A program made the translations under genes and the position numbers. The notes beneath the pieces are model-generated. The model saw only the letters and a program-made list of their open reading frames with translations. It searched no databases and was not told the DNA's origin. 64,000 nucleotides of DNA from a virus (lineage: Duplodnaviria; Heunggongvirae; Uroviricota; Caudoviricetes), in the IMG/VR virus record IMGVR_UViG_3300028048_000043; one strand, given 5' to 3'. This document shows positions 1 to 64,000 of this stretch, one piece after another; within the stretch, counting starts at the first letter, position 1; every line of letters begins with the position of its first letter.

Positions 1-40
1 AACGCAGAATAAAGAGATTTATTGCAACAAGGGAAGAAAA

Positions 41-508
41 ATGATAACCAAGCGTAGAACCATTGTAACATGTAAGGAAACGTTTACGCAAATGAAATCG
101 TTTGGTTATATTAAAGGAAAGCTCAAAGGTATCGCATGTCACGATGATTTGTCGATGCCGGTATTTAATCATATACCAAGAATGTTTGATGAGGAATCTT
201 TCGTTTCTTGGATAGAAGATTATCTGTTTTTACACGAAGACCAGGTAAAGGTCTATAAAATAAATCAGATTATAGAACAATGGGCTATGGAAAACCCAGA
301 AATGAGTGATTCTGCGTTTACTTCGCTGTATATGGGAAGTGAACAACAGACACCTCAACAAGTGCTTAATTCAGGAATGTCTGGAATGTATCCTCAGACC
401 CCTGGATATCCATATTTACAGGGTAGTCCAGTTGGAAATTTCGCCGCGCAACCTTCTCCTTATTCAGAAAGCTCATATCCTGGTATAAGATATCAAGGAA
501 TTTTGTAA
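41..508 (+). CDS. hypothetical protein (Q/P/Y-rich C-terminus)
   Basis: 155-aa ORF; no recognisable motif; may be 5'-truncated by window edge. Confidence 0.4.
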   Translation: MITKRRTIVTCKETFTQMKSFGYIKGKLKGIACHDDLSMPVFNHIPRMFDEESFVSWIEDYLFLHEDQVKVYKINQIIEQWAMENPEMSDSAFTSLYMGSEQQTPQQVLNSGMSGMYPQTPGYPYLQGSPVGNFAAQPSPYSESSYPGIRYQGIL

Positions 509-529
509 AATAATTTTCTATTTCTCTAT

Positions 530-550
530 TTTTCCGTATATTTGCAAAAA
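530..550 (+). promoter_or_regulatory. Bacteroidota-type -7 promoter element (TAnnTTTG)
   Basis: TATATTTGCA at 537-546, about 19 nt upstream of ATG 565. Confidence 0.45.
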
Positions 551-564
551 TAAAAAATCTAGGA

Positions 565-1680
565 ATGATAGAGAAAGAATCGCAAAGCGGAAACTCCATA
601 ACGTTATATTCTCCAAAGGAGATTAAAGCTCACCTCGACGAATATATTATCGGTCAGGATGAAGCTAAAAAAATCCTTTCCGTTGCCGTATATAACCATT
701 ATAAAAGAATTCTTCTAAATGATAACGCAGAAAACGAATCAGTTACCGTTGAGAAGTCGAACATTCTTATGGCTGGTCCGACTGGGTGTGGGAAATCAGC
801 TATGATTAAATGTATCGCTGATTTTCTAGGTGTACCTTGTTATATAGCTGATGCAACGTCATTGACACAAGCTGGGTACGTTGGAGACGACGTAGAATCA
901 ATTTTGAGCGGTTTACTTAGGAACTGTAACTATTGTGTTCCTGTCGCTGAATGTGGAATCATAGCGATTGATGAGGTTGACAAACTCGCAAAGAGAGGCG
1001 CAAGCGAACACATCTCAAGAGACGTTGTAGGAGAAGGTGTTCAGCAGGCATTGCTTAAGATGGTTGAAGGCGATCTTGTAGGTGTTCCACCGCAGGAAGG
1101 AAGAAAACACCCAGACCAGCAGCTTATCTATATAAACACAAAGAATATTCTTTTTATAGGCACAGGCGCGTTTTCAGGAATGGACGAAATCATAAATCGC
1201 AGATTAAATATAAATCGAATAGGGTTTGATACAGGAGTCAGTAAGAGAACTTCGTCAAAGAAAAAAGACTACAACCCATATGATTATATGTGCCAGGAGG
1301 ATTTGAGGTCGTACGGACTTATTCCTGAGTTCATTGGACGATTCCCCATCGTTACAAATATTAACGGTCTTTCTAAAGATGAACTTAAACGAATTCTTCT
1401 TGAACCAAAGAATGCAATTATAAAACAGTTCCAAAGAATGATGGAACTCGATAACATAAACTTTAGTTTCACTGACAAGGCGCTAGATTTAATTGCGGAC
1501 ATTGCCATAAAACTAGGAACAGGTGCAAGAGGTCTTCGTTCGATAATGGAAAACATCTGGACGGAATATGTTTATGAATATTGTGACGATAAACGAGAAG
1601 AAAAAATAGATGTTGTCGTAACCGATAAAGATGTTAAAAAACATCTTAATGAAAGGTTTGCAAAATATATTGAGAAATAA
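565..1680 (+). CDS. clpX: ClpX-like AAA+ unfoldase (lacks N-terminal zinc-binding domain)
   Basis: MAGPTGCGKS Walker A; ADATSLTQAGYVGDDVESIL matches ClpX pore-loop region; sensor/arginine region GARGLRS. Confidence 0.8.
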   Translation: MIEKESQSGNSITLYSPKEIKAHLDEYIIGQDEAKKILSVAVYNHYKRILLNDNAENESVTVEKSNILMAGPTGCGKSAMIKCIADFLGVPCYIADATSLTQAGYVGDDVESILSGLLRNCNYCVPVAECGIIAIDEVDKLAKRGASEHISRDVVGEGVQQALLKMVEGDLVGVPPQEGRKHPDQQLIYINTKNILFIGTGAFSGMDEIINRRLNINRIGFDTGVSKRTSSKKKDYNPYDYMCQEDLRSYGLIPEFIGRFPIVTNINGLSKDELKRILLEPKNAIIKQFQRMMELDNINFSFTDKALDLIADIAIKLGTGARGLRSIMENIWTEYVYEYCDDKREEKIDVVVTDKDVKKHLNERFAKYIEK

Positions 1681-1681
1681 C

Positions 1682-2206
1682 ATGCGTAAGAAAAAGATTT
1701 TGGCGCTTGTTGGAAATAGCGGATCCGGAAAAACAACACTTGGAATAACTCTTACTTCTTTGGATGATAGATTCAACTGGGTTAGTTCATACACAACCAG
1801 ACCGAAACGCCAAAACGAAGTAAACGGAATAGATCACGTGTTTGCGGACGAGAAGGATATGCCGCCAAAAAAAGATATGGTTGCTTATACATATTTTGGA
1901 GGAAATCATTATTGGACCGAGTTTTCTCAATTTGATAAAAATAAGATAAACATTTATGTTATAGATGAAATCGGTCTAGAAGAAATGATGTTGAAATATC
2001 ACGGACTGTTCGATATAAAAACGGTTTATGTCAAGAGAGAAGATACTTCTTCAATTGATGTCGAACGAACAAAGCGAGATCAGGAAAGAAAAACATTTCC
2101 TCAAAATTTCTATGATCTTTTTATTGTTAACGATTATAGTAGCTCGCCTGAGTTTGTTAGCGATGGGTTAAAGAAACTTCGCGATCTTTGTAAAAATTGG
2201 AAATAA
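1682..2206 (+). CDS. guanylate-kinase-family (d)NMP kinase
   Basis: P-loop LVGNSGSGKTT plus TTRPKRQNEVNGIDHVF (GK signature TTRxxRxxExxGxDYxF); start placed at ATG 1682 just after clpX stop. Confidence 0.65.
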   Translation: MRKKKILALVGNSGSGKTTLGITLTSLDDRFNWVSSYTTRPKRQNEVNGIDHVFADEKDMPPKKDMVAYTYFGGNHYWTEFSQFDKNKINIYVIDEIGLEEMMLKYHGLFDIKTVYVKREDTSSIDVERTKRDQERKTFPQNFYDLFIVNDYSSSPEFVSDGLKKLRDLCKNWK

Positions 2207-2223
2207 AATAACAACAATATAAT

Positions 2224-3177
2224 ATGCCTGTAACAAATAAGTTATTTACAGAGGCTTTTAGAGCTAAAACAATTGATGGTTTGGTTTTACCCGACAGAAT
2301 ACGCAACGACGTTTCGCACGGGTTAACACAAAATATACTTCTTTATGGACCGCAGGGCGGAGGAAAGTCTACAATCGCAAGGATTCTTATTGATGGATAT
2401 GACACCCTTCTTTTGAACGGTTCGTCAGAAAACGGAATAGATGTTATTCGAGACAGAGTAGTTTCGTTTGCATCTGCCGTGTCTCTTGAGTTTGGGGCAC
2501 AAAAAACAAAAGTTATCTTTATAGATGAAGCTGATGGTCTTACAACTCAGGCATGGGACGCTTTGAGAGAGACAATCGAGCATTATGCCGATTCAGTAAG
2601 ATTCGTGTGTACCTGTAATAAGATTGATAAAATTCCTGCTCCTATTCAGTCCAGATTCAATTGCGTTCCGGTGTATCCAATAAACAAAGCTGAAGAAGAC
2701 TTTATGTTTGCTGGGTATTGTGCATATGTAGGGAAAATCCTTACGGGCATCAAGGTTTCATATGATGAAGAAACTCTTCAACAGTTTGTTAGAAACAGCT
2801 TCCCGGATATGCGATCAATCCTGAACGATATTCAGAAACTGTATATCCAAGACGCCAAGGAACTTAATAAGGAGAGTTTGGTAAAAACGTTTGATTGTTC
2901 TGATTTGTTTACGTTAATCGTAACCGGGAATAGTCCGGTTGAAAATTACAAATTCATAATGACAAACTACTCGACTTCTCCAGACGACGCTCTTCTTGCA
3001 ATATCAAAGTCGTTTGTCGATTTCTTAACATTGAATTACCCGCAGCTTTCTTCAAAGATACCATACATCATTATCACAACAGCCGAATATGCTTCTCAGA
3101 TGCAAACTGCACCAGATAAAGTTTTGGTTCTTTTGGCATGCTGCTTTAAACTTCAAGAAATAATCAGAAATGTCTAG
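2224..3177 (+). CDS. clamp-loader small subunit (RFC/gp44-like AAA+)
   Basis: LLYGPQGGGKST Walker A, FIDEADGLT Walker B, SRF (SRC-like) motif. Confidence 0.7.
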   Translation: MPVTNKLFTEAFRAKTIDGLVLPDRIRNDVSHGLTQNILLYGPQGGGKSTIARILIDGYDTLLLNGSSENGIDVIRDRVVSFASAVSLEFGAQKTKVIFIDEADGLTTQAWDALRETIEHYADSVRFVCTCNKIDKIPAPIQSRFNCVPVYPINKAEEDFMFAGYCAYVGKILTGIKVSYDEETLQQFVRNSFPDMRSILNDIQKLYIQDAKELNKESLVKTFDCSDLFTLIVTGNSPVENYKFIMTNYSTSPDDALLAISKSFVDFLTLNYPQLSSKIPYIIITTAEYASQMQTAPDKVLVLLACCFKLQEIIRNV

Positions 3178-4333
3178 AAAGTTAAATTTGGTAATAGACT
3201 TCAATAATATGGCTATGAGGTCTATGTTTACTTGCCAATATATGGGAGAAGGATCCGTAAAGAATTTTGACACTGAAGAGGAATGCAAAATTCTTGTTAG
3301 AAAGCTTGCAACTGATATGTGCCAGATTATAAAGATGTTTTCACCGGACAGGGTTATTGTTGCATGTGATACAAAGTCTCCATGGAGAACAGGATTATAC
3401 AAAGATGTTGACTATAAAGGAACTAGAAAACATGACGAAGATAAGAACTGGACAAACATTTTCTCTGCTTTGACAGATTATAAAGAAATACTTAGAAAAA
3501 ATAATTTCATTGTAACAGAGATAGAAAACGCTGAGGCTGATGATTTGGCTGCGCTTTGGGTGCATGAATTATTTGGGAACCGCAACGAGTCTGTAATCCT
3601 TGTATCGTCTGATAAGGACTGGACTCAGTTGGTTGCGTTTGGAACGTGCGACGCGTTTGTAGCCTGTTATAACCCAATATCAAATAATAAAAACCAGAGA
3701 AAGTTTTATGTTGAATCTGGATTTGAAAACTGGATAAATTCCCCGGACACTGTTGATATCTTTTTCAGTAACTACGATGAGTTAAAAAAGAAACTCAAAG
3801 AGATTATGATGTCAAACACAAAAGTTTTCAAGGAGATAATAGATCCAAACAGAGTTCTAATAGATAAGATTCTGTGTGGAGATGATGGGGATAATGTTCC
3901 GTCGTTCTACGAGTATTATAAGAGTGGTAAAAAAGCTAGGCTAACTTCACTTAAAGCTAGTCATCTCATAGAAAATCTTTCTATCCATGGTGTTGGAGGT
4001 CTTAATGAATCTGCAAAGGTCGGAACGCTGAAGACAGAAATGGAAAAAGAAATGAAGGTCGAGATTCCTGTTGATTTTGAAGACAGACTTATGCGACAGC
4101 GCAAACTTGTCGAACTTAACAGAGACTTATTTCCTGGTTCAATAGTGGATAGTTTCGATATTCATTCAAAGTATATTGATTCCGCCGGAACAGTGTCCAG
4201 CAAAATCACAATGCAGGAATTATTGAAGGATACAAAATTTATTGATAAAAATTATAATAAACCGAGAGAAAACAGTATATTTGATGATGTAAACGCATTA
4301 AATAGGTTTTCTAAGGCACCTAGTTTATTTTGA
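3170..4333 (+). CDS. 5'-3' exonuclease / flap endonuclease (phage RNase H-like)
   Basis: N-terminal LVIDFNNMAMRSMF and VSSDKDWTQLV resemble PolI 5'-nuclease/FEN acidic motifs. Confidence 0.65.
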   Translation: MSRKLNLVIDFNNMAMRSMFTCQYMGEGSVKNFDTEEECKILVRKLATDMCQIIKMFSPDRVIVACDTKSPWRTGLYKDVDYKGTRKHDEDKNWTNIFSALTDYKEILRKNNFIVTEIENAEADDLAALWVHELFGNRNESVILVSSDKDWTQLVAFGTCDAFVACYNPISNNKNQRKFYVESGFENWINSPDTVDIFFSNYDELKKKLKEIMMSNTKVFKEIIDPNRVLIDKILCGDDGDNVPSFYEYYKSGKKARLTSLKASHLIENLSIHGVGGLNESAKVGTLKTEMEKEMKVEIPVDFEDRLMRQRKLVELNRDLFPGSIVDSFDIHSKYIDSAGTVSSKITMQELLKDTKFIDKNYNKPRENSIFDDVNALNRFSKAPSLF

Positions 4334-4899
4334 TGGCAAAGAAGAAAAATGAAATATCAGTTTCAAACGAGAGTATAGATTTGATAAGTGTCCTTTCTGG
4401 AACAGATGGATATAAAATTTCCCAGAAACCAGAAAAGGAGCAAACTGTCAAATCCGTACCTTATTTTGAAATATGCGACGCCGTGTTTAAAGGGAACAGA
4501 TATTATATAAACAACATGACGGATCAGCAGGCTAAACAGAACATATTTATGGTTCTGAGAAAAGTAGCCATAGGCTATCCAGAGATAGCCAACGCTTTCA
4601 ACAGACAAAATGTTAATGCGATGGATGTCATTAAATTTTTGTCTGTCTTGCTCCCTAGCAGAGGGTTTCCAAGTTGGTATTATACTAAAACGTCTCAAAA
4701 GAAAGAGATTGCATCTAAAAATGAAATTACAAAAAACGATATTACCGTATATATACAACACTATGGAATAACAAGAAAGGACTTTGAATCGGCTATGAGG
4801 ATATTTCCAGAAGAAACCATAAAAGATGTTATAGATTTAAGAAACTTTATTAAAAATTCAAATAGCACTAGAAATGAAAAAGACACTGATAACGAATGA
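4330..4899 (+). CDS. hypothetical protein
   Basis: 189-aa ORF, start overlaps upstream stop (ATGA). Confidence 0.45.
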   Translation: MMAKKKNEISVSNESIDLISVLSGTDGYKISQKPEKEQTVKSVPYFEICDAVFKGNRYYINNMTDQQAKQNIFMVLRKVAIGYPEIANAFNRQNVNAMDVIKFLSVLLPSRGFPSWYYTKTSQKKEIASKNEITKNDITVYIQHYGITRKDFESAMRIFPEETIKDVIDLRNFIKNSNSTRNEKDTDNE

Positions 4900-5386
4900 T
4901 ATCATAAAGCTTGTTAAAAGCTCAAAGGGTGAGATTAAAGAGTACGATTTGGACCGGTACATTCAGGTTACTGTTGGTAAGATAACAATAACCAAGGGGG
5001 TAGGTTCAAAGCCAGTCTTGAATCTTGAAAGCGGGTGCGATCAAGAATATATGATGTTGTGGAATAACGACATCGGTAGGTTGTTTCTCAATGAAATAAA
5101 AAAGGATAATCCTAAAGTTTATGAGTTGATCGACGACAAGTTCAAAGCTCTGTTGGTCCTCGCGGACGAAGATGAGTATGGAGAGTTTGCATCTAAAAAT
5201 TTCTTACACGTGACATTTGGAGACAACAAGTATACGATAATCAAGGTTGTTCGTCATAATGAAAATTACAGCACCATTGAGCGCCATAATGATTATTTCG
5301 GAGATATAGACGGAGAATCTATCGTGGATGATGTTAAAACGGAAGAAGATGAGCCAGAAAAATTAAAAGAAACTGAATTATTCTAA
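4874..5386 (+). CDS. hypothetical protein
   Basis: 170-aa ORF, acidic C-terminus. Confidence 0.45.
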   Translation: MKKTLITNDIIKLVKSSKGEIKEYDLDRYIQVTVGKITITKGVGSKPVLNLESGCDQEYMMLWNNDIGRLFLNEIKKDNPKVYELIDDKFKALLVLADEDEYGEFASKNFLHVTFGDNKYTIIKVVRHNENYSTIERHNDYFGDIDGESIVDDVKTEEDEPEKLKETELF

Positions 5387-6027
5387 TGCTTCAGAAACTT
5401 GATGTAAACTTCATATTAAACATGCTGCAAGAACAGAAGGTTGCTCTATTTGAGTCACTTCTTTCTTCAACAGGAAGATCTGGTATAGACGGCGTTATAA
5501 AATTTTTAAAGGAAACCGATTTTTATAGGGCACCGGCGTCATCGAAATACCATTCAAATTATGATAGCGGTCTCCTTGACCATTCTCTGATAGTTTATTC
5601 GCTTCTTTGTGATTTGAAAGAGATGGTCGAAAAGATTGATCCAGCTGCCGTTTCTAACATTTCGGATGACAAAATAATTATATGTTCTCTTTTACATGAT
5701 GTATGTAAAACATGTTTCTATAAAAAGGCTATAAAGTGGAAGAAAAATTTAGATTCGACATGGATGCAGTATGAAGGATATGATGTAGAAGACACGTTCC
5801 CAATCGGACACGGGGAAAAATCAGTCATAATGTTGCAAAACATCGGTCTTACACTTTATCCGGACGAAATGCTTGCAATACGATATCATATGGGATTTTG
5901 GGGAGATTCGTCGAATGATGTAAAAATGTCTCAGCAAAACGCAACAAAAATGTATAGCATTGTTCCTCTTTTACAGATGGCTGATTTTACAGCATCAACG
6001 ATAATTGAGAAAGAAATAAAACACTAA
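5386..6027 (+). CDS. HD-domain phosphohydrolase
   Basis: H...HD metal-binding signature (HSLIVYSL ... LLHDVCK). Confidence 0.55.
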   Translation: MLQKLDVNFILNMLQEQKVALFESLLSSTGRSGIDGVIKFLKETDFYRAPASSKYHSNYDSGLLDHSLIVYSLLCDLKEMVEKIDPAAVSNISDDKIIICSLLHDVCKTCFYKKAIKWKKNLDSTWMQYEGYDVEDTFPIGHGEKSVIMLQNIGLTLYPDEMLAIRYHMGFWGDSSNDVKMSQQNATKMYSIVPLLQMADFTASTIIEKEIKH

Positions 6028-6067
6028 ATGCATAATAAATATCTAATAAAATAAAACGCAAAAAAAT

Positions 6068-6865
6068 ATGTTCGATCTATTTACAAAAATTGGAAGTATT
6101 TTCTCCAGCGTTCTTGAAGACGCCCTCAGTTCAGTTAATTTTGAAGACTCTATTGTCACCGATGAAAATGGGACTCATATCAAAGCATCATTTAGAGATG
6201 ACATTTTTACGGATGAAGAAAAAGATGAGCGTATAAAAGGAACTCTCAATTTCTGGAAAGGCATAATAAAAATTGGAAACGTTTCTAATCCGATTAAAAT
6301 TTCCATAAAGTTTAATGATGAAACTCCGGTTGAGTTTGAGTTCGATGAATCTTTGAACGATTTCGTTAAGATTGAAAATCCGGATACCCCAGTAAACGTT
6401 GTTGCTGAAGAAGACAGGGAATTGGATAAAAAGGACACTGTAAGCGAACCAGAATATGATATAAACAACGCTCCGAATACTGCGCACTCAGATATCAATG
6501 AAAAACAAATGACGCTTGCAGAACAGATTAAAACCGAACTTCTTTCAGACACGAAGGACCCAGATGATGAAGATTACACGGCGGAAGATATTGCCGACGA
6601 GTTTTATAAAGAAGTCAAGTCTGATAACTATAATATTTTCTCGGACGACAATGATAAAGTTCTCGGTATATCAATAGAAGCTGATCAGTTCTTTCCTGAG
6701 TTTGATTCGCTTACAAACGATGCGGATGTTATTCTTGAAGATTCTGAACTTCTTGAAGACTTCAAGGAAATCGTAAAAACAAGATACGGGTTTAGTGACG
6801 TTACTTGGGAAAGAAAGGATTATGGTTCGGGATATGTAACTATTCAGTTTAACTTTATATTTTAA
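6068..6865 (+). CDS. hypothetical acidic protein
   Basis: 265-aa ORF, D/E-rich. Confidence 0.45.
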   Translation: MFDLFTKIGSIFSSVLEDALSSVNFEDSIVTDENGTHIKASFRDDIFTDEEKDERIKGTLNFWKGIIKIGNVSNPIKISIKFNDETPVEFEFDESLNDFVKIENPDTPVNVVAEEDRELDKKDTVSEPEYDINNAPNTAHSDINEKQMTLAEQIKTELLSDTKDPDDEDYTAEDIADEFYKEVKSDNYNIFSDDNDKVLGISIEADQFFPEFDSLTNDADVILEDSELLEDFKEIVKTRYGFSDVTWERKDYGSGYVTIQFNFIF

Positions 6866-6873
6866 TTTAAATT

Positions 6874-8775
6874 ATGAACAAAATTATCGGTATTGACCTC
6901 GGCAGCACAATGAGTGCTGTCGCGGTTGTTGAACAGGGGAAGCCACAAATTATTGTGAACAATGACGGAGACAGAACTACACCGTCCGTCATCGGGTACT
7001 CTAATGATGGAGAGGTAAAGGTTGGAAATTCAGCAAAGCGTTCAGCCGTTGTCAATCCAAAAACTACTATTGAGGTTATCAAAAGATTCATTGGTAATTC
7101 CTGGAAGAGATCCTCAAAATATGCAAAGGATTTTTCATATGATATTGTTGAGGGTCCAAATGACACAATTCGTGTAAAGATAAACGGAAAGGAATACACG
7201 CCTCAGGAAATTAGTGCAGAGGTTCTTCGCAAACTTAAAAAGTCAGCGGAAGACTATCTTGGTTCAGAAGTCAAGGAAGCCGTTATAACTGTACCGGCAT
7301 ATTTTGACGACCAGCAGAGAACAGCAACAGTTGAAGCTGCAAAAATAGCCGGACTTGAATGTAAGAGAATCATAAATGAGCCAACGGCGGCCGCTCTTGC
7401 ATTTGGTCTTGACAAACTTGACAAGGACATGAAGATTCTTGTTCTTGATTTGGGCGGAAGTACAGCTGATGTTTCAATCCTTGAATTGGGAAACGGTGTA
7501 TTTGAAGTGGTCAGTACAAACGGAGATATGATTCTTGGTGGTCGAGATCTCGATCAGTTAATTACGGATTGGATTGTCGACAAAATAAAAGAACAGTGCG
7601 GCGTCGATGTAAAGAAAGACCATATGGCATATCAGAGGGTTGTTGAGGCAGCAGAGAAGGCAAAAATAGAACTTTCTAATGTTACTTCAACAGACATCAA
7701 TCTTCCATATTTGACTGCTGTCGACGGAGTTCCTCAGCACTTTATGTCAAGTCTCACTCGCGCTCAATTCGAAAATCTTGCAGAGGGTTTCATTAAAAAG
7801 GTTGAAAATCTTTGTAAAGGTGCTTTGGAATCGGCAAAAATGAACATCAACGATATAGACGAAGTTCTTCTCGTTGGAGGAACAACAAGGGTTCCTAAAG
7901 TTCAGCAATTCGTTAGAGATTATTTTAAGAAGGAACCTAACAAATCCGTTAATCCGGATGAGGCTGTTGCTCTCGGAGCTGCAATTCAAGGTGCTATCCT
8001 TGCTGGAGATCTCGGAGACGATATTGTTCTTCTTGATGTCACTCCTCTAAACTTAAATATAACAACTCTCGGTGATGTTGCTACAACAATGATTGAAGCA
8101 AACACTACTATTCCTGTTTCGAAGGAACATATTTTCACAACAGCTGAAGATAACCAACCGGCAATAACCGTTGTCGTTACTCAGGGAAACAGAAAGATTG
8201 CAAGTGAGAATAAAAAGCTCGGAGAGTTTAATCTTGATGGAATAGCTCCTGCTAGAAGAGGTGTTCCGCAGATCAAAGTAAAATTTGATCTTGATACAAA
8301 TGGAATACTTAAAGTTACTGCAACCGACACGGCAACAGGAAAAGAACAGTTTATAAGAATAGAGGGGTCATCTAATCTTGATGATTCTGAAATCGACAGA
8401 ATGAGGAAAGATGCTGAGTTGCATGAAGCAGAAGATAAAGCAAGAGTTGAGAAGCAGAATAAACTTAACGACGCAGAATCTCTCATATTTGCCACAGAGC
8501 GTCAGTTATCTGACCAAGGAGACAAGATCTCCGACAATCTGAAGAAAGATATAGCAGAAAAATTAAATGCCTTAAAAGCTGTTTATAACGTTAAACCTGA
8601 GGATAGGGACATCGATGCTATTGAAAAGGCAACAAACGTTTTAAGAGAAGCTGTATACAAGGCTAGTGAGGAACTCTATAAATCTTCTTCAACTGATTCG
8701 TCTTCCGGACAGAATCCATTCTCGAATTTTGATTTCGCAAATGGTGGATTTCCTGGTGGAAATCCGACGAAATGA
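6874..8775 (+). CDS. dnaK: Hsp70 chaperone DnaK
   Basis: [40 protein letters not shown] signatures; 633 aa with GGFPGG C-terminus. Confidence 0.9.
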
Positions 8776-8796
8776 TAACATAAACACTGTTTGTTA

Positions 8797-8830
8797 AATC
8801 CTGACTGTTTGCACAGTCAGGATTTTTCTT
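8797..8830 (+). terminator. rho-independent terminator hairpin after dnaK
   Basis: perfect inverted repeat AATCCTGACTG...CAGTCAGGATT followed by TTTTT. Confidence 0.6.
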
Positions 8831-8848
8831 ATAGGATAAATAGAATAT

Positions 8849-9100
8849 ATGCTTTTTAAATTAAAACTTATAATCCAAGGATGGTTTAATTGGATTCTTG
8901 ATAAAGTGTCTGACATTAAATATAAAGAGTATTTTGATGCCAGATATGAGATTTGTAAATGCTGTGAGCATAATAAGTTTGGAATCTGTGATTGTTGCGG
9001 ATGTGTGCTTAAAGCAAAAACAAAAGCAGAAGAATCCGAATGTCCGGTTGGAAAATGGAAAACAATAAAGGAAACGTTAGATGAAAAAGTTAAAGCTTAA
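8849..9100 (+). CDS. Cys-rich small protein (putative Zn-binding)
   Basis: CKCCEHNKFGICDCCGC...ECPVGKW. Confidence 0.45.
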   Translation: MLFKLKLIIQGWFNWILDKVSDIKYKEYFDARYEICKCCEHNKFGICDCCGCVLKAKTKAEESECPVGKWKTIKETLDEKVKA

Positions 9101-10937
9101 TGTGCATATCCTTTATCCTGGTGGGTTTAAACCGATACATGAGGGTCACATGTTTCTTATTGAAAACGCAATAAAGTCCGTTAAGGCTACATTTGGTCCA
9201 AGTAACGTGGATCCGAAGGTTCATATTATATTGTCGAATAAAAGCAGAGACGGTGTTACAGCCGAAACGACAGCAAGATATCTTGACAGTATAGGTATAG
9301 GAAAATATGGAATAGATTACATTATTTGCGACGGAAGTCCTGTCAGAAAAGCTTATAATATTGTAGCAACAAAAGAATACGGTAACGGATACTACTACAT
9401 ACTGTCGTCGAAGAAAGATTCAGATATAGATCGTTGTATGGATTTTGTTGATGCGTTTAAGATTGGTGGAAAGTATTATACAGAAGGCGCAACTGTGATG
9501 TACTGCCCTCCGTCAGCACCAATGAAATATGCATGGAGGAATGACGATAAGAACGGAGAAATTATATCATCTAGAATCGTTCGTCAGGATGCAATAAACA
9601 GCGATTATGAAAACTTTGAAAAGGCGTATTTGCATCCATATTTTTCCGATAAAACTCTTCTCGGTCGTTATTATATATGGATAAAGAGAGATATGGAGAA
9701 TTCTGGATTGTTTGAAGGCGCTGCCGCTGGGCACATAAACCACCCATATGAAGAAGATTACCTAACGTTTGCAGAAATAAGCGATATGATACGAGATGTA
9801 TTTTCCGGATCCATAGAAGATATGACTGAAAAGATTGACGGTATGAATATAATGGCGTCCGTTGATACACGAGGGAGAGCAATTTTTGCAAGAAACAAGT
9901 CGCAGTTAACCGATTATCCAATGACACTCGATGACATACGTTCAAACAAGCAGAGTTGGTCGAAAGGAATATTGGCTTCGTTTGTTAAAGGAGCAGAAAC
10001 AATCGCTGCGATATTCAAGAATATAAAAGACGCGAAGTCAGTTTTCAATGAAGACGATAAGTTGGATGGAGTTAGATATAGAACGTGGTGCAATTTTGAA
10101 ATAACTGATACAGCTTCACAAAATGTTATTCCATATACTGAGAATATAATATCATTAAATGGTTTTATTACGGCTTGTCTCAATTACGGGATAGACAAAG
10201 AGGGAGAGTGGGAAATATTTGAGCCTCACGAATCAAACGTTAACAGGATTAAACCTGTTGTTATTGATGCGATGAAGAAGACAAATGAAACTTATTTTAA
10301 GGTAAAACTCCCTCAGAATGTATTCTTAGCTCAGGCTGAAGCTGAGCGCGAAGTCATATTAAGAAAATATCAAGAAATGCTTGAGGAACTTTGTGAGGAT
10401 TATAATCTTACGATGGATAGCAATATTAGAATGTTTAAGCGCGAATCTCTTAAAAGATATCTTGTAAACAACGGGTTTAGTGACTTCAGTGATGAAGAAA
10501 TAGATCGTATGGCTGAAATGGTTTTAGGACAAATTCGCCTTTCTATAATGGCTTTTCCTGAAAACGAAAGAAAACGAATAGTAGATTTCAGAAAAAATAA
10601 GGAAAAGGATGTTCTAAAGAGAATAATGCTTCCAATCGATAAATTCTTTATAGACTTTGGAAACGATGTAATCAAATGCTGTAAAGGCATTCAGAATGAA
10701 GGAAATGAAAAAGAAATCGTAGCAAAAATAAAGAAAGGTGTAGTCGACGCAATCGATTCTATTACCAAATCAAACGATGAGCGGAAAATCGATAAACTCG
10801 AATATCTTCTTATACGATTAGGAAATGATCCAGAGATTTATCCAAGCGAAGGTATAGTTTACACTTATAAAGGAAGGAAATATAAGCTGACTGGAAGTTT
10901 TGCGGCATTGAATCAAATAAAGAATCTTCTTAAATAA
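9081..10937 (+). CDS. HIGH-motif nucleotidyltransferase domain fused to putative KxDG ligase (Rnl2-like) domain
   Basis: N-terminal PGGFKPIHEGH matches (T/H)xGH cytidylyltransferase-superfamily motif (NMNAT/PPAT-like); downstream EKIDGMNIMASVD resembles Rnl2 motif I KIHGTN. Confidence 0.5.
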   Translation: MKKLKLNVHILYPGGFKPIHEGHMFLIENAIKSVKATFGPSNVDPKVHIILSNKSRDGVTAETTARYLDSIGIGKYGIDYIICDGSPVRKAYNIVATKEYGNGYYYILSSKKDSDIDRCMDFVDAFKIGGKYYTEGATVMYCPPSAPMKYAWRNDDKNGEIISSRIVRQDAINSDYENFEKAYLHPYFSDKTLLGRYYIWIKRDMENSGLFEGAAAGHINHPYEEDYLTFAEISDMIRDVFSGSIEDMTEKIDGMNIMASVDTRGRAIFARNKSQLTDYPMTLDDIRSNKQSWSKGILASFVKGAETIAAIFKNIKDAKSVFNEDDKLDGVRYRTWCNFEITDTASQNVIPYTENIISLNGFITACLNYGIDKEGEWEIFEPHESNVNRIKPVVIDAMKKTNETYFKVKLPQNVFLAQAEAEREVILRKYQEMLEELCEDYNLTMDSNIRMFKRESLKRYLVNNGFSDFSDEEIDRMAEMVLGQIRLSIMAFPENERKRIVDFRKNKEKDVLKRIMLPIDKFFIDFGNDVIKCCKGIQNEGNEKEIVAKIKKGVVDAIDSITKSNDERKIDKLEYLLIRLGNDPEIYPSEGIVYTYKGRKYKLTGSFAALNQIKNLLK

Positions 10938-10970
10938 AAAGAAAGGAACATTGCTGTTCCTTTCTTTATT
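10938..10970. terminator. bidirectional hairpin terminator between convergent genes
   Basis: AAAGAAAGGAACA ttgc TGTTCCTTTCTTT. Confidence 0.6.
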
Positions 10971-11418
10971 TATAGAATACGTCATCTTTCCATAGAAGAT
11001 ATCTTGAAACGTAATCCATGTCTTCTTCTTTTGGTCGATTCTCTTTTTCTTCTTCAGCTTTTTGTTCAGCTTCTATTCTTTTCAGCATAGCCTCTTTATT
11101 TCTGGCATACATATCTTCGAGATCTTTTCTTTCTTTATCTGATAATCCAGCTATAAAATGTCTTTCTTCTATGTAATCGTACGCCTGTTTAAGTCGTTCT
11201 ATTCTTGTAGGATACATAAACCACCAGTCTATTTCTTCCTTAGGCATCAATGTGATTCCTCTATAATCTTTGATTGGTTTAATGTTCATTGTGTTTTTTA
11301 CAATGTCATACATATCATCACGATCCATCTTTTTATAGATTTTCTCGCGGAATAATGTAAGAACGGCAGTGACCGGATAATATAGTCTGTTGTTGTAATA
11401 TAAATGGTTAAGCTGCAT
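10966..11418 (-). CDS. hypothetical protein
   Basis: 150-aa ORF, coiled-coil/charged C-terminus. Confidence 0.45.
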   Translation of the reverse strand: MQLNHLYYNNRLYYPVTAVLTLFREKIYKKMDRDDMYDIVKNTMNIKPIKDYRGITLMPKEEIDWWFMYPTRIERLKQAYDYIEERHFIAGLSDKERKDLEDMYARNKEAMLKRIEAEQKAEEEKENRPKEEDMDYVSRYLLWKDDVFYK

Positions 11419-12244
11419 CTTTCAAAATATATTTGTCGCAATAGTCCATTATACCTTTAACGTGTATTTCTGCTATTGCTCGTTTTCCTTCTTCGGACAA
11501 AAGAATCTTTGTGTCTTCAACGTTTGTGTAGAAAAGATTTTCTGTAAGAACGGCCGGCATGTTAGCACCATATATAACTGTGAAGTTTTCCTCCAAGTCT
11601 GGATCGCCGTCAGACGTGTTCTTTCTTAATGTTGAACCAAGCTTAGGTATGATTTCGGCGGCTCTATTGTATATGCAGGTTGCCAGTTTATCGCTGTTAT
11701 TTTGTCCTTTTGTTGTGTAGATGCACCATCCCCTGGCGCTTGTCCATGCGTCACCGTGACCATGAGCGTTTGAGTGAACGCTTAGGAACAGATGAGAATA
11801 ATCTGGATACTGAGCTTTGTCCTTGTTTGCTCTCTTATATCTTTCAACAAGAGACACGTCAACATCTGATTCCGGTGTAACAGTATGAACACTGAATCCT
11901 TCTTTTTCAAGACCTTCTCTTATAAGAGCGCCTATTTCTCTATTTGATTTCCATTCGTATAGTTCCAACGCAGGCAGAACCCCACTACAAAGATAGCTTG
12001 ATCGTTTTCCAGGTGTTGTTGAAGCGTGACCATCATCAACATGAACCCTAATTTTCGAATATTTGCTCATAGTTGTATCTATATTGTTTGTTTCTTCTGT
12101 TTCTGTTTCAGACTCCTGTTCTTCCTGAATTTCATTTTCGTTTTCTGACATTTCACTCTGGTTCACCGTTGTGGTTGAAGTTTCATTCTCTTTTTTTCCA
12201 AAAAGAGAACATAACAGTTGTATTAACCATTTTAAGAATTCCAT
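11408..12244 (-). CDS. N-acetylmuramoyl-L-alanine amidase (Amidase_3-like) with acidic N-terminal linker
   Basis: IRVHVDDGHASTTPGKRS resembles IDAGHGG.DPGA; later LSVHSNAHG resembles SIHADA motif. Confidence 0.55.
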   Translation of the reverse strand: MEFLKWLIQLLCSLFGKKENETSTTTVNQSEMSENENEIQEEQESETETEETNNIDTTMSKYSKIRVHVDDGHASTTPGKRSSYLCSGVLPALELYEWKSNREIGALIREGLEKEGFSVHTVTPESDVDVSLVERYKRANKDKAQYPDYSHLFLSVHSNAHGHGDAWTSARGWCIYTTKGQNNSDKLATCIYNRAAEIIPKLGSTLRKNTSDGDPDLEENFTVIYGANMPAVLTENLFYTNVEDTKILLSEEGKRAIAEIHVKGIMDYCDKYILKDAA

Positions 12245-12705
12245 CAGAACTCGTAATCTCCTAAATCAATTACTTCTTCTTCCTGATCGTTTGCTTCAGA
12301 TAACAGCTTGTCATATGTTTCTGGAGTTATACTCATCCACCAATCGTAATCGATTATTTGCTTTTCTTTCTTTATGTAATTTACAACTTTTGCAACTTCA
12401 TCTATCATTTCATGGACAAGAACATCTTTTTTGTCATCGAAATATCCTTCATTATAAAGATAATCGAATAGATCTTCAACAAGCTTCCCGACATAAACAA
12501 CGTCCGGTTCGTTTCTACTCTCTAGTACACCGAGGCCAACAGTGTCGTATGCAACGATATTTCTTATCTCAAGTAAAAATTCTATTGGGTTTGTTGCAAC
12601 AAGAACCTTATAGAATAGAGTTTTTCCGGATTTGCCGCCATACTTTGACTCGATTATCTTATCTGTTGAATTACATCCAAGGATTATTTCTTCTAGATTG
12701 TACAT
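12244..12705 (-). CDS. hypothetical protein
   Basis: 153-aa ORF, start codon overlaps amidase gene. Confidence 0.45.
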   Translation of the reverse strand: MYNLEEIILGCNSTDKIIESKYGGKSGKTLFYKVLVATNPIEFLLEIRNIVAYDTVGLGVLESRNEPDVVYVGKLVEDLFDYLYNEGYFDDKKDVLVHEMIDEVAKVVNYIKKEKQIIDYDWWMSITPETYDKLLSEANDQEEEVIDLGDYEF

Positions 12706-12739
12706 AGTTTGTTTCTTTTGTTTTTTTATTTATCTGTTT

Positions 12740-12760
12740 TTTCAGTATATTTGCATCAAA
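12740..12760 (+). promoter_or_regulatory. TAnnTTTG promoter element
   Basis: CAGTATATTTGCA; TATATTTG at 12746-12753, 22 nt before ATG 12775. Confidence 0.45.
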
Positions 12761-12774
12761 ATATGTAATCACTT

Positions 12775-12990
12775 ATGGCAAAGAAAGATGAATACAGTGG
12801 GCAGTTATGTGTTTTCGTTGTTGTGTCGAAAAGACTTTTTAAAGAAACAAATACTGTAGAAACTGAAGTTAACGCTGTATATAAAACAGTGCAAGACGCT
12901 CGCGATTTCGGAAAGTTTTTGATCAATCAACCAGAATATGAAGGATCCAAATACATCTCATACGAAGTTGAAACCTTTATAGTTTTATAA
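12775..12990 (+). CDS. hypothetical small protein
   Basis: 71-aa ORF directly downstream of promoter motif. Confidence 0.35.
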   Translation: MAKKDEYSGQLCVFVVVSKRLFKETNTVETEVNAVYKTVQDARDFGKFLINQPEYEGSKYISYEVETFIVL

Positions 12991-12991
12991 G

Positions 12992-13576
12992 ATGAGCGTA
13001 TACGAAACTTCTAGACAACCGGATTTTCAAAAAGATATCGCCACTTATGGAAAGATTGGCGAGAACTTCTTTATGAATACGTTCGGAAAGGCGTTGACTT
13101 CAAGAGGAGAACAAATTTATGACGTATCGAATAGATTGTTCTGGCAAAAGATTGATGTTGATTTGGTTATTTCAAAGGGAGGAAAACCTTTGGTTGATTC
13201 GTTCGAAGCCGTTTCCGATGATTCATTTTTAAAAATAGAAATAAAGGTTGATACAAGGGCGGCTCACACCGGAAACCTTCCGTTTGAAATCATAAGTCAT
13301 GGCGGATGGGGGTGGGGAATAAAATCCCACGCTGACAAAGTTTTTGTGGTTTTATGCGAAGATGGTATTCAGAACGGAATGATCTACGCTCATAAGGCTT
13401 ATCTTATTGACATGCTTAAATGGAAAGTGTTTGCTTCATATTCTTCAAATACTTTTAGGAATGCGCCGAATAGAATTGTTAATGAGGAGATTTATGATTT
13501 CCTGTGTAAGATTGAGCATATGAAAAAGGTCCCAGGTCTTATACTTGGAGAAATAGAAATAAACGGTTGGATATAA
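12992..13576 (+). CDS. hypothetical protein, possible PD-(D/E)xK-fold nuclease
   Basis: IDVDLV ... KIEIKVDT spacing resembles D...(D/E)xK; weak. Confidence 0.4.
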   Translation: MSVYETSRQPDFQKDIATYGKIGENFFMNTFGKALTSRGEQIYDVSNRLFWQKIDVDLVISKGGKPLVDSFEAVSDDSFLKIEIKVDTRAAHTGNLPFEIISHGGWGWGIKSHADKVFVVLCEDGIQNGMIYAHKAYLIDMLKWKVFASYSSNTFRNAPNRIVNEEIYDFLCKIEHMKKVPGLILGEIEINGWI

Positions 13577-13580
13577 ACAC

Positions 13581-14330
13581 ATGGACTCTCAAGAAGAAAA
13601 GAAATATCCATTTAAGAAAAATGGTCTTTTAACAAAATTGTCAGTTAAAGATATAGAACTCTCTATCGTTTGTTCAATGCAATATGCTAGAAAGGATTTG
13701 TATGTGCCTAATGTAAGTTGGGGATTCTTTTCTGAACACGAGGCGGATCTTGTAAAGATAACAAAGTCTGGATATCTAACCGAGTTTGAAATTAAACGTT
13801 CCTGGAACGATTTTGTGGCTGACTTCAAGAAACATTCATATCATCATGACGACCGCATATCTGAATTATATTATGTCGTCCCTGAGGTTATGGCTGATGC
13901 TGCAATAGATTATATAAAAACATCGGATAAAAGGTTTTACAGACCAGGTGTGTATTCTTTTTCTGAATATGGCAATATTAGAATGGTTTTAGGATGTACG
14001 TATCCATCGGTATCAAAGATGTATGTTGAAGATCAGTTTGAAGTTGCTAGACTTGGAGTATTAAGATATTGGGATAAAAGATTTAAGGAATCTGGAAAGG
14101 AACAAGATACTGAGCAGAAATGGATATCTTGTGAAGAAAAACTGCCGGTTGAGTATCACTTATCTGAAACAAAAGACGGTTTTTATAGAAGCTGGAGTGA
14201 ATCAAAACCAGTTTTGATTTATCTTGATAGTGGAGATGTGTTTACAGATGTGTGCTGTGATGGAAAATTCAGCCATGACAATGTCATCGCATGGATGCCT
14301 ATACCAGATTTAGATATAAAAATTTCTTAA
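13581..14330 (+). CDS. hypothetical protein, possible PD-(D/E)xK-fold nuclease
   Basis: HEADLVKITKSGYLTEFEIKRS resembles D...ExK; weak. Confidence 0.4.
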   Translation: MDSQEEKKYPFKKNGLLTKLSVKDIELSIVCSMQYARKDLYVPNVSWGFFSEHEADLVKITKSGYLTEFEIKRSWNDFVADFKKHSYHHDDRISELYYVVPEVMADAAIDYIKTSDKRFYRPGVYSFSEYGNIRMVLGCTYPSVSKMYVEDQFEVARLGVLRYWDKRFKESGKEQDTEQKWISCEEKLPVEYHLSETKDGFYRSWSESKPVLIYLDSGDVFTDVCCDGKFSHDNVIAWMPIPDLDIKIS

Positions 14331-14370
14331 TTTGTTTTGATATTTGATTTTTTTATTCTATCTTTGCAAT

Positions 14371-14994
14371 ATGAAAAAAATCGTAGACAATTTTTTACAG
14401 ATAAGTAACTTTCTTTTCCTAAATGAAGAGAATCGTTTAGCTGAAGATGAGTTTTATTTTCTTCAGGTTCTCGTCAGAGGAAAAGATGGAAACAAAGTGT
14501 CTGGAAACAATAAGAACAGGCTTGTGAAGTTCTACCGTGTTCGTACAGCCGATGAACTGATGTCATTCAAGGACGAAATTGTAGCTCTATGCAGAGTAAC
14601 CAACGGAAGGGCATATATCAACCCGACGCCTAGAAATTATAAGAACGTCGCAAATCTTGTTCTTGAAGATACGGTTAGGACATTTATTTCTCAAAATTAT
14701 GCCGGTCTTCCGTCTATGTACCCTACAGCGTGCGGCAAGTCTTATGTTAAAGAAAAAAGGTTTTACATTGTCGATCTCGATAACGTTGATATAAATGATC
14801 CAAATTCAACGAAAGTGTACAGGGACTACATCAACGAAGAATGTAATGGAGAAGTAAAAGCTTTAGTCCCAACTAAAAGCGGATGTCATCTAATATGCAA
14901 AAAATTCAATACAAAAAAATTTAATGACAAATTCCCTTGTATAGACGTTCACAAAAATAATCCAACGCTTTTGTATTTTGAAACAAGAGATTAA
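14371..14994 (+). CDS. hypothetical protein
   Basis: ORF track starts at TTG 14344; ATG 14371 (MKKIVDN) preferred; TATCTTTG 5 nt upstream. Confidence 0.45.
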   Translation: MKKIVDNFLQISNFLFLNEENRLAEDEFYFLQVLVRGKDGNKVSGNNKNRLVKFYRVRTADELMSFKDEIVALCRVTNGRAYINPTPRNYKNVANLVLEDTVRTFISQNYAGLPSMYPTACGKSYVKEKRFYIVDLDNVDINDPNSTKVYRDYINEECNGEVKALVPTKSGCHLICKKFNTKKFNDKFPCIDVHKNNPTLLYFETRD

Positions 14995-15137
14995 TATATT
15001 GAAGGAATTTATATATTGTCCATAGCTTTGTGTGTTTCTGGATTACTGCTTATAGCAAACGGAATCTCAATGATCATAATTGGAAAATTTGAAATAAAAA
15101 GAAAACAACAACTTATAAACGATTTAAATAAATTAAA

Positions 15138-15962
15138 ATGAAATCATTAAAAGAAATCACAACAAATCTGAAGTATCGAGTAAGAAACTTTCTTCTCTAT
15201 AAAATCGCGCTTCCTATCATTAGATGGTGCGGTAAAGACTCTAACTATGTTAAACACTACGATAAAGAAATAAGCATTATCAGAAAAGGAGAACCTGGAT
15301 GCGGAATCGACGGTCTTATGGATTCCCAGGTAAAGGACCTTCTCTATCTTCTTTCTACGCAATGGGATAGCGGATTTAGTATACATTTCAAACGCCGCTA
15401 TTTCGATGCAGCCGCAAAGTTCGGTCTGCTTTCTCCTCTTACTTTTAAAGACGATGAGTTCGGTGAGTCTTATATGAGTGGACGAAATGATTTGACCGCA
15501 CAGAATAAACGACTATCGTCCGTGTTCAAATCAAACGGAAAGGTATATGATATCGATGCATTCTCGATTCGTACGTCTTTGCAGCACAACATTGACACAA
15601 AAGAAACCGTAGAGGGAAACGGTCTTACTTGGTCAGGTGGAACCTGGGTTCATGATAAAGAATCTGGAAAATGGTTCTTTATGTCAAGAGGATATATTGA
15701 CACGAAGAAAAACAAAACGTTTATGGGTGAGAATCACGTAGTTGTTCCAACAATCGAGATTATAGACAACAACTGTGGTACAGGAACGTTTATTATGAGT
15801 ATAACAGATAAAGATCTTATTCCAAACGAGTTCTACAAGGATTATACGATTGATTCAGTTTTTGATACAGAACGCCGGAGTGACGAACGGCTTAAAGAGG
15901 ATCTTGAATTCCTTGATTCACACAACGATGAGTTCGTCGAAGTGCTTAAAAAGTTAAGATAA
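15138..15962 (+). CDS. hypothetical protein
   Basis: 274-aa ORF. Confidence 0.45.
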   Translation: MKSLKEITTNLKYRVRNFLLYKIALPIIRWCGKDSNYVKHYDKEISIIRKGEPGCGIDGLMDSQVKDLLYLLSTQWDSGFSIHFKRRYFDAAAKFGLLSPLTFKDDEFGESYMSGRNDLTAQNKRLSSVFKSNGKVYDIDAFSIRTSLQHNIDTKETVEGNGLTWSGGTWVHDKESGKWFFMSRGYIDTKKNKTFMGENHVVVPTIEIIDNNCGTGTFIMSITDKDLIPNEFYKDYTIDSVFDTERRSDERLKEDLEFLDSHNDEFVEVLKKLR

Positions 15963-15966
15963 TAAT

Positions 15967-16164
15967 ATGGCTTGGTATTTCATAGTTCTGTTGATATTTG
16001 GATACTTTGTCCTTTGGATTGTAACATCATTGCTTTCAATTTATTGCAGGGAATCCAAGACAATTGAGGATGCAGTGGTGTTTGGATTTGCCTGGCCGGT
16101 ATTTTTTGTAATCTTTTTACCGATGTCTGTTATAACATATTTTGTTCGAAAATACAACATTTGA
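15967..16164 (+). CDS. small membrane protein
   Basis: 65 aa, two hydrophobic helices. Confidence 0.4.
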   Translation: MAWYFIVLLIFGYFVLWIVTSLLSIYCRESKTIEDAVVFGFAWPVFFVIFLPMSVITYFVRKYNI

Positions 16165-16170
16165 TATATT

Positions 16171-16623
16171 ATGGAAAATTTAGAAAATAAAATACAAGAA
16201 AATCTTGTAAAGGCTATGAAGGCTAAAAACGAAATCGAAGTATCAGCCCTTCGTTCAGTTAAAGCCGCTATTCAGAACGAGAAGGTTAATGGCGCATATC
16301 ACGAACTCACATACAACGAAATCATAGGCGTTATTCAAAAGCTCAGCAAGCAGCGCCAAGAAGCAGCTGAGATTTATACGTCTGCCGGGCGTACTGAACT
16401 TGCGGAAAAAGAGCTTTCAGAAAAGAAAATACTTGACGAATATCTTCCAAAGATGCTTCCGGAATACGAACTAAGAAAAGTAATCAGCGAGACCATATCT
16501 GGACTTAATATAACAGAGATGAAAGGAATGGGTCTTGTCATCAAAACACTAAAAGAAAGGTATCCAAATCAGTTCGATGGATCTGTTGCATCTCGAATTG
16601 TTCTCGAGATTCTATCAAAATAA
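16171..16623 (+). CDS. GatB/YqeY-domain protein
   Basis: N-terminal NLVKAMKAKNEIEVSALRSVKAAIQN matches YqeY family pattern. Confidence 0.6.
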   Translation: MENLENKIQENLVKAMKAKNEIEVSALRSVKAAIQNEKVNGAYHELTYNEIIGVIQKLSKQRQEAAEIYTSAGRTELAEKELSEKKILDEYLPKMLPEYELRKVISETISGLNITEMKGMGLVIKTLKERYPNQFDGSVASRIVLEILSK

Positions 16624-16643
16624 TACATTCGTTCGAATATAAA

Positions 16644-17309
16644 ATGGAAGAATCTGTTAAAAATACATCCGATGTGATGCAATTTAGGGAGAATTATTTC
16701 CTTGATTTGAATTCTGTTCTTATTAAGTTCAGAAAAGAACACGGGATGAAAGACGCAAAGGAGCTTATACCTTATCTTAGACGAATGCTCCATTGGTACG
16801 AAAACATGGGTCATATTGTTCTTGATGATAGCATTGAGAAACCATCAACGTCAAACGATTCTTTAAAGAAGAGTCCTGAAGGAAAACTGATAACTTGTGG
16901 TGTTATCATCAAGGATGTCAATGACAAAATTCTTGCTTGTGTTCCAACAGGCTCGTCTTATTATTTTGATATACCGAAAGGGTGCGCCAATAAAGATGAA
17001 GACGATTTGGATGCAGCTATAAGGGAATGCCGCGAAGAAACCGGTCTTCGTTTGGATTATTTTAGAAATGAAATCGAAGATCTAGGCGTTTACAAATATC
17101 TCAAACATAAAGATATTCATTTATTCAGGTTAAAACTTCCGTTTGTTGCCTTAGATACTTTTGTACATACTCTTAAATGTACATCTTATTTTATGGATAA
17201 AGATGGAATTGAAAAACCTGAAGTTTCTGGTTATAGGGTTGTTGATCCAAAGACATGTGAGAACTTTAACACATCTATGACAGAACTAATTAGAAAATTC
17301 GCAATTTAA
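16644..17309 (+). CDS. Nudix hydrolase
   Basis: Nudix box GCANKDEDDLDAAIRECREETGL (REx2EExGU). Confidence 0.65.
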   Translation: MEESVKNTSDVMQFRENYFLDLNSVLIKFRKEHGMKDAKELIPYLRRMLHWYENMGHIVLDDSIEKPSTSNDSLKKSPEGKLITCGVIIKDVNDKILACVPTGSSYYFDIPKGCANKDEDDLDAAIRECREETGLRLDYFRNEIEDLGVYKYLKHKDIHLFRLKLPFVALDTFVHTLKCTSYFMDKDGIEKPEVSGYRVVDPKTCENFNTSMTELIRKFAI

Positions 17310-17314
17310 ATATT

Positions 17315-17785
17315 ATGAAAGGAAATGAGAATCATGGTGCAGGGGAGTTGTGTCTCTCTGATCAAATCAAAGAAAAAACTGTAAAATCGTTAAGAGATCT
17401 TCATAGATATGTAACAGACGATGGAGTTTCAATCAAAAACGGTATTCTTGTAAGAAATATTTCAACAGGAGTGCAATATACAGTTGTATATAAACCCGAA
17501 GACAATGTTTTTATCGGTGTACCTTTAAGTGGAGATTTTGTTCTCATATCAAATTTTGGAGAGGGGTTTGTATATGATGAACTTAAAACTGAAGTGGAAG
17601 TTGAAGAAAGGTATGTTGATGGGCTTACAAATGAAAATGGGTTAGGAATGACACTGCTGACAGCTGAACCATTGAAACCAAATACAAGATACAATCTTCT
17701 TGTTAGAGAGGCGTTAAACGAAAAGCGTCCGATGATAGAAAAAGTCTATGAGAACATAAAGAAAGAAAACAAAAAAACAAAATAA
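17315..17785 (+). CDS. hypothetical protein
   Basis: 156-aa ORF. Confidence 0.45.
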   Translation: MKGNENHGAGELCLSDQIKEKTVKSLRDLHRYVTDDGVSIKNGILVRNISTGVQYTVVYKPEDNVFIGVPLSGDFVLISNFGEGFVYDELKTEVEVEERYVDGLTNENGLGMTLLTAEPLKPNTRYNLLVREALNEKRPMIEKVYENIKKENKKTK

Positions 17786-17789
17786 GTAA

Positions 17790-18887
17790 ATGAACTATCA
17801 AAATGTTGGTGTCGTCAGCTTCGGAGTCAAGCTGCCGATTCTAAAGGAGGGTGATGATTTGGTAAGCGCAGTTGTTGAATCTGTGATCTCATCATGTAAT
17901 TCAATTCATGATAAGGATGTGATCGGCATTACAGAATCTATTGTTGCCCGCGTCGAGGGAAACTATGTTACTGTTGATGAGATTGCTGACTATGTAAAGA
18001 AACTTTACGGAGAACATGCAAAGATAGCTGTGTGTGCTCCAATATATTCAAGAAACAGATTTTCAATGATTCTTAAAGGAATAGCCCGTGGGGTTGATGA
18101 AATCGTTATGTTTGCCCCAGAATATGACGAGGTCGGAAATCCTTTCGGCGTGAATCCGTTTACTGGATGCGACATTGAAAAATATTATGGAGATATCTGT
18201 GAAGCTGAGAATTGTAAATTTTCTGTTGCAGACGGGCTTACCGAATTTTATAGCAAATTCGGAGTCGATGAGGACATGAAAGTTCTTAATTGTGGTCTTC
18301 ATATTGATAAAGAGAAGTATAATCTTTTTAAATCAATGGCTGATTCCTCATTCTATTATACTCTTGAGGATATTTGTAAAGAAAAATGTGAGTATGGACT
18401 CCTCGGCTCAAACAAGGCTACAGAAGAAAAACTCAAGCTGTTTCCAAGTAAGGCATTCGCTCAAAAGGTTTGTGAAGACGTTAAGCGAGAAATTTCAGTT
18501 AAAACTGGAGCAAACGTAATAGTTTGCGTGTACGGTGACGGTTGTTTCCATGATCCGGTTGCGGGAATATGGGAGTTTGCCGACCCTGTAACAATGCCAG
18601 CGTTTACTGACGAAGACATCATAATGTCTACTCCAAATGAGATCAAAATTAAATATTTTGCTGATGAAAAATTTAAGGATCTCAGCGGAGAAGAGCTGTC
18701 TGATGCAATCAGAGCAGAAATAAAAACAAAGAAAGAAAATCTTGTTGGAGAGATGACATCTGAAGGGACAACACCGCGTCTTAGAAGGGATCTTCTTGCT
18801 TCGCTCATGGACTTAACATCTGGATCAGGAGATAGAGGAACGCCTGTTGTTGTCGTTAAAGGTTATTTTGTAGATTACTCTTCTTAA
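17790..18887 (+). CDS. hypothetical protein, possible CofE-like (F420-0:gamma-glutamyl ligase fold)
   Basis: N-terminal VKLPILKEGDDLVSAV ... IGITESIVARVEGN resembles CofE family opening motif; unverified. Confidence 0.4.
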   Translation: MNYQNVGVVSFGVKLPILKEGDDLVSAVVESVISSCNSIHDKDVIGITESIVARVEGNYVTVDEIADYVKKLYGEHAKIAVCAPIYSRNRFSMILKGIARGVDEIVMFAPEYDEVGNPFGVNPFTGCDIEKYYGDICEAENCKFSVADGLTEFYSKFGVDEDMKVLNCGLHIDKEKYNLFKSMADSSFYYTLEDICKEKCEYGLLGSNKATEEKLKLFPSKAFAQKVCEDVKREISVKTGANVIVCVYGDGCFHDPVAGIWEFADPVTMPAFTDEDIIMSTPNEIKIKYFADEKFKDLSGEELSDAIRAEIKTKKENLVGEMTSEGTTPRLRRDLLASLMDLTSGSGDRGTPVVVVKGYFVDYSS

Positions 18888-18897
18888 TTCTATATTA

Positions 18898-19518
18898 ATG
18901 GAAACGTTAGAAGAATATAAACCAATTGGTTCCGACCCTATTAAAACATATGGTTTCAGGTTTGGTATGTACAGATACCAGGTGGAACACTTTGATCATA
19001 ATCACAGCGGAGAGGAATTATCAAAAGATGACAGTCATTTAAGAATTCTTAAAAGTAAGTCTTATTGGGATTCTATATATGGTACCAGGATCTACAGGTT
19101 TGATGATAGTGATGTGTGGGGACCAGCTATCAATACTGCACTATATCTTGATAAACTCATTGAACAGGATGAACTTAAGCAGATGATTCTTGATGATTCG
19201 ATTGATTGGAAGTTTGAAGATGCTTATGATTTCAAGGATAGGTTCATTACAGGAAAGTTTGACTATATATTAAGTAATCTCTTCCCAAAAGAGAAAGAAG
19301 ACGTGAAACTTCCTTATCCAGAATGTATTTCTCCTTATAATAAGTGTCCAATCTGTGGTGGCGAACTTGATGAATCAATCCTGGAAATGGAGAACGCTGT
19401 TGATGTGTTCAACTCACATGTCGGAACAAATTACTTTGGGGAACCAGATGGATGGTGGCATGAAGTACACAGATGTCCACATTGTGATAAGTTGTTTTTT
19501 ATAGAGGAAAGCTGTTAA
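18898..19518 (+). CDS. hypothetical protein with C-terminal Zn-ribbon
   Basis: CPICGGELDE ... HRCPHCDKLFF. Confidence 0.45.
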   Translation: METLEEYKPIGSDPIKTYGFRFGMYRYQVEHFDHNHSGEELSKDDSHLRILKSKSYWDSIYGTRIYRFDDSDVWGPAINTALYLDKLIEQDELKQMILDDSIDWKFEDAYDFKDRFITGKFDYILSNLFPKEKEDVKLPYPECISPYNKCPICGGELDESILEMENAVDVFNSHVGTNYFGEPDGWWHEVHRCPHCDKLFFIEESC

Positions 19519-19523
19519 GAAAT

Positions 19524-19555
19524 AAAGGGCGGTTATTTACCGTCCTTTATTTCTT
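19524..19555. terminator. hairpin terminator between convergent genes
   Basis: AAAGGGCGG ttattta CCGTCCTTT followed by T-run. Confidence 0.55.
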
Positions 19556-21338
19556 TTCCGTATCCATCTATCCATTTCCACTCGCCGTCTTCTTTAACGT
19601 GGAATTTCGATTCATCCGATTCTGAATCATATATTGTTTTATCTATATCTTCAAACCATCTAATGTGGTGGTTCGTATTGTATTTTCCGTTTTCGTAACT
19701 TACTTTTCCTGGGAATGTATAAACTTCCTTGTTTTCGTTATCGAATATCGTAAATTTTCCATCCTTTTCTATAATCGAATAAAACTCGTTATCGTAACCA
19801 AATGAGTCGATACAAAATCCAATCATAGATGGTTCATGTTCCTGTTTAAAATTTTTCAAACTATCTGTATATGCTCTTGAATACATATCAGTCATTGCCT
19901 CTTCGTCAAGTATTTCCAACAAATCTATTGTATCGTCGTACTTATCTATCGAAACGGCAAACCCCTTCTTACTTATATGAATACCTCTTACTCCTGAAAG
20001 CTCATAACCCCAATAATATGTTTTATATCCGTCTTTATATTTTAAAAATAATGGCGTGGTTGCATCATCCGTTTTTGATAGGATTGCATCTGCCCATTCA
20101 TCTAGACACCATTTAAATCCATAATAAGATGGCATGTCATCCATGTTTATCAGTTCTACAGGAAACATATTCCATTTTTCATCGGATGTTCTTTGAAGCG
20201 CAATAAGTTCATCGTTGAAATCTCCGCGAGGTATACGAACGATTCTCTGAAATGGACCATCTGGAACACGTCTTAAGCTTTTCATCCCTACTATATCAAA
20301 TGATCCATCTTCATATAAACCGATCACAGCTTTTTCATCGTCCCAATATTCTGGACTCGTGTCATATTTTTCGACCCATTCTCTAAAAACCGGTACATAT
20401 GAATCATCTAATATGTTGAACGCTATGTCTTTGTTTCTGAATATTACGACGTTTCCCTCCACGAAAGTTCCGTTTATGTCATCAAGAAGCAATCTTTCTA
20501 TCTTTCCTTCATCTTCGATATAAACATCAATCTTCTGTTCAGACCCTGGTATATTATGATGTATAACGAGATATTTCATCTCAGCGTCTATTTCATCAGG
20601 AAGAGTAAAATCGTTTCCGGGAACCTCTTGAGAAAGTATATCAAAATCATATATCCAGTCTTCTGTTATAAATTTGTCTTCTTCTACAGAATATAACATG
20701 TATTTGTCGCCTGAATTGTTGCATATCTGTATTATGCTTGTGTCTCCGAATGAATCTTCTGTCGGCTCTCTATATGTTACAGTTTTAAGAATTTCACTTT
20801 TCTTTCCATCTTTATACTTATAAAGTGTGATTTCCCAATCATCATCTATAACATATGGGTAATAATCACAGCAAACATTGGCTGTCATTCCTGGATAGGT
20901 TACAAACTTTTCTCTAGAGAAATCATAAACAAATTCCAGATCGTCACCAGTTAATGATTGTGATGCGTTAACTATAAATGTGTCTGGTCCACCACGATAT
21001 ATTTCTCTAACAAAAAAACCGTTGCTGTTCATACCAACACCTAGAGGTTTCCCTGTTTTTTCGGATACTATGATACATACCTTATCACTCCTTTCCATTT
21101 TTAAAACCTGAAAAGGAAGACCTTCGAGAAATCTTATGCCATTTTGTATTCTTACATCCTTTACAACAACACATTTTTCTCCACCGAAAAATTCGAATGA
21201 GCATAATTTTCCATCAGGAAGCATTATGTCTTGGCATCCGTTATCATATTCAATAACGGTTAATTTTCCTTTTTTCTCTCTTTTTGTTTCCGTAATTGTA
21301 CTTTCATTTACGGATTCTTTATATTGAAAATATTTCAT
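19533..21338 (-). CDS. large protein, member of (D/R)EWV(D/E) paralog family
   Basis: 601 aa; shares FREWVEKYD motif region with 22866-24116, 24526-25467, 25988-27316, 53637-54668. Confidence 0.5.
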   Translation of the reverse strand: MKYFQYKESVNESTITETKREKKGKLTVIEYDNGCQDIMLPDGKLCSFEFFGGEKCVVVKDVRIQNGIRFLEGLPFQVLKMERSDKVCIIVSEKTGKPLGVGMNSNGFFVREIYRGGPDTFIVNASQSLTGDDLEFVYDFSREKFVTYPGMTANVCCDYYPYVIDDDWEITLYKYKDGKKSEILKTVTYREPTEDSFGDTSIIQICNNSGDKYMLYSVEEDKFITEDWIYDFDILSQEVPGNDFTLPDEIDAEMKYLVIHHNIPGSEQKIDVYIEDEGKIERLLLDDINGTFVEGNVVIFRNKDIAFNILDDSYVPVFREWVEKYDTSPEYWDDEKAVIGLYEDGSFDIVGMKSLRRVPDGPFQRIVRIPRGDFNDELIALQRTSDEKWNMFPVELINMDDMPSYYGFKWCLDEWADAILSKTDDATTPLFLKYKDGYKTYYWGYELSGVRGIHISKKGFAVSIDKYDDTIDLLEILDEEAMTDMYSRAYTDSLKNFKQEHEPSMIGFCIDSFGYDNEFYSIIEKDGKFTIFDNENKEVYTFPGKVSYENGKYNTNHHIRWFEDIDKTIYDSESDESKFHVKEDGEWKWIDGYGKEIKDGK

Positions 21339-21361
21339 ACCAAACCTTTCTTTATTTATTC

Positions 21362-21382
21362 TTTTTCAGTATATTTGCAAAA
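21362..21382 (+). promoter_or_regulatory. TAnnTTTG promoter element
   Basis: CAGTATATTTGCAAAAA, 23 nt before ATG 21400; near-identical to motif at 12743. Confidence 0.45.
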
Positions 21383-21399
21383 AGGTAAAACATTGTATA

Positions 21400-22287
21400 A
21401 TGGCAAAACAGAAATTCAAAGTTTGCAGAAAATCTTTATTTAGCAATCAATATTGTGTGAAGTCTGGGAAAAATATGCTCAGATATTTCTATTATAAAAC
21501 ATTCGAGCAGATGTATAACATTACAAAAAGTGAAGGTTTTATATCAGATACACCGTGGATGACAAAAAGTAGAGCTGAAGCATATGCAGCTATTCTAAAC
21601 GACGAAAAGAATCATTCTGGAAATGGAGTGTTTCATGTTGTACCTGTATTTAAATCAAATGATACTGTATATGAATCTCCTGTTCCTAGATTTGTTGTCG
21701 TTCAGACAATGACGTCGATGGGTTCACCAATTGATTTTGGAGAAGTGATGTCATTAAAGTACGGGTTGATTGATTTTGCATCAGCGTATCTTCAGCCATA
21801 TAGCGACGCTTTTGGAGATTGTATATCTTTCGGGTCAATACTGTCAGCCAGGATAAAGGAGATTTCTGGGGAATTGCCTGAGTCTGAAAAGAAAGAGCTT
21901 GCTGTAGAAGAAACATCTATTAAGAAAGCAATAGAGGTTGAGAATAAAATAGGAAAGGAATGCAGAGATAATGAAACTCGTCTTTTCGAGCTTCATGAAA
22001 AGACAAACATAGACAACTTCAACAAGGATAGGATTCCATCCATTACAGATTATACTGGAGCGACTGAACGTCTGAATAATCTTCGTGAGAAGCAGAACAA
22101 TACAAAATCAAAAAATGATGCTATAAAAGATGCGGTTTTAAGTATTGTTGCGGATGCAATTCGTGAAAATTCAAAATGGAACGGGAACGGTATGTTTGAC
22201 GACAGCGAGCTTGCCGATCTAGTTTTAGCCGGAATGAGGTTACAGCGACAGATTGGTGAGACGGAAGTAAAAAGAAAAAATTCGTAG
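21400..22287 (+). CDS. hypothetical protein
   Basis: 295-aa ORF. Confidence 0.45.
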   Translation: MAKQKFKVCRKSLFSNQYCVKSGKNMLRYFYYKTFEQMYNITKSEGFISDTPWMTKSRAEAYAAILNDEKNHSGNGVFHVVPVFKSNDTVYESPVPRFVVVQTMTSMGSPIDFGEVMSLKYGLIDFASAYLQPYSDAFGDCISFGSILSARIKEISGELPESEKKELAVEETSIKKAIEVENKIGKECRDNETRLFELHEKTNIDNFNKDRIPSITDYTGATERLNNLREKQNNTKSKNDAIKDAVLSIVADAIRENSKWNGNGMFDDSELADLVLAGMRLQRQIGETEVKRKNS

Positions 22288-22290
22288 TAA

Positions 22291-22575
22291 ATGGTAGCAA
22301 GACTTAAAAACGCTCCAGAGGAAACTTGGGCTGATGTCGAAACAACAAACGGCGAATATTTCTATGATAAACTTTCAAGGCAAGTTTTTCATAGAGATGA
22401 GTTAGAATTTCCACTAAGCATCAATGTAGAGAAGTTCAGGTGGGAAGCGGCAAAAGATATACTCGCAGCCGCAAACGCATCTCAATCTATGGTTCATCTT
22501 ACTACAGAACAACTTGTTGAACATTCAATAGAGACTGCAAATGAATTAATAAAACAATTAACAACTAAACGATGA
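22291..22575 (+). CDS. hypothetical protein
   Basis: 94-aa ORF. Confidence 0.4.
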   Translation: MVARLKNAPEETWADVETTNGEYFYDKLSRQVFHRDELEFPLSINVEKFRWEAAKDILAAANASQSMVHLTTEQLVEHSIETANELIKQLTTKR

Positions 22576-22841
22576 AACTACAGATGGTAAGGGGCTGTGT
22601 ATGTGACAGTCTTAATGTTGACGGAAAGGAAGAAATTGATCTCACAGATGATGAAAGGGCGCTCGTGTTACGGACAATTCTAAACAGCGAATTGTTGAAA
22701 AAAAATATTCTGTCAAAACCAGGAAGTTTAAATCAGCTGCTTCAATTTGTCGCCAGGGAATATTTCGATACATATGAAGTATCTGATGAGCCTTGTGACT
22801 GCTGTGATGATTATGTTGAAACGTTCGAACTAGAAATTTAA
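22572..22841 (+). CDS. hypothetical protein
   Basis: 89-aa ORF, start overlaps upstream stop. Confidence 0.4.
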   Translation: MKLQMVRGCVCDSLNVDGKEEIDLTDDERALVLRTILNSELLKKNILSKPGSLNQLLQFVAREYFDTYEVSDEPCDCCDDYVETFELEI

Positions 22842-22868
22842 AAAGGAAGCTAACCGGCTTCCTTTTTA
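22842..22868. terminator. hairpin terminator between convergent genes
   Basis: AAAGGAAGC taaccg GCTTCCTTT TT. Confidence 0.55.
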
Positions 22869-24116
22869 AATTTCTGTTATCTTTCCATCTGGATATGCTA
22901 TTTTAACATTGTCATTCATTTTATCGAATTCTATATTTTCTATCCAGTTGAACGTGTTTTCCGTAAACAGACCGATTTTTTCGCTTTCTGTATATAAAAC
23001 CAAATAGCCAGTTGCTTTGATAACTTCGTATTCGAACGCTTCGATGTTTTCTTCATCAGCGATATACTTCCCCTTTTCTTTCCAGAATACTTTTAAATAA
23101 TCCCCTTTAGCCAGAATACCAATACTGCTTCCGGAAATATAAAGAAGTTTAACTATATAGTCGCATTCAAACATTTCTATTTTTTTGGATTTCTGTGAGA
23201 GTACTGGTATATTGAAGAACGTTTTTCCATCTTTAACGATCACAAGAAATTCTAACCCAATTCCAGGTTTCCTTGGGCATAGTCTTATATCGTCTACCCA
23301 TTCTTTCAGGATGAAAGGTTTTAGGTCTTTGTTTATATCCAGTTTCGGATATTCTTCTGCCTCTATTATGTTACACTTTCCGTCGCTCAACCTTTTTACA
23401 TATAGCGGATAGTTTAATCCGAACCTTCTCCATGACATTCCTTTTTCAGTTTCAACGATATGATATGGTCCACCATCAATTTTTTCTTCGCTTGGAACTA
23501 TCTCAAATATTCTTTTTTCTGGAGAATCTACATAAACGAGATAATAATACCCAACACCAAGAATAGGCACTTTTGATAGTTCGCATATCCAATTTCTTCC
23601 GTTAAAAAGACCAAATCGTTCTTTTCTTGTGTCAGGATCCATAAGTTTTATTTCTGGAATCTGTATCTGATGAGTAACTTGTATTATGTCTCTTATATCA
23701 AGATTTCCTGTATCAACGATGTGATTGTTTTCATCTATTATTATTTTGTAGATATCTTCTTTTGATAAATTTCCGTATTCATCCCAATCATATAATACAA
23801 AGAATCTTGATTGGAATTTAGGGAGTTCTATCTTTCGATCGTCATATAACTTATACATCAGCCTGTGATTGTTAAGTCTATTATATTTCGTCTCGAACCC
23901 ATCGGTCTTATCAAACAGGATGAATACCTTGCCGTTTGTTTTTGTACCGGCAAGAACGAATCTTTCGTTTTCATCGAATAAGTAAAGATCAGATACTGTT
24001 TCTGGTGGATTTATTTTTTCTGGATAGTTTCCCCAGAGACTGAACTTTTTTGAAACAAGTTCGTCTCCAATCCACAAATCCCTCTGAACCATTTTAAATT
24101 CTTTCTTCATAATCAA
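22866..24116 (-). CDS. member of (D/R)EWV(D/E) paralog family
   Basis: 416 aa; KEWVDDIRL motif. Confidence 0.5.
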   Translation of the reverse strand: MIMKKEFKMVQRDLWIGDELVSKKFSLWGNYPEKINPPETVSDLYLFDENERFVLAGTKTNGKVFILFDKTDGFETKYNRLNNHRLMYKLYDDRKIELPKFQSRFFVLYDWDEYGNLSKEDIYKIIIDENNHIVDTGNLDIRDIIQVTHQIQIPEIKLMDPDTRKERFGLFNGRNWICELSKVPILGVGYYYLVYVDSPEKRIFEIVPSEEKIDGGPYHIVETEKGMSWRRFGLNYPLYVKRLSDGKCNIIEAEEYPKLDINKDLKPFILKEWVDDIRLCPRKPGIGLEFLVIVKDGKTFFNIPVLSQKSKKIEMFECDYIVKLLYISGSSIGILAKGDYLKVFWKEKGKYIADEENIEAFEYEVIKATGYLVLYTESEKIGLFTENTFNWIENIEFDKMNDNVKIAYPDGKITEI

Positions 24117-24498
24117 CGTGATTTATCAAACCTTCATGAGCAAGAAGTGCTGCCATTTTGTTCCAATCAACACAAAGTTGCCCGCCGGAATCAACCCGCA
24201 TTGGAGTGCCGATGTTCCTGTCGTCTATACAATAGTCTGCGTGGATCTTTTTCGAATTAGTCCACGATTCGTTTCCAAACATCTGTTGGGTCCCGGACAG
24301 TTTTATTCCGTTATCGCAAAACCAACGAATCGCTTGATCAAGAGTTCCGTTTTCACTGTCCCTCATTGTATACAATATAAGCTGGTTTCCAGCATCAACC
24401 AGCGCACGAAGAACAGGGACAGCTCCTATATCTCCGCCAACTTTTGGATATCTGTGTTCAACACAGGTTCCGTCGAAATCTATAAGTATTCTTGCCAT
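24094..24498 (-). CDS. HAD-superfamily hydrolase (nucleotidase-like)
   Basis: N-terminal ILIDFDGTCVE (DxDGT motif I). Confidence 0.5.
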   Translation of the reverse strand: MARILIDFDGTCVEHRYPKVGGDIGAVPVLRALVDAGNQLILYTMRDSENGTLDQAIRWFCDNGIKLSGTQQMFGNESWTNSKKIHADYCIDDRNIGTPMRVDSGGQLCVDWNKMAALLAHEGLINHVDYEERI

Positions 24499-24525
24499 AC
24501 ATTATTTATCCTGAATAAATAACAT

Positions 24526-25467
24526 ATGAAGCTGATAACAACAATAGACGATATAAGGTTTTATAAAAAGATGGATAAGTTTGGCAACGAATCCATTATG
24601 GTTGTTGTATATCCAGACGGAACAACGCATGTTTCAGATAGAAGAACAACATACACGATCGTCAAAGGTGGAGATGGAAGTTCAAAAAATATGCTTTTTG
24701 AGTATTTTTTCCCAGACACGAAGTATGTGGCGATGACTGTGTTTAGTTATAAAAAATTTCTTGAACATGTTATCTTATTTAGACAAGAAATAGAGTTCAA
24801 ATCGCAGTCGTTGAATTCATTCGGGATAATACACGATTTTAAAGATAATATGGATTTTATCACGGATGGAGAAAAGCTCTTGTTTGACGAGCCCGGCGTG
24901 ATAGAAATTCAATCACCAGACGCTGTAATGTGGAGAAAAAATCACGGTTCAAAAGAATATGAAATATGGATTCATGATCTCAAAGATATTATTCCAGGTG
25001 GACCGTTTGAAACTAGGTGGCCTGTTGGAAATAGAGATTTTATCTTCATTAAAAACAAGGAAGGTAAAGTAAACGCTGTAAATTTCAGGCACGGAAGTAT
25101 TATATTTAAACGCTTCGTTGATGAAGTAAGATATACATCATCGAAAGTTATAAACGCAGTGTCAAACAGTTCAAAAATAGAGACGACAAAATATTACGCT
25201 GTAATTAACGGGGAAATGTATCTATTGATTGATCTACTTGGAAAAATGATACCATGTGTATTTTCTTTGAACGTAATATGTAAAAATGGACGAAGAATAA
25301 TAGCTGAGCGAAAAGATGGAAAATATAACGTTTATAACGATAGAGGAGATTTGGTTGTTTTGTATGATAAAGACGGGAATCGTATAAACGCTGATGATGC
25401 AGAAGAGTGTTATATAGTAGATGGAGACATTATGATAATAAAAGACGGAAAGGAGATACAATTCTAA
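24526..25467 (+). CDS. member of (D/R)EWV(D/E) paralog family (divergent)
   Basis: 313 aa; FKRFVDEVRY and repeated KDG/DG beta-strand-like repeats. Confidence 0.45.
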   Translation: MKLITTIDDIRFYKKMDKFGNESIMVVVYPDGTTHVSDRRTTYTIVKGGDGSSKNMLFEYFFPDTKYVAMTVFSYKKFLEHVILFRQEIEFKSQSLNSFGIIHDFKDNMDFITDGEKLLFDEPGVIEIQSPDAVMWRKNHGSKEYEIWIHDLKDIIPGGPFETRWPVGNRDFIFIKNKEGKVNAVNFRHGSIIFKRFVDEVRYTSSKVINAVSNSSKIETTKYYAVINGEMYLLIDLLGKMIPCVFSLNVICKNGRRIIAERKDGKYNVYNDRGDLVVLYDKDGNRINADDAEECYIVDGDIMIIKDGKEIQF

Positions 25468-25505
25468 TTAAAAAGTTTCTGAATCTTTGGATTTTAGAAA
25501 CTTTT

Positions 25506-25520
25506 TTTCTATATTTGCGT
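25506..25520 (+). promoter_or_regulatory. TAnnTTTG element
   Basis: TCTATATTTGCG 8 nt before ATG 25525. Confidence 0.4.
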
Positions 25521-25524
25521 CGTT

Positions 25525-26007
25525 ATGTATGAAGGCGTTATAGAAAATAACTTTCTTGATCATTTCGAGGCAGACGGAAAATTGTGGTCAATTTTAAAAA
25601 GAAAAATAGACGGTTCAGTCGTTTTGAAAAACGGTTCGCAATATTACGATACCGTAGTGTGTTCATATGATGGAAAAGAATTGGATTTTCGTCTTTGTAA
25701 GGAATCTTCCATAAAACGCCTGTCTCCGTTTTCTGATACCGATTTTGTGCCAACATTCTATAAAGTAATTGATTTCTTTTCGTATGAGTTTAAAAAAGAA
25801 GAAATCATAGGAAACACGGCCGACGAGATATTGCTTCTGAATCCTGAGTGTATATTCTGCATCTGCGAAAAGAATCACTATGAACCAATTTTTTACATAG
25901 TTAATGGAAGGGTTGTCGCGTATTCACACGATAAAGTAAACGGAGATTGTCTTCTCATGACAAAGGAAATGTATGAAAAAATGAAGAATGAACATGCTGA
26001 TTTCTGA
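25525..26007 (+). CDS. hypothetical protein
   Basis: 160-aa ORF. Confidence 0.45.
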   Translation: MYEGVIENNFLDHFEADGKLWSILKRKIDGSVVLKNGSQYYDTVVCSYDGKELDFRLCKESSIKRLSPFSDTDFVPTFYKVIDFFSYEFKKEEIIGNTADEILLLNPECIFCICEKNHYEPIFYIVNGRVVAYSHDKVNGDCLLMTKEMYEKMKNEHADF

Positions 26008-27316
26008 TATAATTGGTTCAATAAATCAACCGTACGTCGTAAAGCGAGATTACGACGATAGTGTTTTTCCGCCGGAAATTCTTTCTGGTGGAGAAGCGTT
26101 CATGAGGTTCGCCATATCATATGACGGAGATTTGTTATTTTGTCCAGATAAGTATAATCAAAATAAAACCGTTTTGTTTTTTACACAACAAACGATGTGT
26201 AAAAAAAATATTGGAAGACCGAGCCACGTTCGATACGGAGGTAACATCGGTCCATATTATCTCGCAGCGTTTGAGTATTATGATGAAGATACGAGATATT
26301 TTATACTTGATGGTGATACTGATGATGAGGCGATTGAATTATTTCCATTGAGAAGATTATATGATAATTTATACATATTAACAATCGACGGAACATCTTA
26401 TTCTGATAATCCAAACGAATTCTTAATAACGTCCGAACCAAGACTTCTGTATATAGGGCACTCTATAGAAGTTAAGGATTGGAGCGCGGTTAGAACAAGG
26501 ATTGTGCAATTAAAATCAACAACGTTAGTTGGAGACACGGTATATAATTATTTTGACGGCAGAAAACTATGTTTCAATGATTGGTCTAAAAATAGTTCAT
26601 ATGTGGTTGTTCCTTTTGAACAGTTTGGTGGTCTTCTTTTTAGAAAGAAAGATGAGAATTTTTATCAAATCTATGATCCTGGTAGAGGAAAGGTTTTGTT
26701 CGATGGTGATCCCATGCAAATTAAGACTGTCACTCTTAACAAAGACCTAGTTATAAAAGATGTTGATTTTCCTGTAGATCCAAATCATATGAAATTTGTA
26801 AACCCCAATGGTGAAAAATCTGTCCTTGTTGTGAAACGGAAAACAGACGGCAAGATAAATGTGCTGGATAGAGATTCGACAAAGCCTGTGTTCGACGAAT
26901 GGGTTGACGATATATATGAAGCTTCTTCATATTTTGTTGGAAACGGAAGCGGAACGACAAAAATACTTGTTGCTGAAAGAAACGGAATTAAGTACGGTTA
27001 TATAAACGGATCCGTTGTCAGGGGCGATAATTTTGTATATACTAAATGTTGTGGGGGTATTTTTATTATAGCAACGAGAGAAACCGAGAATCAGGAAATT
27101 GTTGTTGATTTATATCAATTCGTACCGTTCCGTTGGGATAAATCATCAGGAAAGGCTGATGGGGTATCTTATGGTCTTCAGGACCTTTGGGTTGATGGAT
27201 GTCATATATTTGGCAAACTACAGAACGGTGTTATTGGTGAGTTCGTACCAAACTCAATATTCAAAACGTTTATGTTTGTTCGAGAGAGTACAACAAAAAT
27301 AAAAGATGATGTTTAA
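25988..27316 (+). CDS. member of (D/R)EWV(D/E) paralog family
   Basis: 442 aa; FDEWVDDIYEASSYF. Confidence 0.5.
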   Translation: MNMLISDIIGSINQPYVVKRDYDDSVFPPEILSGGEAFMRFAISYDGDLLFCPDKYNQNKTVLFFTQQTMCKKNIGRPSHVRYGGNIGPYYLAAFEYYDEDTRYFILDGDTDDEAIELFPLRRLYDNLYILTIDGTSYSDNPNEFLITSEPRLLYIGHSIEVKDWSAVRTRIVQLKSTTLVGDTVYNYFDGRKLCFNDWSKNSSYVVVPFEQFGGLLFRKKDENFYQIYDPGRGKVLFDGDPMQIKTVTLNKDLVIKDVDFPVDPNHMKFVNPNGEKSVLVVKRKTDGKINVLDRDSTKPVFDEWVDDIYEASSYFVGNGSGTTKILVAERNGIKYGYINGSVVRGDNFVYTKCCGGIFIIATRETENQEIVVDLYQFVPFRWDKSSGKADGVSYGLQDLWVDGCHIFGKLQNGVIGEFVPNSIFKTFMFVRESTTKIKDDV

Positions 27317-27332
27317 GCATCATCTTTTTTTG
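27303..27332 (+). terminator. hairpin terminator
   Basis: AAGATGATG tttaag CATCATCTT TTTTTTG. Confidence 0.55.
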
Positions 27333-27664
27333 TTTTCTTCTTCAGCAACAACCTGATGTTCATTTAACAACCTGATGTTCATTCCGTCTCCAGTTGTGTT
27401 TGGTCTTGTTATTATACCTTCTCCAGTTCCACGTTTAGGACAATTGATGCAATCCATACAAGGATTTGTACATATTCCGTTCGGTGCGTAACATGGAACA
27501 GCCATAGTATCCCCACCGGTACCTATCCACGGAAACGTTGGTTGAACAAAACCACGCGACTTTAGTTGTTCTGTAAGATTAAAGATTTCTTCGTCTTTTT
27601 CGATGATTAATTCAATCAGTCTTTCTTTAGGAAAGCGACTGTAATCCTCTTTCGTTAGTTTCAT
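27320..27664 (-). CDS. Cys-rich small protein
   Basis: CYAPNGICTNPCMDCINCPKRG. Confidence 0.4.
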   Translation of the reverse strand: MKLTKEDYSRFPKERLIELIIEKDEEIFNLTEQLKSRGFVQPTFPWIGTGGDTMAVPCYAPNGICTNPCMDCINCPKRGTGEGIITRPNTTGDGMNIRLLNEHQVVAEEENKKR

Positions 27665-28020
27665 TTATTATGTCGTTTATTTTTTAGTTCAAAATCATCT
27701 TCATCTATATATATATATTTTCCCAAAGTTTTTTGTTCCTGTAAACGCGAGAAAACAAAATCTGCTTCTTTTTTCGAAAATATAGCGTTTCCGTTTTTAT
27801 CTCTTTTACTGAAAGCAACAGTCATAGTGTAAACTTTTGCGGATATTACGGAGTTGTCGCTGTAGAAAAGATTACAAGGTTCATATGACATTCCGTTTTC
27901 ATCAAACTCCCAAGCCATAAACGGAACCATAATAACTGGAAATTCGGATGTTTTTCCAATTAGTTTAAATATCTCTTCTCTAATCTCGTCAAGAGACATA
28001 GAATGTATCTTCGCGCCCAT
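27661..28020 (-). CDS. hypothetical protein
   Basis: 119-aa ORF. Confidence 0.4.
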   Translation of the reverse strand: MGAKIHSMSLDEIREEIFKLIGKTSEFPVIMVPFMAWEFDENGMSYEPCNLFYSDNSVISAKVYTMTVAFSKRDKNGNAIFSKKEADFVFSRLQEQKTLGKYIYIDEDDFELKNKRHNK

Positions 28021-28025
28021 AGAGT

Positions 28026-28325
28026 TTATTTGATGTTCTGCAAGTCTATTATTTTTTGAGCTTCTTCATATGCATATTCCTTATCCAGCGAAGGAGATTT
28101 TTTATAAATGATGTACTGATCTCCATTTGGATTTATAATAGCTATGCCTTCATTTTTAGAAACTTTTTTAAATTCTTTCTCTATCCACCAGGTAACTAGA
28201 CTCGTTATCTCTAACGGATTTATTTTAGTAAGGTCGTCGCTTAATTTTCCGTTCTTTAATGACCGGCAGATAAAGACATCGTTTTCATCGTGTCCTATTG
28301 AATAATCTGTTGCTTTTCTCTGCAT
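28026..28325 (-). CDS. hypothetical protein
   Basis: 99-aa ORF. Confidence 0.4.
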   Translation of the reverse strand: MQRKATDYSIGHDENDVFICRSLKNGKLSDDLTKINPLEITSLVTWWIEKEFKKVSKNEGIAIINPNGDQYIIYKKSPSLDKEYAYEEAQKIIDLQNIK

Positions 28326-28326
28326 A

Positions 28327-28572
28327 TTACCATTCGTTTGATTTTAACGTCGTTGGTGGAAGATTTGATATCCATTCCTGAAGGGATCCTTTTGTTTTGT
28401 TAGCTTTCTCTCTGTTCCAATAATCTGGGCAATAGCTGTCAAATTTACAATTATTCTTGCAAAGACACCAGCAGTTTCCTTCTATATTTCTTGCCATCTT
28501 CAAATCAAACTTAGTTGGTTCCCACCACCAACATTTATAACACATTCCGTGATTTGCCATTATATTTCCCAT
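28327..28572 (-). CDS. Cys/Trp-rich small protein
   Basis: CYKCWWWEP...CWCLCKNNCKFDSYCPDYW. Confidence 0.4.
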   Translation of the reverse strand: MGNIMANHGMCYKCWWWEPTKFDLKMARNIEGNCWCLCKNNCKFDSYCPDYWNREKANKTKGSLQEWISNLPPTTLKSNEW

Positions 28573-28967
28573 TTATGTTCGATTCCAGCAAATTTGAATG
28601 CGTGCTGCAATTCATGAAGATACTTACATGTACATCTGAAAATAACTTCTCTGGCCTTGGAATGATTCTCCCATTCGTCTATACCTTCCCAATATATGGT
28701 GAGCCTATTCTCATGATAGTAGTATTCGATGAACTTTCCTTCACCTAAACCAAATATTGCATATGGTATCGTTGCATCAAATCCGTTCATTTCAAGAAGA
28801 CCTTCTGTAATTTCGATCGGAACAATGTTGTCATCTGGTTCTGTTACCATTTCATAACTGAAACCGATTTCGTTCATATGAGAATCAACGTAGTCGATTC
28901 TTATAGGTTTTTCTAGTTCTTTATGATAGAAGATGTCGTCTATCATTATGTTGTTAATATCAATCAT
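28560..28967 (-). CDS. hypothetical protein
   Basis: 135-aa ORF. Confidence 0.4.
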   Translation of the reverse strand: MIDINNIMIDDIFYHKELEKPIRIDYVDSHMNEIGFSYEMVTEPDDNIVPIEITEGLLEMNGFDATIPYAIFGLGEGKFIEYYYHENRLTIYWEGIDEWENHSKAREVIFRCTCKYLHELQHAFKFAGIEHKWEI

Positions 28968-28974
28968 ATGTGTA

Positions 28975-29181
28975 TCAGTCTTTCTGTTTTCTATCTACAG
29001 AAACAACATCCCAGAATGGAACACCTAAGCGGTTGCACCCTGTACATTTTTCTGTTATGATATATTCTTCAGTTTCGGTTATTCTTGTGTCACCATTTTT
29101 TACACTGAACCTAACATTCTTTCCTCCTGTACACGATGAAAGAATGATCACAAAAATAAGAAATAATAAAATCTTTTTCAT
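28975..29181 (-). CDS. small lipoprotein
   Basis: signal peptide plus lipobox MKKILLFLIFVIILSSC. Confidence 0.5.
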   Translation of the reverse strand: MKKILLFLIFVIILSSCTGGKNVRFSVKNGDTRITETEEYIITEKCTGCNRLGVPFWDVVSVDRKQKD

Positions 29182-29185
29182 GTGT

Positions 29186-29893
29186 TTATTTGTTTTCTTT
29201 GTCGGTTATCCAATATAGAATATATTCCTCTGGGTGAAGAACTCTATTTGCAATTTCATTGTTCCATTGAGGGTTGTTGGAATTTCTCATACCGTAAAGC
29301 TTTGAGCATTCAAATCCGGAATATCGGATCTCAGTTAGGACTTTGTTATATGCTTTTTCTATTTTTTTCTTTCTTTCCTCATCTGATAAATGTTCCATAA
29401 ACTTTGTGTGGGTGTGGACCATCTTCCCGTCTTCCATAACAGTTATGTTGCTTTCCGGAAGTATGTCAGGCGTACCGACACAACTGTCAAATATGAGATT
29501 ACCGTCTTCATCCATACTTACCCAGAAATAATCATCCATCGTGTCTATGGCTCCGAGTATGTAAGATGTCCTGGATCTTCCGTGTTCTTTGAAGTATCTT
29601 CCTACAATTTCTTTACAATCTTCCTTTATTGCATACCAGTTTCTATCGTGCTCCCTTTCAATATTTTTTTCTCCTTCCCATTTTTTTGTCAAAGACGAAT
29701 CTATTTCTTCGTTGAGATATTTGTTTATATTATCAAGAGCGTTCATTTCTCCGATATAACAGGCGTATTCAAGACCAGCGTCGGTTAAAGAGCCTCTATC
29801 TTTCGCGTGTCTGTTAATATAATCAAGTACAGGTGTAATAAGAGACATTACTTTGCCCCTTATTTCAACAAGCGTATCTTTTCTAGTTTCCAT
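29186..29893 (-). CDS. hypothetical protein
   Basis: 235-aa ORF. Confidence 0.45.
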   Translation of the reverse strand: METRKDTLVEIRGKVMSLITPVLDYINRHAKDRGSLTDAGLEYACYIGEMNALDNINKYLNEEIDSSLTKKWEGEKNIEREHDRNWYAIKEDCKEIVGRYFKEHGRSRTSYILGAIDTMDDYFWVSMDEDGNLIFDSCVGTPDILPESNITVMEDGKMVHTHTKFMEHLSDEERKKKIEKAYNKVLTEIRYSGFECSKLYGMRNSNNPQWNNEIANRVLHPEEYILYWITDKENK

Positions 29894-30070
29894 CTAAAAT
29901 TCCCAACCTGAATAATTTTTAATCGTTCCTTTAACTGGAACGATTTTCATTCTTCTTATAATCCTGTTCTTCATTTTCTTTACGAACTTGTGAACACCAG
30001 CTCTTGTTTTGGGAAAGTATTTTCTAATCTTTCCCTTTTCCAGTTGAAAGTTATACTGACTTTGGCTCAT
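29894..30070 (-). CDS. small basic protein (58 aa), translationally coupled
   Basis: MSQSQYNFQLEKGKIRKYFPKTRAGVHKFVKKMKNRIIRRMKIVPVKGTIKNYSGWEF; TAG stop directly followed by ATG of downstream gene; below ORF-track length cutoff. Confidence 0.3.
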   Translation of the reverse strand: MSQSQYNFQLEKGKIRKYFPKTRAGVHKFVKKMKNRIIRRMKIVPVKGTIKNYSGWEF

Positions 30071-30530
30071 TTTTCAAAAGTTTATATATTTCGAAATTTA
30101 TCCACCGTTCAGCATAATCCTGTTCTACCTCCATGTCAGGGTGCTCATCTATGTAGTAATAATAGTCTGTTTTTGTATCAACGCCGTCTTTATTGATATA
30201 GGATCCAAACTTATAATACTTTTCATAATCCATTGACAAAAGACCTACTGTTACATAGAATGCGTCTTTACTTTCGATGTACGGTTTAAGGAACTCAGCC
30301 AATGCATTCTCTGTATCACAATATCCGTAAAATTCCATAGTCCTATTATGGAATTTATATTCTTTATACACTCCAAGATCTATGAAACTATCTTGACAAA
30401 GGTGAACCGGTATTTTCTTATCTGATAGAGCAACTGGCTCTACCATTTTTATCAGTTCATCCCAATCTTCCGGATGGTCTTTCCAATTTTCATGGATTGC
30501 ATCAATGTCTATGGTTAGTTCTGGAATCAT
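30051..30530 (-). CDS. hypothetical protein
   Basis: 159-aa ORF. Confidence 0.45.
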   Translation of the reverse strand: MIPELTIDIDAIHENWKDHPEDWDELIKMVEPVALSDKKIPVHLCQDSFIDLGVYKEYKFHNRTMEFYGYCDTENALAEFLKPYIESKDAFYVTVGLLSMDYEKYYKFGSYINKDGVDTKTDYYYYIDEHPDMEVEQDYAERWINFEIYKLLKNEPKSV

Positions 30531-30532
30531 AT

Positions 30533-30548
30533 TGCAAATATATCGATT
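30533..30548 (-). promoter_or_regulatory. TAnnTTTG element (minus strand)
   Basis: rc CAAATCGATATATTTGCAAT, 5 nt upstream of ATG 30530. Confidence 0.45.
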
Positions 30549-30566
30549 TGTTTTTATTTTTCCAAA

Positions 30567-30719
30567 TTAAAACACGAAATACAGTTTGTTTTCGTACTTA
30601 TCCGGATCTTTTTCTTCAAGAGCGTTGGTAAAGATTTCTGCTAGAGTGAGATTTTCGAATGCCCCAAGCCACACATTTTCTTCGACGTCTTTAAAATAGA
30701 CTTCAACTTCATCATTCAT
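30567..30719 (-). CDS. small acidic protein (50 aa), ATGA-coupled to upstream gene
   Basis: MNDEVEVYFKDVEENVWLGAFENLTLAEIF...; start overlaps stop of 30716-31309 gene. Confidence 0.3.
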   Translation of the reverse strand: MNDEVEVYFKDVEENVWLGAFENLTLAEIFTNALEEKDPDKYENKLYFVF

Positions 30720-31309
30720 TTCGGAAGATTTTTAATTTTATCTAAAGGAAGTTCTTCACCAGCGACACAATCATATAATGTATTGCCCCCTCTTTGTACA
30801 GTATATCTTTGATTTCCAAATCCAGAAAGATCTGTTTTAACCCAGTGTGGATATTCTTTTATGATTTCTTCTCTGACCTCTTTTCTTATATCATCTTTCA
30901 TTTCTTCCTTTAGAAGATTTCTTAGATGATCGGCGTTTGCTTTAATTGCATCATAATCGTCAATCCCAATTTCCAACCAACTCGCTGTTTGTACAGCTTT
31001 GTCGAATTCTGTCAGGTCTGGAACTTCATCACAGAAAACGATATCTGATTCTGAACTACCTTCCCAACAAACGCCATTATCATAATAATATTCGATATGG
31101 TTTCTTGTTGAGAATTTGATATCACTGTTATAATTGTCAACAATGGCGATAATGTTTACCCATCCATTTCCGTTTGCTCCACACTCATCGTTTGAGCAGT
31201 GATTTGCATCTGTACATATGATTCTTACTTTTCTTCCGTCGCGGGTTTCTATATTCCTCTCTGGATTTTTAAGATATTCTTCAAGTTTGAATGATTTTTG
31301 TAATTTCAT
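30716..31309 (-). CDS. hypothetical protein
   Basis: ORF track gives 30716-31540, but the extension runs through a terminator and promoter; start placed at internal Met MKLQKSF (31309). Confidence 0.45.
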   Translation of the reverse strand: MKLQKSFKLEEYLKNPERNIETRDGRKVRIICTDANHCSNDECGANGNGWVNIIAIVDNYNSDIKFSTRNHIEYYYDNGVCWEGSSESDIVFCDEVPDLTEFDKAVQTASWLEIGIDDYDAIKANADHLRNLLKEEMKDDIRKEVREEIIKEYPHWVKTDLSGFGNQRYTVQRGGNTLYDCVAGEELPLDKIKNLPK

Positions 31310-31324
31310 AAAAACATTATATTT

Positions 31325-31345
31325 TTTGCAAATATACTGATTATT
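31325..31345 (-). promoter_or_regulatory. TAnnTTTG element (minus strand)
   Basis: rc ATCAGTATATTTGCAAAAAAT, about 20 nt upstream of ATG 31309. Confidence 0.45.
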
Positions 31346-31356
31346 TTCTAAAAAAT

Positions 31357-31380
31357 AAAGGGCGGATTCACCGCCCTTTT
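31357..31380. terminator. GC-rich hairpin terminator after SPFH gene
   Basis: AAAGGGCGG attca CCGCCCTTTT. Confidence 0.6.
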
Positions 31381-31397
31381 GTTTTTGTTGTTTGTGA

Positions 31398-32588
31398 TTA
31401 CTTGGAATACTTGTCTGACAAGTCAAGAAGGAATTTGAGTCCCATTGCATCCATCGCTGTGGCACCCGAAGAACCGTTTCCTCCACCGCCCCAGATAATC
31501 TTAGGAAGCTCAACATTGGAGAATGCCTCTGCAACACCAACCTTGGTCTTGTATTCCCATTCTGCCCTTTCCTGAGGAGTCAGACCTGCTGCCACCTTTG
31601 CGCGGTTGGCTGCTGCCTCTGCTTCGCCCTCGGCAATAATCCTCTTCTTATCAAACTCTGCCTTCTCTGCTGCAAGACGGGCAACTTCGCGTTCCTGTTC
31701 AGCCTTTGTGACCTCTGTTGCCTTCACCTTCTCCTGTTCCCACTTGGCCTTTGCTGCTGCTGCCTTACCTTCAGCCTCTGCCTTGATAGCATCCTGCTGC
31801 GCAGCCAGTGCTTCTGCCTTCTTGGTCTGGATGGACATATTAGCCTGCTGCTGGGTCTGGATCTGCTGGTTCACCTTGTCATCATAAGTGATTTCAGTGA
31901 TGGATACCTGGTCAATAATAACACCATAATTGGTGAATGGTGAACTTTCTGAACGGGCATATCCATTGGGAGAGTGTTCATCTGCAACAAGAGATGCGAC
32001 CTTTACCTTCTTACTTTCTCCAGTGAAAGAGTCAATGACATCATCTTCACGGACAGTAGTCTTATATACACCATTAGTGAGCTGGTCGGTGATATAGGCA
32101 ACCATATCATTCTTCTTCTCTGCATAAGATTCAAATGCTGACATCAGAGGACCGGATGCATAGATAACCTTCACAACATTCTGTGCAACCAGGTCATTCA
32201 TCAACCTATCCATTCCATTGTATGCGGTCTGGATGAGTTTCAGGTGAGCAACATCAGTAGGGAGTACGACACGAAGGGATCCATAGATGTAACCAACAGA
32301 TGCATCATTGAAAACAACCTTGATGGGAGTACCATGGGAATTGCCTTCCACATCCTTACCACCAAACCAGAACTGCTGGGTCTTGTAGTACTCGGTCTTC
32401 TTACCGAACCACTGCCACTGGAAACCAGGTTCTGTCCAGTATGCCATTTTTCCAGTGAAAGGATACTGGTTGACCACAATGTTCTCATTCTTCACATCCT
32501 CACCGATGCTTCCCATCAGACAGAGAACGATTACTGCGAATACGCCGACGATTGCGGCGACTACTTTGTTTTTTGTTACGTTAATCAT
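31398..32588 (-). CDS. SPFH/band-7 (flotillin/YqiK-like) membrane protein
   Basis: N-terminal TM helix (VVAAIVGVFAVIVLCLMGSIG), central SPFH-like region, long Ala/Glu/Lys coiled-coil (AEAEGKAAAAKAKWEQEK...EAEAAANRAK); GC about 50% vs about 35% background. Confidence 0.75.
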   Translation of the reverse strand: MINVTKNKVVAAIVGVFAVIVLCLMGSIGEDVKNENIVVNQYPFTGKMAYWTEPGFQWQWFGKKTEYYKTQQFWFGGKDVEGNSHGTPIKVVFNDASVGYIYGSLRVVLPTDVAHLKLIQTAYNGMDRLMNDLVAQNVVKVIYASGPLMSAFESYAEKKNDMVAYITDQLTNGVYKTTVREDDVIDSFTGESKKVKVASLVADEHSPNGYARSESSPFTNYGVIIDQVSITEITYDDKVNQQIQTQQQANMSIQTKKAEALAAQQDAIKAEAEGKAAAAKAKWEQEKVKATEVTKAEQEREVARLAAEKAEFDKKRIIAEGEAEAAANRAKVAAGLTPQERAEWEYKTKVGVAEAFSNVELPKIIWGGGGNGSSGATAMDAMGLKFLLDLSDKYSK

Positions 32589-32754
32589 TGTTTTTATTTT
32601 TTATGAGATAATAAAATGGAATTAATGCCTTTGGATATGTGATGGTTGTTTTCTTATCGGTCCACTTCATGATACCGAAAACTTCAAGAAAACAAACTAT
32701 GCTGTAAAGAGCATAAGCTAAAAGTGTTAAAAAAATCAGTACTTTGTAAATCAT
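32581..32754 (-). CDS. 57-aa hydrophobic peptide co-transcribed with SPFH gene (NfeD/YuaF-like partner candidate)
   Basis: MIYKVLIFLTLLAYALYSIVCFLEVFGIMKWTDKKTTITYPKALIPFYYLIKNKNND; stop overlaps SPFH start (ATGATTAA); below ORF-track cutoff. Confidence 0.4.
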   Translation of the reverse strand: MIYKVLIFLTLLAYALYSIVCFLEVFGIMKWTDKKTTITYPKALIPFYYLIKNKNND

Positions 32755-32778
32755 GTTTATCTGTCATGTTGTTTCGAT

Positions 32779-32792
32779 TGCAAATATAGGAA
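32779..32792 (-). promoter_or_regulatory. TAnnTTTG element (minus strand) for the peptide-SPFH operon
   Basis: rc CCTATATTTGCAATCG, about 27 nt upstream of ATG 32754. Confidence 0.4.
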
Positions 32793-32812
32793 CTAATTTC
32801 TATATTTCCAAA

Positions 32813-33235
32813 TTATGTTTGTAAAAATTCAATTTCTTTTGAATACATTTTAATTTTATCTCTGCAATTGTTCTTATATCTTTCTTGATACTCTATAAGA
32901 TTTTTGTATCGCTCGATTTCTTCATCAGCCTTATGTATTCTGTTATCATATATTTCTATCATCTTTCTACAGAATTCGTTTTTATCGGCAAAGTATATGA
33001 ACTTGTTCTTTTCAAATGATGTTTCATTATAATACTTTTCATCTATCGCAAGATGACCATAGCCGTCAAGATTAATCTCATATAAATTGAATTGTTCAAA
33101 TTTTTCAATTTGTCCATTTACTGTGAACGTTCTTGTTTCTTCGTTCGTAATGTACATTGTGCCTATACAATATATTTTGTCTCCGGATTTTAATTCGCTA
33201 AACTTTTTCATTATATGAATTTTACATTTATCCAA
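32813..33235 (-). CDS. hypothetical coiled-coil protein
   Basis: 140-aa ORF. Confidence 0.4.
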   Translation of the reverse strand: MDKCKIHIMKKFSELKSGDKIYCIGTMYITNEETRTFTVNGQIEKFEQFNLYEINLDGYGHLAIDEKYYNETSFEKNKFIYFADKNEFCRKMIEIYDNRIHKADEEIERYKNLIEYQERYKNNCRDKIKMYSKEIEFLQT

Positions 33236-33573
33236 TCAGCTCTAAATATAAACTCTCCTTCTCCAAGTTCAACAGGAATGCAGTCGAGCGCCAGCATCTC
33301 TTCAATTCCGTGTTCTGGATCACTTATCAAAAGAGTATCTATTATGTTTTCTTTTGGAAGCATTGCGTAATCTTTATCATACATTGACATCATCCATGCA
33401 GTGAAATAATCTTTAAGTAAATAATCTTCAGATGACACTGTTATTGTAAAGCTGTTTCCCGATAAATCTTTTTTATAACTGAACGATTCTATATTGAAAA
33501 CATCTCCAGATGAGAAAAACAATGAATCTGTTTTTGGAATGAATTTTTCATTTAGACAACGAAGTATAGCCAT
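33211..33573 (-). CDS. hypothetical protein
   Basis: 120-aa ORF. Confidence 0.4.
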   Translation of the reverse strand: MAILRCLNEKFIPKTDSLFFSSGDVFNIESFSYKKDLSGNSFTITVSSEDYLLKDYFTAWMMSMYDKDYAMLPKENIIDTLLISDPEHGIEEMLALDCIPVELGEGEFIFRADWINVKFI

Positions 33574-33649
33574 TTAACCTTTGTATTTAAAATTATGGTC
33601 AAAGACAGGAACGTCGATGTCTATGGTTTTTCGTTTCCATAGAAATGCT

Positions 33650-33976
33650 TTATTGCTGGACTCCTTTATGATAAGGTTGGTTTCCATTTTTAGAAATTCT
33701 TGATATTTCGATTACGGTTTCGTCGAGACAACTGTATTCAGAATTATTGATTATAAAGTGAATAATATCTTCAGCAGTCGTATCTTTACGTATAGACATA
33801 CTCTTTATGTCGTTTGTTGTATGACAAATTGGGCACTCTATGTTTATTTTATGATATCCGTTTTCATCGTCGAATACAAAATAATCTAAAGGGTGTCCAC
33901 ATTTCCGGCACGTTGTTCTCTTTCTTACTAATGACGGAAACGAATTATCTATGACGAAATCACCTTTGTTTTTCAT
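33650..33976 (-). CDS. Zn-finger small protein
   Basis: CRKCGHP...CPICHT. Confidence 0.4.
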   Translation of the reverse strand: MKNKGDFVIDNSFPSLVRKRTTCRKCGHPLDYFVFDDENGYHKINIECPICHTTNDIKSMSIRKDTTAEDIIHFIINNSEYSCLDETVIEISRISKNGNQPYHKGVQQ

Positions 33977-33979
33977 GTC

Positions 33980-34204
33980 TTATGTTGTTAATTTTTTCCA
34001 TGTTTCATCAATAAATGCATCGACTTTATCGTCATCATAAAAACAGTCGATGCCAGATGTATCTCGAACTTTATAAGCAATACCGTACAAGTCTTCTATC
34101 GCGTTAAAGATCCGCTGTCCAAGTCTCATATATCGTGGATATTCGTCGAATTTTTTCCAAATGTTTACGACAAAATCTCCAAATTCTTTATCAAAATGCG
34201 CCAT
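33980..34204 (-). CDS. hypothetical protein
   Basis: 74-aa ORF. Confidence 0.35.
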   Translation of the reverse strand: MAHFDKEFGDFVVNIWKKFDEYPRYMRLGQRIFNAIEDLYGIAYKVRDTSGIDCFYDDDKVDAFIDETWKKLTT

Positions 34205-34205
34205 A

Positions 34206-34574
34206 TTACATTTCTACTTTTATGCTTTTTAGAGGGTGTTTTGTTCCAAGTTTTTCTGAGAAATCGCAATCCCAGTTTATGCAGCGCCTCCCGAAATACT
34301 GAACAATCTTGTAATCGAATGTATCTTCGTCGTCGCAGAGATCTCCGCCGTGAAATCTGTACTTCTTTCCGCAGTATGGGCACTCAAAAACACCCATACG
34401 ATGACCAAGATTTGTTTCGCACCAACCGAGTATTCTTGGCTCGGATTTAGGAACTTTTGTTCCGTTTTGAAGAAATCCTGATTCGCCACATTCAGGACAA
34501 ACATAATCCGGAGCGTACTCAATATCATCATATTGAGCAAACTTATGACTTATGTCTATGAATCTTTTTTCCAT
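34206..34574 (-). CDS. Zn-ribbon protein
   Basis: CPECGESG...CPYCGKKY. Confidence 0.4.
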   Translation of the reverse strand: MEKRFIDISHKFAQYDDIEYAPDYVCPECGESGFLQNGTKVPKSEPRILGWCETNLGHRMGVFECPYCGKKYRFHGGDLCDDEDTFDYKIVQYFGRRCINWDCDFSEKLGTKHPLKSIKVEM

Positions 34575-34585
34575 ATTGTTTAATT

Positions 34586-34768
34586 CTAATCTTCTAAAAT
34601 AAGATCAAGAATAATCGTTATCGGCCAGAAAGCGGCTAGTGACACTTCTGCAATAATTGTTAAAGGATCGTCATCATCGCAATATCCTTTAAGTGACCTT
34701 TTATAGCAGACTAATCCAGCTATAAACAAATAAAGAGTAACAATCAATATAAGAACTAAATCGCTCAT
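34586..34768 (-). CDS. small membrane protein
   Basis: 60 aa, two hydrophobic helices. Confidence 0.35.
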   Translation of the reverse strand: MSDLVLILIVTLYLFIAGLVCYKRSLKGYCDDDDPLTIIAEVSLAAFWPITIILDLILED

Positions 34769-34769
34769 T

Positions 34770-35453
34770 TTATTTGTTTATAAAAGTTTTTATAAGAAAC
34801 ATCTGAATTTTATCAAACTTAATCGAATGTGTTTCAATCGAGTTTGTTTGTTGATTAAAATAGTATATAACGGATTCACTGTTTGCTGAGCACTTTTTCG
34901 CAAACTCTTTATCCCAATCAGAAAGATATTCGTCGGTTTCTATTCTTAATTTTCCAGGAGTCAAGTTGTATCCTTGAGTCTCAATCGATTTTTCGATAAG
35001 ACTCATCAGTTTATCTGACGTGAATCCGAAATCTTTTTTATTTTCTTTTTTATGAAATATTCTGTATAACAAAGATTTCTTTGTAGTTTCACAGAAACCA
35101 ATCATCTGTAAAAAATTAAGAAGCGTTATATCTGTTTTAACCCACTTATGCTCGTTTATATAACACTGAAATGTTATAGTTGAATTTAAATTTCTCCGAG
35201 TGTGATTTAATTCTGCCCATACGTTAGGGTATTTCTTAAGAGTTAAAAAGCAGTTTATGCCGTCTGGTTCTATATAAACCGTCGTGTTGAACAATCCAGT
35301 TTCTTCGATCGCTTTTGGCATTTCTTCTCGAACTTTCAAGAAATACTTTCTATTGCTTTCTTCCGCTTGCGCTTTGTTTATGGCGTCCCATTCTTCTTTA
35401 GTTCTGCGATGACTTCCTAAAATTAACGCTGCGGATGCTGTCGGTACAAACAT
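34770..35453 (-). CDS. hypothetical protein
   Basis: 227-aa ORF. Confidence 0.45.
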   Translation of the reverse strand: MFVPTASAALILGSHRRTKEEWDAINKAQAEESNRKYFLKVREEMPKAIEETGLFNTTVYIEPDGINCFLTLKKYPNVWAELNHTRRNLNSTITFQCYINEHKWVKTDITLLNFLQMIGFCETTKKSLLYRIFHKKENKKDFGFTSDKLMSLIEKSIETQGYNLTPGKLRIETDEYLSDWDKEFAKKCSANSESVIYYFNQQTNSIETHSIKFDKIQMFLIKTFINK

Positions 35454-35456
35454 ATA

Positions 35457-35891
35457 TCAATCTTTATAAGGGTTGTTTTCTTCAGTTACCTCAATTGCAA
35501 GATCATCGGATATCAAATCCAGATAATCAATATGAATAGAATCCAGATAATTGTATACCTCTTCCAATTCCTCAATCCATCTTCCGGAAGAAAGGAAGAA
35601 TTTTATACCGGTTACATCATTTATCTTTATCCAGTCATCATCGCGCCCTTCTTTATCGATATGAAGAATATCGAACATCCTGTCCATTTCATCTTCAGTC
35701 AAAGTGTGTATAGGACGAAGATATGGTTTACAATCTTCAATCGGTATTCCTCCGTTCAAGAAAACCATAGAATCGTTCTTCAATTGAACAATTTTAATAG
35801 AATGAAGCGTCTCTACAGAAGTGTAATAAAATTTCACTTTGTACGGCAATCTTCTTGCGAATTCTTTCAAAAGTTTGTTTTTCTTTTCCAT
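35457..35891 (-). CDS. hypothetical protein
   Basis: 144-aa ORF. Confidence 0.45.
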   Translation of the reverse strand: MEKKNKLLKEFARRLPYKVKFYYTSVETLHSIKIVQLKNDSMVFLNGGIPIEDCKPYLRPIHTLTEDEMDRMFDILHIDKEGRDDDWIKINDVTGIKFFLSSGRWIEELEEVYNYLDSIHIDYLDLISDDLAIEVTEENNPYKD

Positions 35892-35900
35892 ATCTACTGC

Positions 35901-36734
35901 TCAAAATTTGAACGCTTCCTTCATAAACCTTTCTCGATTTTCATCAAGAGTTAAATCAAATGCAGGAATAACTGTAAATTTCGATCGAGTGAAAGTTATA
36001 GGTGCATTAGACTGTGGAATAAGTCTACTCTCTGTTGTTTCTTTCTTATATACGAATCGACCGAACCTATACTGATCGGCGAACGCACACCAATCTACAC
36101 CAGATTTTGCTTTACATAGTTCAACTTGTTCATCTGTATTTCTACTCATAAGATCCTTAGGAGAAAGATATGTCTGAGCAGTCTGCTGCTTAGAGTTCCT
36201 GATGCAGTCGATTTGGCGGTACAGGAACCAAGCATACACGTCGTTTTTATTTGGAACGACCCAGACTTTACAGTCGAATTGGGCTAGTTTCATTTTATTG
36301 ATTTCGTCATACACTTCCGCAAACGTAACATCTACATCTCCGCTATCAACAAACTTGTTTGAAAGTTTATTCAGTATGAATTGTCTGTTGAATTCGCTGG
36401 TTGCTAACGAAGCTAAAATAGACTGAAGTTTGCACAATCTTCCACCAAATGGAGTGTCGGTTTCCTGTGTATCATAATCTGTTATGAGAAGACTTATCTC
36501 GTCGCTCTGCGTATATGCAAATTTAACTCCCTGAACGTTATTGCACAGGAATTTTGCCGTTTTGTTCATCATATCGATGAAATCATCATCGAACGGTTTT
36601 TTGAAATGATTCTTCACGAGCGTACTGAAGTTCTTTCCGTCAAGCATAACAAGAATGTTACTGTTCGGGAGAATCCTGTAATCAGTAAGATCTCTATAAT
36701 AATTACACTTTTCTTTGAGGTTTTTGAAATTCAT
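35901..36734 (-). CDS. Thg1-like protein (tRNA-His guanylyltransferase family 3'-5' nucleotidyltransferase)
   Basis: ILVMLDGKNFSTLVKNHFKKPFDDDF matches Thg1 VVVRLDGRNFHRF..KP.D; FAYTQSDEISLL matches metal-binding IAYGQSDEYSFV; KLQSILASLATSEF matches KFMTHVASQFASSY. Confidence 0.65.
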   Translation of the reverse strand: MNFKNLKEKCNYYRDLTDYRILPNSNILVMLDGKNFSTLVKNHFKKPFDDDFIDMMNKTAKFLCNNVQGVKFAYTQSDEISLLITDYDTQETDTPFGGRLCKLQSILASLATSEFNRQFILNKLSNKFVDSGDVDVTFAEVYDEINKMKLAQFDCKVWVVPNKNDVYAWFLYRQIDCIRNSKQQTAQTYLSPKDLMSRNTDEQVELCKAKSGVDWCAFADQYRFGRFVYKKETTESRLIPQSNAPITFTRSKFTVIPAFDLTLDENRERFMKEAFKF

Positions 36735-36778
36735 AATCAGTCTTGTTTAATTACCGTAACCAGCTTTAAGATGTATCT

Positions 36779-37012
36779 CTATTGTTGCTCTGTCGTTATC
36801 TTTTCTTTTCCGCCCCATCCGATTCTTCTTATCCGTAGCGAACTTTTTGTATAATATGAATAGCACTCCGGGCAGGTTATATATTCTTTGTATGTTTGAT
36901 GATCCGTTTGAAACTCGTTCTCAAGAAATTCACAAACACATCCACATCTACATTTTAATCTGTATTTCCTTTCGAGTGCTTCAGGACCTTTACCGTGTTT
37001 AATAATTTCCAT
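36779..37012 (-). CDS. Zn-ribbon small protein
   Basis: CRCGC...CPEC. Confidence 0.4.
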   Translation of the reverse strand: MEIIKHGKGPEALERKYRLKCRCGCVCEFLENEFQTDHQTYKEYITCPECYSYYTKSSLRIRRIGWGGKEKITTEQQ

Positions 37013-37014
37013 CT

Positions 37015-37578
37015 TTATCTCTTAAAGTTTTCTTTGATGTACTCTTCGGCAATCGTGTCTTTCGGGAACATTCGTTTGTATAGAGCAAGGATGTTGTTTC
37101 TGTTCTTTGTGAAATCAAAATATTCTTCTCCTCCACCCCAATCATATCTTACAACGTTTCTGTTGAAATCAAATTCAACATCAACGATTTGTGATTCCAG
37201 ACGTTTGAATGTAACTACAAGCGTTGGGGAAAATTCATAAAAGTTTACTACAGTGGAATCCGATCCGTGAAACGTTCCTAGTGTGTTTCTGGATAGAACA
37301 ATTCTCTTCAGGTCCCTATTAAACTCGTCTCCAGATATCGTAGATACAATTTTCCACCCTTTGTGAGTTTCCATAGCTGACGTATCCGATTCCGAAACGT
37401 AATCAATTGTTCTTACACATTTTACACTTCCTGTCTGTATGGTTGTTTTAACATCGCTGTTCAATGTGAATCTAGTTGATCTTACAGATACTGCGATGCA
37501 CACAAAGAAAACAATGAAAAACAAAGGTATGAATCCAGGCGCCGGACTATTGTACTCGGGTGTTTTGTAAACTGTCAT
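37015..37578 (-). CDS. membrane-anchored protein
   Basis: N-terminal TM helix FIPLFFIVFFVCIAVSV. Confidence 0.45.
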   Translation of the reverse strand: MTVYKTPEYNSPAPGFIPLFFIVFFVCIAVSVRSTRFTLNSDVKTTIQTGSVKCVRTIDYVSESDTSAMETHKGWKIVSTISGDEFNRDLKRIVLSRNTLGTFHGSDSTVVNFYEFSPTLVVTFKRLESQIVDVEFDFNRNVVRYDWGGGEEYFDFTKNRNNILALYKRMFPKDTIAEEYIKENFKR

Positions 37579-37596
37579 ATTATATTGTTTTTATTT

Positions 37597-37612
37597 TGTG
37601 CAAATATATCGA
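37597..37612 (-). promoter_or_regulatory. TAnnTTTG element (minus strand)
   Basis: rc TCGATATATTTGCACAAAATAAAAACAATATAATATG preceding ATG 37578. Confidence 0.45.
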
Positions 37613-37618
37613 TTATTT

Positions 37619-37858
37619 TTAAAATTTCCAAAGAAAACTAAAATTATTTTCAGATGTCCATCGTTTAAGTATGACTTCTATTGTGTGCATTGATAGTCCG
37701 GTCTTCTTCTTTAACGATTTAAACATATCAGTTGTTGGTGATGTTAGATGGTTTATTTCTATGTAGGAGAGAAAGTTATATATCAGATCGTCTATTTTTA
37801 GTTCGTCAGGTATAATTGTGAGAGTGCCGCGAATTTTATCTTTGCTTATTTTGTACAT
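37619..37858 (-). CDS. small protein translationally coupled to radical SAM gene
   Basis: 79 aa; TAATATG junction with rSAM stop; possible HTH (TGLSMHTIEVILKRW). Confidence 0.4.
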   Translation of the reverse strand: MYKISKDKIRGTLTIIPDELKIDDLIYNFLSYIEINHLTSPTTDMFKSLKKKTGLSMHTIEVILKRWTSENNFSFLWKF

Positions 37859-37859
37859 A

Positions 37860-38708
37860 TTAGTCTGTTCTTACAAGAAGTTTTCTATCTTTATTGTTTT
37901 TAAACATCATAGTTTGATAACATTTTGCACAATTAGGTATAAATGCGTTATAGAACTTCATGTTAAATTCCTTGAATCTCTTGTCGAATCCGCCATCAAG
38001 ATAATCAGATATGTTTGCATATTGAAGCACTCCCATATCACATTTGTATATGTCACCATCCTCATCAATAAGGAATGTATATAAAGACTCTGGTTTCTGA
38101 CAGTAACACCCAAAGAAACTATAAATCCCGTTAGATGAAAACGCGCTTCTTCCAATCGGTACTATTCCACTTTCACTTAAATAGTTTATATCAGGAATGT
38201 TATATTTTGCACCCATCTTTTCAAGAAGTTCTCCAGCTTTATCCACATTTTTATTTGTGTGCCATTTATCCCTTGAAATCGATATGTTTATTTTATCTCC
38301 ACAGTTTATGACGAGTCGCTGAAGTTTTGCTTGAACAGAAATATTGTTAGCCCAGTCTCCATTGCTGACAATTCTTGCGTGTTTACAGGAATCTATAAGA
38401 ATTGTAAATATTTCATACCAGTCAGGGTTACAGAAAAATTCTCCTCCCATAAGGTTAATACTTACGACGTCGTTGTTTTTGATGAATTGAGCAATCTCCT
38501 TTGCCCTGTCTATGCTCATCATTATTTTGCTTTCTGGAGACGAATTGAAGCAGCAATGGGAACATTTTTGTGTACATTTATTCGTTATCCTTATTGTCCA
38601 ATGAAGAAACCGCATGCACTCGTTTGCTAATTTACAAGTGTTGCAGTTACAGTCGTGTTTTCCTTTACAAGTTTCCTCTACACAAATGTTGCAAGGAGGT
38701 TTTCTCAT
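37860..38708 (-). CDS. radical SAM enzyme with N-terminal Cys-rich extension and C-terminal twitch/SPASM-like motif (paralog 1)
   Basis: CTQKCSHC (Cx3Cx2C), NLMGGEFF (GGE motif), C-x14-G-x4-C then CAKC at C-terminus; N-terminal CNICVEETCKGKHDCNCNTCKLANEC. Confidence 0.7.
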   Translation of the reverse strand: MRKPPCNICVEETCKGKHDCNCNTCKLANECMRFLHWTIRITNKCTQKCSHCCFNSSPESKIMMSIDRAKEIAQFIKNNDVVSINLMGGEFFCNPDWYEIFTILIDSCKHARIVSNGDWANNISVQAKLQRLVINCGDKINISISRDKWHTNKNVDKAGELLEKMGAKYNIPDINYLSESGIVPIGRSAFSSNGIYSFFGCYCQKPESLYTFLIDEDGDIYKCDMGVLQYANISDYLDGGFDKRFKEFNMKFYNAFIPNCAKCYQTMMFKNNKDRKLLVRTD

Positions 38709-39049
38709 TACTGTCTGTTCTTTAACTCTTCCTTTATTCGTTTTTGAAAAGCGATCATGTCGCTTTCTGTTCTGAAGCAGAGGAATCCATTCATAACCTT
38801 ATCGTGATAATGAACGATCCCTTCCTTTGTCAAGAGATAGTCATCCTCTTTTATCTGATCCTGATGGCATTCGTATGTCCATAAGGTGACTTCAAAGTTC
38901 GTCTTTAAAGCATCCTTTATCGTTTGACAAATTGATTCTCTCTTTACATCATACACGCGTTTCTCTCCTTCTTGTGGAGGACCAAGATATTCATCAAGTC
39001 TCTCCTTATATGTTTTTGCTTCTTTCATAATTAATCTATTCCCATCCAA
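38708..39049 (-). CDS. hypothetical protein, ATGA-coupled upstream of rSAM
   Basis: 113-aa ORF. Confidence 0.4.
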   Translation of the reverse strand: MDGNRLIMKEAKTYKERLDEYLGPPQEGEKRVYDVKRESICQTIKDALKTNFEVTLWTYECHQDQIKEDDYLLTKEGIVHYHDKVMNGFLCFRTESDMIAFQKRIKEELKNRQ

Positions 39050-39414
39050 AGTCCATACTTGTCACAGAAATTCTTGAAGATGGTCTTTATCTCCTCTCCA
39101 AACACATGATAATGAAAATTGTCAGACTCCTTTGAGTCTCTCGCCCTGTTGTCATGCTGCTCCCAAAGAAATCCTCTGATCTCCTGGATCTGGTTTCCAT
39201 CTTCAATGAACTGTTTATAATCAAAGCCGGGCTCATTGAACTTATCTTTCAGGAACAGTGTCAGACCATCCACACAAGGAAGACAATCAATCTCAGAAAC
39301 CCACTTTCCTTTCTCACCATATGCTTCCTTCTTGTAGTATTCTATATCAAACATAACAACTCCCCTACTATTCTTTGGAGAATCTTTTGGTGTGTAACCT
39401 AAATAGTAAGTCAT
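39031..39414 (-). CDS. hypothetical protein
   Basis: 127-aa ORF. Confidence 0.4.
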   Translation of the reverse strand: MTYYLGYTPKDSPKNSRGVVMFDIEYYKKEAYGEKGKWVSEIDCLPCVDGLTLFLKDKFNEPGFDYKQFIEDGNQIQEIRGFLWEQHDNRARDSKESDNFHYHVFGEEIKTIFKNFCDKYGLWMGID

Positions 39415-39416
39415 AA

Positions 39417-39869
39417 CTACAAATTTATTAAGAGTTTCAGTTGATTATCGATTTCATTTTTCTGTGCAGTGAGTTTTTCCTGAAGATCGCTGACGCGATC
39501 GTAATCTGGCTCTATAACACATTCTAGGAGAGCTTTCACGAAATCCTCATAAGCCTTTCTTTGCTTACCTTTATACGTGTGTCTCCAGAACTGAAAGCAA
39601 TCGTAATGTTCCTTTGTGTTTTGAGACCAAGTGTAGAACGCATAACTTTTTTCTCTGTCATGAACACTATAATCGCTAAAAAAGGATACTACCGTTGCTC
39701 TTTTAAGATTTGAACTTTTACCGAATCGTTTTACAACTTCGGCGTATTTTACTTTATCAATCTTATACGGAACATTGTACCTGTATTTCGTACCTAATAT
39801 GTTTTCTAAGAAATCAGCCTGGTAGCTGTCTGTAGCGTCTGAATATGTCATCTTATTTCGTATTTTCAA
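39417..39869 (-). CDS. hypothetical protein
   Basis: 150-aa ORF. Confidence 0.4.
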   Translation of the reverse strand: MKIRNKMTYSDATDSYQADFLENILGTKYRYNVPYKIDKVKYAEVVKRFGKSSNLKRATVVSFFSDYSVHDREKSYAFYTWSQNTKEHYDCFQFWRHTYKGKQRKAYEDFVKALLECVIEPDYDRVSDLQEKLTAQKNEIDNQLKLLINL

Positions 39870-40071
39870 TATAATCTCTTAAACAGGACAGTTCCTGCTG
39901 AGTAGAAACCATCAAGCCTTCCATTTCAAATAAAGCCTTGCCTTCCATATCATCGTCTTTATTGACTCGTCCTTTTAGAAGTCTGGTCATACAATTATCG
40001 ATGTCTTTATAAAGGTTGTCTATGCTATCAAGTACTTTTTGTTTTTCGTAGAGTTCGCTATCTATTACCAT
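39853..40071 (-). CDS. hypothetical protein
   Basis: 72-aa ORF. Confidence 0.35.
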   Translation of the reverse strand: MVIDSELYEKQKVLDSIDNLYKDIDNCMTRLLKGRVNKDDDMEGKALFEMEGLMVSTQQELSCLRDYIENTK

Positions 40072-40262
40072 AAATTCTTCGGTTTCTTTTCGATGACAAT
40101 TTTAAGTTGTTCTTCTTTCATTCCGTAATAAGGATTCTGAGCAGTATAATACTCAATCCAAGGAACAGGATGTTCTGCTGTTTTTTCTGTGTGCATCCTC
40201 GACTGAAGCTGAAGAGGCGCCTGAATAGATTCTTTCCATCTACGTTTAGCATCCTCAATCAT
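40065..40262 (-). CDS. hypothetical protein
   Basis: 65-aa ORF; upstream 84 nt are in-frame and stop-free back to the TGA of 40347-40607. Confidence 0.35.
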   Translation of the reverse strand: MIEDAKRRWKESIQAPLQLQSRMHTEKTAEHPVPWIEYYTAQNPYYGMKEEQLKIVIEKKPKNLW

Positions 40263-40346
40263 TCTTCTTTGGTGCCAATCTTCGATGTAGTGACCTCCTA
40301 TTCCTCCGTCAACGTACGTTCCAACGACAGGAATTTTTTCATATGA

Positions 40347-40607
40347 TCATTTCTTATCATTAAATTCGTTCCATCTGCGTGCGATTTCCTCACCAAACGC
40401 TTTAGCGTCATCGTACGTCGCTTTAGCGTCTTTGTATAAATCGCTATCATATAATTTTATTTCAGCAATTGGAACAATCATGCTTCCTGAGTCGCATTTT
40501 ATTCCTAGTTCAACGGTTGAGTATTTAAATCGTGGCACACAGACCATTTCACATTTTGTCGTATCAAAGGTTCCAGATACAAACTCCATTATAGGTTTTA
40601 TTTCCAT
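40347..40607 (-). CDS. hypothetical protein
   Basis: 86-aa ORF. Confidence 0.35.
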   Translation of the reverse strand: MEIKPIMEFVSGTFDTTKCEMVCVPRFKYSTVELGIKCDSGSMIVPIAEIKLYDSDLYKDAKATYDDAKAFGEEIARRWNEFNDKK

Positions 40608-40709
40608 TATTTTGCTCCAGTCATAAATTTACGAAACTTTCTAACCATATATTGTTTGAACCGTATTTTCAGTGTAAGCCAACAATGATTCTTTCTCAGC
40701 TTTATCCAT

Positions 40710-40973
40710 TTAATCTAAATCTGAAAAATCTGGTTCCTCGTAAGGTTCTTCTTTAATAAATTTTATTACATCAGCAAACGCCCGCCTTAAGAATAGGTTT
40801 GAATAATTGTTTGCGTTGTATTTTGATATCATCTCCTCACAATGCTTTATAATATCATCCCCCGCGCCTTCATATCCTTTTATGCAGGCTAATCTAAAGT
40901 ACAGGTTGTCATCACCTAATGGTGTTGGATCTATTGGATAATTTTTTGTTGCAAAATCTTCAGATCTTTTCAT
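40710..40973 (-). CDS. hypothetical protein
   Basis: 87-aa ORF. Confidence 0.35.
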   Translation of the reverse strand: MKRSEDFATKNYPIDPTPLGDDNLYFRLACIKGYEGAGDDIIKHCEEMISKYNANNYSNLFLRRAFADVIKFIKEEPYEEPDFSDLD

Positions 40974-41095
40974 ATTTTATTCTGTTAATGTATTTGTTAC
41001 AAGAACATATGGAATGTAAATAGCGGCTAGTTTATTATAAATGTACCGCAGAAAACATTTCTTTTTCTAGACTTTTAATCTTATCATCCATATGA

Positions 41096-41623
41096 TTATT
41101 GCTCCTTTGGAAGTTTATCTAGGTCATCGAGACTTATCGAGTAACCTTTATGATATAGATAACTTTCATTTTTCTTTACACTGTAATGAAAAACAAAAGT
41201 ATCGTTTTCACATCCTGGTGCATTGCATTTCTTCCATGTTGGAAGCTGCTTCTGAAATTCTTTCTTTGCTTCAGATAGCAGTGTCGGTGAGAACGATTTT
41301 ACAAAATCAGAGAGTTTTGTTTCTGGAAAAACTGTTGCCTGGGATATAGCGTATCCACAAACTTCGCCAAGAGTTTTCTCAAACTTTGTAAGTTCTGGAT
41401 CCGCATCTAAAAGAAAAAGATCATGAAAACTTTCACAGTCTTTTCCAACAAGACCTTCTTTTGTATAAAATTCCGCGTGCTTACCATATCTGTCTTCAAA
41501 GTATGCTAGAATTGGTTTGTCTCCTCCTGAATCATAACACGCTATTTTTGCCGGTCTTCCATCGCGTGTAACGACTTTCGCCCCAGCTTTCGCTTCATCA
41601 ATATTAAATGGTTTTGTTTTCAT
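41096..41623 (-). CDS. hypothetical protein, paralog of N-terminal half of 62260-63165
   Basis: shared PFNI...VTRDGRPAK..CYD and DLFLLDADPELTKFEKTL vs DLFIITPDPELSEFEKEL. Confidence 0.45.
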   Translation of the reverse strand: MKTKPFNIDEAKAGAKVVTRDGRPAKIACYDSGGDKPILAYFEDRYGKHAEFYTKEGLVGKDCESFHDLFLLDADPELTKFEKTLGEVCGYAISQATVFPETKLSDFVKSFSPTLLSEAKKEFQKQLPTWKKCNAPGCENDTFVFHYSVKKNESYLYHKGYSISLDDLDKLPKEQ

Positions 41624-41629
41624 AATATG

Positions 41630-41881
41630 TTATTTAATTGCCCGATTTCCTTCTTTGTATCTTACAATTGCATCAACAAGCTTTGCAGCAAATTTATAAA
41701 TTTCTGTTTGTTCAAAAGGTTGACTGCCTATACAAAATTTGAAATATTTTTTTCCAATTATCAAGATAGGATCTCCATCAGGTGCCCTATATCCATCTAG
41801 AGTTATGTTTGGACTATCTCCGCTTAATATCTTTTGCACCATTTCATTAACCGATTTTGTATTTTTCTTCTGCCTTAACAA
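41630..41881 (-). CDS. hypothetical protein
   Basis: 83-aa ORF. Confidence 0.35.
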   Translation of the reverse strand: MLRQKKNTKSVNEMVQKILSGDSPNITLDGYRAPDGDPILIIGKKYFKFCIGSQPFEQTEIYKFAAKLVDAIVRYKEGNRAIK

Positions 41882-42506
41882 ACGGCTCCACTTTATCCAA
41901 TTCGTCGTAGAGACCCTTGATATAGGCGTTTGTTTCTGCGGTGTTGTTAACTTCCTTTTCCCATTCTTCGGTGTGATAGTTTATTTCCCATTCACAATGC
42001 TCAATCTGAGTTTTATACCATTCGTCGATCGACGGTATAGGTTCATTTTTCTTTTTCTCTTTATTTGGCTTTCCACAATCAAAGTTCATACTTTCTGTCA
42101 GTTGATCGTGCATAAGCTTCTTAAGAGACGAATATTCTGAAGATGGTTTCCACGCGACAACTTTATCAAGCATTTCAAGATATCTTGAACGGCGCTCCTC
42201 GCGATCATTATCAATTTCTTCGTTTTCGGCAGTCAACTTTGCCATTTCTCGCTCGTATATTGCTTGAAGTTCATTCGGACGATTCTTTAAATCTTGCCAC
42301 TTCATCAATTCGTTTTTTGCGATTTCAAGGCACTTCTTGTGATATGGATCTGGAGATAGAATCGGCGCCTTATCCTTTGGCATTTCTTTTTCACCGTGAT
42401 CAGATGCTCTGTATCCGTAACCAAGATATCTTACGCAATCAAGCACGAAATTACGGAACGACATGTCTCGTCCGTCATAAATTTTACTTGTTAGTCCTGT
42501 TGGCAT
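41847..42506 (-). CDS. hypothetical protein
   Basis: 219-aa ORF, charged coiled-coil segments. Confidence 0.45.
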   Translation of the reverse strand: MPTGLTSKIYDGRDMSFRNFVLDCVRYLGYGYRASDHGEKEMPKDKAPILSPDPYHKKCLEIAKNELMKWQDLKNRPNELQAIYEREMAKLTAENEEIDNDREERRSRYLEMLDKVVAWKPSSEYSSLKKLMHDQLTESMNFDCGKPNKEKKKNEPIPSIDEWYKTQIEHCEWEINYHTEEWEKEVNNTAETNAYIKGLYDELDKVEPFVKAEEKYKIG

Positions 42507-42541
42507 ATTTTACGAGGTTTTTGTGAAACAATCTTTATTTT

Positions 42542-42859
42542 CTAAACATCTTTTTCATTCTTGTCGGTGTAGTGACTGGTTATGTCTGTTGAATCTCCAT
42601 ATGCTCTCTTTTTCCAGTCTACATACATCTTTATTGCGCTGAACAAAGCCCAGGCGCAGAAAGCGTAAAGCGGAACATCAAAGAACACAACCCATCTCCA
42701 ATCTATCGCATTTTTCTTTATAAGCGTTCCGTAATGTCCGAATATAGATGCCCCTATTCCGAATCCGGCTAAAATAAAAACAGCTATCATTCCTCCGTTT
42801 TGGAAGAATTTATTCATTTTCTCATAAAGCTTTTCACTGAAAGATTTACTCTTTTCCAT
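42542..42859 (-). CDS. membrane protein
   Basis: 105 aa, at least 2 TM helices. Confidence 0.4.
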   Translation of the reverse strand: MEKSKSFSEKLYEKMNKFFQNGGMIAVFILAGFGIGASIFGHYGTLIKKNAIDWRWVVFFDVPLYAFCAWALFSAIKMYVDWKKRAYGDSTDITSHYTDKNEKDV

Positions 42860-42970
42860 TATAGGTTTTTTATTTGTTAATATAACTGTGTCACCTACTG
42901 AATAAAGTTAATTAGTATAGAATTTTAAATGTTTTCCGCAATTAAACGTTTCATGTAATTTTATGTTATG

Positions 42971-43189
42971 TTAATTATTTTTTGATTTTCCGTATTTCCA
43001 GCTTATTCCAACAACGAACCAAAGAAAACAAAGATCTACGCATCTTGTAAACATATATTTCTTTCCGAATTCATAGCTGTTGTAGCTATATGTAGTTAGA
43101 GTAGGAAAAAGATAAAATGAACTGAAGAATCTCCAATCTTTGATTCTTGGCGTTAAGTTGTAAAATTTGAATTCTCTATCAGATTTCAT
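42971..43189 (-). CDS. small hydrophobic protein
   Basis: 72-aa ORF, weak. Confidence 0.3.
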   Translation of the reverse strand: MKSDREFKFYNLTPRIKDWRFFSSFYLFPTLTTYSYNSYEFGKKYMFTRCVDLCFLWFVVGISWKYGKSKNN

Positions 43190-43896
43190 TTTATTCCTCT
43201 CATATAATTTACGAATAGCTTTCCGTAGTATCCACCAAAATGTTCGATGTTGTTAAGTGTCCAGTTTCCAGTAGCTCCGCTATGACTTTGTTCTTCAAAA
43301 TATTCTTTCAACTCATCGAATTGTTTTTCAGGATTGTCTGAGGTTTTTAACACTCTAAGGTAGTATAGAACTTCATCGATATGATAAGATCCATTTAAAT
43401 TGTTTTGAACCATTTCCTTAAAGTCTTTTGACAGGTAATCTGGAACGATGCGTTTTGATTTATCCATATAAGAGTTTACACGAACGCGGTCATAGTTCTC
43501 CTGTGTTCCATAATTTTCTATAACCCACTTTTCATGTTCCTCTTTCATAGCTTTTTCTTTAGCCTCAATCTCTTTGCAGTGCCTCTCAAGCTCTTCCTTT
43601 ATTCTTTTTTCTTCAGCAAGAGCCTCTTCTTTTGGTTTTCCGCAATGAGCAATATACATCTCGTCCTCTGTCATGTCCGAGTTTAGGAGAGTGTCGTTGA
43701 ATCTTGCCGTGATTTTACCAGAGAAACCGTTCATATTTTTGAACATCTCTGCTTTATCTTTCAGCCATCTGTAAGCATCTTTGAAATTCATCATGTATGG
43801 AAAACGTAGTTCAATTGTGTCTACAGAATCAAACACGTCTTCCGATTTAAAGAAAACCGGATTATCTTTTTTCACGATATCTATTTTCTTTTCCAT
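43186..43896 (-). CDS. hypothetical coiled-coil protein
   Basis: 236-aa ORF. Confidence 0.45.
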   Translation of the reverse strand: MEKKIDIVKKDNPVFFKSEDVFDSVDTIELRFPYMMNFKDAYRWLKDKAEMFKNMNGFSGKITARFNDTLLNSDMTEDEMYIAHCGKPKEEALAEEKRIKEELERHCKEIEAKEKAMKEEHEKWVIENYGTQENYDRVRVNSYMDKSKRIVPDYLSKDFKEMVQNNLNGSYHIDEVLYYLRVLKTSDNPEKQFDELKEYFEEQSHSGATGNWTLNNIEHFGGYYGKLFVNYMRGIK

Positions 43897-43908
43897 TTTA
43901 CATGCAAT

Positions 43909-44430
43909 TTACCACTCGTTGATGATAGCCATTATTCCGAGTCCACAAAAGAAAAGTATCAAGAATGACAATATCCTTAACACACCGAAAAGTGCATTGT
44001 GAGGATATCGAGAAATGCCGTCGGGGATAGTTATCTCGTCCCCTTTGTCACCATGATTATCCATAAGGCTTTCCCTAACCTTCATAAGTATATTTGACTT
44101 TTCAAGTTGAGTCGCATCCTCCTTTTCCACTACCAGTTTGAGTTCGTCTCTACAAGCAACAAGATTCTTGTACCAGAAACCTATATTTTCATCCTCAGTT
44201 TTCCACAACACAGATGTGTATCCGGAAGTAAGGTTGTTTATTTCAGCGTAATTGATTGCGGTTTCAAGCCTGGATAGACTGAGTTCAACGCTGTTGGCGT
44301 CGGCCGCCTGTTTGATATATCCTCCACAGTTCTGATTGAACTTAATGGATTTAACAAGAACAATGGTAGGAACAACAAGTCCGATAATAATCCCTACAAA
44401 AAGAAGTGGAAGTAGATTTCTGTTTGTCAT
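43909..44430 (-). CDS. membrane-anchored protein
   Basis: N-terminal TM (LLPLLFVGIIIGLVVPTIVLV) and C-terminal TM. Confidence 0.45.
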   Translation of the reverse strand: MTNRNLLPLLFVGIIIGLVVPTIVLVKSIKFNQNCGGYIKQAADANSVELSLSRLETAINYAEINNLTSGYTSVLWKTEDENIGFWYKNLVACRDELKLVVEKEDATQLEKSNILMKVRESLMDNHGDKGDEITIPDGISRYPHNALFGVLRILSFLILFFCGLGIMAIINEW

Positions 44431-44454
44431 GTTTTTTGTTTTTATAATATTAAC

Positions 44455-44470
44455 GATGCAAATATATGGA
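44455..44470 (-). promoter_or_regulatory. TAnnTTTG element (minus strand)
   Basis: rc CCATATATTTGCATCG about 30 nt upstream of ATG 44430. Confidence 0.45.
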
Positions 44471-44494
44471 ATTGTTTTTTAATTTCCAAATTTA

Positions 44495-45292
44495 TTAAAT
44501 TTTTATTATTTGAACTTTCGCGTTGTCTCCTGCTGAAAGATTTGTGCAGTCTTTATGAACTGGTATCTTTAACCATCCGTCATTATCATGACATATTCTT
44601 GTTCCGTGTGTTTCTCCTTGTTCTTCTTGCCATTTCGCTCCAGCTTTGAACGCGAGTTCTATTTCGACGTTTCCAACTCCTTCAGAAGGATACATTTCGT
44701 AAGCATATTTTTCTGCTGCATCGTTCAACCCGACAGATTCGTTTCGTTTCGCTTTACTGTTTGTTGAGGTGTTTAGTCCGAAATTCCTTAAAGTTTTCAA
44801 TAAATTTCTAAACAAACTATCATAGCAATAGAAATAAATCTTTGGGTATTTCTCTGAAAATTTTATATTATCGGAAAACAGATCAAGTGTTTCATCGTAT
44901 GCGTTTTTAGATTTAGAAATCTTTGTATATCTACTACATTCCCAATCTATGATTGCACCTTCAAAATCAAATGAATTGACAATTCGTTCGATATCATACG
45001 AACCTAGACCGCCACGTTTTTCACACTCTTTTTTTAATTTGTTTTCGAGCCATTCTATATGATGGTTGTTATTGTTTCTGTGGATCCGTTGAACAGTTTC
45101 ATATTTGACGAAAAGACGAATAAACGGCTTTTCTATATCGTGGAACAAATATTTGAATTTCCATTTTCCAAGCTCAATAGCAACTAGATTATATGCTTTC
45201 CAATGGTTCCACCAATATGGGAAACTTGACCGTTCATTTTTGTCAAATTTCCTGAGTCCTTCAAGGTTTGCTTTTATTTTTTCCTTGTTCAT
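44495..45292 (-). CDS. hypothetical protein with shared C-terminal FKAG module
   Basis: AAEKYA...FKAGAKWQEEQG...GDNAKVQIIKI shared with 52767-53189 and 63189-63587. Confidence 0.45.
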   Translation of the reverse strand: MNKEKIKANLEGLRKFDKNERSSFPYWWNHWKAYNLVAIELGKWKFKYLFHDIEKPFIRLFVKYETVQRIHRNNNNHHIEWLENKLKKECEKRGGLGSYDIERIVNSFDFEGAIIDWECSRYTKISKSKNAYDETLDLFSDNIKFSEKYPKIYFYCYDSLFRNLLKTLRNFGLNTSTNSKAKRNESVGLNDAAEKYAYEMYPSEGVGNVEIELAFKAGAKWQEEQGETHGTRICHDNDGWLKIPVHKDCTNLSAGDNAKVQIIKI

Positions 45293-45294
45293 GC

Positions 45295-46239
45295 TTATTC
45301 CTCTTCTTTTTCTCGAACCTGAACTATTACATCTGTATCGTTTTTGAATTTATCAAAAAGTTTTTCCTCGATTCCTGGAGTTTTTACATATGATGTGAAT
45401 GCACTTGTATATACCGTTCCTTCAACGGTTATTCCTTTTTCAGCTTGCTCCTGCTTTCCGGCGATTTTTCCAAGATTGTAATAATGCTTTGCGATTGCGG
45501 AATGTGTTCGGTCATCAAGAATCTCATACATATTATTAAAAGGAATATGCGATCCATATCTTTCTATTTCACGCTCAAGACTGTCCGATTCATTATATGT
45601 TTTAAGATCTGTTTTGAAATGATAACCAGATTCATCAACAACTGCGTCTCCATGAACTTCCGGATAGAAAGTTGTTTTTGGTTCTCTGTATTTTTTATCA
45701 AAGTTCCATTTCTTTAGATAATCAAATTTTTGTTCTTTTGTTTCTGATTTTTCTAATCCTTCACCAGCCGTTCTAAGATAATCTTCAAGTCGTTCTGCTG
45801 CCTGCTGAGGAGTATGACCATCCCATTTATTCGCGACAACTTTTTCAGGAATATTGAAAAGATTCCAATACTTCATTTCATAATGGTTGGAAATCTGTCC
45901 CGTTGGAAGTTCAGCCATAACGATAAACCATCCGCCTCCGAAACATTCTTCGCCGTCGTTGTGTCTCTTACTTTTATGTACGTCATATTCAACTTCCCAT
46001 GATCCGTCAGCCCAACTGTCATAATTTGCAAGGGAATTAAAGAATGCGGCATTATACAGCATCCTATAATTGTAAAGCTCATTAAACGTATGATATCCGT
46101 CCGATATTTCTCCTTTATCGGTCGGTTCGTTTTCCATTTTTTCTGCAAAAGAAATCAGTTTATCAAGACTAGGAGTAGCTATTGGTTGCCACTTCTTCAA
46201 TTCTTCAACCTTCTCTTTCAGTTTTTCAAGATCTATCAT
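45295..46239 (-). CDS. hypothetical protein
   Basis: 314-aa ORF. Confidence 0.45.
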   Translation of the reverse strand: MIDLEKLKEKVEELKKWQPIATPSLDKLISFAEKMENEPTDKGEISDGYHTFNELYNYRMLYNAAFFNSLANYDSWADGSWEVEYDVHKSKRHNDGEECFGGGWFIVMAELPTGQISNHYEMKYWNLFNIPEKVVANKWDGHTPQQAAERLEDYLRTAGEGLEKSETKEQKFDYLKKWNFDKKYREPKTTFYPEVHGDAVVDESGYHFKTDLKTYNESDSLEREIERYGSHIPFNNMYEILDDRTHSAIAKHYYNLGKIAGKQEQAEKGITVEGTVYTSAFTSYVKTPGIEEKLFDKFKNDTDVIVQVREKEEE

Positions 46240-46460
46240 AATGAATTTATTTTGTTTTTCAGTTTTCTAAGAACAAGACGAGCACCTTCATCTTCAGGAC
46301 GATTACTTCCATACGCAGAAGAATATAACTCGTCTAATGCGTCAGAAATGAATTTTTTGCTGATATATTCTTCACATCCTTCAGGATGATTGTCTTTATC
46401 ATATGCAGTTATAAATCCGAACGGATCCAATTTAACCGCTATCTTTTCAAGATTATTCAT
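46236..46460 (-). CDS. hypothetical protein
   Basis: 74-aa ORF. Confidence 0.35.
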   Translation of the reverse strand: MNNLEKIAVKLDPFGFITAYDKDNHPEGCEEYISKKFISDALDELYSSAYGSNRPEDEGARLVLRKLKNKINSL

Positions 46461-46461
46461 A

Positions 46462-46683
46462 TCAATATTTGAAATATTTCTTTAGGTCTTCGATCATCTT
46501 TTCAGTAGAGATTCCTATGCATTCCCAGCTTTTTGTTTTATAATTATACTGATTCATCTGATACTCCGGAGCGGCATCGCTCAACCAGTCGCACACATCT
46601 CTTAACATCGATCTGCGACCTATTATATAAGCGCGTTCACATTCTTGAATTTGAGAGTCTTTCTTTGAACTCATCCTTACCAC
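46462..46683 (-). CDS. hypothetical protein
   Basis: 73-aa ORF. Confidence 0.35.
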   Translation of the reverse strand: MVRMSSKKDSQIQECERAYIIGRRSMLRDVCDWLSDAAPEYQMNQYNYKTKSWECIGISTEKMIEDLKKYFKY

Positions 46684-47031
46684 TTAACTATATATAAATC
46701 CTGTTAAATCAAACATCTTTCTTTTTTTGTCTTCGGTCGGTTCAAACTTGTCTTTTATGACCCAACCAATATCATCATAACCCCCCGTCGCATAATTGGG
46801 AAGTGTCGTATATCTCACCCATCCGAGACTCTCTAAAGCAGCTGTAAGTGAACCATGTTCCCTGTCAAGTTTATCTATTTCATCAATGTCCAAACCAAGT
46901 TTTTCCTCCATAATTTTCCAGGCAGCTCTAGCATGATCCCATTTGCCTGTACAATTAATAACTTCTCCATATGGACTTAACCAACAATCTCTTTCCATAA
47001 TTAAGATTCCTTCTTGTATAAAATTTCCCAA
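46684..47031 (-). CDS. hypothetical protein
   Basis: 115-aa ORF. Confidence 0.4.
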   Translation of the reverse strand: MGNFIQEGILIMERDCWLSPYGEVINCTGKWDHARAAWKIMEEKLGLDIDEIDKLDREHGSLTAALESLGWVRYTTLPNYATGGYDDIGWVIKDKFEPTEDKKRKMFDLTGFIYS

Positions 47032-47261
47032 GGCGTTTGTTCATCCCAGGCGAAATCATAATCATAATGAAATCTCTTGTTGATGGTGAACACATCACCG
47101 TTTGCACATTTATGTCTTTCAACAAGCATATAATCTTCCCTTGGTTCATACTCATATGCTTGAATATCTGGATTATAATCCTTTACTTTATACTTGGCAA
47201 GGCAGACCATACATCCACCTTCATTTGGAGTTTCTTTATTTAAAAAATCTATCAGTTTCAT
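47001..47261 (-). CDS. hypothetical protein
   Basis: 86-aa ORF. Confidence 0.35.
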   Translation of the reverse strand: MKLIDFLNKETPNEGGCMVCLAKYKVKDYNPDIQAYEYEPREDYMLVERHKCANGDVFTINKRFHYDYDFAWDEQTPWEILYKKES

Positions 47262-47300
47262 AACACTACAAAGATAATGGATTTTTTTGACAATTCCAAA

Positions 47301-47582
47301 TTATCCTGTATAAAAATCTGTGTAATAACTCCAAACTTCCTGGTTTGTTTTCTTGTCTATGATCCTGTGATCCAGAGTATATGAATTACTCTCATATGCA
47401 TACCTGTCATTCTCCCCGGTTCTCCACCAATGTGAATCATTGGGATATGGTTGATACGGTTTCTCAATGACTGCCAGAGAGTCACAAACCTTTATCATTT
47501 TTTCATAAGACAATCTTTTCATATTAAAATAACTTTTTACAATTCCAGTCACTAATCTTTTTGGATATAAGTTCCAAAACAA
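47301..47582 (-). CDS. hypothetical protein
   Basis: 93-aa ORF. Confidence 0.35.
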   Translation of the reverse strand: MFWNLYPKRLVTGIVKSYFNMKRLSYEKMIKVCDSLAVIEKPYQPYPNDSHWWRTGENDRYAYESNSYTLDHRIIDKKTNQEVWSYYTDFYTG

Positions 47583-47733
47583 TTATACCACACAAATAAA
47601 CCACTAATAAAATTGTAAATATTCCAATATGAACAATTATATCCTGTTGTATACTATATCTCGGAAGGATAAAATATATTGCAAGTCCATAGATGATAAT
47701 ACCTATAAAAAACAATATGTCTCTTCTAATCAT
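47524..47733 (-). CDS. small membrane protein immediately downstream of rSAM paralog 2
   Basis: 69 aa, 2 TM helices, overlaps rSAM stop. Confidence 0.4.
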   Translation of the reverse strand: MIRRDILFFIGIIIYGLAIYFILPRYSIQQDIIVHIGIFTILLVVYLCGIIVLELISKKISDWNCKKLF

Positions 47734-48565
47734 AATCTACTATAAATTCAGGTTTCTGTGATGATATAAAGTTATAACAGGATTGACAAGATGAGATGAA
47801 TACAGAATAGAATTTACTGTTTGTTTCTTTGAACTTCTGTCTGAATCCTCCTTCAAGATATTCATCAACATGTGCATAACACAGGACACCGAATGAACAC
47901 TTGAAAATATTTCCTTTTTCATCAATAAGGAAAGAATACTTATTTTTAGGATTCTGACAGTAACATCCCATCATATCATAAAGTCCACTGATGTACTTAC
48001 CATTTGCCCTACCAACAGGGACAATAGACTGATCGGTTGTCTGATCTTCTGTTGCCACTTTGACAATCGCCCCTATATCTTCAAGGAATGCCTTTGCAGC
48101 ATCCACATTCTTGTTTGTATGCCACTTGTCCTTTGATATACAGAAGTAAATCTGCTTATTGAACAGTGATACCAATGTCATCAGCTGGGTCTTTACTTTC
48201 ATATTGTTCACCCAGTCACCATTTGTCACCAGTCTGGCATATTTTACAGATGAGATGAGGGCACTATATATCTCAAACCAGTCGGGATTGCAGAAGAACT
48301 CTCCACCCATAAGGTTGATACTCTCTATGTCATTACTTTTCAAGAACTTTGCAATTTCTTTTGCTTTCTCCACAGTCATCATAATGTTTGACTTTGGAGA
48401 AGACATAAAGCAACAGTGACCGCACTCCTGGGTACATCTGTTGGTGATTCTGATAGTTGCATGAAGTTTTCTGTAACACTTATCTTTCAGTTGACAAGCA
48501 TCACAATGACAATTATGAGCGCCTTTGCAGGTTTCTTCTAAACATATATCACAAGGACTTGACAT
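47726..48565 (-). CDS. radical SAM enzyme with N-terminal Cys-rich extension and C-terminal twitch/SPASM-like motif (paralog 2)
   Basis: CTQECGHC, NLMGGEFF, GCYCQ...C-x-G-x4-C, about 50% identity to 37860-38708 across full length. Confidence 0.7.
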   Translation of the reverse strand: MSSPCDICLEETCKGAHNCHCDACQLKDKCYRKLHATIRITNRCTQECGHCCFMSSPKSNIMMTVEKAKEIAKFLKSNDIESINLMGGEFFCNPDWFEIYSALISSVKYARLVTNGDWVNNMKVKTQLMTLVSLFNKQIYFCISKDKWHTNKNVDAAKAFLEDIGAIVKVATEDQTTDQSIVPVGRANGKYISGLYDMMGCYCQNPKNKYSFLIDEKGNIFKCSFGVLCYAHVDEYLEGGFRQKFKETNSKFYSVFISSCQSCYNFISSQKPEFIVDYD

Positions 48566-48583
48566 TTCTTTTTACGTTTTACG

Positions 48584-48596
48584 ATACAAAGATAAG
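48584..48596 (-). promoter_or_regulatory. TAnnTTTG element (minus strand)
   Basis: rc CTTATCTTTGTATCG about 20 nt upstream of ATG 48565. Confidence 0.4.
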
Positions 48597-48621
48597 GTTT
48601 TTTCTTGAGATATCCAAATTT

Positions 48622-48843
48622 TTATAAGTCTTCCAACCAAAGTTTTTGATTTCCTTTGACAAACTCACATTTTTCGATTTCAACGTTCCTGTCTTCTGAA
48701 TAAAGACTAACAAGCATATCCATCACCTTGTCTCTTGAAAAATCAGCATCCATAATGATGTCTTTCTTTACATTACAATCTTCTGGACCATCATAATCAC
48801 TCCAACCATGATACAGTTCAATGCGCCAGATATTATATTTCAT
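48622..48843 (-). CDS. hypothetical protein
   Basis: 73-aa ORF. Confidence 0.35.
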   Translation of the reverse strand: MKYNIWRIELYHGWSDYDGPEDCNVKKDIIMDADFSRDKVMDMLVSLYSEDRNVEIEKCEFVKGNQKLWLEDL

Positions 48844-49093
48844 TCCTTTCCTCCTTTATTCTGCTCATTGTTTTTAATAATTGGTTGTAATAATTGGATT
48901 CCAGATTCAACTGTGCCTTATAACCATCCAATAAACCATATATGGATTCTGGTATGGAAACACTATCATCTTCAAGAATTTTGATAGCATCAGTTAGCAC
49001 TGATACTTTTCTTCGAAATTCTTCCTGAAGACACTTGCTTTCAGACAAACAGTCCTCAATTTCAACTAAATCTATAAATGAATTTTCTGACAT
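48833..49093 (-). CDS. hypothetical protein
   Basis: 86-aa ORF. Confidence 0.35.
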   Translation of the reverse strand: MSENSFIDLVEIEDCLSESKCLQEEFRRKVSVLTDAIKILEDDSVSIPESIYGLLDGYKAQLNLESNYYNQLLKTMSRIKEERNEI

Positions 49094-49229
49094 ATATTAA
49101 TCAATAAGGTCAACATCAATTATTTCCATATCATCCCTGTGGTTTGCATCAATTAGTGTATCAAATGGATAATCGCATTCGTAATCATCAGGGACATTGA
49201 TGACAACTTTCAATTCAATACATTTCATA

Positions 49230-49568
49230 TTATTTCAACATATTTCTCAATTCAATTTCATTCTCAAGTATAGATGATAGTTTATTGAGCTCTTCTTTTT
49301 TCTCATTGATACTTTTATCAAGATTTTCAATTATCCAAGTTATTTTCTTGTGCTTGTATGTATCTTCATTCTCATTGGGGTTTGCCCAGAAATATACACC
49401 ATGATAAGATTTATTACTATATACTTGTAATTCAAGAGTGCCATCATCATAAGAATATACTTCTGCGCGATCTAAATCATAATCATCGGCAGTGATGGTT
49501 TCTGTAGTTAAGTTATCCTTAACAAAGTTTTTTGTATATTCATACTGTTCAGAATGTCTTTGTTCCAA
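49230..49568 (-). CDS. hypothetical protein
   Basis: 112-aa ORF. Confidence 0.4.
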   Translation of the reverse strand: MEQRHSEQYEYTKNFVKDNLTTETITADDYDLDRAEVYSYDDGTLELQVYSNKSYHGVYFWANPNENEDTYKHKKITWIIENLDKSINEKKEELNKLSSILENEIELRNMLK

Positions 49569-49620
49569 GACATATTTCTGTTGTAAAGCTCAACAAAATT
49601 TTTGACTTCTTCTTTCATAT

Positions 49621-49878
49621 CTATTCATTGTTATTAATCAATCGAACTGTTACTTCAACCTCAATTGGACCATCATTAAACTTAAGTTCTGGAAGAAGAT
49701 TTTTTAAATCATATGAACCCAACTTTCCATAGCTATCATCATATCTACAAGTTAAATCTTCCATATGACAATATATTTTTTCTTTCTTTGGTTTTCTTGT
49801 ATATAAGAATGTTCTTGGATAGAATTCATCGTTTATATTGTCTCTTGCTACCCACCCTTTAAATGTTACACTATTCAT
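49621..49878 (-). CDS. hypothetical protein
   Basis: 85-aa ORF. Confidence 0.35.
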   Translation of the reverse strand: MNSVTFKGWVARDNINDEFYPRTFLYTRKPKKEKIYCHMEDLTCRYDDSYGKLGSYDLKNLLPELKFNDGPIEVEVTVRLINNNE

Positions 49879-49880
49879 AC

Positions 49881-50558
49881 CTATTCAAGTTTTTTACATT
49901 CTTCTTCAGTATACATAGAATGGAGTTTTTCAATCCACCACTTGGTCTTGATTTTAACAGAAGGTCTCCTCTGTCCCTTGAGTAAAGTTGATCTCTTGAA
50001 CACAACACCTTCCTTTACTTTTGAGTTCCAGCAATCGGGTTGAGTCCAGTCATTTCCCTGGATCTTTGAAATGATGTCTGCGTCAAGTACACCTGAATAA
50101 ATCAAATCAGGCATCTCAATCCCAGAATTCCTGAAACACATTTCATAGTTCTTTGGTTCAATATAACCTTTCTTCTTCAGGAATACATCAATGAGTGCAA
50201 GATGCATTTCATCTCCATCCTGGTGTTTACCGGCGAAAGAATTCCAACCATACCACTCAGATACAAATGTCACTTCATCAACACCAGTAAAGACATCTCC
50301 CTTTCCGGAATAGTCTTTTACAATCTTTGCAATTATTTCAGGATAATTGGAATTTTTGAACCACTTGACCACCTGTCCAAACTGTTCAGAATTCTCATCA
50401 ACAGTGACTGTCCTGGATCCAAATGGTCCCCAGGTTTTCTTTCTGCAATTATAGGATGCAACAAAATTCTGGCCATCAAGTTTATTATACCCGACAACCA
50501 TTTCACCTTTCAAAGAACCATCATCCTGGATTCTTGGTATGGAATCATAATGTTTCAT
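49881..50558 (-). CDS. minimal Rnl2-like RNA/DNA ligase nucleotidyltransferase domain
   Basis: motif I GYNKLDGQNF (KxDGxN, cf. T4 Rnl2 KIHGTNF), motif IV EGVVFK, motif V KIKTKWW. Confidence 0.55.
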   Translation of the reverse strand: MKHYDSIPRIQDDGSLKGEMVVGYNKLDGQNFVASYNCRKKTWGPFGSRTVTVDENSEQFGQVVKWFKNSNYPEIIAKIVKDYSGKGDVFTGVDEVTFVSEWYGWNSFAGKHQDGDEMHLALIDVFLKKKGYIEPKNYEMCFRNSGIEMPDLIYSGVLDADIISKIQGNDWTQPDCWNSKVKEGVVFKRSTLLKGQRRPSVKIKTKWWIEKLHSMYTEEECKKLE

Positions 50559-50569
50559 TGCTTTTAAAC

Positions 50570-51175
50570 TTAATCAATATATCCTTTGTCTTCATACCAT
50601 TCCTTGTGTAAATACTTCTCAAGAGTCCAGTCATTGTCATAATGCGGATTCTGAACCATCTTGTATGTACACTGGTCTTTACTGAATAATCTTTCAACAG
50701 GGTAACTGATTGATGTAACCAATTCTCCATCAATGAGATTGTGGAGAATCATCAGCATCTTTTCAGTTGTTTCTGTGAATTTTCCATATAAATCTTTAAA
50801 GACACCCTGGCTGTTCCAGTTTTCCCTGAGTTTCCACCAGATACCCCTGAAATCGTGCATTGCATAATTTATGAGGGCAATGTTTGGGTTGGCATAGATT
50901 TCTGCACCATCCTGATAATGGAAATATCCATCAGGTGAATCAGACGTCTTGTAGTGCAGCATCCTATCCTTCACATATCTGTAATACCTGTAAACCATGT
51001 TATAACCATGATCATCCAAGTCATATTCTTCAAGAGCATTATTAACTTCCTCAAACAATTTGGCATATTCATCCAGAAGATACAACTGTGGATTCTTCCT
51101 GAACTCATGATTCTTTATTTTATCATGCAGGACTTTACATTTATCCAGGTCTTCTTTTAAGATTTCTTTGTACAT
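50570..51175 (-). CDS. hypothetical protein
   Basis: 201-aa ORF. Confidence 0.45.
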   Translation of the reverse strand: MYKEILKEDLDKCKVLHDKIKNHEFRKNPQLYLLDEYAKLFEEVNNALEEYDLDDHGYNMVYRYYRYVKDRMLHYKTSDSPDGYFHYQDGAEIYANPNIALINYAMHDFRGIWWKLRENWNSQGVFKDLYGKFTETTEKMLMILHNLIDGELVTSISYPVERLFSKDQCTYKMVQNPHYDNDWTLEKYLHKEWYEDKGYID

Positions 51176-51186
51176 ATGAATTCAAT

Positions 51187-51840
51187 TTACATACACTCTA
51201 CATAGAGTTCATTTTCCTTGTTTTCATCATTGACCGATGCAAGGTCCATATACCCATCTGATGCACAGATCCATTCTCCACACTTACAACTAGCTGCCAA
51301 GTCATCCAGACCAAACCAGAACCCATTCCAATCAAGGGGAAGGTCTCTTTTATTCTTCTCAAGGAACTCTGAAATAAGTCCAAAAAGAAAATCCTGACAA
51401 CCAACAAATTCCTCCCGTTTGGGTTCATCTTCAAGGTTCTCAACCATTTGAGTATCAGGGATATAATACTTAACATTGAAAGATGGGATATACAAATCTT
51501 CAACCCCATCAACAACACGTTTTACATTGATGGAGAAAGACCAGAGATTTTCATAATCCACATTCTCCATGCACCAATCAACAAGTGCCTGACCAAGCAT
51601 TGAGAAGAGAATACACCATTCGCTGTTCTTCACATTGGTGTGATTTTTGAACAAGGACGAGTCATTCTTTTCATACTCTGAAAGGAATTTAACCGTTTCG
51701 ATGTAGTCTCCTTTCAAAGACAACTTGTCATATTCGAATCGTGTCGGTTTTCTCCACCACTCTTCATCTTGCATCGATAACCACTGTTCGTGGTGATCTT
51801 TTGCCAAATCATAATATTCTTTAAATGTTCTCATATTCAC
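51187..51840 (-). CDS. hypothetical protein
   Basis: 217-aa ORF. Confidence 0.45.
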   Translation of the reverse strand: MNMRTFKEYYDLAKDHHEQWLSMQDEEWWRKPTRFEYDKLSLKGDYIETVKFLSEYEKNDSSLFKNHTNVKNSEWCILFSMLGQALVDWCMENVDYENLWSFSINVKRVVDGVEDLYIPSFNVKYYIPDTQMVENLEDEPKREEFVGCQDFLFGLISEFLEKNKRDLPLDWNGFWFGLDDLAASCKCGEWICASDGYMDLASVNDENKENELYVECM

Positions 51841-52034
51841 TTAATTATACCAGCTTCCATAAAAAGTCTCAGCTCACCTACGCTGCTTCCGTCATTGAAG
51901 TAAAGCTTTATTATACCAAGAGCGTTATAATCAACCCCTGACATTCCACATTCATTGGCAATCTCTCTCAGACCGATTATGAATCGTTCGGCCTGAGAGA
52001 GTTTTACTGTTTTTGTTTTTGGAATATCCATCAC
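51837..52034 (-). CDS. hypothetical protein
   Basis: 65-aa ORF. Confidence 0.35.
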   Translation of the reverse strand: MMDIPKTKTVKLSQAERFIIGLREIANECGMSGVDYNALGIIKLYFNDGSSVGELRLFMEAGIIK

Positions 52035-52037
52035 TTA

Positions 52038-52487
52038 TTATTCGCTATATCTATATATTGATTCTTTTCCGGTATCGTCGCCAATCGGATTGTCGAAACC
52101 GTATTTCAGCGCCGTTGCCTTGAAAAGTGGAAGACCATACATAGCATAGTCGTCCCAGTTTTCCAGACCTTCTTCGAGGATCCAGTTCCACATCATAACG
52201 ACGTTGTACATGAGACTTGAACTGATTCCTCGTTTGTCGAGCGCCTTTTCAAAACCGAAATCTACGTCTTCTTTTAGTTGATTCAGGATATTCTCCCTGG
52301 TAAACGGAATAAGTGTGGAATTCCATTTCTCTTCGTTGTCCCATTCTTCGCTTGGACTGATTCCGAATCTGGAAAGCATATTATACGGGATAAACCGGCA
52401 AAGCCTGTTAAAATCCCTTCCGTCGATACATCTAGATTCGAATTCTTTCTTTTCCGCTAGTTCAGCGAGCTGTTCAAGTGTTTTCAT
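52038..52487 (-). CDS. hypothetical protein
   Basis: 149-aa ORF. Confidence 0.4.
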   Translation of the reverse strand: MKTLEQLAELAEKKEFESRCIDGRDFNRLCRFIPYNMLSRFGISPSEEWDNEEKWNSTLIPFTRENILNQLKEDVDFGFEKALDKRGISSSLMYNVVMMWNWILEEGLENWDDYAMYGLPLFKATALKYGFDNPIGDDTGKESIYRYSE

Positions 52488-52500
52488 TTTTGTTTTCTTT

Positions 52501-52764
52501 TTAAATGTTAATTATTGTTGAGTTGTGATTATAATCCATAAAATATTTCTTGTGCAGGAATACTCTCGTTATAATCGGTTCCCCGGAATACGCGTAATCC
52601 ATTTCAAACAGTTTCTCTCCGTTCTCTGTGTCGACAACGGCATATATGCCGGTTAGAGAACCATCATTAAGTTCAATGAGTTTATCAAGATCCTTTGTGA
52701 TATAAATCTTGTCGTCGTCCAATACATCACAAAAAATAAATTCCTTTGCTCTTTCCTTATCCAT
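52501..52764 (-). CDS. hypothetical protein
   Basis: 87-aa ORF. Confidence 0.35.
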   Translation of the reverse strand: MDKERAKEFIFCDVLDDDKIYITKDLDKLIELNDGSLTGIYAVVDTENGEKLFEMDYAYSGEPIITRVFLHKKYFMDYNHNSTIINI

Positions 52765-52766
52765 CG

Positions 52767-53189
52767 TTATCGTATTTGCACTGTTACGTCAATCGCGTCA
52801 CCTTCAGTCGGAGCGCCTTCAATTCTTGTCTTTTCTTTCATATCGAAAAACCAGTCACCGAAGTGCGTGTATAGGAACCCGTCGAGAAGTTTACCCTTTA
52901 CTGTTATTCCTTGGCTCAAAATCCACTTCACACCGGCTTTGAAATTCTCAACAGCGATCGCCTTTATCCAATCTGTACTGAGTGACTTCGCATTTTCCTC
53001 TGCCGCCGAGTCTATTTCTTTTTCATCGTTCTCTGTAAGTTTGAGGTTGTCCATGTTCTTTATGAATTCCTTCATTTCCAGGAGTTCGTGCTTTATCCGG
53101 AACTCGTTTCCGCTCTTGCATTCCTGTACCAGTCGGTCTATCTCGTCGAATATTATCTGTTTTTCTTTTTCGTTCATATATTTCAGCAA
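52767..53189 (-). CDS. hypothetical protein with shared C-terminal FKAG module
   Basis: FKAGVKWILSQG...GDAIDVTVQIR. Confidence 0.4.
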   Translation of the reverse strand: MLKYMNEKEKQIIFDEIDRLVQECKSGNEFRIKHELLEMKEFIKNMDNLKLTENDEKEIDSAAEENAKSLSTDWIKAIAVENFKAGVKWILSQGITVKGKLLDGFLYTHFGDWFFDMKEKTRIEGAPTEGDAIDVTVQIR

Positions 53190-53534
53190 TTATAACGTTT
53201 TCTTGTGAAGCGGTATAGCCATTTCGTTCTTTATCGAAATCGTCCTTATTTCAGAATACCTTCCGTTCCAAGCGACACCGATAAACGCACTCATTCCACA
53301 ATTCTCCTCTATTATCATGTCGGACACCTTGTTTATAAGTACCCTCTCGTTCGCATCTTTTGTCATTGGGTAAAGTTCAGGATACATATCACTGTAATTT
53401 TCTCCCTGATCCAAAGTAACCTTTCCTTCAGCAAACCATTCTGGAGATCCGAAGGAATTGAAATGGTACACATTGGCGTAATAATGCTCAGTGAAATTGC
53501 TCCATTTTGTTATGTTTATTACGAAATAGTGCAT
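53190..53534 (-). CDS. hypothetical protein
   Basis: 114-aa ORF. Confidence 0.4.
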   Translation of the reverse strand: MHYFVINITKWSNFTEHYYANVYHFNSFGSPEWFAEGKVTLDQGENYSDMYPELYPMTKDANERVLINKVSDMIIEENCGMSAFIGVAWNGRYSEIRTISIKNEMAIPLHKKTL

Positions 53535-53556
53535 TGTGTTACTCCTATTTTTTCCA

Positions 53557-53572
53557 ATTGCAAATGTACGGA
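53557..53572 (-). promoter_or_regulatory. TAnnTTTG element (minus strand)
   Basis: rc CCGTACATTTGCAATTGG about 27 nt upstream of ATG 53534. Confidence 0.45.
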
Positions 53573-53636
53573 ATTATTTCCAAACTTCCAAACACACAGA
53601 TAAATATTTTATAAATTTTACAGGTTTACCAAAGCG

Positions 53637-54668
53637 ATGCTGCTATATGACAACAACAATATCCGAGTAATTTACAATACAGACCGCACCTATACAATAG
53701 TGTACCATCCCGATCAGCGTGACAACCTTTCCCTTGTCGATTCGTTCGATTTCGTAAACGGAGTTCAGGTATTCATACTGTCGAACAAGGGAGGCATAAA
53801 AGACTTTTATGTCCTCGCCACGGAATCAGACAGACATCCTGACTGTCCGTCCGTACTTGTCGTAACGACAGACGAACTCGAACTTGACCAGCATTGTTCA
53901 TCATCTGCGGGAGCGTTTACCAGATTCAAGGTGTACATAGTAGACTGCAATGGAAAACTAATCGACGGCAACCCGTTCGATTCGACTGATCCTTTCCTCT
54001 CAGATTCATACATTATAGCCGAACAGAAGCACTCAAACGGAAAATGGACGCTCGTAGACGTCGCGAACGAAACAGCGATAAACAACGCCAAGGTCGTTTT
54101 CAAGGACTATGACGCCAACTGCTTCAATCAGTCCCCGAAATACTACATAAAGAACCCGTCCACCGGAAAATGCAACATACTTACTTATAACGACTACATC
54201 GGAGACATGATCCTCATATTCGACGAATGGGTTGACGGCATATACACGACAGATGTTCCGCTATTCGATCTTGACAAGAAATATAACAAGATGGAATACA
54301 TATCGACTGAAATCGTGCCAGGCACAAACGACTCGGTGTTCACCATACTTTACGGAGGAGACTTCAACCAAACCGGCTGCACGGGTTCCAAGGCACTCGG
54401 GCATCCTGTACTTTTCTTTATTTCTTTCGAGCTTTCCATACTCGTCTCCGAAATCAAATTCGACAACAAGGAAACTTATTACTCCCTGTATAAGTTTCAT
54501 TACTACGACGACTATGACAAGGTGTTCAGACCGGTGGCTTCGTTCGTTACTGATTTGTTCATAGAGGACGAAGCGATTCACATCGTAAAATCAGGAAAGG
54601 AATACGCGCTTGACTTCGACAGGATAAAGTCTGGATATTCTAATTTCAGGAAAGTGGAAAACGAATAA
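53637..54668 (+). CDS. member of (D/R)EWV(D/E) paralog family (GC-richer copy)
   Basis: 343 aa; FDEWVDGIYTTDVP; about 45% GC vs about 33% for paralogs at 19-27 kb. Confidence 0.5.
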   Translation: MLLYDNNNIRVIYNTDRTYTIVYHPDQRDNLSLVDSFDFVNGVQVFILSNKGGIKDFYVLATESDRHPDCPSVLVVTTDELELDQHCSSSAGAFTRFKVYIVDCNGKLIDGNPFDSTDPFLSDSYIIAEQKHSNGKWTLVDVANETAINNAKVVFKDYDANCFNQSPKYYIKNPSTGKCNILTYNDYIGDMILIFDEWVDGIYTTDVPLFDLDKKYNKMEYISTEIVPGTNDSVFTILYGGDFNQTGCTGSKALGHPVLFFISFELSILVSEIKFDNKETYYSLYKFHYYDDYDKVFRPVASFVTDLFIEDEAIHIVKSGKEYALDFDRIKSGYSNFRKVENE

Positions 54669-54673
54669 TAATA

Positions 54674-54729
54674 TATGAAATTTCATACGTTATCAAGGTT
54701 TTACAACCAAAACATATGAAATTTCATAT
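54674..54729. repeat. two copies of palindrome TATGAAATTTCATA (14 and 16 bp) 26 bp apart between convergent genes
   Basis: 54674-54687 and 54714-54729 perfect palindromes. Confidence 0.5.
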
Positions 54730-54743
54730 AATTTAAATTATTC

Positions 54744-55052
54744 TTATCTTGGATCTTTTAACCAGTCTTCGTAATTGCGTATCGCGAACGTTATGCTAGA
54801 TATTGTTTCTTCCGCTCCGTATTTGACCATTGCATCAAGAAGACTCATTTTGTTCCATTCAACATCATACAGGTATACTGTATTTTCTTTTACTTCTAGA
54901 TATTGAATCACAAAATCGTCTTCATAAGACAGCGGGCAACCATACACGATATCTAATGATCCTCCGAATTTTTGGTGTTTCATTATCAACCGTTTTATTC
55001 TCTCGATTTCAGATGAATACCTTTTAAGGATTTCTTGTTTGTTTGTTTTCAT
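54744..55052 (-). CDS. hypothetical protein
   Basis: 102-aa ORF. Confidence 0.4.
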   Translation of the reverse strand: MKTNKQEILKRYSSEIERIKRLIMKHQKFGGSLDIVYGCPLSYEDDFVIQYLEVKENTVYLYDVEWNKMSLLDAMVKYGAEETISSITFAIRNYEDWLKDPR

Positions 55053-55067
55053 AATATAATCATTGTT

Positions 55068-55415
55068 TCACTTGTTTCTAATATCCTTATAGTAATCGCG
55101 AAGCCTGTACCTCGCCCACCTTATGCCATTTGCGCTTACTACATATGTGGCTTCTATGAAGTTCATCTCCGTCCGCCTCTCATATACCATGGCGACAAGA
55201 CAGTCCATCACGAGCAACTGGTGCACCTTATCATCCGTTAGGTGATCCCCGCACCCCGAACAACAGTCGTAACATACAGCCCTGCTCCTTATCTCGGAAA
55301 AACACCCGAACTCAGAAAAACCGCAGTCCTCTATCACACCGGCGAAGAAATCCATGAACTCGAAGTCCTCAAGCTGCATCCTCTTCTGGATTATCGTGTC
55401 TTGTTCCGCCTTCAT
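55068..55415 (-). CDS. Cys-rich hypothetical protein
   Basis: CYDCCSGCGDH; GC-rich (about 48%). Confidence 0.4.
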   Translation of the reverse strand: MKAEQDTIIQKRMQLEDFEFMDFFAGVIEDCGFSEFGCFSEIRSRAVCYDCCSGCGDHLTDDKVHQLLVMDCLVAMVYERRTEMNFIEATYVVSANGIRWARYRLRDYYKDIRNK

Positions 55416-55420
55416 ATCCT

Positions 55421-55831
55421 TTACAGTTTCTTAAGACAACAAACCAGACCGTATTCCATCGCATTCTCGAATCTCGGAAAAATCTCTTTCTCTATGGTCT
55501 TACCGTTATAAACGGCACCGTCGTCTTCGAGAGCCTGGATCCATTCGCTTCCGTTGTTTTTATAGAACGAAAGATAAAACCCAGTGCTGTTCGGATCGGG
55601 TCTGACATCTATGTATATCCCGAAGATTTCCGTCAGCCATGTCAACGCCCCCTGCTGCGTAGGAGCGTGAAGCATCTTCCCGTCATCGAACTTATCCCAA
55701 TGAAAAAACCTCTCGAAACACCATTCGCCGTCAGATTCATAATAATAGTATATGTAATCCGTATCGGAATCAAACCCTTTCTCTTTTAAGAGTTTGGCCG
55801 TTTTAAAACTAACGTGATTTTCGGTAATCAT
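55421..55831 (-). CDS. MITEDYVSF-family paralog A
   Basis: MITENHVSFKTAKLLKEKGFD ... EYGLVCCLKKL; GC-richer than other copies. Confidence 0.55.
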   Translation of the reverse strand: MITENHVSFKTAKLLKEKGFDSDTDYIYYYYESDGEWCFERFFHWDKFDDGKMLHAPTQQGALTWLTEIFGIYIDVRPDPNSTGFYLSFYKNNGSEWIQALEDDGAVYNGKTIEKEIFPRFENAMEYGLVCCLKKL

Positions 55832-55834
55832 ATT

Positions 55835-56185
55835 CTAAATCAATTTTTTAAGACAAAATTTGATAACAGCTTCAGCAGCATCTTCAAAAGAATGATATGC
55901 CATGTCGCTCTCTATTTTCTCACCACGATAAAGGATTATATATTGATAATAGTCCCAAAAAGTATTATAGTGTACTTCAACGTGCAAATTATGAACTTTC
56001 CTCAACCACTTCATTGTCATTTGAAGAGTTGGGTCGGAATATCGACGTCCAATATTCCAATTCCAATCAGCCTCCTTTCTATTAAACTTTCCTTCATTGT
56101 CATAAAACGAAGATACATACACATCAAACCCTTTCTCTTTCAGGAGCTTAGCCGTACCAAAGCTAACATAATCATCTGTAATCAT
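55835..56185 (-). CDS. MITEDYVSF-family paralog B
   Basis: MITDDYVSFGTAKLLKEKGFD ... PTLQMTMKWLRK ... AEAVIKFCLKKLI. Confidence 0.55.
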   Translation of the reverse strand: MITDDYVSFGTAKLLKEKGFDVYVSSFYDNEGKFNRKEADWNWNIGRRYSDPTLQMTMKWLRKVHNLHVEVHYNTFWDYYQYIILYRGEKIESDMAYHSFEDAAEAVIKFCLKKLI

Positions 56186-56268
56186 ATTGTTTTTTCCTCA
56201 AACATTTTTATATGCCTTGATTTAATACCAAAAAAGCGATCAACACTCCTTCCAAGTTCATTCCATTT

Positions 56269-56346
56269 TTAATTGAAGAAGAAAAAGAACGGCAGTCCTA
56301 CAATGCAAATAATCGTAACCACAATGTAATAAACTACTTTTTTCAT
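56269..56346 (-). CDS. 25-aa hydrophobic micro-peptide
   Basis: MKKVVYYIVVTIICIVGLPFFFFFN; speculative. Confidence 0.25.
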   Translation of the reverse strand: MKKVVYYIVVTIICIVGLPFFFFFN

Positions 56347-56351
56347 ATCTT

Positions 56352-56624
56352 TTATATTACGGTGAACATTGTATTAGACCAATAAAACACATCTCTGTCT
56401 TCTTTTATATGATAGATGTAATTATCACATGGTTTGGGGTAGTTAGATGTGAATACATTTCCATGTTTATCCATATGCCCTATGTAAGAAATGGTTACTT
56501 CTTTTCCACCAAACTTGTCTATCATTTCTTGTGTTAAACCAAATAGGTGTTTATATTTTGTTTCATGACCAATCACTCTTACTTTCTGCCCCACTTGGAA
56601 CATTGCATCATTTATCTTTTCCAT
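56352..56624 (-). CDS. hypothetical protein
   Basis: 90-aa ORF. Confidence 0.4.
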   Translation of the reverse strand: MEKINDAMFQVGQKVRVIGHETKYKHLFGLTQEMIDKFGGKEVTISYIGHMDKHGNVFTSNYPKPCDNYIYHIKEDRDVFYWSNTMFTVI

Positions 56625-56629
56625 AGTCC

Positions 56630-56989
56630 CTAGATCAATTTTTCAAGACAATATTTTATTGTCGATTCGCAGGCTTCTTCGAATGAATCAAACCCATTTC
56701 CACCAATTTTATTTTTATCTGATTCAACCTTAATGTCTTTACTATTACAAATAAATTGAACAGTTGGCATATAGTTTTTTGAACCGATACAGTCTACCAT
56801 TATATGAAGATTATGCTGATTTCTCAACCACTTCATTGCTGTTTGAAGAGTTGGTGCATATACACCATCAGGTGACTCCTGATCATAATCAGGTTCAGGA
56901 TAAAACCTATTTGATTCACAATTCCAGTCAAACCCCTTTTCTTTAAGAAGCTCTGCAATTTCAAGACTAACGTAATCTTCAGTAATCAT
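56630..56989 (-). CDS. MITEDYVSF-family paralog C
   Basis: MITEDYVSLEIAELLKEKGFD ... PTLQTAMKWLRN ... EACESTIKYCLEKLI. Confidence 0.55.
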   Translation of the reverse strand: MITEDYVSLEIAELLKEKGFDWNCESNRFYPEPDYDQESPDGVYAPTLQTAMKWLRNQHNLHIMVDCIGSKNYMPTVQFICNSKDIKVESDKNKIGGNGFDSFEEACESTIKYCLEKLI

Positions 56990-56992
56990 AAT

Positions 56993-57298
56993 CTATTTTT
57001 CTACATCAAACAACATATCTTCTGTAACGTCATATCCTCCATCCAAGTCCACACATTCAATATCAAAAGGATTTTCACACTCTTTGATTCTCTGGATAAA
57101 CATCTGCTTCAGCTCATCTATCCTATCCTTTGTGAAATACTTTTCCGTCACCAATGATGCCTGATTGTCTATGTCATTAGCATCATCAGGAAACGGCTTG
57201 GTATATACAGTTATATCATCATCTATCAAATGAGGCTTAAGAGCACATACGAATTTAAAGACATCGTTATCTACATATTTTTTACAATCCTTTTTCAT
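56993..57298 (-). CDS. hypothetical acidic protein
   Basis: 101-aa ORF; preceded by decayed paralog N-terminus. Confidence 0.4.
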   Translation of the reverse strand: MKKDCKKYVDNDVFKFVCALKPHLIDDDITVYTKPFPDDANDIDNQASLVTEKYFTKDRIDELKQMFIQRIKECENPFDIECVDLDGGYDVTEDMLFDVEK

Positions 57299-57402
57299 AT
57301 CCTATAAAAAATTTTTGCCAAATCATATAAGCAAGCACACGTTTCATTAACCCATTTCAAGAGTTTTGCGGTTTAAAAGCTAACACAATATTCAGTCATC
57401 AT
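57299..57402 (-). pseudogene. decayed N-terminal remnant of a MITEDYVSF-family gene
   Basis: minus strand reads MMTEYCVSF*TAKLLKWVNE (cf. MITEDYVSFETAKLLKEKGFDE) with in-frame stop. Confidence 0.45.
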
Positions 57403-57776
57403 ATCAAATTTTCAAGGCAATATTTTATTGCTGCTTCACACGCCCCCTCTTGATTTTCATAAACCCATCCTTGAGAATAAACATCATTGTGTTTTGCAAC
57501 AACGATTTCAACCTTCCACAAAAACTTCTCTTTATCGAGTACACTACTCAGGACAGGTATAACAGCAATACCTTTCTTTTCCCTCAACCACTTCATTGCC
57601 ATTTGAATAGTTGGTGCTAGGATAGCATTATGCATTTCACATCCAGATGCTTCAACCTCATATTTTTCATAACTAAAAGAACCAGCGCTCCCATAATGAG
57701 CTCTACATCCTTCATCAAACCCCTTTTCCTTAAGGAGTTTTGCTGTTTCGAAGCTTACGTAATCTTCTGTTATCAT
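57399..57776 (-). CDS. MITEDYVSF-family paralog D
   Basis: start placed at MITEDY (57776) rather than the upstream Met at 57800 given by the ORF track; PTIQMAMKWLREK ... CEAAIKYCLENLI. Confidence 0.55.
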   Translation of the reverse strand: MITEDYVSFETAKLLKEKGFDEGCRAHYGSAGSFSYEKYEVEASGCEMHNAILAPTIQMAMKWLREKKGIAVIPVLSSVLDKEKFLWKVEIVVAKHNDVYSQGWVYENQEGACEAAIKYCLENLI

Positions 57777-57777
57777 A

Positions 57778-58032
57778 TTACTGTTTGTTTTTATGTTCAT
57801 ACCAAATGTAACGGAGTCTTGCTAATATACTGCGTTCGTGTAATGATCCGCATAATGGGCACTTGCAATATTTGCGAGGAGAAACGTACGAGAAAAAATC
57901 GTTAGGATAATCGGCAACAAAAGTTGTTTTGCTATAATTAAATCCATTTTCTTCCTTTTTACAAGTCTTACATACAAACATGTATTTTTTACTCTTTGTC
58001 TTTTTTGGTGGAACGGTTTTTACTATTTCCAT
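57778..58032 (-). CDS. Zn-ribbon small protein
   Basis: CKTCKK ... CKCPLCG. Confidence 0.4.
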   Translation of the reverse strand: MEIVKTVPPKKTKSKKYMFVCKTCKKEENGFNYSKTTFVADYPNDFFSYVSPRKYCKCPLCGSLHERSILARLRYIWYEHKNKQ

Positions 58033-58047
58033 AATCTAAATCAAATT

Positions 58048-58290
58048 TTAAAGATATATTCCAAAAGGGCTCCATCCATAAGGAAGAATCATATATTCTT
58101 CTGGATTCTTGTGCGAGTCTTCTGTTACCTTCAACCAAATCTCCCTCTCTTTTTGTGCTTTAAGGAATTTTGCATTATCTTTAATCCTGCGTTTCTTTAA
58201 AGCTTCATTCCGACGGATTTTTTCGTTTTCTTCTTGTATATCGACAATTGCTGTTGCTATATCGACAATTAAACTAAATGAATTAAACAT
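58048..58290 (-). CDS. hypothetical protein
   Basis: 80-aa ORF, basic. Confidence 0.35.
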   Translation of the reverse strand: MFNSFSLIVDIATAIVDIQEENEKIRRNEALKKRRIKDNAKFLKAQKEREIWLKVTEDSHKNPEEYMILPYGWSPFGIYL

Positions 58291-58716
58291 CTAGATCAAA
58301 TTTTCAAGACAGTACTTTATTGCTGCTTCACAAGCTTGTTCATAAGTCTTGTAAATAGCATCAGACTCATCTTTGATCAAACTGCATCCTTTGGAATGAT
58401 ATTCAATCCTGTACCACCAATCATTACTTTCTTGAATTGCGTCATGGAATGGATAGATTTCAAGATAAAAAGTATTCCTCAACCACTTCATAGCCATTTG
58501 AAGAGTTGGTGTGGAACAGTAAACAATGTGCCCATATGGTTTATTTTCTAATTCACTATTAGTTAGCATTAAATTAGCAGATATAAATAATTCTTCCTCA
58601 TCTACTATTTTATTGTTGACTAATTTTTTTCTATAAGAGCATTGGCATTTCTCATCAAACCCCTTTTCTTTCAGGAGTTTTGCAACTTCAAAAGAAACGT
58701 AATCTTCCGTAATCAT
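58291..58716 (-). CDS. MITEDYVSF-family paralog E
   Basis: MITEDYVSFEVAKLLKEKGFDE ... PTLQMAMKWLRN ... EQACEAAIKYCLENLI. Confidence 0.55.
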   Translation of the reverse strand: MITEDYVSFEVAKLLKEKGFDEKCQCSYRKKLVNNKIVDEEELFISANLMLTNSELENKPYGHIVYCSTPTLQMAMKWLRNTFYLEIYPFHDAIQESNDWWYRIEYHSKGCSLIKDESDAIYKTYEQACEAAIKYCLENLI

Positions 58717-58718
58717 AA

Positions 58719-58940
58719 CTAATCGTTTTTACATTTTGCTAACAAAGCCCTGATTGCCTTGTAAAGGCGCCTTATAAATTTAACTGGGAACAAAATTGCC
58801 CAGAAGGAAATGATGAGGACAAACATATTTTTATCATCCTCCGACATATCTGGAGGAGTCGGAATATTATGGATTGCACAATAGATACAGGCAAAAACAA
58901 ACCCAATTACTAAATAAAGTAAGATTAGTAAAATTACCAT
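58719..58940 (-). CDS. small membrane protein
   Basis: 73 aa, 2 TM helices. Confidence 0.4.
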   Translation of the reverse strand: MVILLILLYLVIGFVFACIYCAIHNIPTPPDMSEDDKNMFVLIISFWAILFPVKFIRRLYKAIRALLAKCKND

Positions 58941-58943
58941 ATT

Positions 58944-59351
58944 TTAAATCAAATTTTCAAGACAATATTTTATAGCAACTTCGCAGGCTTCTTCATAAGT
59001 GTTAAAATTTTTTGGAAAACCGTTTTTGTGAGCTAATGGATTTAGTTCTTCAATAGTTGCTGCTTTATGTATGAGAGAATTTCCTGATTTAGTTTCAAGA
59101 ACATATACATAATAGCGAGGATGATATATTTCAGGATTTTCAGAAAATGTTAAATTTACTTCAATATATAGGTTATATTTCTCCCTCAACCACTTCATTG
59201 CCATTTGAAGAGTTGGAGCAACTGGTCCATAACAATATCCACTACATAAATCTCCCTGTGTGTTATACTGCTTATGGCAACCAAATTGTTCAAACCCCTT
59301 CTCTTTCAAGAGTAGTGCCGTTTCAAAGCTAACATAATCTTCCGTAATCAT
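58944..59351 (-). CDS. MITEDYVSF-family paralog F
   Basis: MITEDYVSFETALLLKEKGFEQ ... PTLQMAMKWLREK ... EEACEVAIKYCLENLI. Confidence 0.55.
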   Translation of the reverse strand: MITEDYVSFETALLLKEKGFEQFGCHKQYNTQGDLCSGYCYGPVAPTLQMAMKWLREKYNLYIEVNLTFSENPEIYHPRYYVYVLETKSGNSLIHKAATIEELNPLAHKNGFPKNFNTYEEACEVAIKYCLENLI

Positions 59352-59362
59352 AACAATTTTTA

Positions 59363-59554
59363 CTAGCAGTTAATTCTTATAGCATATCCTTTGCTGACAT
59401 ATTCTTCAAACTGTTCCTGTGTAACATCAGCATCTTCCCATGTGACGGGGTATCCTGACGGGGTTGATAAATCATCGCCTTCTCTTAAACACCTTCTATC
59501 ATGTTCATGCATCATTTTCGCCCAAGAGTAATCCTTGCTAAATTTAATTTTCAT
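59363..59554 (-). CDS. hypothetical protein
   Basis: 63-aa ORF. Confidence 0.35.
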   Translation of the reverse strand: MKIKFSKDYSWAKMMHEHDRRCLREGDDLSTPSGYPVTWEDADVTQEQFEEYVSKGYAIRINC

Positions 59555-59556
59555 AA

Positions 59557-60027
59557 CTAAATCAAATTTTCAAGACAATACTTAATGGCTGCTTCGCATG
59601 CTTTTTCATAAGGAATGTGTTCGGCTTCATGCCTTTTCCACCTATCTGTAAAAATGGTTGTTTTAACAGCCCACCCATAATGCCACTCTAAATCCTCATT
59701 GGAATCTCCTGTGCAAATTGGGTTAAGTTCTATATGAATGTTATGTTTCTCTCTCAACCACTTCATTGCCGCCCACAATGTTGGAGCCGCCCACACTTTA
59801 CCGTCTTCATCACTATTGCTACAGTTAAAATAGTATAATGCACCACCCTCTACATACTCAATTTCATTCTCCATGCCTTCATCTTTAAGATCACATTCTT
59901 CATCGAAGCTGATATTCTCTCCATTATGAAGTACAGCAACACCGTAGCAGCACCGACACCATTCCTTAAACCCTTTTTCTTTTAAGAGTTTTGCCGTTTC
60001 AAAACTAACGTAGTCTTCGGTAATCAT
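59557..60027 (-). CDS. MITEDYVSF-family paralog G
   Basis: MITEDYVSFETAKLLKEKGFKE ... PTLWAAMKWLREK ... EKACEAAIKYCLENLI. Confidence 0.55.
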   Translation of the reverse strand: MITEDYVSFETAKLLKEKGFKEWCRCCYGVAVLHNGENISFDEECDLKDEGMENEIEYVEGGALYYFNCSNSDEDGKVWAAPTLWAAMKWLREKHNIHIELNPICTGDSNEDLEWHYGWAVKTTIFTDRWKRHEAEHIPYEKACEAAIKYCLENLI

Positions 60028-60030
60028 ATT

Positions 60031-60270
60031 TTACACGTTTTCAATTAAATCGTTTTTATTAACCGATGGTAATTGTGGCTGTAGTGGTTTACCGAAGTTC
60101 ATTTGCCCCAGCCAAATTACGCCTGTAAACAAAACCTTGAGGCGTTCTTTAAGTGAAAGCTTATAGCAGGTTACGGATACATTGCCAACCTTTTGTGCGT
60201 GTAAAGGAATATATTCAGATTGTCCTTTACCATAAACTACATTACATCCTTCAAATTCTATATTTTTCAT
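60031..60270 (-). CDS. hypothetical protein
   Basis: 79-aa ORF. Confidence 0.4.
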   Translation of the reverse strand: MKNIEFEGCNVVYGKGQSEYIPLHAQKVGNVSVTCYKLSLKERLKVLFTGVIWLGQMNFGKPLQPQLPSVNKNDLIENV

Positions 60271-60274
60271 ATCT

Positions 60275-60514
60275 TATTCAAAAACTTTAGCTTCGCCTAA
60301 ATCCTCAAAACTTGCTTTATCATATTTTGCTCTCACACCAACAATCAAGTCATTGTTGTCTTCAAATGGATGATAAAACCTTACCTCTGAAACAATGCAT
60401 ATGTTTAGAGCCGTCGGCATCTAAGCTATAATACTTTTCCTCATCGCTAACTGCCATAGAAATATCTTCTTCTGAAAATGGAAGAAGCTTTTCTATTAAA
60501 TCCTTGTATTTCAT
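60275..60514 (-). pseudogene. two overlapping 50-aa ORFs, possibly one frameshifted gene of about 86 aa
   Basis: MKYKDLIEKLLPFSEEDISMAVSDEEKYYSLDADGSKHMHCF then +1 frame ...RFYHPFEDNNDLIVGVRAKYDKASFEDLGEAKVFE. Confidence 0.3.
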
Positions 60515-60526
60515 AGTAATTTTCCT

Positions 60527-60733
60527 TTATTTTATATTTTTATCATTTTTAATCCTAATGACAGCAAAAGCACCATTCATACATTCAGCGCGTGCATTAA
60601 AACCAAAATCTTTGATATAATTTCTACCTTCAGCAACAGCATTTGGAATATATGAACGTATGAAATGGTCTCTTTCAAAAAATGAATTGTATCTCTTGTT
60701 CGCTTCGTCAATGATTTCTTTTTCTGTCTTCAT
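60527..60733 (-). CDS. hypothetical protein
   Basis: 68-aa ORF. Confidence 0.35.
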   Translation of the reverse strand: MKTEKEIIDEANKRYNSFFERDHFIRSYIPNAVAEGRNYIKDFGFNARAECMNGAFAVIRIKNDKNIK

Positions 60734-60810
60734 TTCCTTTCATTCAACAGCCAACCAGTTAGCTGCGCACCTGGCTTCAAAGCACCTTTGCCTTATATTA
60801 TCTTCCATCG

Positions 60811-61053
60811 TCATTTCTCAAACCATCTTGGCTCATCAAACCCCATTTCTATATAGACAGAGTCCTCTCCACATTTGTAGTCTGTGGCAACCATTTCTAT
60901 CTTCGCGTTGGCAACCCTGCTTCCCTGAAGCATACACACATGCACATCACAGTCGTGCCCAATGTCATCCCTGATTTCTTGGAGGCGTTCAATAAGCCCG
61001 TCAAGCGTCATTAGTTTATTAGTCGCCATATTCACATCTTGTTTACGATGCAA
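60811..61053 (-). CDS. hypothetical protein
   Basis: 80-aa ORF. Confidence 0.35.
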   Translation of the reverse strand: MHRKQDVNMATNKLMTLDGLIERLQEIRDDIGHDCDVHVCMLQGSRVANAKIEMVATDYKCGEDSVYIEMGFDEPRWFEK

Positions 61054-61094
61054 AGATAAGAAATATAAATCAAAAATCCAAATTTATTTCAATC

Positions 61095-61496
61095 CTATTT
61101 TGCATAGAAGTTCTCGAACGGTTCAATGCTGACGATTCCGTAGAAAGGTTTCTTGATACCTTGATATTCGTCTGAAAACATTTGTGGTATAACTTTCATT
61201 AGGAATCCTCGACCAGTGCTTCCATCGCCCCATTCGTATTTTGACTTCGTGCCATCCATCATCTTTTCAATGTGCTGTTCGATAATTTCAGACACTATAT
61301 GCGGATCGAAGTCAAACGGAAATTCATTCCAACCTTCATCACAATTCCATCCAAGACAGTATTTTCCGTCTTCTGCTATCTGATAGAACAATTCCTTTGC
61401 ATTTGACTTTCCATAATGTCTAAGAGCAAAACGTATAGCGTCCTCCAATTGTTCCAAAGAACCGCTTATTTCAAAAATTTGATTGCTTGAAAACAT
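61095..61496 (-). CDS. hypothetical protein
   Basis: 133-aa ORF. Confidence 0.4.
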   Translation of the reverse strand: MFSSNQIFEISGSLEQLEDAIRFALRHYGKSNAKELFYQIAEDGKYCLGWNCDEGWNEFPFDFDPHIVSEIIEQHIEKMMDGTKSKYEWGDGSTGRGFLMKVIPQMFSDEYQGIKKPFYGIVSIEPFENFYAK

Positions 61497-61598
61497 ATTC
61501 TACTATTTTTATTTTACGCAATTTTATCAAAATCCAATTCTTTCTGCTTATCTTCTTCGATCATAGAAGCAAGATGTTTTCTAAGTTGTTCAACAATA

Positions 61599-61787
61599 TT
61601 ACTCAGAATTATTATCTTTATGTATTGGATGCCATTCGTAAGAAGTTTCAAATTCAATACTATCTCCATCATATCCACAATGCGGACATATATATCTTAC
61701 TCTGTTATGATATGAGGAATAATCTTCACAATCTTCAAATGATTTCATACATTTTGGGCAAACCAAATTTGGAATAATGTTACTCAT
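61599..61787 (-). CDS. Zn-ribbon small protein
   Basis: CPKC ... CPHCG. Confidence 0.4.
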   Translation of the reverse strand: MSNIIPNLVCPKCMKSFEDCEDYSSYHNRVRYICPHCGYDGDSIEFETSYEWHPIHKDNNSE

Positions 61788-61825
61788 AATTTATAAATTT
61801 TTAACATATTCTTTATCGTAAATGG

Positions 61826-62122
61826 TTAAGCTTTCTCCTCCATTATTTTTTTCTTGTACTCTCCAAAATTCTTTTTTATCCACCAAACGGTTGCGTAATC
61901 TCTGTCGTCACAACTATCAAGAAACTTTAAGATTAGTGCTTCAATGTCTTTCTCCGCCTGCTCGTAGCCTTTTTGAGCGGCGCACATAAGTTCATAATGA
62001 GTGAAACTTTTTTCTTTGGTATTATAAACAACCCTACCTGTTTTGCCTTGAACACTAATCATTATGCCGTTGGCAATTAGTTCCGCTTTTTCTTTTGCTC
62101 TTTTACTCATGGATAATTTCAA
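61826..62122 (-). CDS. hypothetical protein
   Basis: 98-aa ORF. Confidence 0.4.
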   Translation of the reverse strand: MKLSMSKRAKEKAELIANGIMISVQGKTGRVVYNTKEKSFTHYELMCAAQKGYEQAEKDIEALILKFLDSCDDRDYATVWWIKKNFGEYKKKIMEEKA

Positions 62123-62333
62123 ATTTTATAAGTTCTTCTTTGGTGAATAATCGCGGGTATCTCCCATCCTCAATGTAATGCCACCTTTCCCACCAATGGA
62201 ATTTCTTTTCAACTGTATAGCGAATCTCGTCACCAATAATCAATTCATGTATTTTTGTTTTACTCATGGCTCTCATACTCCTTGAATCCGGGAAGTTTCT
62301 TAAGACGACTAATTGAGATAGCGTTTTCCCCAA
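62103..62333 (-). CDS. hypothetical protein
   Basis: 76-aa ORF. Confidence 0.35.
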   Translation of the reverse strand: MGKTLSQLVVLRNFPDSRSMRAMSKTKIHELIIGDEIRYTVEKKFHWWERWHYIEDGRYPRLFTKEELIKFEIIHE

Positions 62334-63165
62334 TGTAAAGCATCTTATCTCCGACTATATTTGTGCCGACATGGGGGATTCTTACGTTAGTATTATCATC
62401 TTTTTTTATTGTCTTCCACTTCGGCAAGTCTTTCATTACTTCTGCTTTGCCGTATAAAACGCCGTTCTCATAGACAATATTATCTGCTTTCTCGTAAGCC
62501 TTTGCGATCTCGGAATCAATTTCCGGCTGGAGTTGTTTGCGGGCACATTCAAGTATTACGCGGCATAACCCCTTGAGGTCATAACATCCACCTATATCTT
62601 CATTGTAAAAGATTTCGCACTTAATAGCAAGGAGGTCTTTAATCCTTTGCTCGAACTCGGTAAGCTCTGTCTTATCCATATTCTCCGAAACATCTTTCAT
62701 CGCTTCGGTGTCAACCTTTTCAACAGCATCGTGAAATGCTTTCTTCTCTATAACATATCCCCGCCTGACAAGTTCTTCCTTTGCGATCGTGAGAAGTTTA
62801 TCCGCCCAGTTGTGTAAACTATCCTCTACCGTTCCTTGATTGTCATGGGAGCATACTAGCAAATGATGATTATAGAAACTCTCCAACTCCTTCTCAAACT
62901 CGCTCAGTTCTGGATCTGGAGTAATAATGAAAAGGTCTGTTTCGGTTTCAAAAGGAAAAGCCCTTCCAAACTCGTTGCAGGAGTATGGATATTCCTTATC
63001 TTTGTCATCCAATCCGTCATGTTCTGTTACGAGAAAAATAACGGGAGTACAACTATTAGCATCCCAGCATACCACCCTCGCAGGTGATCCACATCTTGTT
63101 TCAACTTTGTACTCACCACTTTCAACCTGTGGCTTAAATTTAATATTAAACGGAATCTTTGCCAT
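62260..63165 (-). CDS. hypothetical protein; N-terminal domain paralogous to 41096-41623
   Basis: PFNIKFKPQ...VETRCGSPARVVCWD and DLFIITPDPELSEFEKEL. Confidence 0.45.
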   Translation of the reverse strand: MAKIPFNIKFKPQVESGEYKVETRCGSPARVVCWDANSCTPVIFLVTEHDGLDDKDKEYPYSCNEFGRAFPFETETDLFIITPDPELSEFEKELESFYNHHLLVCSHDNQGTVEDSLHNWADKLLTIAKEELVRRGYVIEKKAFHDAVEKVDTEAMKDVSENMDKTELTEFEQRIKDLLAIKCEIFYNEDIGGCYDLKGLCRVILECARKQLQPEIDSEIAKAYEKADNIVYENGVLYGKAEVMKDLPKWKTIKKDDNTNVRIPHVGTNIVGDKMLYIGENAISISRLKKLPGFKEYESHE

Positions 63166-63188
63166 ATTTCTTTGCCTTATTTTTTAGG

Positions 63189-63587
63189 TTACTGCTTCTT
63201 TCTGATTTGGACGATTACCTTATCGCCAAGTTTGAAACCATCGCATTCGTAGAGATTCATGCATATTCCGGCTGGTCCGTTGAGTGGCGTCCTGCGCACG
63301 GTACATTCTTCTACATATCCCTGTCCCGCCATCCACTCGGCTCCAGCTTTGAAAGTGTCCTTATCTGCTTGATATGATGCCGTCTCTTCATAAGGGTCGG
63401 CGTTAGATGAAATACCCCTGTTTGCATATTTCTCTGCCGCCTCGTCAAGGTTGGGTGGAAGGGAATGCTGGGAAAGAACGATTTCAATAGCCTCAGCAAT
63501 TTCCATCATTTTAGTAGAATCGGTAGGATTGTTATGCCTCCAATCAATAATTTTCTTTACTATTTTATTTGCTTCTTCTTTTGTCAT
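63189..63587 (-). CDS. hypothetical protein with shared C-terminal FKAG module
   Basis: AAEKYA...FKAGAEWMAGQG...GDKVIVQIRKKQ. Confidence 0.4.
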   Translation of the reverse strand: MTKEEANKIVKKIIDWRHNNPTDSTKMMEIAEAIEIVLSQHSLPPNLDEAAEKYANRGISSNADPYEETASYQADKDTFKAGAEWMAGQGYVEECTVRRTPLNGPAGICMNLYECDGFKLGDKVIVQIRKKQ

Positions 63588-63588
63588 A

Positions 63589-63978
63589 TTACATTGAGTT
63601 TAGTTTGTCAATCAGTTGCTTGTAGCAAGCCTTTCTTATCGCACTTGCGTTTTCGTTGAGATAGGTTTCTTTCGCCCACTCCATCAGAGCGTCCTTGCGG
63701 ATGTATATCGTATCATGTCGATTTAATCCTTGTTTTGTTACCATTGGTCCGTGCCAAGGGTGTTTTTCAACAAAAGGAAAATTCACATATATCTTATCCG
63801 GTACTTCCATATTAGTCATCCTTTCTTGCATTTGCGATGGCATACTCCATCCCATAGACAGCAACCAAATACGGGTCAATCGCTCTACCATCGGAAGTGT
63901 ACTCCGTGCCAATTTTGTTGCCGCGATCATCGTAATCTTTTCTATCAGGCATTGGATTACAACCATTAAGATCAGCAC
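63589..63978 (-). CDS. hypothetical protein
   Basis: 129-aa ORF; may continue beyond window. Confidence 0.4.
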   Translation of the reverse strand: MLILMVVIQCLIEKITMIAATKLARSTLPMVERLTRIWLLSMGWSMPSQMQERMTNMEVPDKIYVNFPFVEKHPWHGPMVTKQGLNRHDTIYIRKDALMEWAKETYLNENASAIRKACYKQLIDKLNSM

Positions 63979-64000
63979 TTTCTGGTCTATTTCGCCAACG

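Follow-up and report, generated by a model that had tools for sequence, protein, structure and literature searches.

Three conserved blocks and two exchangeable variable segments in a tandem array of seven phrog_12005 paralogues from a jumbo phage

The dsRBD fold, especially in its degenerate, protein-binding form (Staufen dsRBD5 and DRB4), is among the closest known likenesses to the small phage protein family analysed here, in which the C-terminal half of the models has its α-β-β-β-α topology. RNA-binding dsRBDs have a lysine-rich motif at the start of helix 2. The family differs from the dsRBD in having neither sequence similarity nor a Pfam match to it, in being acidic, in the presence of an additional N-terminal helix and hairpin, and in that its conserved part comprises the helices and not the loops. 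Matches to the T7 dGTPase inhibitor Gp1.2, AcrIF4 and AcrIF5 are nonsignificant and span about half of the family protein, and to our knowledge none of the three is known as a tandem mosaic multigene family. In gene organization the family resembles phage receptor-binding and tail-fibre genes and polymorphic toxin/immunity cassettes, where conserved segments also flank interchangeable variable cassettes and breakpoints fall in the conserved segments. Unlike in these mosaics, the units are sub-domain in size (about 25-60 residues within one 125-residue cytoplasmic domain), it is the protein and not the DNA sequence of the conserved segments that is preserved, and toxin, trafficking and virion domains are all absent.

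The array lies in a 64 kb stretch of DNA (the window) from a jumbo phage of about 314 kb belonging to a gut or rumen Bacteroidales-type community. A preliminary description had listed seven paralogous minus-strand genes with a decayed eighth copy and unrelated small genes between them, and each of these features was confirmed. Intact ORFs of 116-156 residues sit exactly at all seven coordinate pairs and match one profile, and an HMM built from the family recovers the same seven genes only from the whole window (E between 1e-27 and 1e-54, against about 5 for the best of the remaining fragments). The interspersed genes are related neither to the family nor to each other. The features are as follows.

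55421..55831, minus strand: copy 1, 136 aa; most divergent paralogue; family HMM E 1.3e-27, phrog_12005 E 3e-12
55835..56185, minus strand: copy 2, 116 aa; shortest; family HMM E 6.7e-39
56352..56624, minus strand: interspersed gene, 90 aa; weak phrog_17705 match only; no homologues in 88 related loci
56630..56989, minus strand: copy 3, 119 aa; family HMM E 9.5e-35
56993..57298, minus strand: interspersed acidic gene, 101 aa, pI 4.35; one homologue, in locus L007, where gene order differs
57300..57401, minus strand: decayed eighth copy; N-terminal fragment with in-frame stop and truncation; DNA repeat family D2
57399..57776, minus strand: copy 4, 125 aa; consensus-like; modelled, pLDDT 92; family HMM E 9.6e-49; same sequence as database protein P0003
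57778..58032, minus strand: interspersed basic Cys-rich gene, zinc-ribbon-like, 84 aa, pI 9.6
58048..58290, minus strand: interspersed unrelated gene, 80 aa
58291..58716, minus strand: copy 5, 141 aa; family HMM E 1.4e-54
58719..58940, minus strand: interspersed small hydrophobic protein, two-TM-like, 73 aa
58944..59351, minus strand: copy 6, 135 aa; longest V2 (63 aa); family HMM E 4.6e-34
59363..59554, minus strand: interspersed unrelated gene, 63 aa
59557..60027, minus strand: copy 7, 156 aa; longest V1 (61 aa); modelled, pLDDT 87; family HMM E 1.2e-44
61051..61085, minus strand: candidate Bacteroidota-type promoter, TTTG ... TAtcTTTG, inferred from the motif only

The decayed copy, read from 57401 to 57300 on the minus strand, gives MMTEYCVSF*TAKLLKWVNETCACLYD... 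(also written MMTEYCVSF*TAKLLK...), with a weak HMM match at 57298-57372. Copy 4 has a second possible ATG upstream, at 57800; the start at 57776 is preferred because it agrees with the family and with the tight gene spacing. The candidate promoter lies upstream of the closely spaced minus-strand genes to which the array belongs, and σ70-like promoters and terminators occur at chance level between 54.5 and 62.5 kb.

All seven copies match phrog_12005 (E of 1.4e-9 to 1.3e-14), their sole catalogued family. Six align over approximately positions 2-127 of 137, the best stretch of copy 6 is 58-94, and weaker matches are to phrog_25117. The phrog_12005 entry holds no function, structure or description of a two-cassette mosaic or tandem expansion, and literature searches with its identifier, for jumbo-phage paralogue families and for families with conserved termini returned no description. 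The Pfam scan of all copies gave nothing at E ≤ 1 except two chance-level DUF matches, and the family has no Pfam model; NCBIfam gave a single match (DarG, for one copy, E of 0.026), PADLOC gave zero for any copy and the best match in a PDB sequence-profile search had an E of 0.37. Below an E of 1e-3, BFVD yielded just three uncharacterized phage proteins. Megablast with the array as query matched none of 50,697 phage records, the tblastn matches were confined to cr106_1 and Cellulophaga phi4:1-type phages, where every match is annotated as hypothetical, and profile searches covering 5.8 billion proteins yielded nothing beyond unnamed or 'hypothetical protein' entries lacking a Pfam domain. 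No known domains were found in the N-terminal extensions and two-domain fusions of the family. Neither sequence nor structure searches connected the family with a characterized protein. A neighbouring 'MATIKSFTDLEQSK...' family, similar by eye, was rejected as a relative (hhalign probability <1%).

The family is large (15,950 clusters at 50% identity, E ≤ 1e-3) and is nearly confined to phages of Bacteroidota-type hosts, among them jumbo, crAss-like and marine phages. In IMG/VR more than 518 sites were confirmed, the contigs reaching 411 kb and copy number within 20 kb ranging from 1 to 7, and only eight MAG contigs carry the family among 185,579 species genomes. A locus holds between one and seven copies. 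The array represents a lineage-specific expansion of phrog_12005, a phage-restricted family, among the accessory small genes of a jumbo phage.

Pairwise comparison of the seven copies separates three conserved blocks (N, Mid and C) from two variable segments (V1 and V2). Protein identity is 0.86, 0.76 and 0.67 in the N, Mid and C blocks (shuffled-partner baselines of 0.18, 0.18 and 0.24, respectively), and 0.16 in V1 and 0.19 in V2 (baselines of 0.14 and 0.16). The middles do differ, as had been described: V1 (25-61 residues) and V2 (38-63 residues) are only as alike as shuffled sequences, and no V1 type or V2 type is shared by any two of the seven copies. The earlier statement that all copies share termini and an internal motif stands for the blocks (67-86% identical) but not for the motifs, which vary in copy 1 (MITENHVSFKTAKLLKEKGF, PTQQGALTWLTE and NAMEYGLVCCLKKL), at the C-terminal end of copy 2 (DAAEAVIKFCLKKLI) and in copy 7 (PTLWAAMKWLRE). 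Its claim of near-identical 5' and 3' DNA was an overstatement, since block DNA among the window copies is 67-83% identical with a synonymous divergence (pS) of 0.5-0.65, near saturation. Block pN is 0.09-0.20, giving ω of 0.04-0.3. These sequence comparisons show the blocks to be maintained by strong purifying selection on the protein and not by recent duplication; recent tandem duplication or gene conversion as the cause of their conservation was rejected on the same DNA identity and pS values. In a wider alignment of 120 sequences, the apparent block conservation is inflated by the choice of sequences on profile score, for which the controls are only six scan-independent copies and four distant relatives.

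Polar residues including K16, K18, T56, E110 and E114 do not vary between the rumen jumbo phages and their relatives in crAss-like and marine Cellulophaga phages. Such constancy could mark a small enzyme or ligand-binding domain in which these residues form a site and V1 and V2 tune substrate choice. The protein is, however, very small with no evident pocket-forming motif, and no similarity to enzyme families was found; we regard this explanation as very unlikely.

The variable segments fall into types that recur in different combinations. Among 121 proteins there are 76 V1 types and 28 V2 types; 15 of the V1 types occur with two or more V2 types, and the combinations include a four-gamete configuration. 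The V1 type of copy 2 is found elsewhere with at least five other V2 types, and the V1 and V2 types of copy 3 are split between two separate genes in locus L007. A DNA crossover map of one recombinant (P0010) joins the V1 of copy 5 (96-100% identical) to the V2 of copy 3 (86-96%), with an N block that is merely 63-83% identical. In relatives from other phages the DNA breakpoints fall inside the conserved blocks, and in some gene pairs the cassettes have a pS of 0-0.2 while the adjoining blocks have a pS of 0.4-0.6. The cassette-like layout that had been proposed is borne out, more strongly than the preliminary description could tell: the blocks map to the scaffold helices of the predicted fold and, at the level of sequence, V1 and V2 are evidently discrete types swapped independently across phages by recombination.

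Diversifying selection, in contrast, was not borne out. Within cassette types the pooled Nei-Gojobori dN/dS, a crude estimate with dS near saturation, comes to 0.18 in V1 and 0.17 in V2, with no value above 1 seen in the variable parts, which indicates purifying selection on each type. The diversity, as read from these comparisons, is one of many old, discrete cassette types and recombination rather than of rapid point substitution. Mutagenesis by a diversity-generating retroelement, which would call for a template repeat similar to the variable region and a nearby reverse transcriptase, was also considered and, within the 64 kb window, rejected: blastn with the array as query matched nothing elsewhere in the window, and the cassettes vary in length and along their whole sequence, in contrast to the adenine-templated sites of a retroelement target.

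The array is set in a run of tightly packed, small, uncharacterized genes, its flanks differ greatly in gene content from phage to phage, and further multi-copy small families occupy the same regions. Three features would suit immunity or antidote-type proteins that act in toxin conflicts between phages or between phage and host (such as toxin neutralization or superinfection exclusion), with the cassette type matching the toxin variant: a single genome holds types that do not repeat, numerous discrete types recombine on an unchanging scaffold as they do in polymorphic immunity families, and the copies alternate in tight coupling with unrelated small genes. We consider this unlikely given the neighbouring genes. 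The 194 neighbouring ORFs at family loci form 128 clusters, so that a fixed partner gene, as in a toxin-antitoxin-like pairing, was rejected, and the consistent co-varying neighbour of polymorphic toxin/immunity systems was not found, the interspersed genes being mostly unique. Those of the window have almost no homologues across 88 related loci; the zinc-ribbon-like gene has a 90% identical homologue in locus L005, placed differently relative to the family copies. Toxin-antitoxin matches in PADLOC and NCBIfam are likewise absent apart from the lone DarG match.

AlphaFold models of copies 4 and 7 share a common scaffold and differ in the V elements. The predicted order in a single compact domain is α0, a β-hairpin (V1), α1, three β-strands (V2) and α2, such that the three conserved blocks map onto the three helices and V2 onto a three-stranded sheet, with the V regions modelled with high confidence as ordered strands. 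A structure search gave no significant match among solved structures. The family sequences have no visible signal peptide or transmembrane segment, a median pI of 4.9 and net charges of -1 to -15. The dsRBD-like topology of the C-terminal half raises the question of nucleic-acid-binding regulators, with a true dsRBD in the C-terminal unit, or the N-terminal helix within a helix-turn-helix, and paralogues recognizing different RNA or DNA through the variable parts. An AKLLKEKGF helix with a weak local match to the RpoN box (E of 0.6), RNA-repair genes elsewhere in the window (Thg1-like and RNA ligase) and RNA-related genes adjoining the homologues in cr106_1 and Cellulophaga phi4:1 are consistent with this. 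The proteins are nevertheless acidic, with neither the basic helix-2 start nor the basic surface of an RNA-binding dsRBD (α2 begins YEEACEAA), no Pfam dsrm or HTH match was found and the structural matches are below significance; a regulatory role of this kind is highly improbable.

Our main reading, to which we give a probability of about 0.45, is that this expanded family under purifying selection, with its shuffled cassettes, consists of modular binders that likely act in host takeover or counter-defence. The proteins would be soluble, acidic binding modules with two sides; the order of secondary-structure elements, rather than computed surfaces, suggests a constant and a variable face. The constant helical part, with its invariant polar residues, may serve one function common to all members, binding a shared phage or host partner or driving self-association, and the variable β-elements would set differing targets. 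The most probable role would be host takeover or the neutralization of variable host defences or host factors, the phage keeping a non-redundant repertoire renewed through cassette exchange. The anti-defence decoy, host-factor binder and immunity-like roles proposed in the preliminary description remain plausible. Two points count against modular binders: positive selection was not detected, and folding might be the main reason for the conservation of the helices.

An alternative does without target diversity: the helices would form the core of the fold or share a single function, the β-segments would tolerate nearly any sequence and the copies would be redundant duplicates in a plastic region. 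It would fit a dN/dS that never exceeds 1, adjoining genes that are also hypervariable, a copy that has already decayed and the other small multi-copy families in the same regions. Its improbability lies in the cassettes themselves, which within types are under purifying selection (dN/dS of about 0.18), persist across many phages, are re-used in new combinations and are confidently modelled as ordered strands; moreover, seven copies are still intact despite near-saturated synonymous sites.

A more specific form of the modular-binder reading, which we consider doubtful, is that Bacteroidota phages keep a combinatorial binder repertoire: the three-helix scaffold would engage one shared partner or effector, V1 and V2 would give target specificity in non-redundant tandem sets, and recombination in the blocks would shuffle cassettes between phages, tracking variable host defences or surface-independent host factors. 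If true, a 125-residue cytoplasmic domain would show, at the level of protein, a counterpart to the diversification of antigens or receptors by cassettes. The family is among the larger wholly uncharacterized phage protein families (about 16,000 clusters at 50% identity, with no Pfam model or named relative) and spans phages of Bacteroidota-type hosts, which are dominant in gut and rumen viromes. Its confident predicted fold, three extremely conserved helices and documented two-cassette shuffling make it a tractable candidate for finding mechanisms of phage-host interaction and possibly counter-defence proteins, which could lead to new Bacteroidales defence systems, and nature provides in it a scaffold on which two segments for specificity can be exchanged. 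Even if the variable parts have no specific targets, the family would illustrate how mosaicism at the sub-domain level can raise the apparent protein diversity of metagenomes.

An ORF listing gives a minus-strand ORF at exactly each of the seven coordinate pairs that a preliminary description had assigned to a paralogous array. A family profile HMM, applied to all stop-to-stop fragments in the window (64 kb), recovers the same seven copies (E values of 1e-27 to 1e-54) and no further member, the next-best fragment having an E value of about 5. The decayed eighth copy reported earlier is indeed present. For copy 4 an in-frame ATG also lies upstream at 57800; the start at 57776 agrees with the family and with the tight spacing.

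55421-55831, minus strand: copy 1
55835-56185, minus strand: copy 2
56186-56351, minus strand: 166-nt gap between copy 2 and a 90-aa gene, with a 25-codon hydrophobic mini-ORF (MKKVVYYIVVTIICIVGLPFFFFFN) under the ORF-listing threshold
56630-56989, minus strand: copy 3
57401 to 57300, minus strand: decayed copy, MMTEYCVSF*TAKLLKWVNETCACLYD..., with an in-frame stop and truncation
57399-57776, minus strand: copy 4
58291-58716, minus strand: copy 5
58944-59351, minus strand: copy 6
59557-60027, minus strand: copy 7

As described previously, the copies alternate with unrelated small genes, which have no informative Pfam or PHROG match, and the whole array is embedded in an extended stretch of small, closely spaced genes on the minus strand.

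The seven-protein alignment is invariant at M1 I2 T3, V7 S8, A12, L14-F20, P57 T58 and W65 L66, and at E..A.E....CL..L at the C terminus. Each copy was split into an N block (20 aa), a variable segment V1, a mid block (11 aa), a second variable segment V2 and a C block (15-16 aa).

Mean pairwise identity among the seven copies, with the shuffled-partner baseline
N block: 0.86 (baseline 0.18)
V1: 0.16 (baseline 0.14)
Mid block: 0.76 (baseline 0.18)
V2: 0.19 (baseline 0.16)
C block: 0.67 (baseline 0.24)

V1 and V2 are near the shuffled baseline and the middles of the seven copies are therefore unrelated in sequence; they also vary in length (V1, 25-61 aa; V2, 38-63 aa), in line with the earlier reading. 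The shared motifs of that reading correspond to the conserved blocks, but as quoted they are not uniform, with copies 1-3 and 7 deviating, and the block DNA, held to be near-identical, is only 67-83% identical. In the blocks of paralog pairs about half or more of the synonymous sites differ (pS 0.49-0.66), whereas non-synonymous differences are scarce (pN 0.09-0.20), with omega at 0.04-0.3 in most pairs. Divergence of this extent indicates old copies whose blocks are maintained by purifying selection acting on the protein; these pS values rule out recent duplication and gene conversion as the cause of block conservation.

The variable segments are themselves under constraint. For pairs of the same cassette type (50-98% identity) the pooled Nei-Gojobori dN/dS is 0.18 for V1 and 0.17 for V2, a crude estimate that is not site-wise and is made with dS near saturation, compared with 0.04-0.05 in the blocks of those pairs. 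It follows that the cassettes have a function and are under constraint. No positive selection on them was detected by this pooled test on same-type pairs with dS near saturation, and the diversifying selection proposed earlier is not borne out within cassette types. A reading in which the scaffold is constrained without any diversity of targets is improbable.

The cassette layout holds beyond this genome, and exchange of cassettes is seen among other phages. After 121 family proteins had been split at the blocks, grouping at 60% identity gave 76 types of V1 and 28 of V2, and 15 of the V1 types are paired with two or more types of V2.

Related proteins from other phages that combine cassette types of different copies
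P0010: V1 type of copy 5, V2 type of copy 3
P0032: V1 type of copy 7, V2 type of copy 4
P0059: V1 type of copy 7, V2 type of copy 2
P0026: V1 type of copy 2, V2 type of copy 4

The V1 types of copies 2 and 7 are each paired with the V2 types of both copies 4 and 2, a four-gamete configuration that requires recombination. Along the P0010 gene, identity to copy 5 is 96-100% over nucleotides 60-240 but just 63-83% in the N block, and identity to copy 3 is 86-96% over nucleotides 210-390; these steps place the breakpoints within the N and mid blocks. In several gene pairs from IMG/VR loci, pS is 0-0.2 in a shared cassette and 0.4-0.6 in the blocks, the signature of recent transfer of a cassette into a scaffold that has diverged. 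DGR mutagenesis was excluded for the window because it holds no template-like repeat elsewhere. An IS1595-family DDE transposase (3623-4567, minus strand, of the related phage contig L090) lies ~1.4 kb from the P0010 gene.

Copies 4 and 7 were modelled with AlphaFold2 using the family alignment.

Predicted structures (H, helix; E, strand)
Copy 4 (pLDDT 92, pTM 0.86): H9-17, E24-28, E34-41, H43-48, H57-68, E70-80, E84-93, E98-101, H109-124
Copy 7 (pLDDT 87, pTM 0.79): element order as in copy 4, with a longer V1 hairpin (E23-34, H41-49, E56-70)

From the helix positions in these confident models, the three long helices are the three conserved blocks; V1 is predicted to be a beta-hairpin insert and V2 a three-stranded sheet. 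Each copy is a constant three-helix scaffold with two variable beta modules, each constrained and recombining independently. Statements about protein surfaces rest on the order of secondary-structure elements in the models. The C-terminal half has the topology of a dsRBD in the predicted models, a likeness that would suit a nucleic-acid-binding regulator. However, the family is acidic (median pI 4.9) and helix 2 starts YEEACEAA, so that RNA binding in the manner of a dsRBD is unlikely, and such a regulatory role is very doubtful. No structure in the PDB was matched significantly by Foldseek (best E value 0.04, Gp1.2), and matches in BFVD were confined to three uncharacterised phage proteins. 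That the copies are a small enzyme or ligand-binding protein is a distinctly unlikely reading.

All seven copies belong to phrog_12005, of function unknown, and none has membership in Pfam, NCBIfam or PADLOC; the alternative of a well-known structural domain, considered earlier, finds no match. A word-indexed profile search returned at least 8,000 matches, and exhaustive HMMER searching of 1.84 billion representatives gave 15,950 clusters at 50% identity (E<=1e-3), 4,837 of them reaching E<=1e-10. Among the matches listed, none has a name beyond 'hypothetical protein' or a Pfam domain. A few members are two-domain tandem fusions or bear unannotated N-terminal extensions; in three metagenomic proteins (P0121, P0122 and P0214) two family domains form one polypeptide of 262-295 aa, equivalent to adjacent copies joined in frame.

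The search for the family in related phages, proposed in the preliminary description, located more than 518 confirmed sites in IMG/VR (contigs up to 411 kb), with 1-7 copies per 20 kb locus and, on several contigs, copies at two or three far-apart places. Among cellular genomes (185,579 species, one genome per species) just eight loci were found, and the family is thus essentially phage-restricted. Each of the eight is on a MAG contig, the sources being rumen, sheep colon, chicken gut and the like, and the bins are Bacteroidota (5/8; Bacteroidales, Bacteroidaceae, Prevotella, Candidatus Gallipaludibacter), Erysipelotrichaceae (2/8) and Candidatus Kapaibacterium (1/8). Distant members occur in crAss-like phage cr106_1 and Cellulophaga phage phi4:1, both annotated as hypothetical. 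The blocks survive in distant members, with A12 L14 K16 K18 G19 F20 P55 T56 W63 E110 A112 E114 L121 invariant; because the large alignments were selected on profile score they are biased towards conserved blocks, a bias for which six scan-independent copies and the distant relatives serve as partial controls. The array is a tandem expansion of this very large, phage-restricted, uncharacterised family, and the copy set in the genome is non-redundant.

The window is a portion of a ~314 kb contig (ENA ERZ27252073 k141_717600, also in JGI) and has a GC content of about 35%; no tRNA genes were found in it, and there is no near-identical phage record. Contig size and gene content suggest a jumbo phage. 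Other window genes encode a clamp-loader-like AAA protein, an exonuclease and a WDGH-domain protein, together with the following features.

6874-8775, plus strand: full-length Hsp70/DnaK homologue (PF00012, E 2e-220)
35901-36734, minus strand: Thg1-like tRNA-His guanylyltransferase
37860-38708, minus strand: radical SAM protein
47726-48565, minus strand: radical SAM protein
49881-50558, minus strand: RNA ligase
About 61.05-61.09 kb, upstream of the minus-strand run: Bacteroidota-type promoter motif (TTTG ... TAnnTTTG)

By their annotations, the Thg1-like, RNA ligase and radical SAM genes suggest a toolkit for RNA repair or modification. Between 54.5 and 62.5 kb, sigma-70 promoters and terminators do not exceed chance expectation. 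The promoter motif and the MAG bin labels point to a Bacteroidota-type host.

ORFs adjoining family members are hyperdiverse (194 ORFs in 128 clusters), and homologues of the interspersed genes are nearly absent from 88 related loci, with a different gene order where present. The lack of a fixed partner gene counts against a pairing of toxin-immunity type, and it is unlikely that the copies are immunity or antidote proteins. In phi4:1 (L081) the distant homologue adjoins a tRNA nucleotidyltransferase, a ligase and a gene annotated 'polymerase' from PF00644, which we take to be the PARP catalytic domain; in cr106_1 (L080) it adjoins tRNAs, a tmRNA and a TROVE-domain gene. An association of distant homologues with RNA-related genes is possible but weak.

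Two further multi-copy small-protein families co-localize with this one in related phages and have no detectable homology to it. The second family (MTQEEKQLLLKDLCARLPYGV ... PYLRPMSSMTEEE ... VDWLNAHHFDYRGLI), in which conserved motifs are apparently mixed with variable stretches, has 118 matches in the fetched loci, up to 12 per 20 kb (L022, L025, L008 and others); its sole window copy is at 35457-35891 on the minus strand (E 1e-18). The third (MATIKSFTDLEQSKVLAKILP..ESAD ... PCWSLAALL ... DACVEMI) has 46 matches (L037, L054, L052, L004 and others) and none in the window; by eye its layout is alike, and it was rejected as a homologue at an hhalign probability below 1%.

Our leading interpretation, held at somewhat under even odds (about 0.45), is that the proteins are soluble modular binders in which the constant part has a common function and the variable parts have different targets. 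The constant part might bind a shared partner or self-associate, for example, and the most plausible targets of the variable parts would be factors or defences of Bacteroidota-type hosts.
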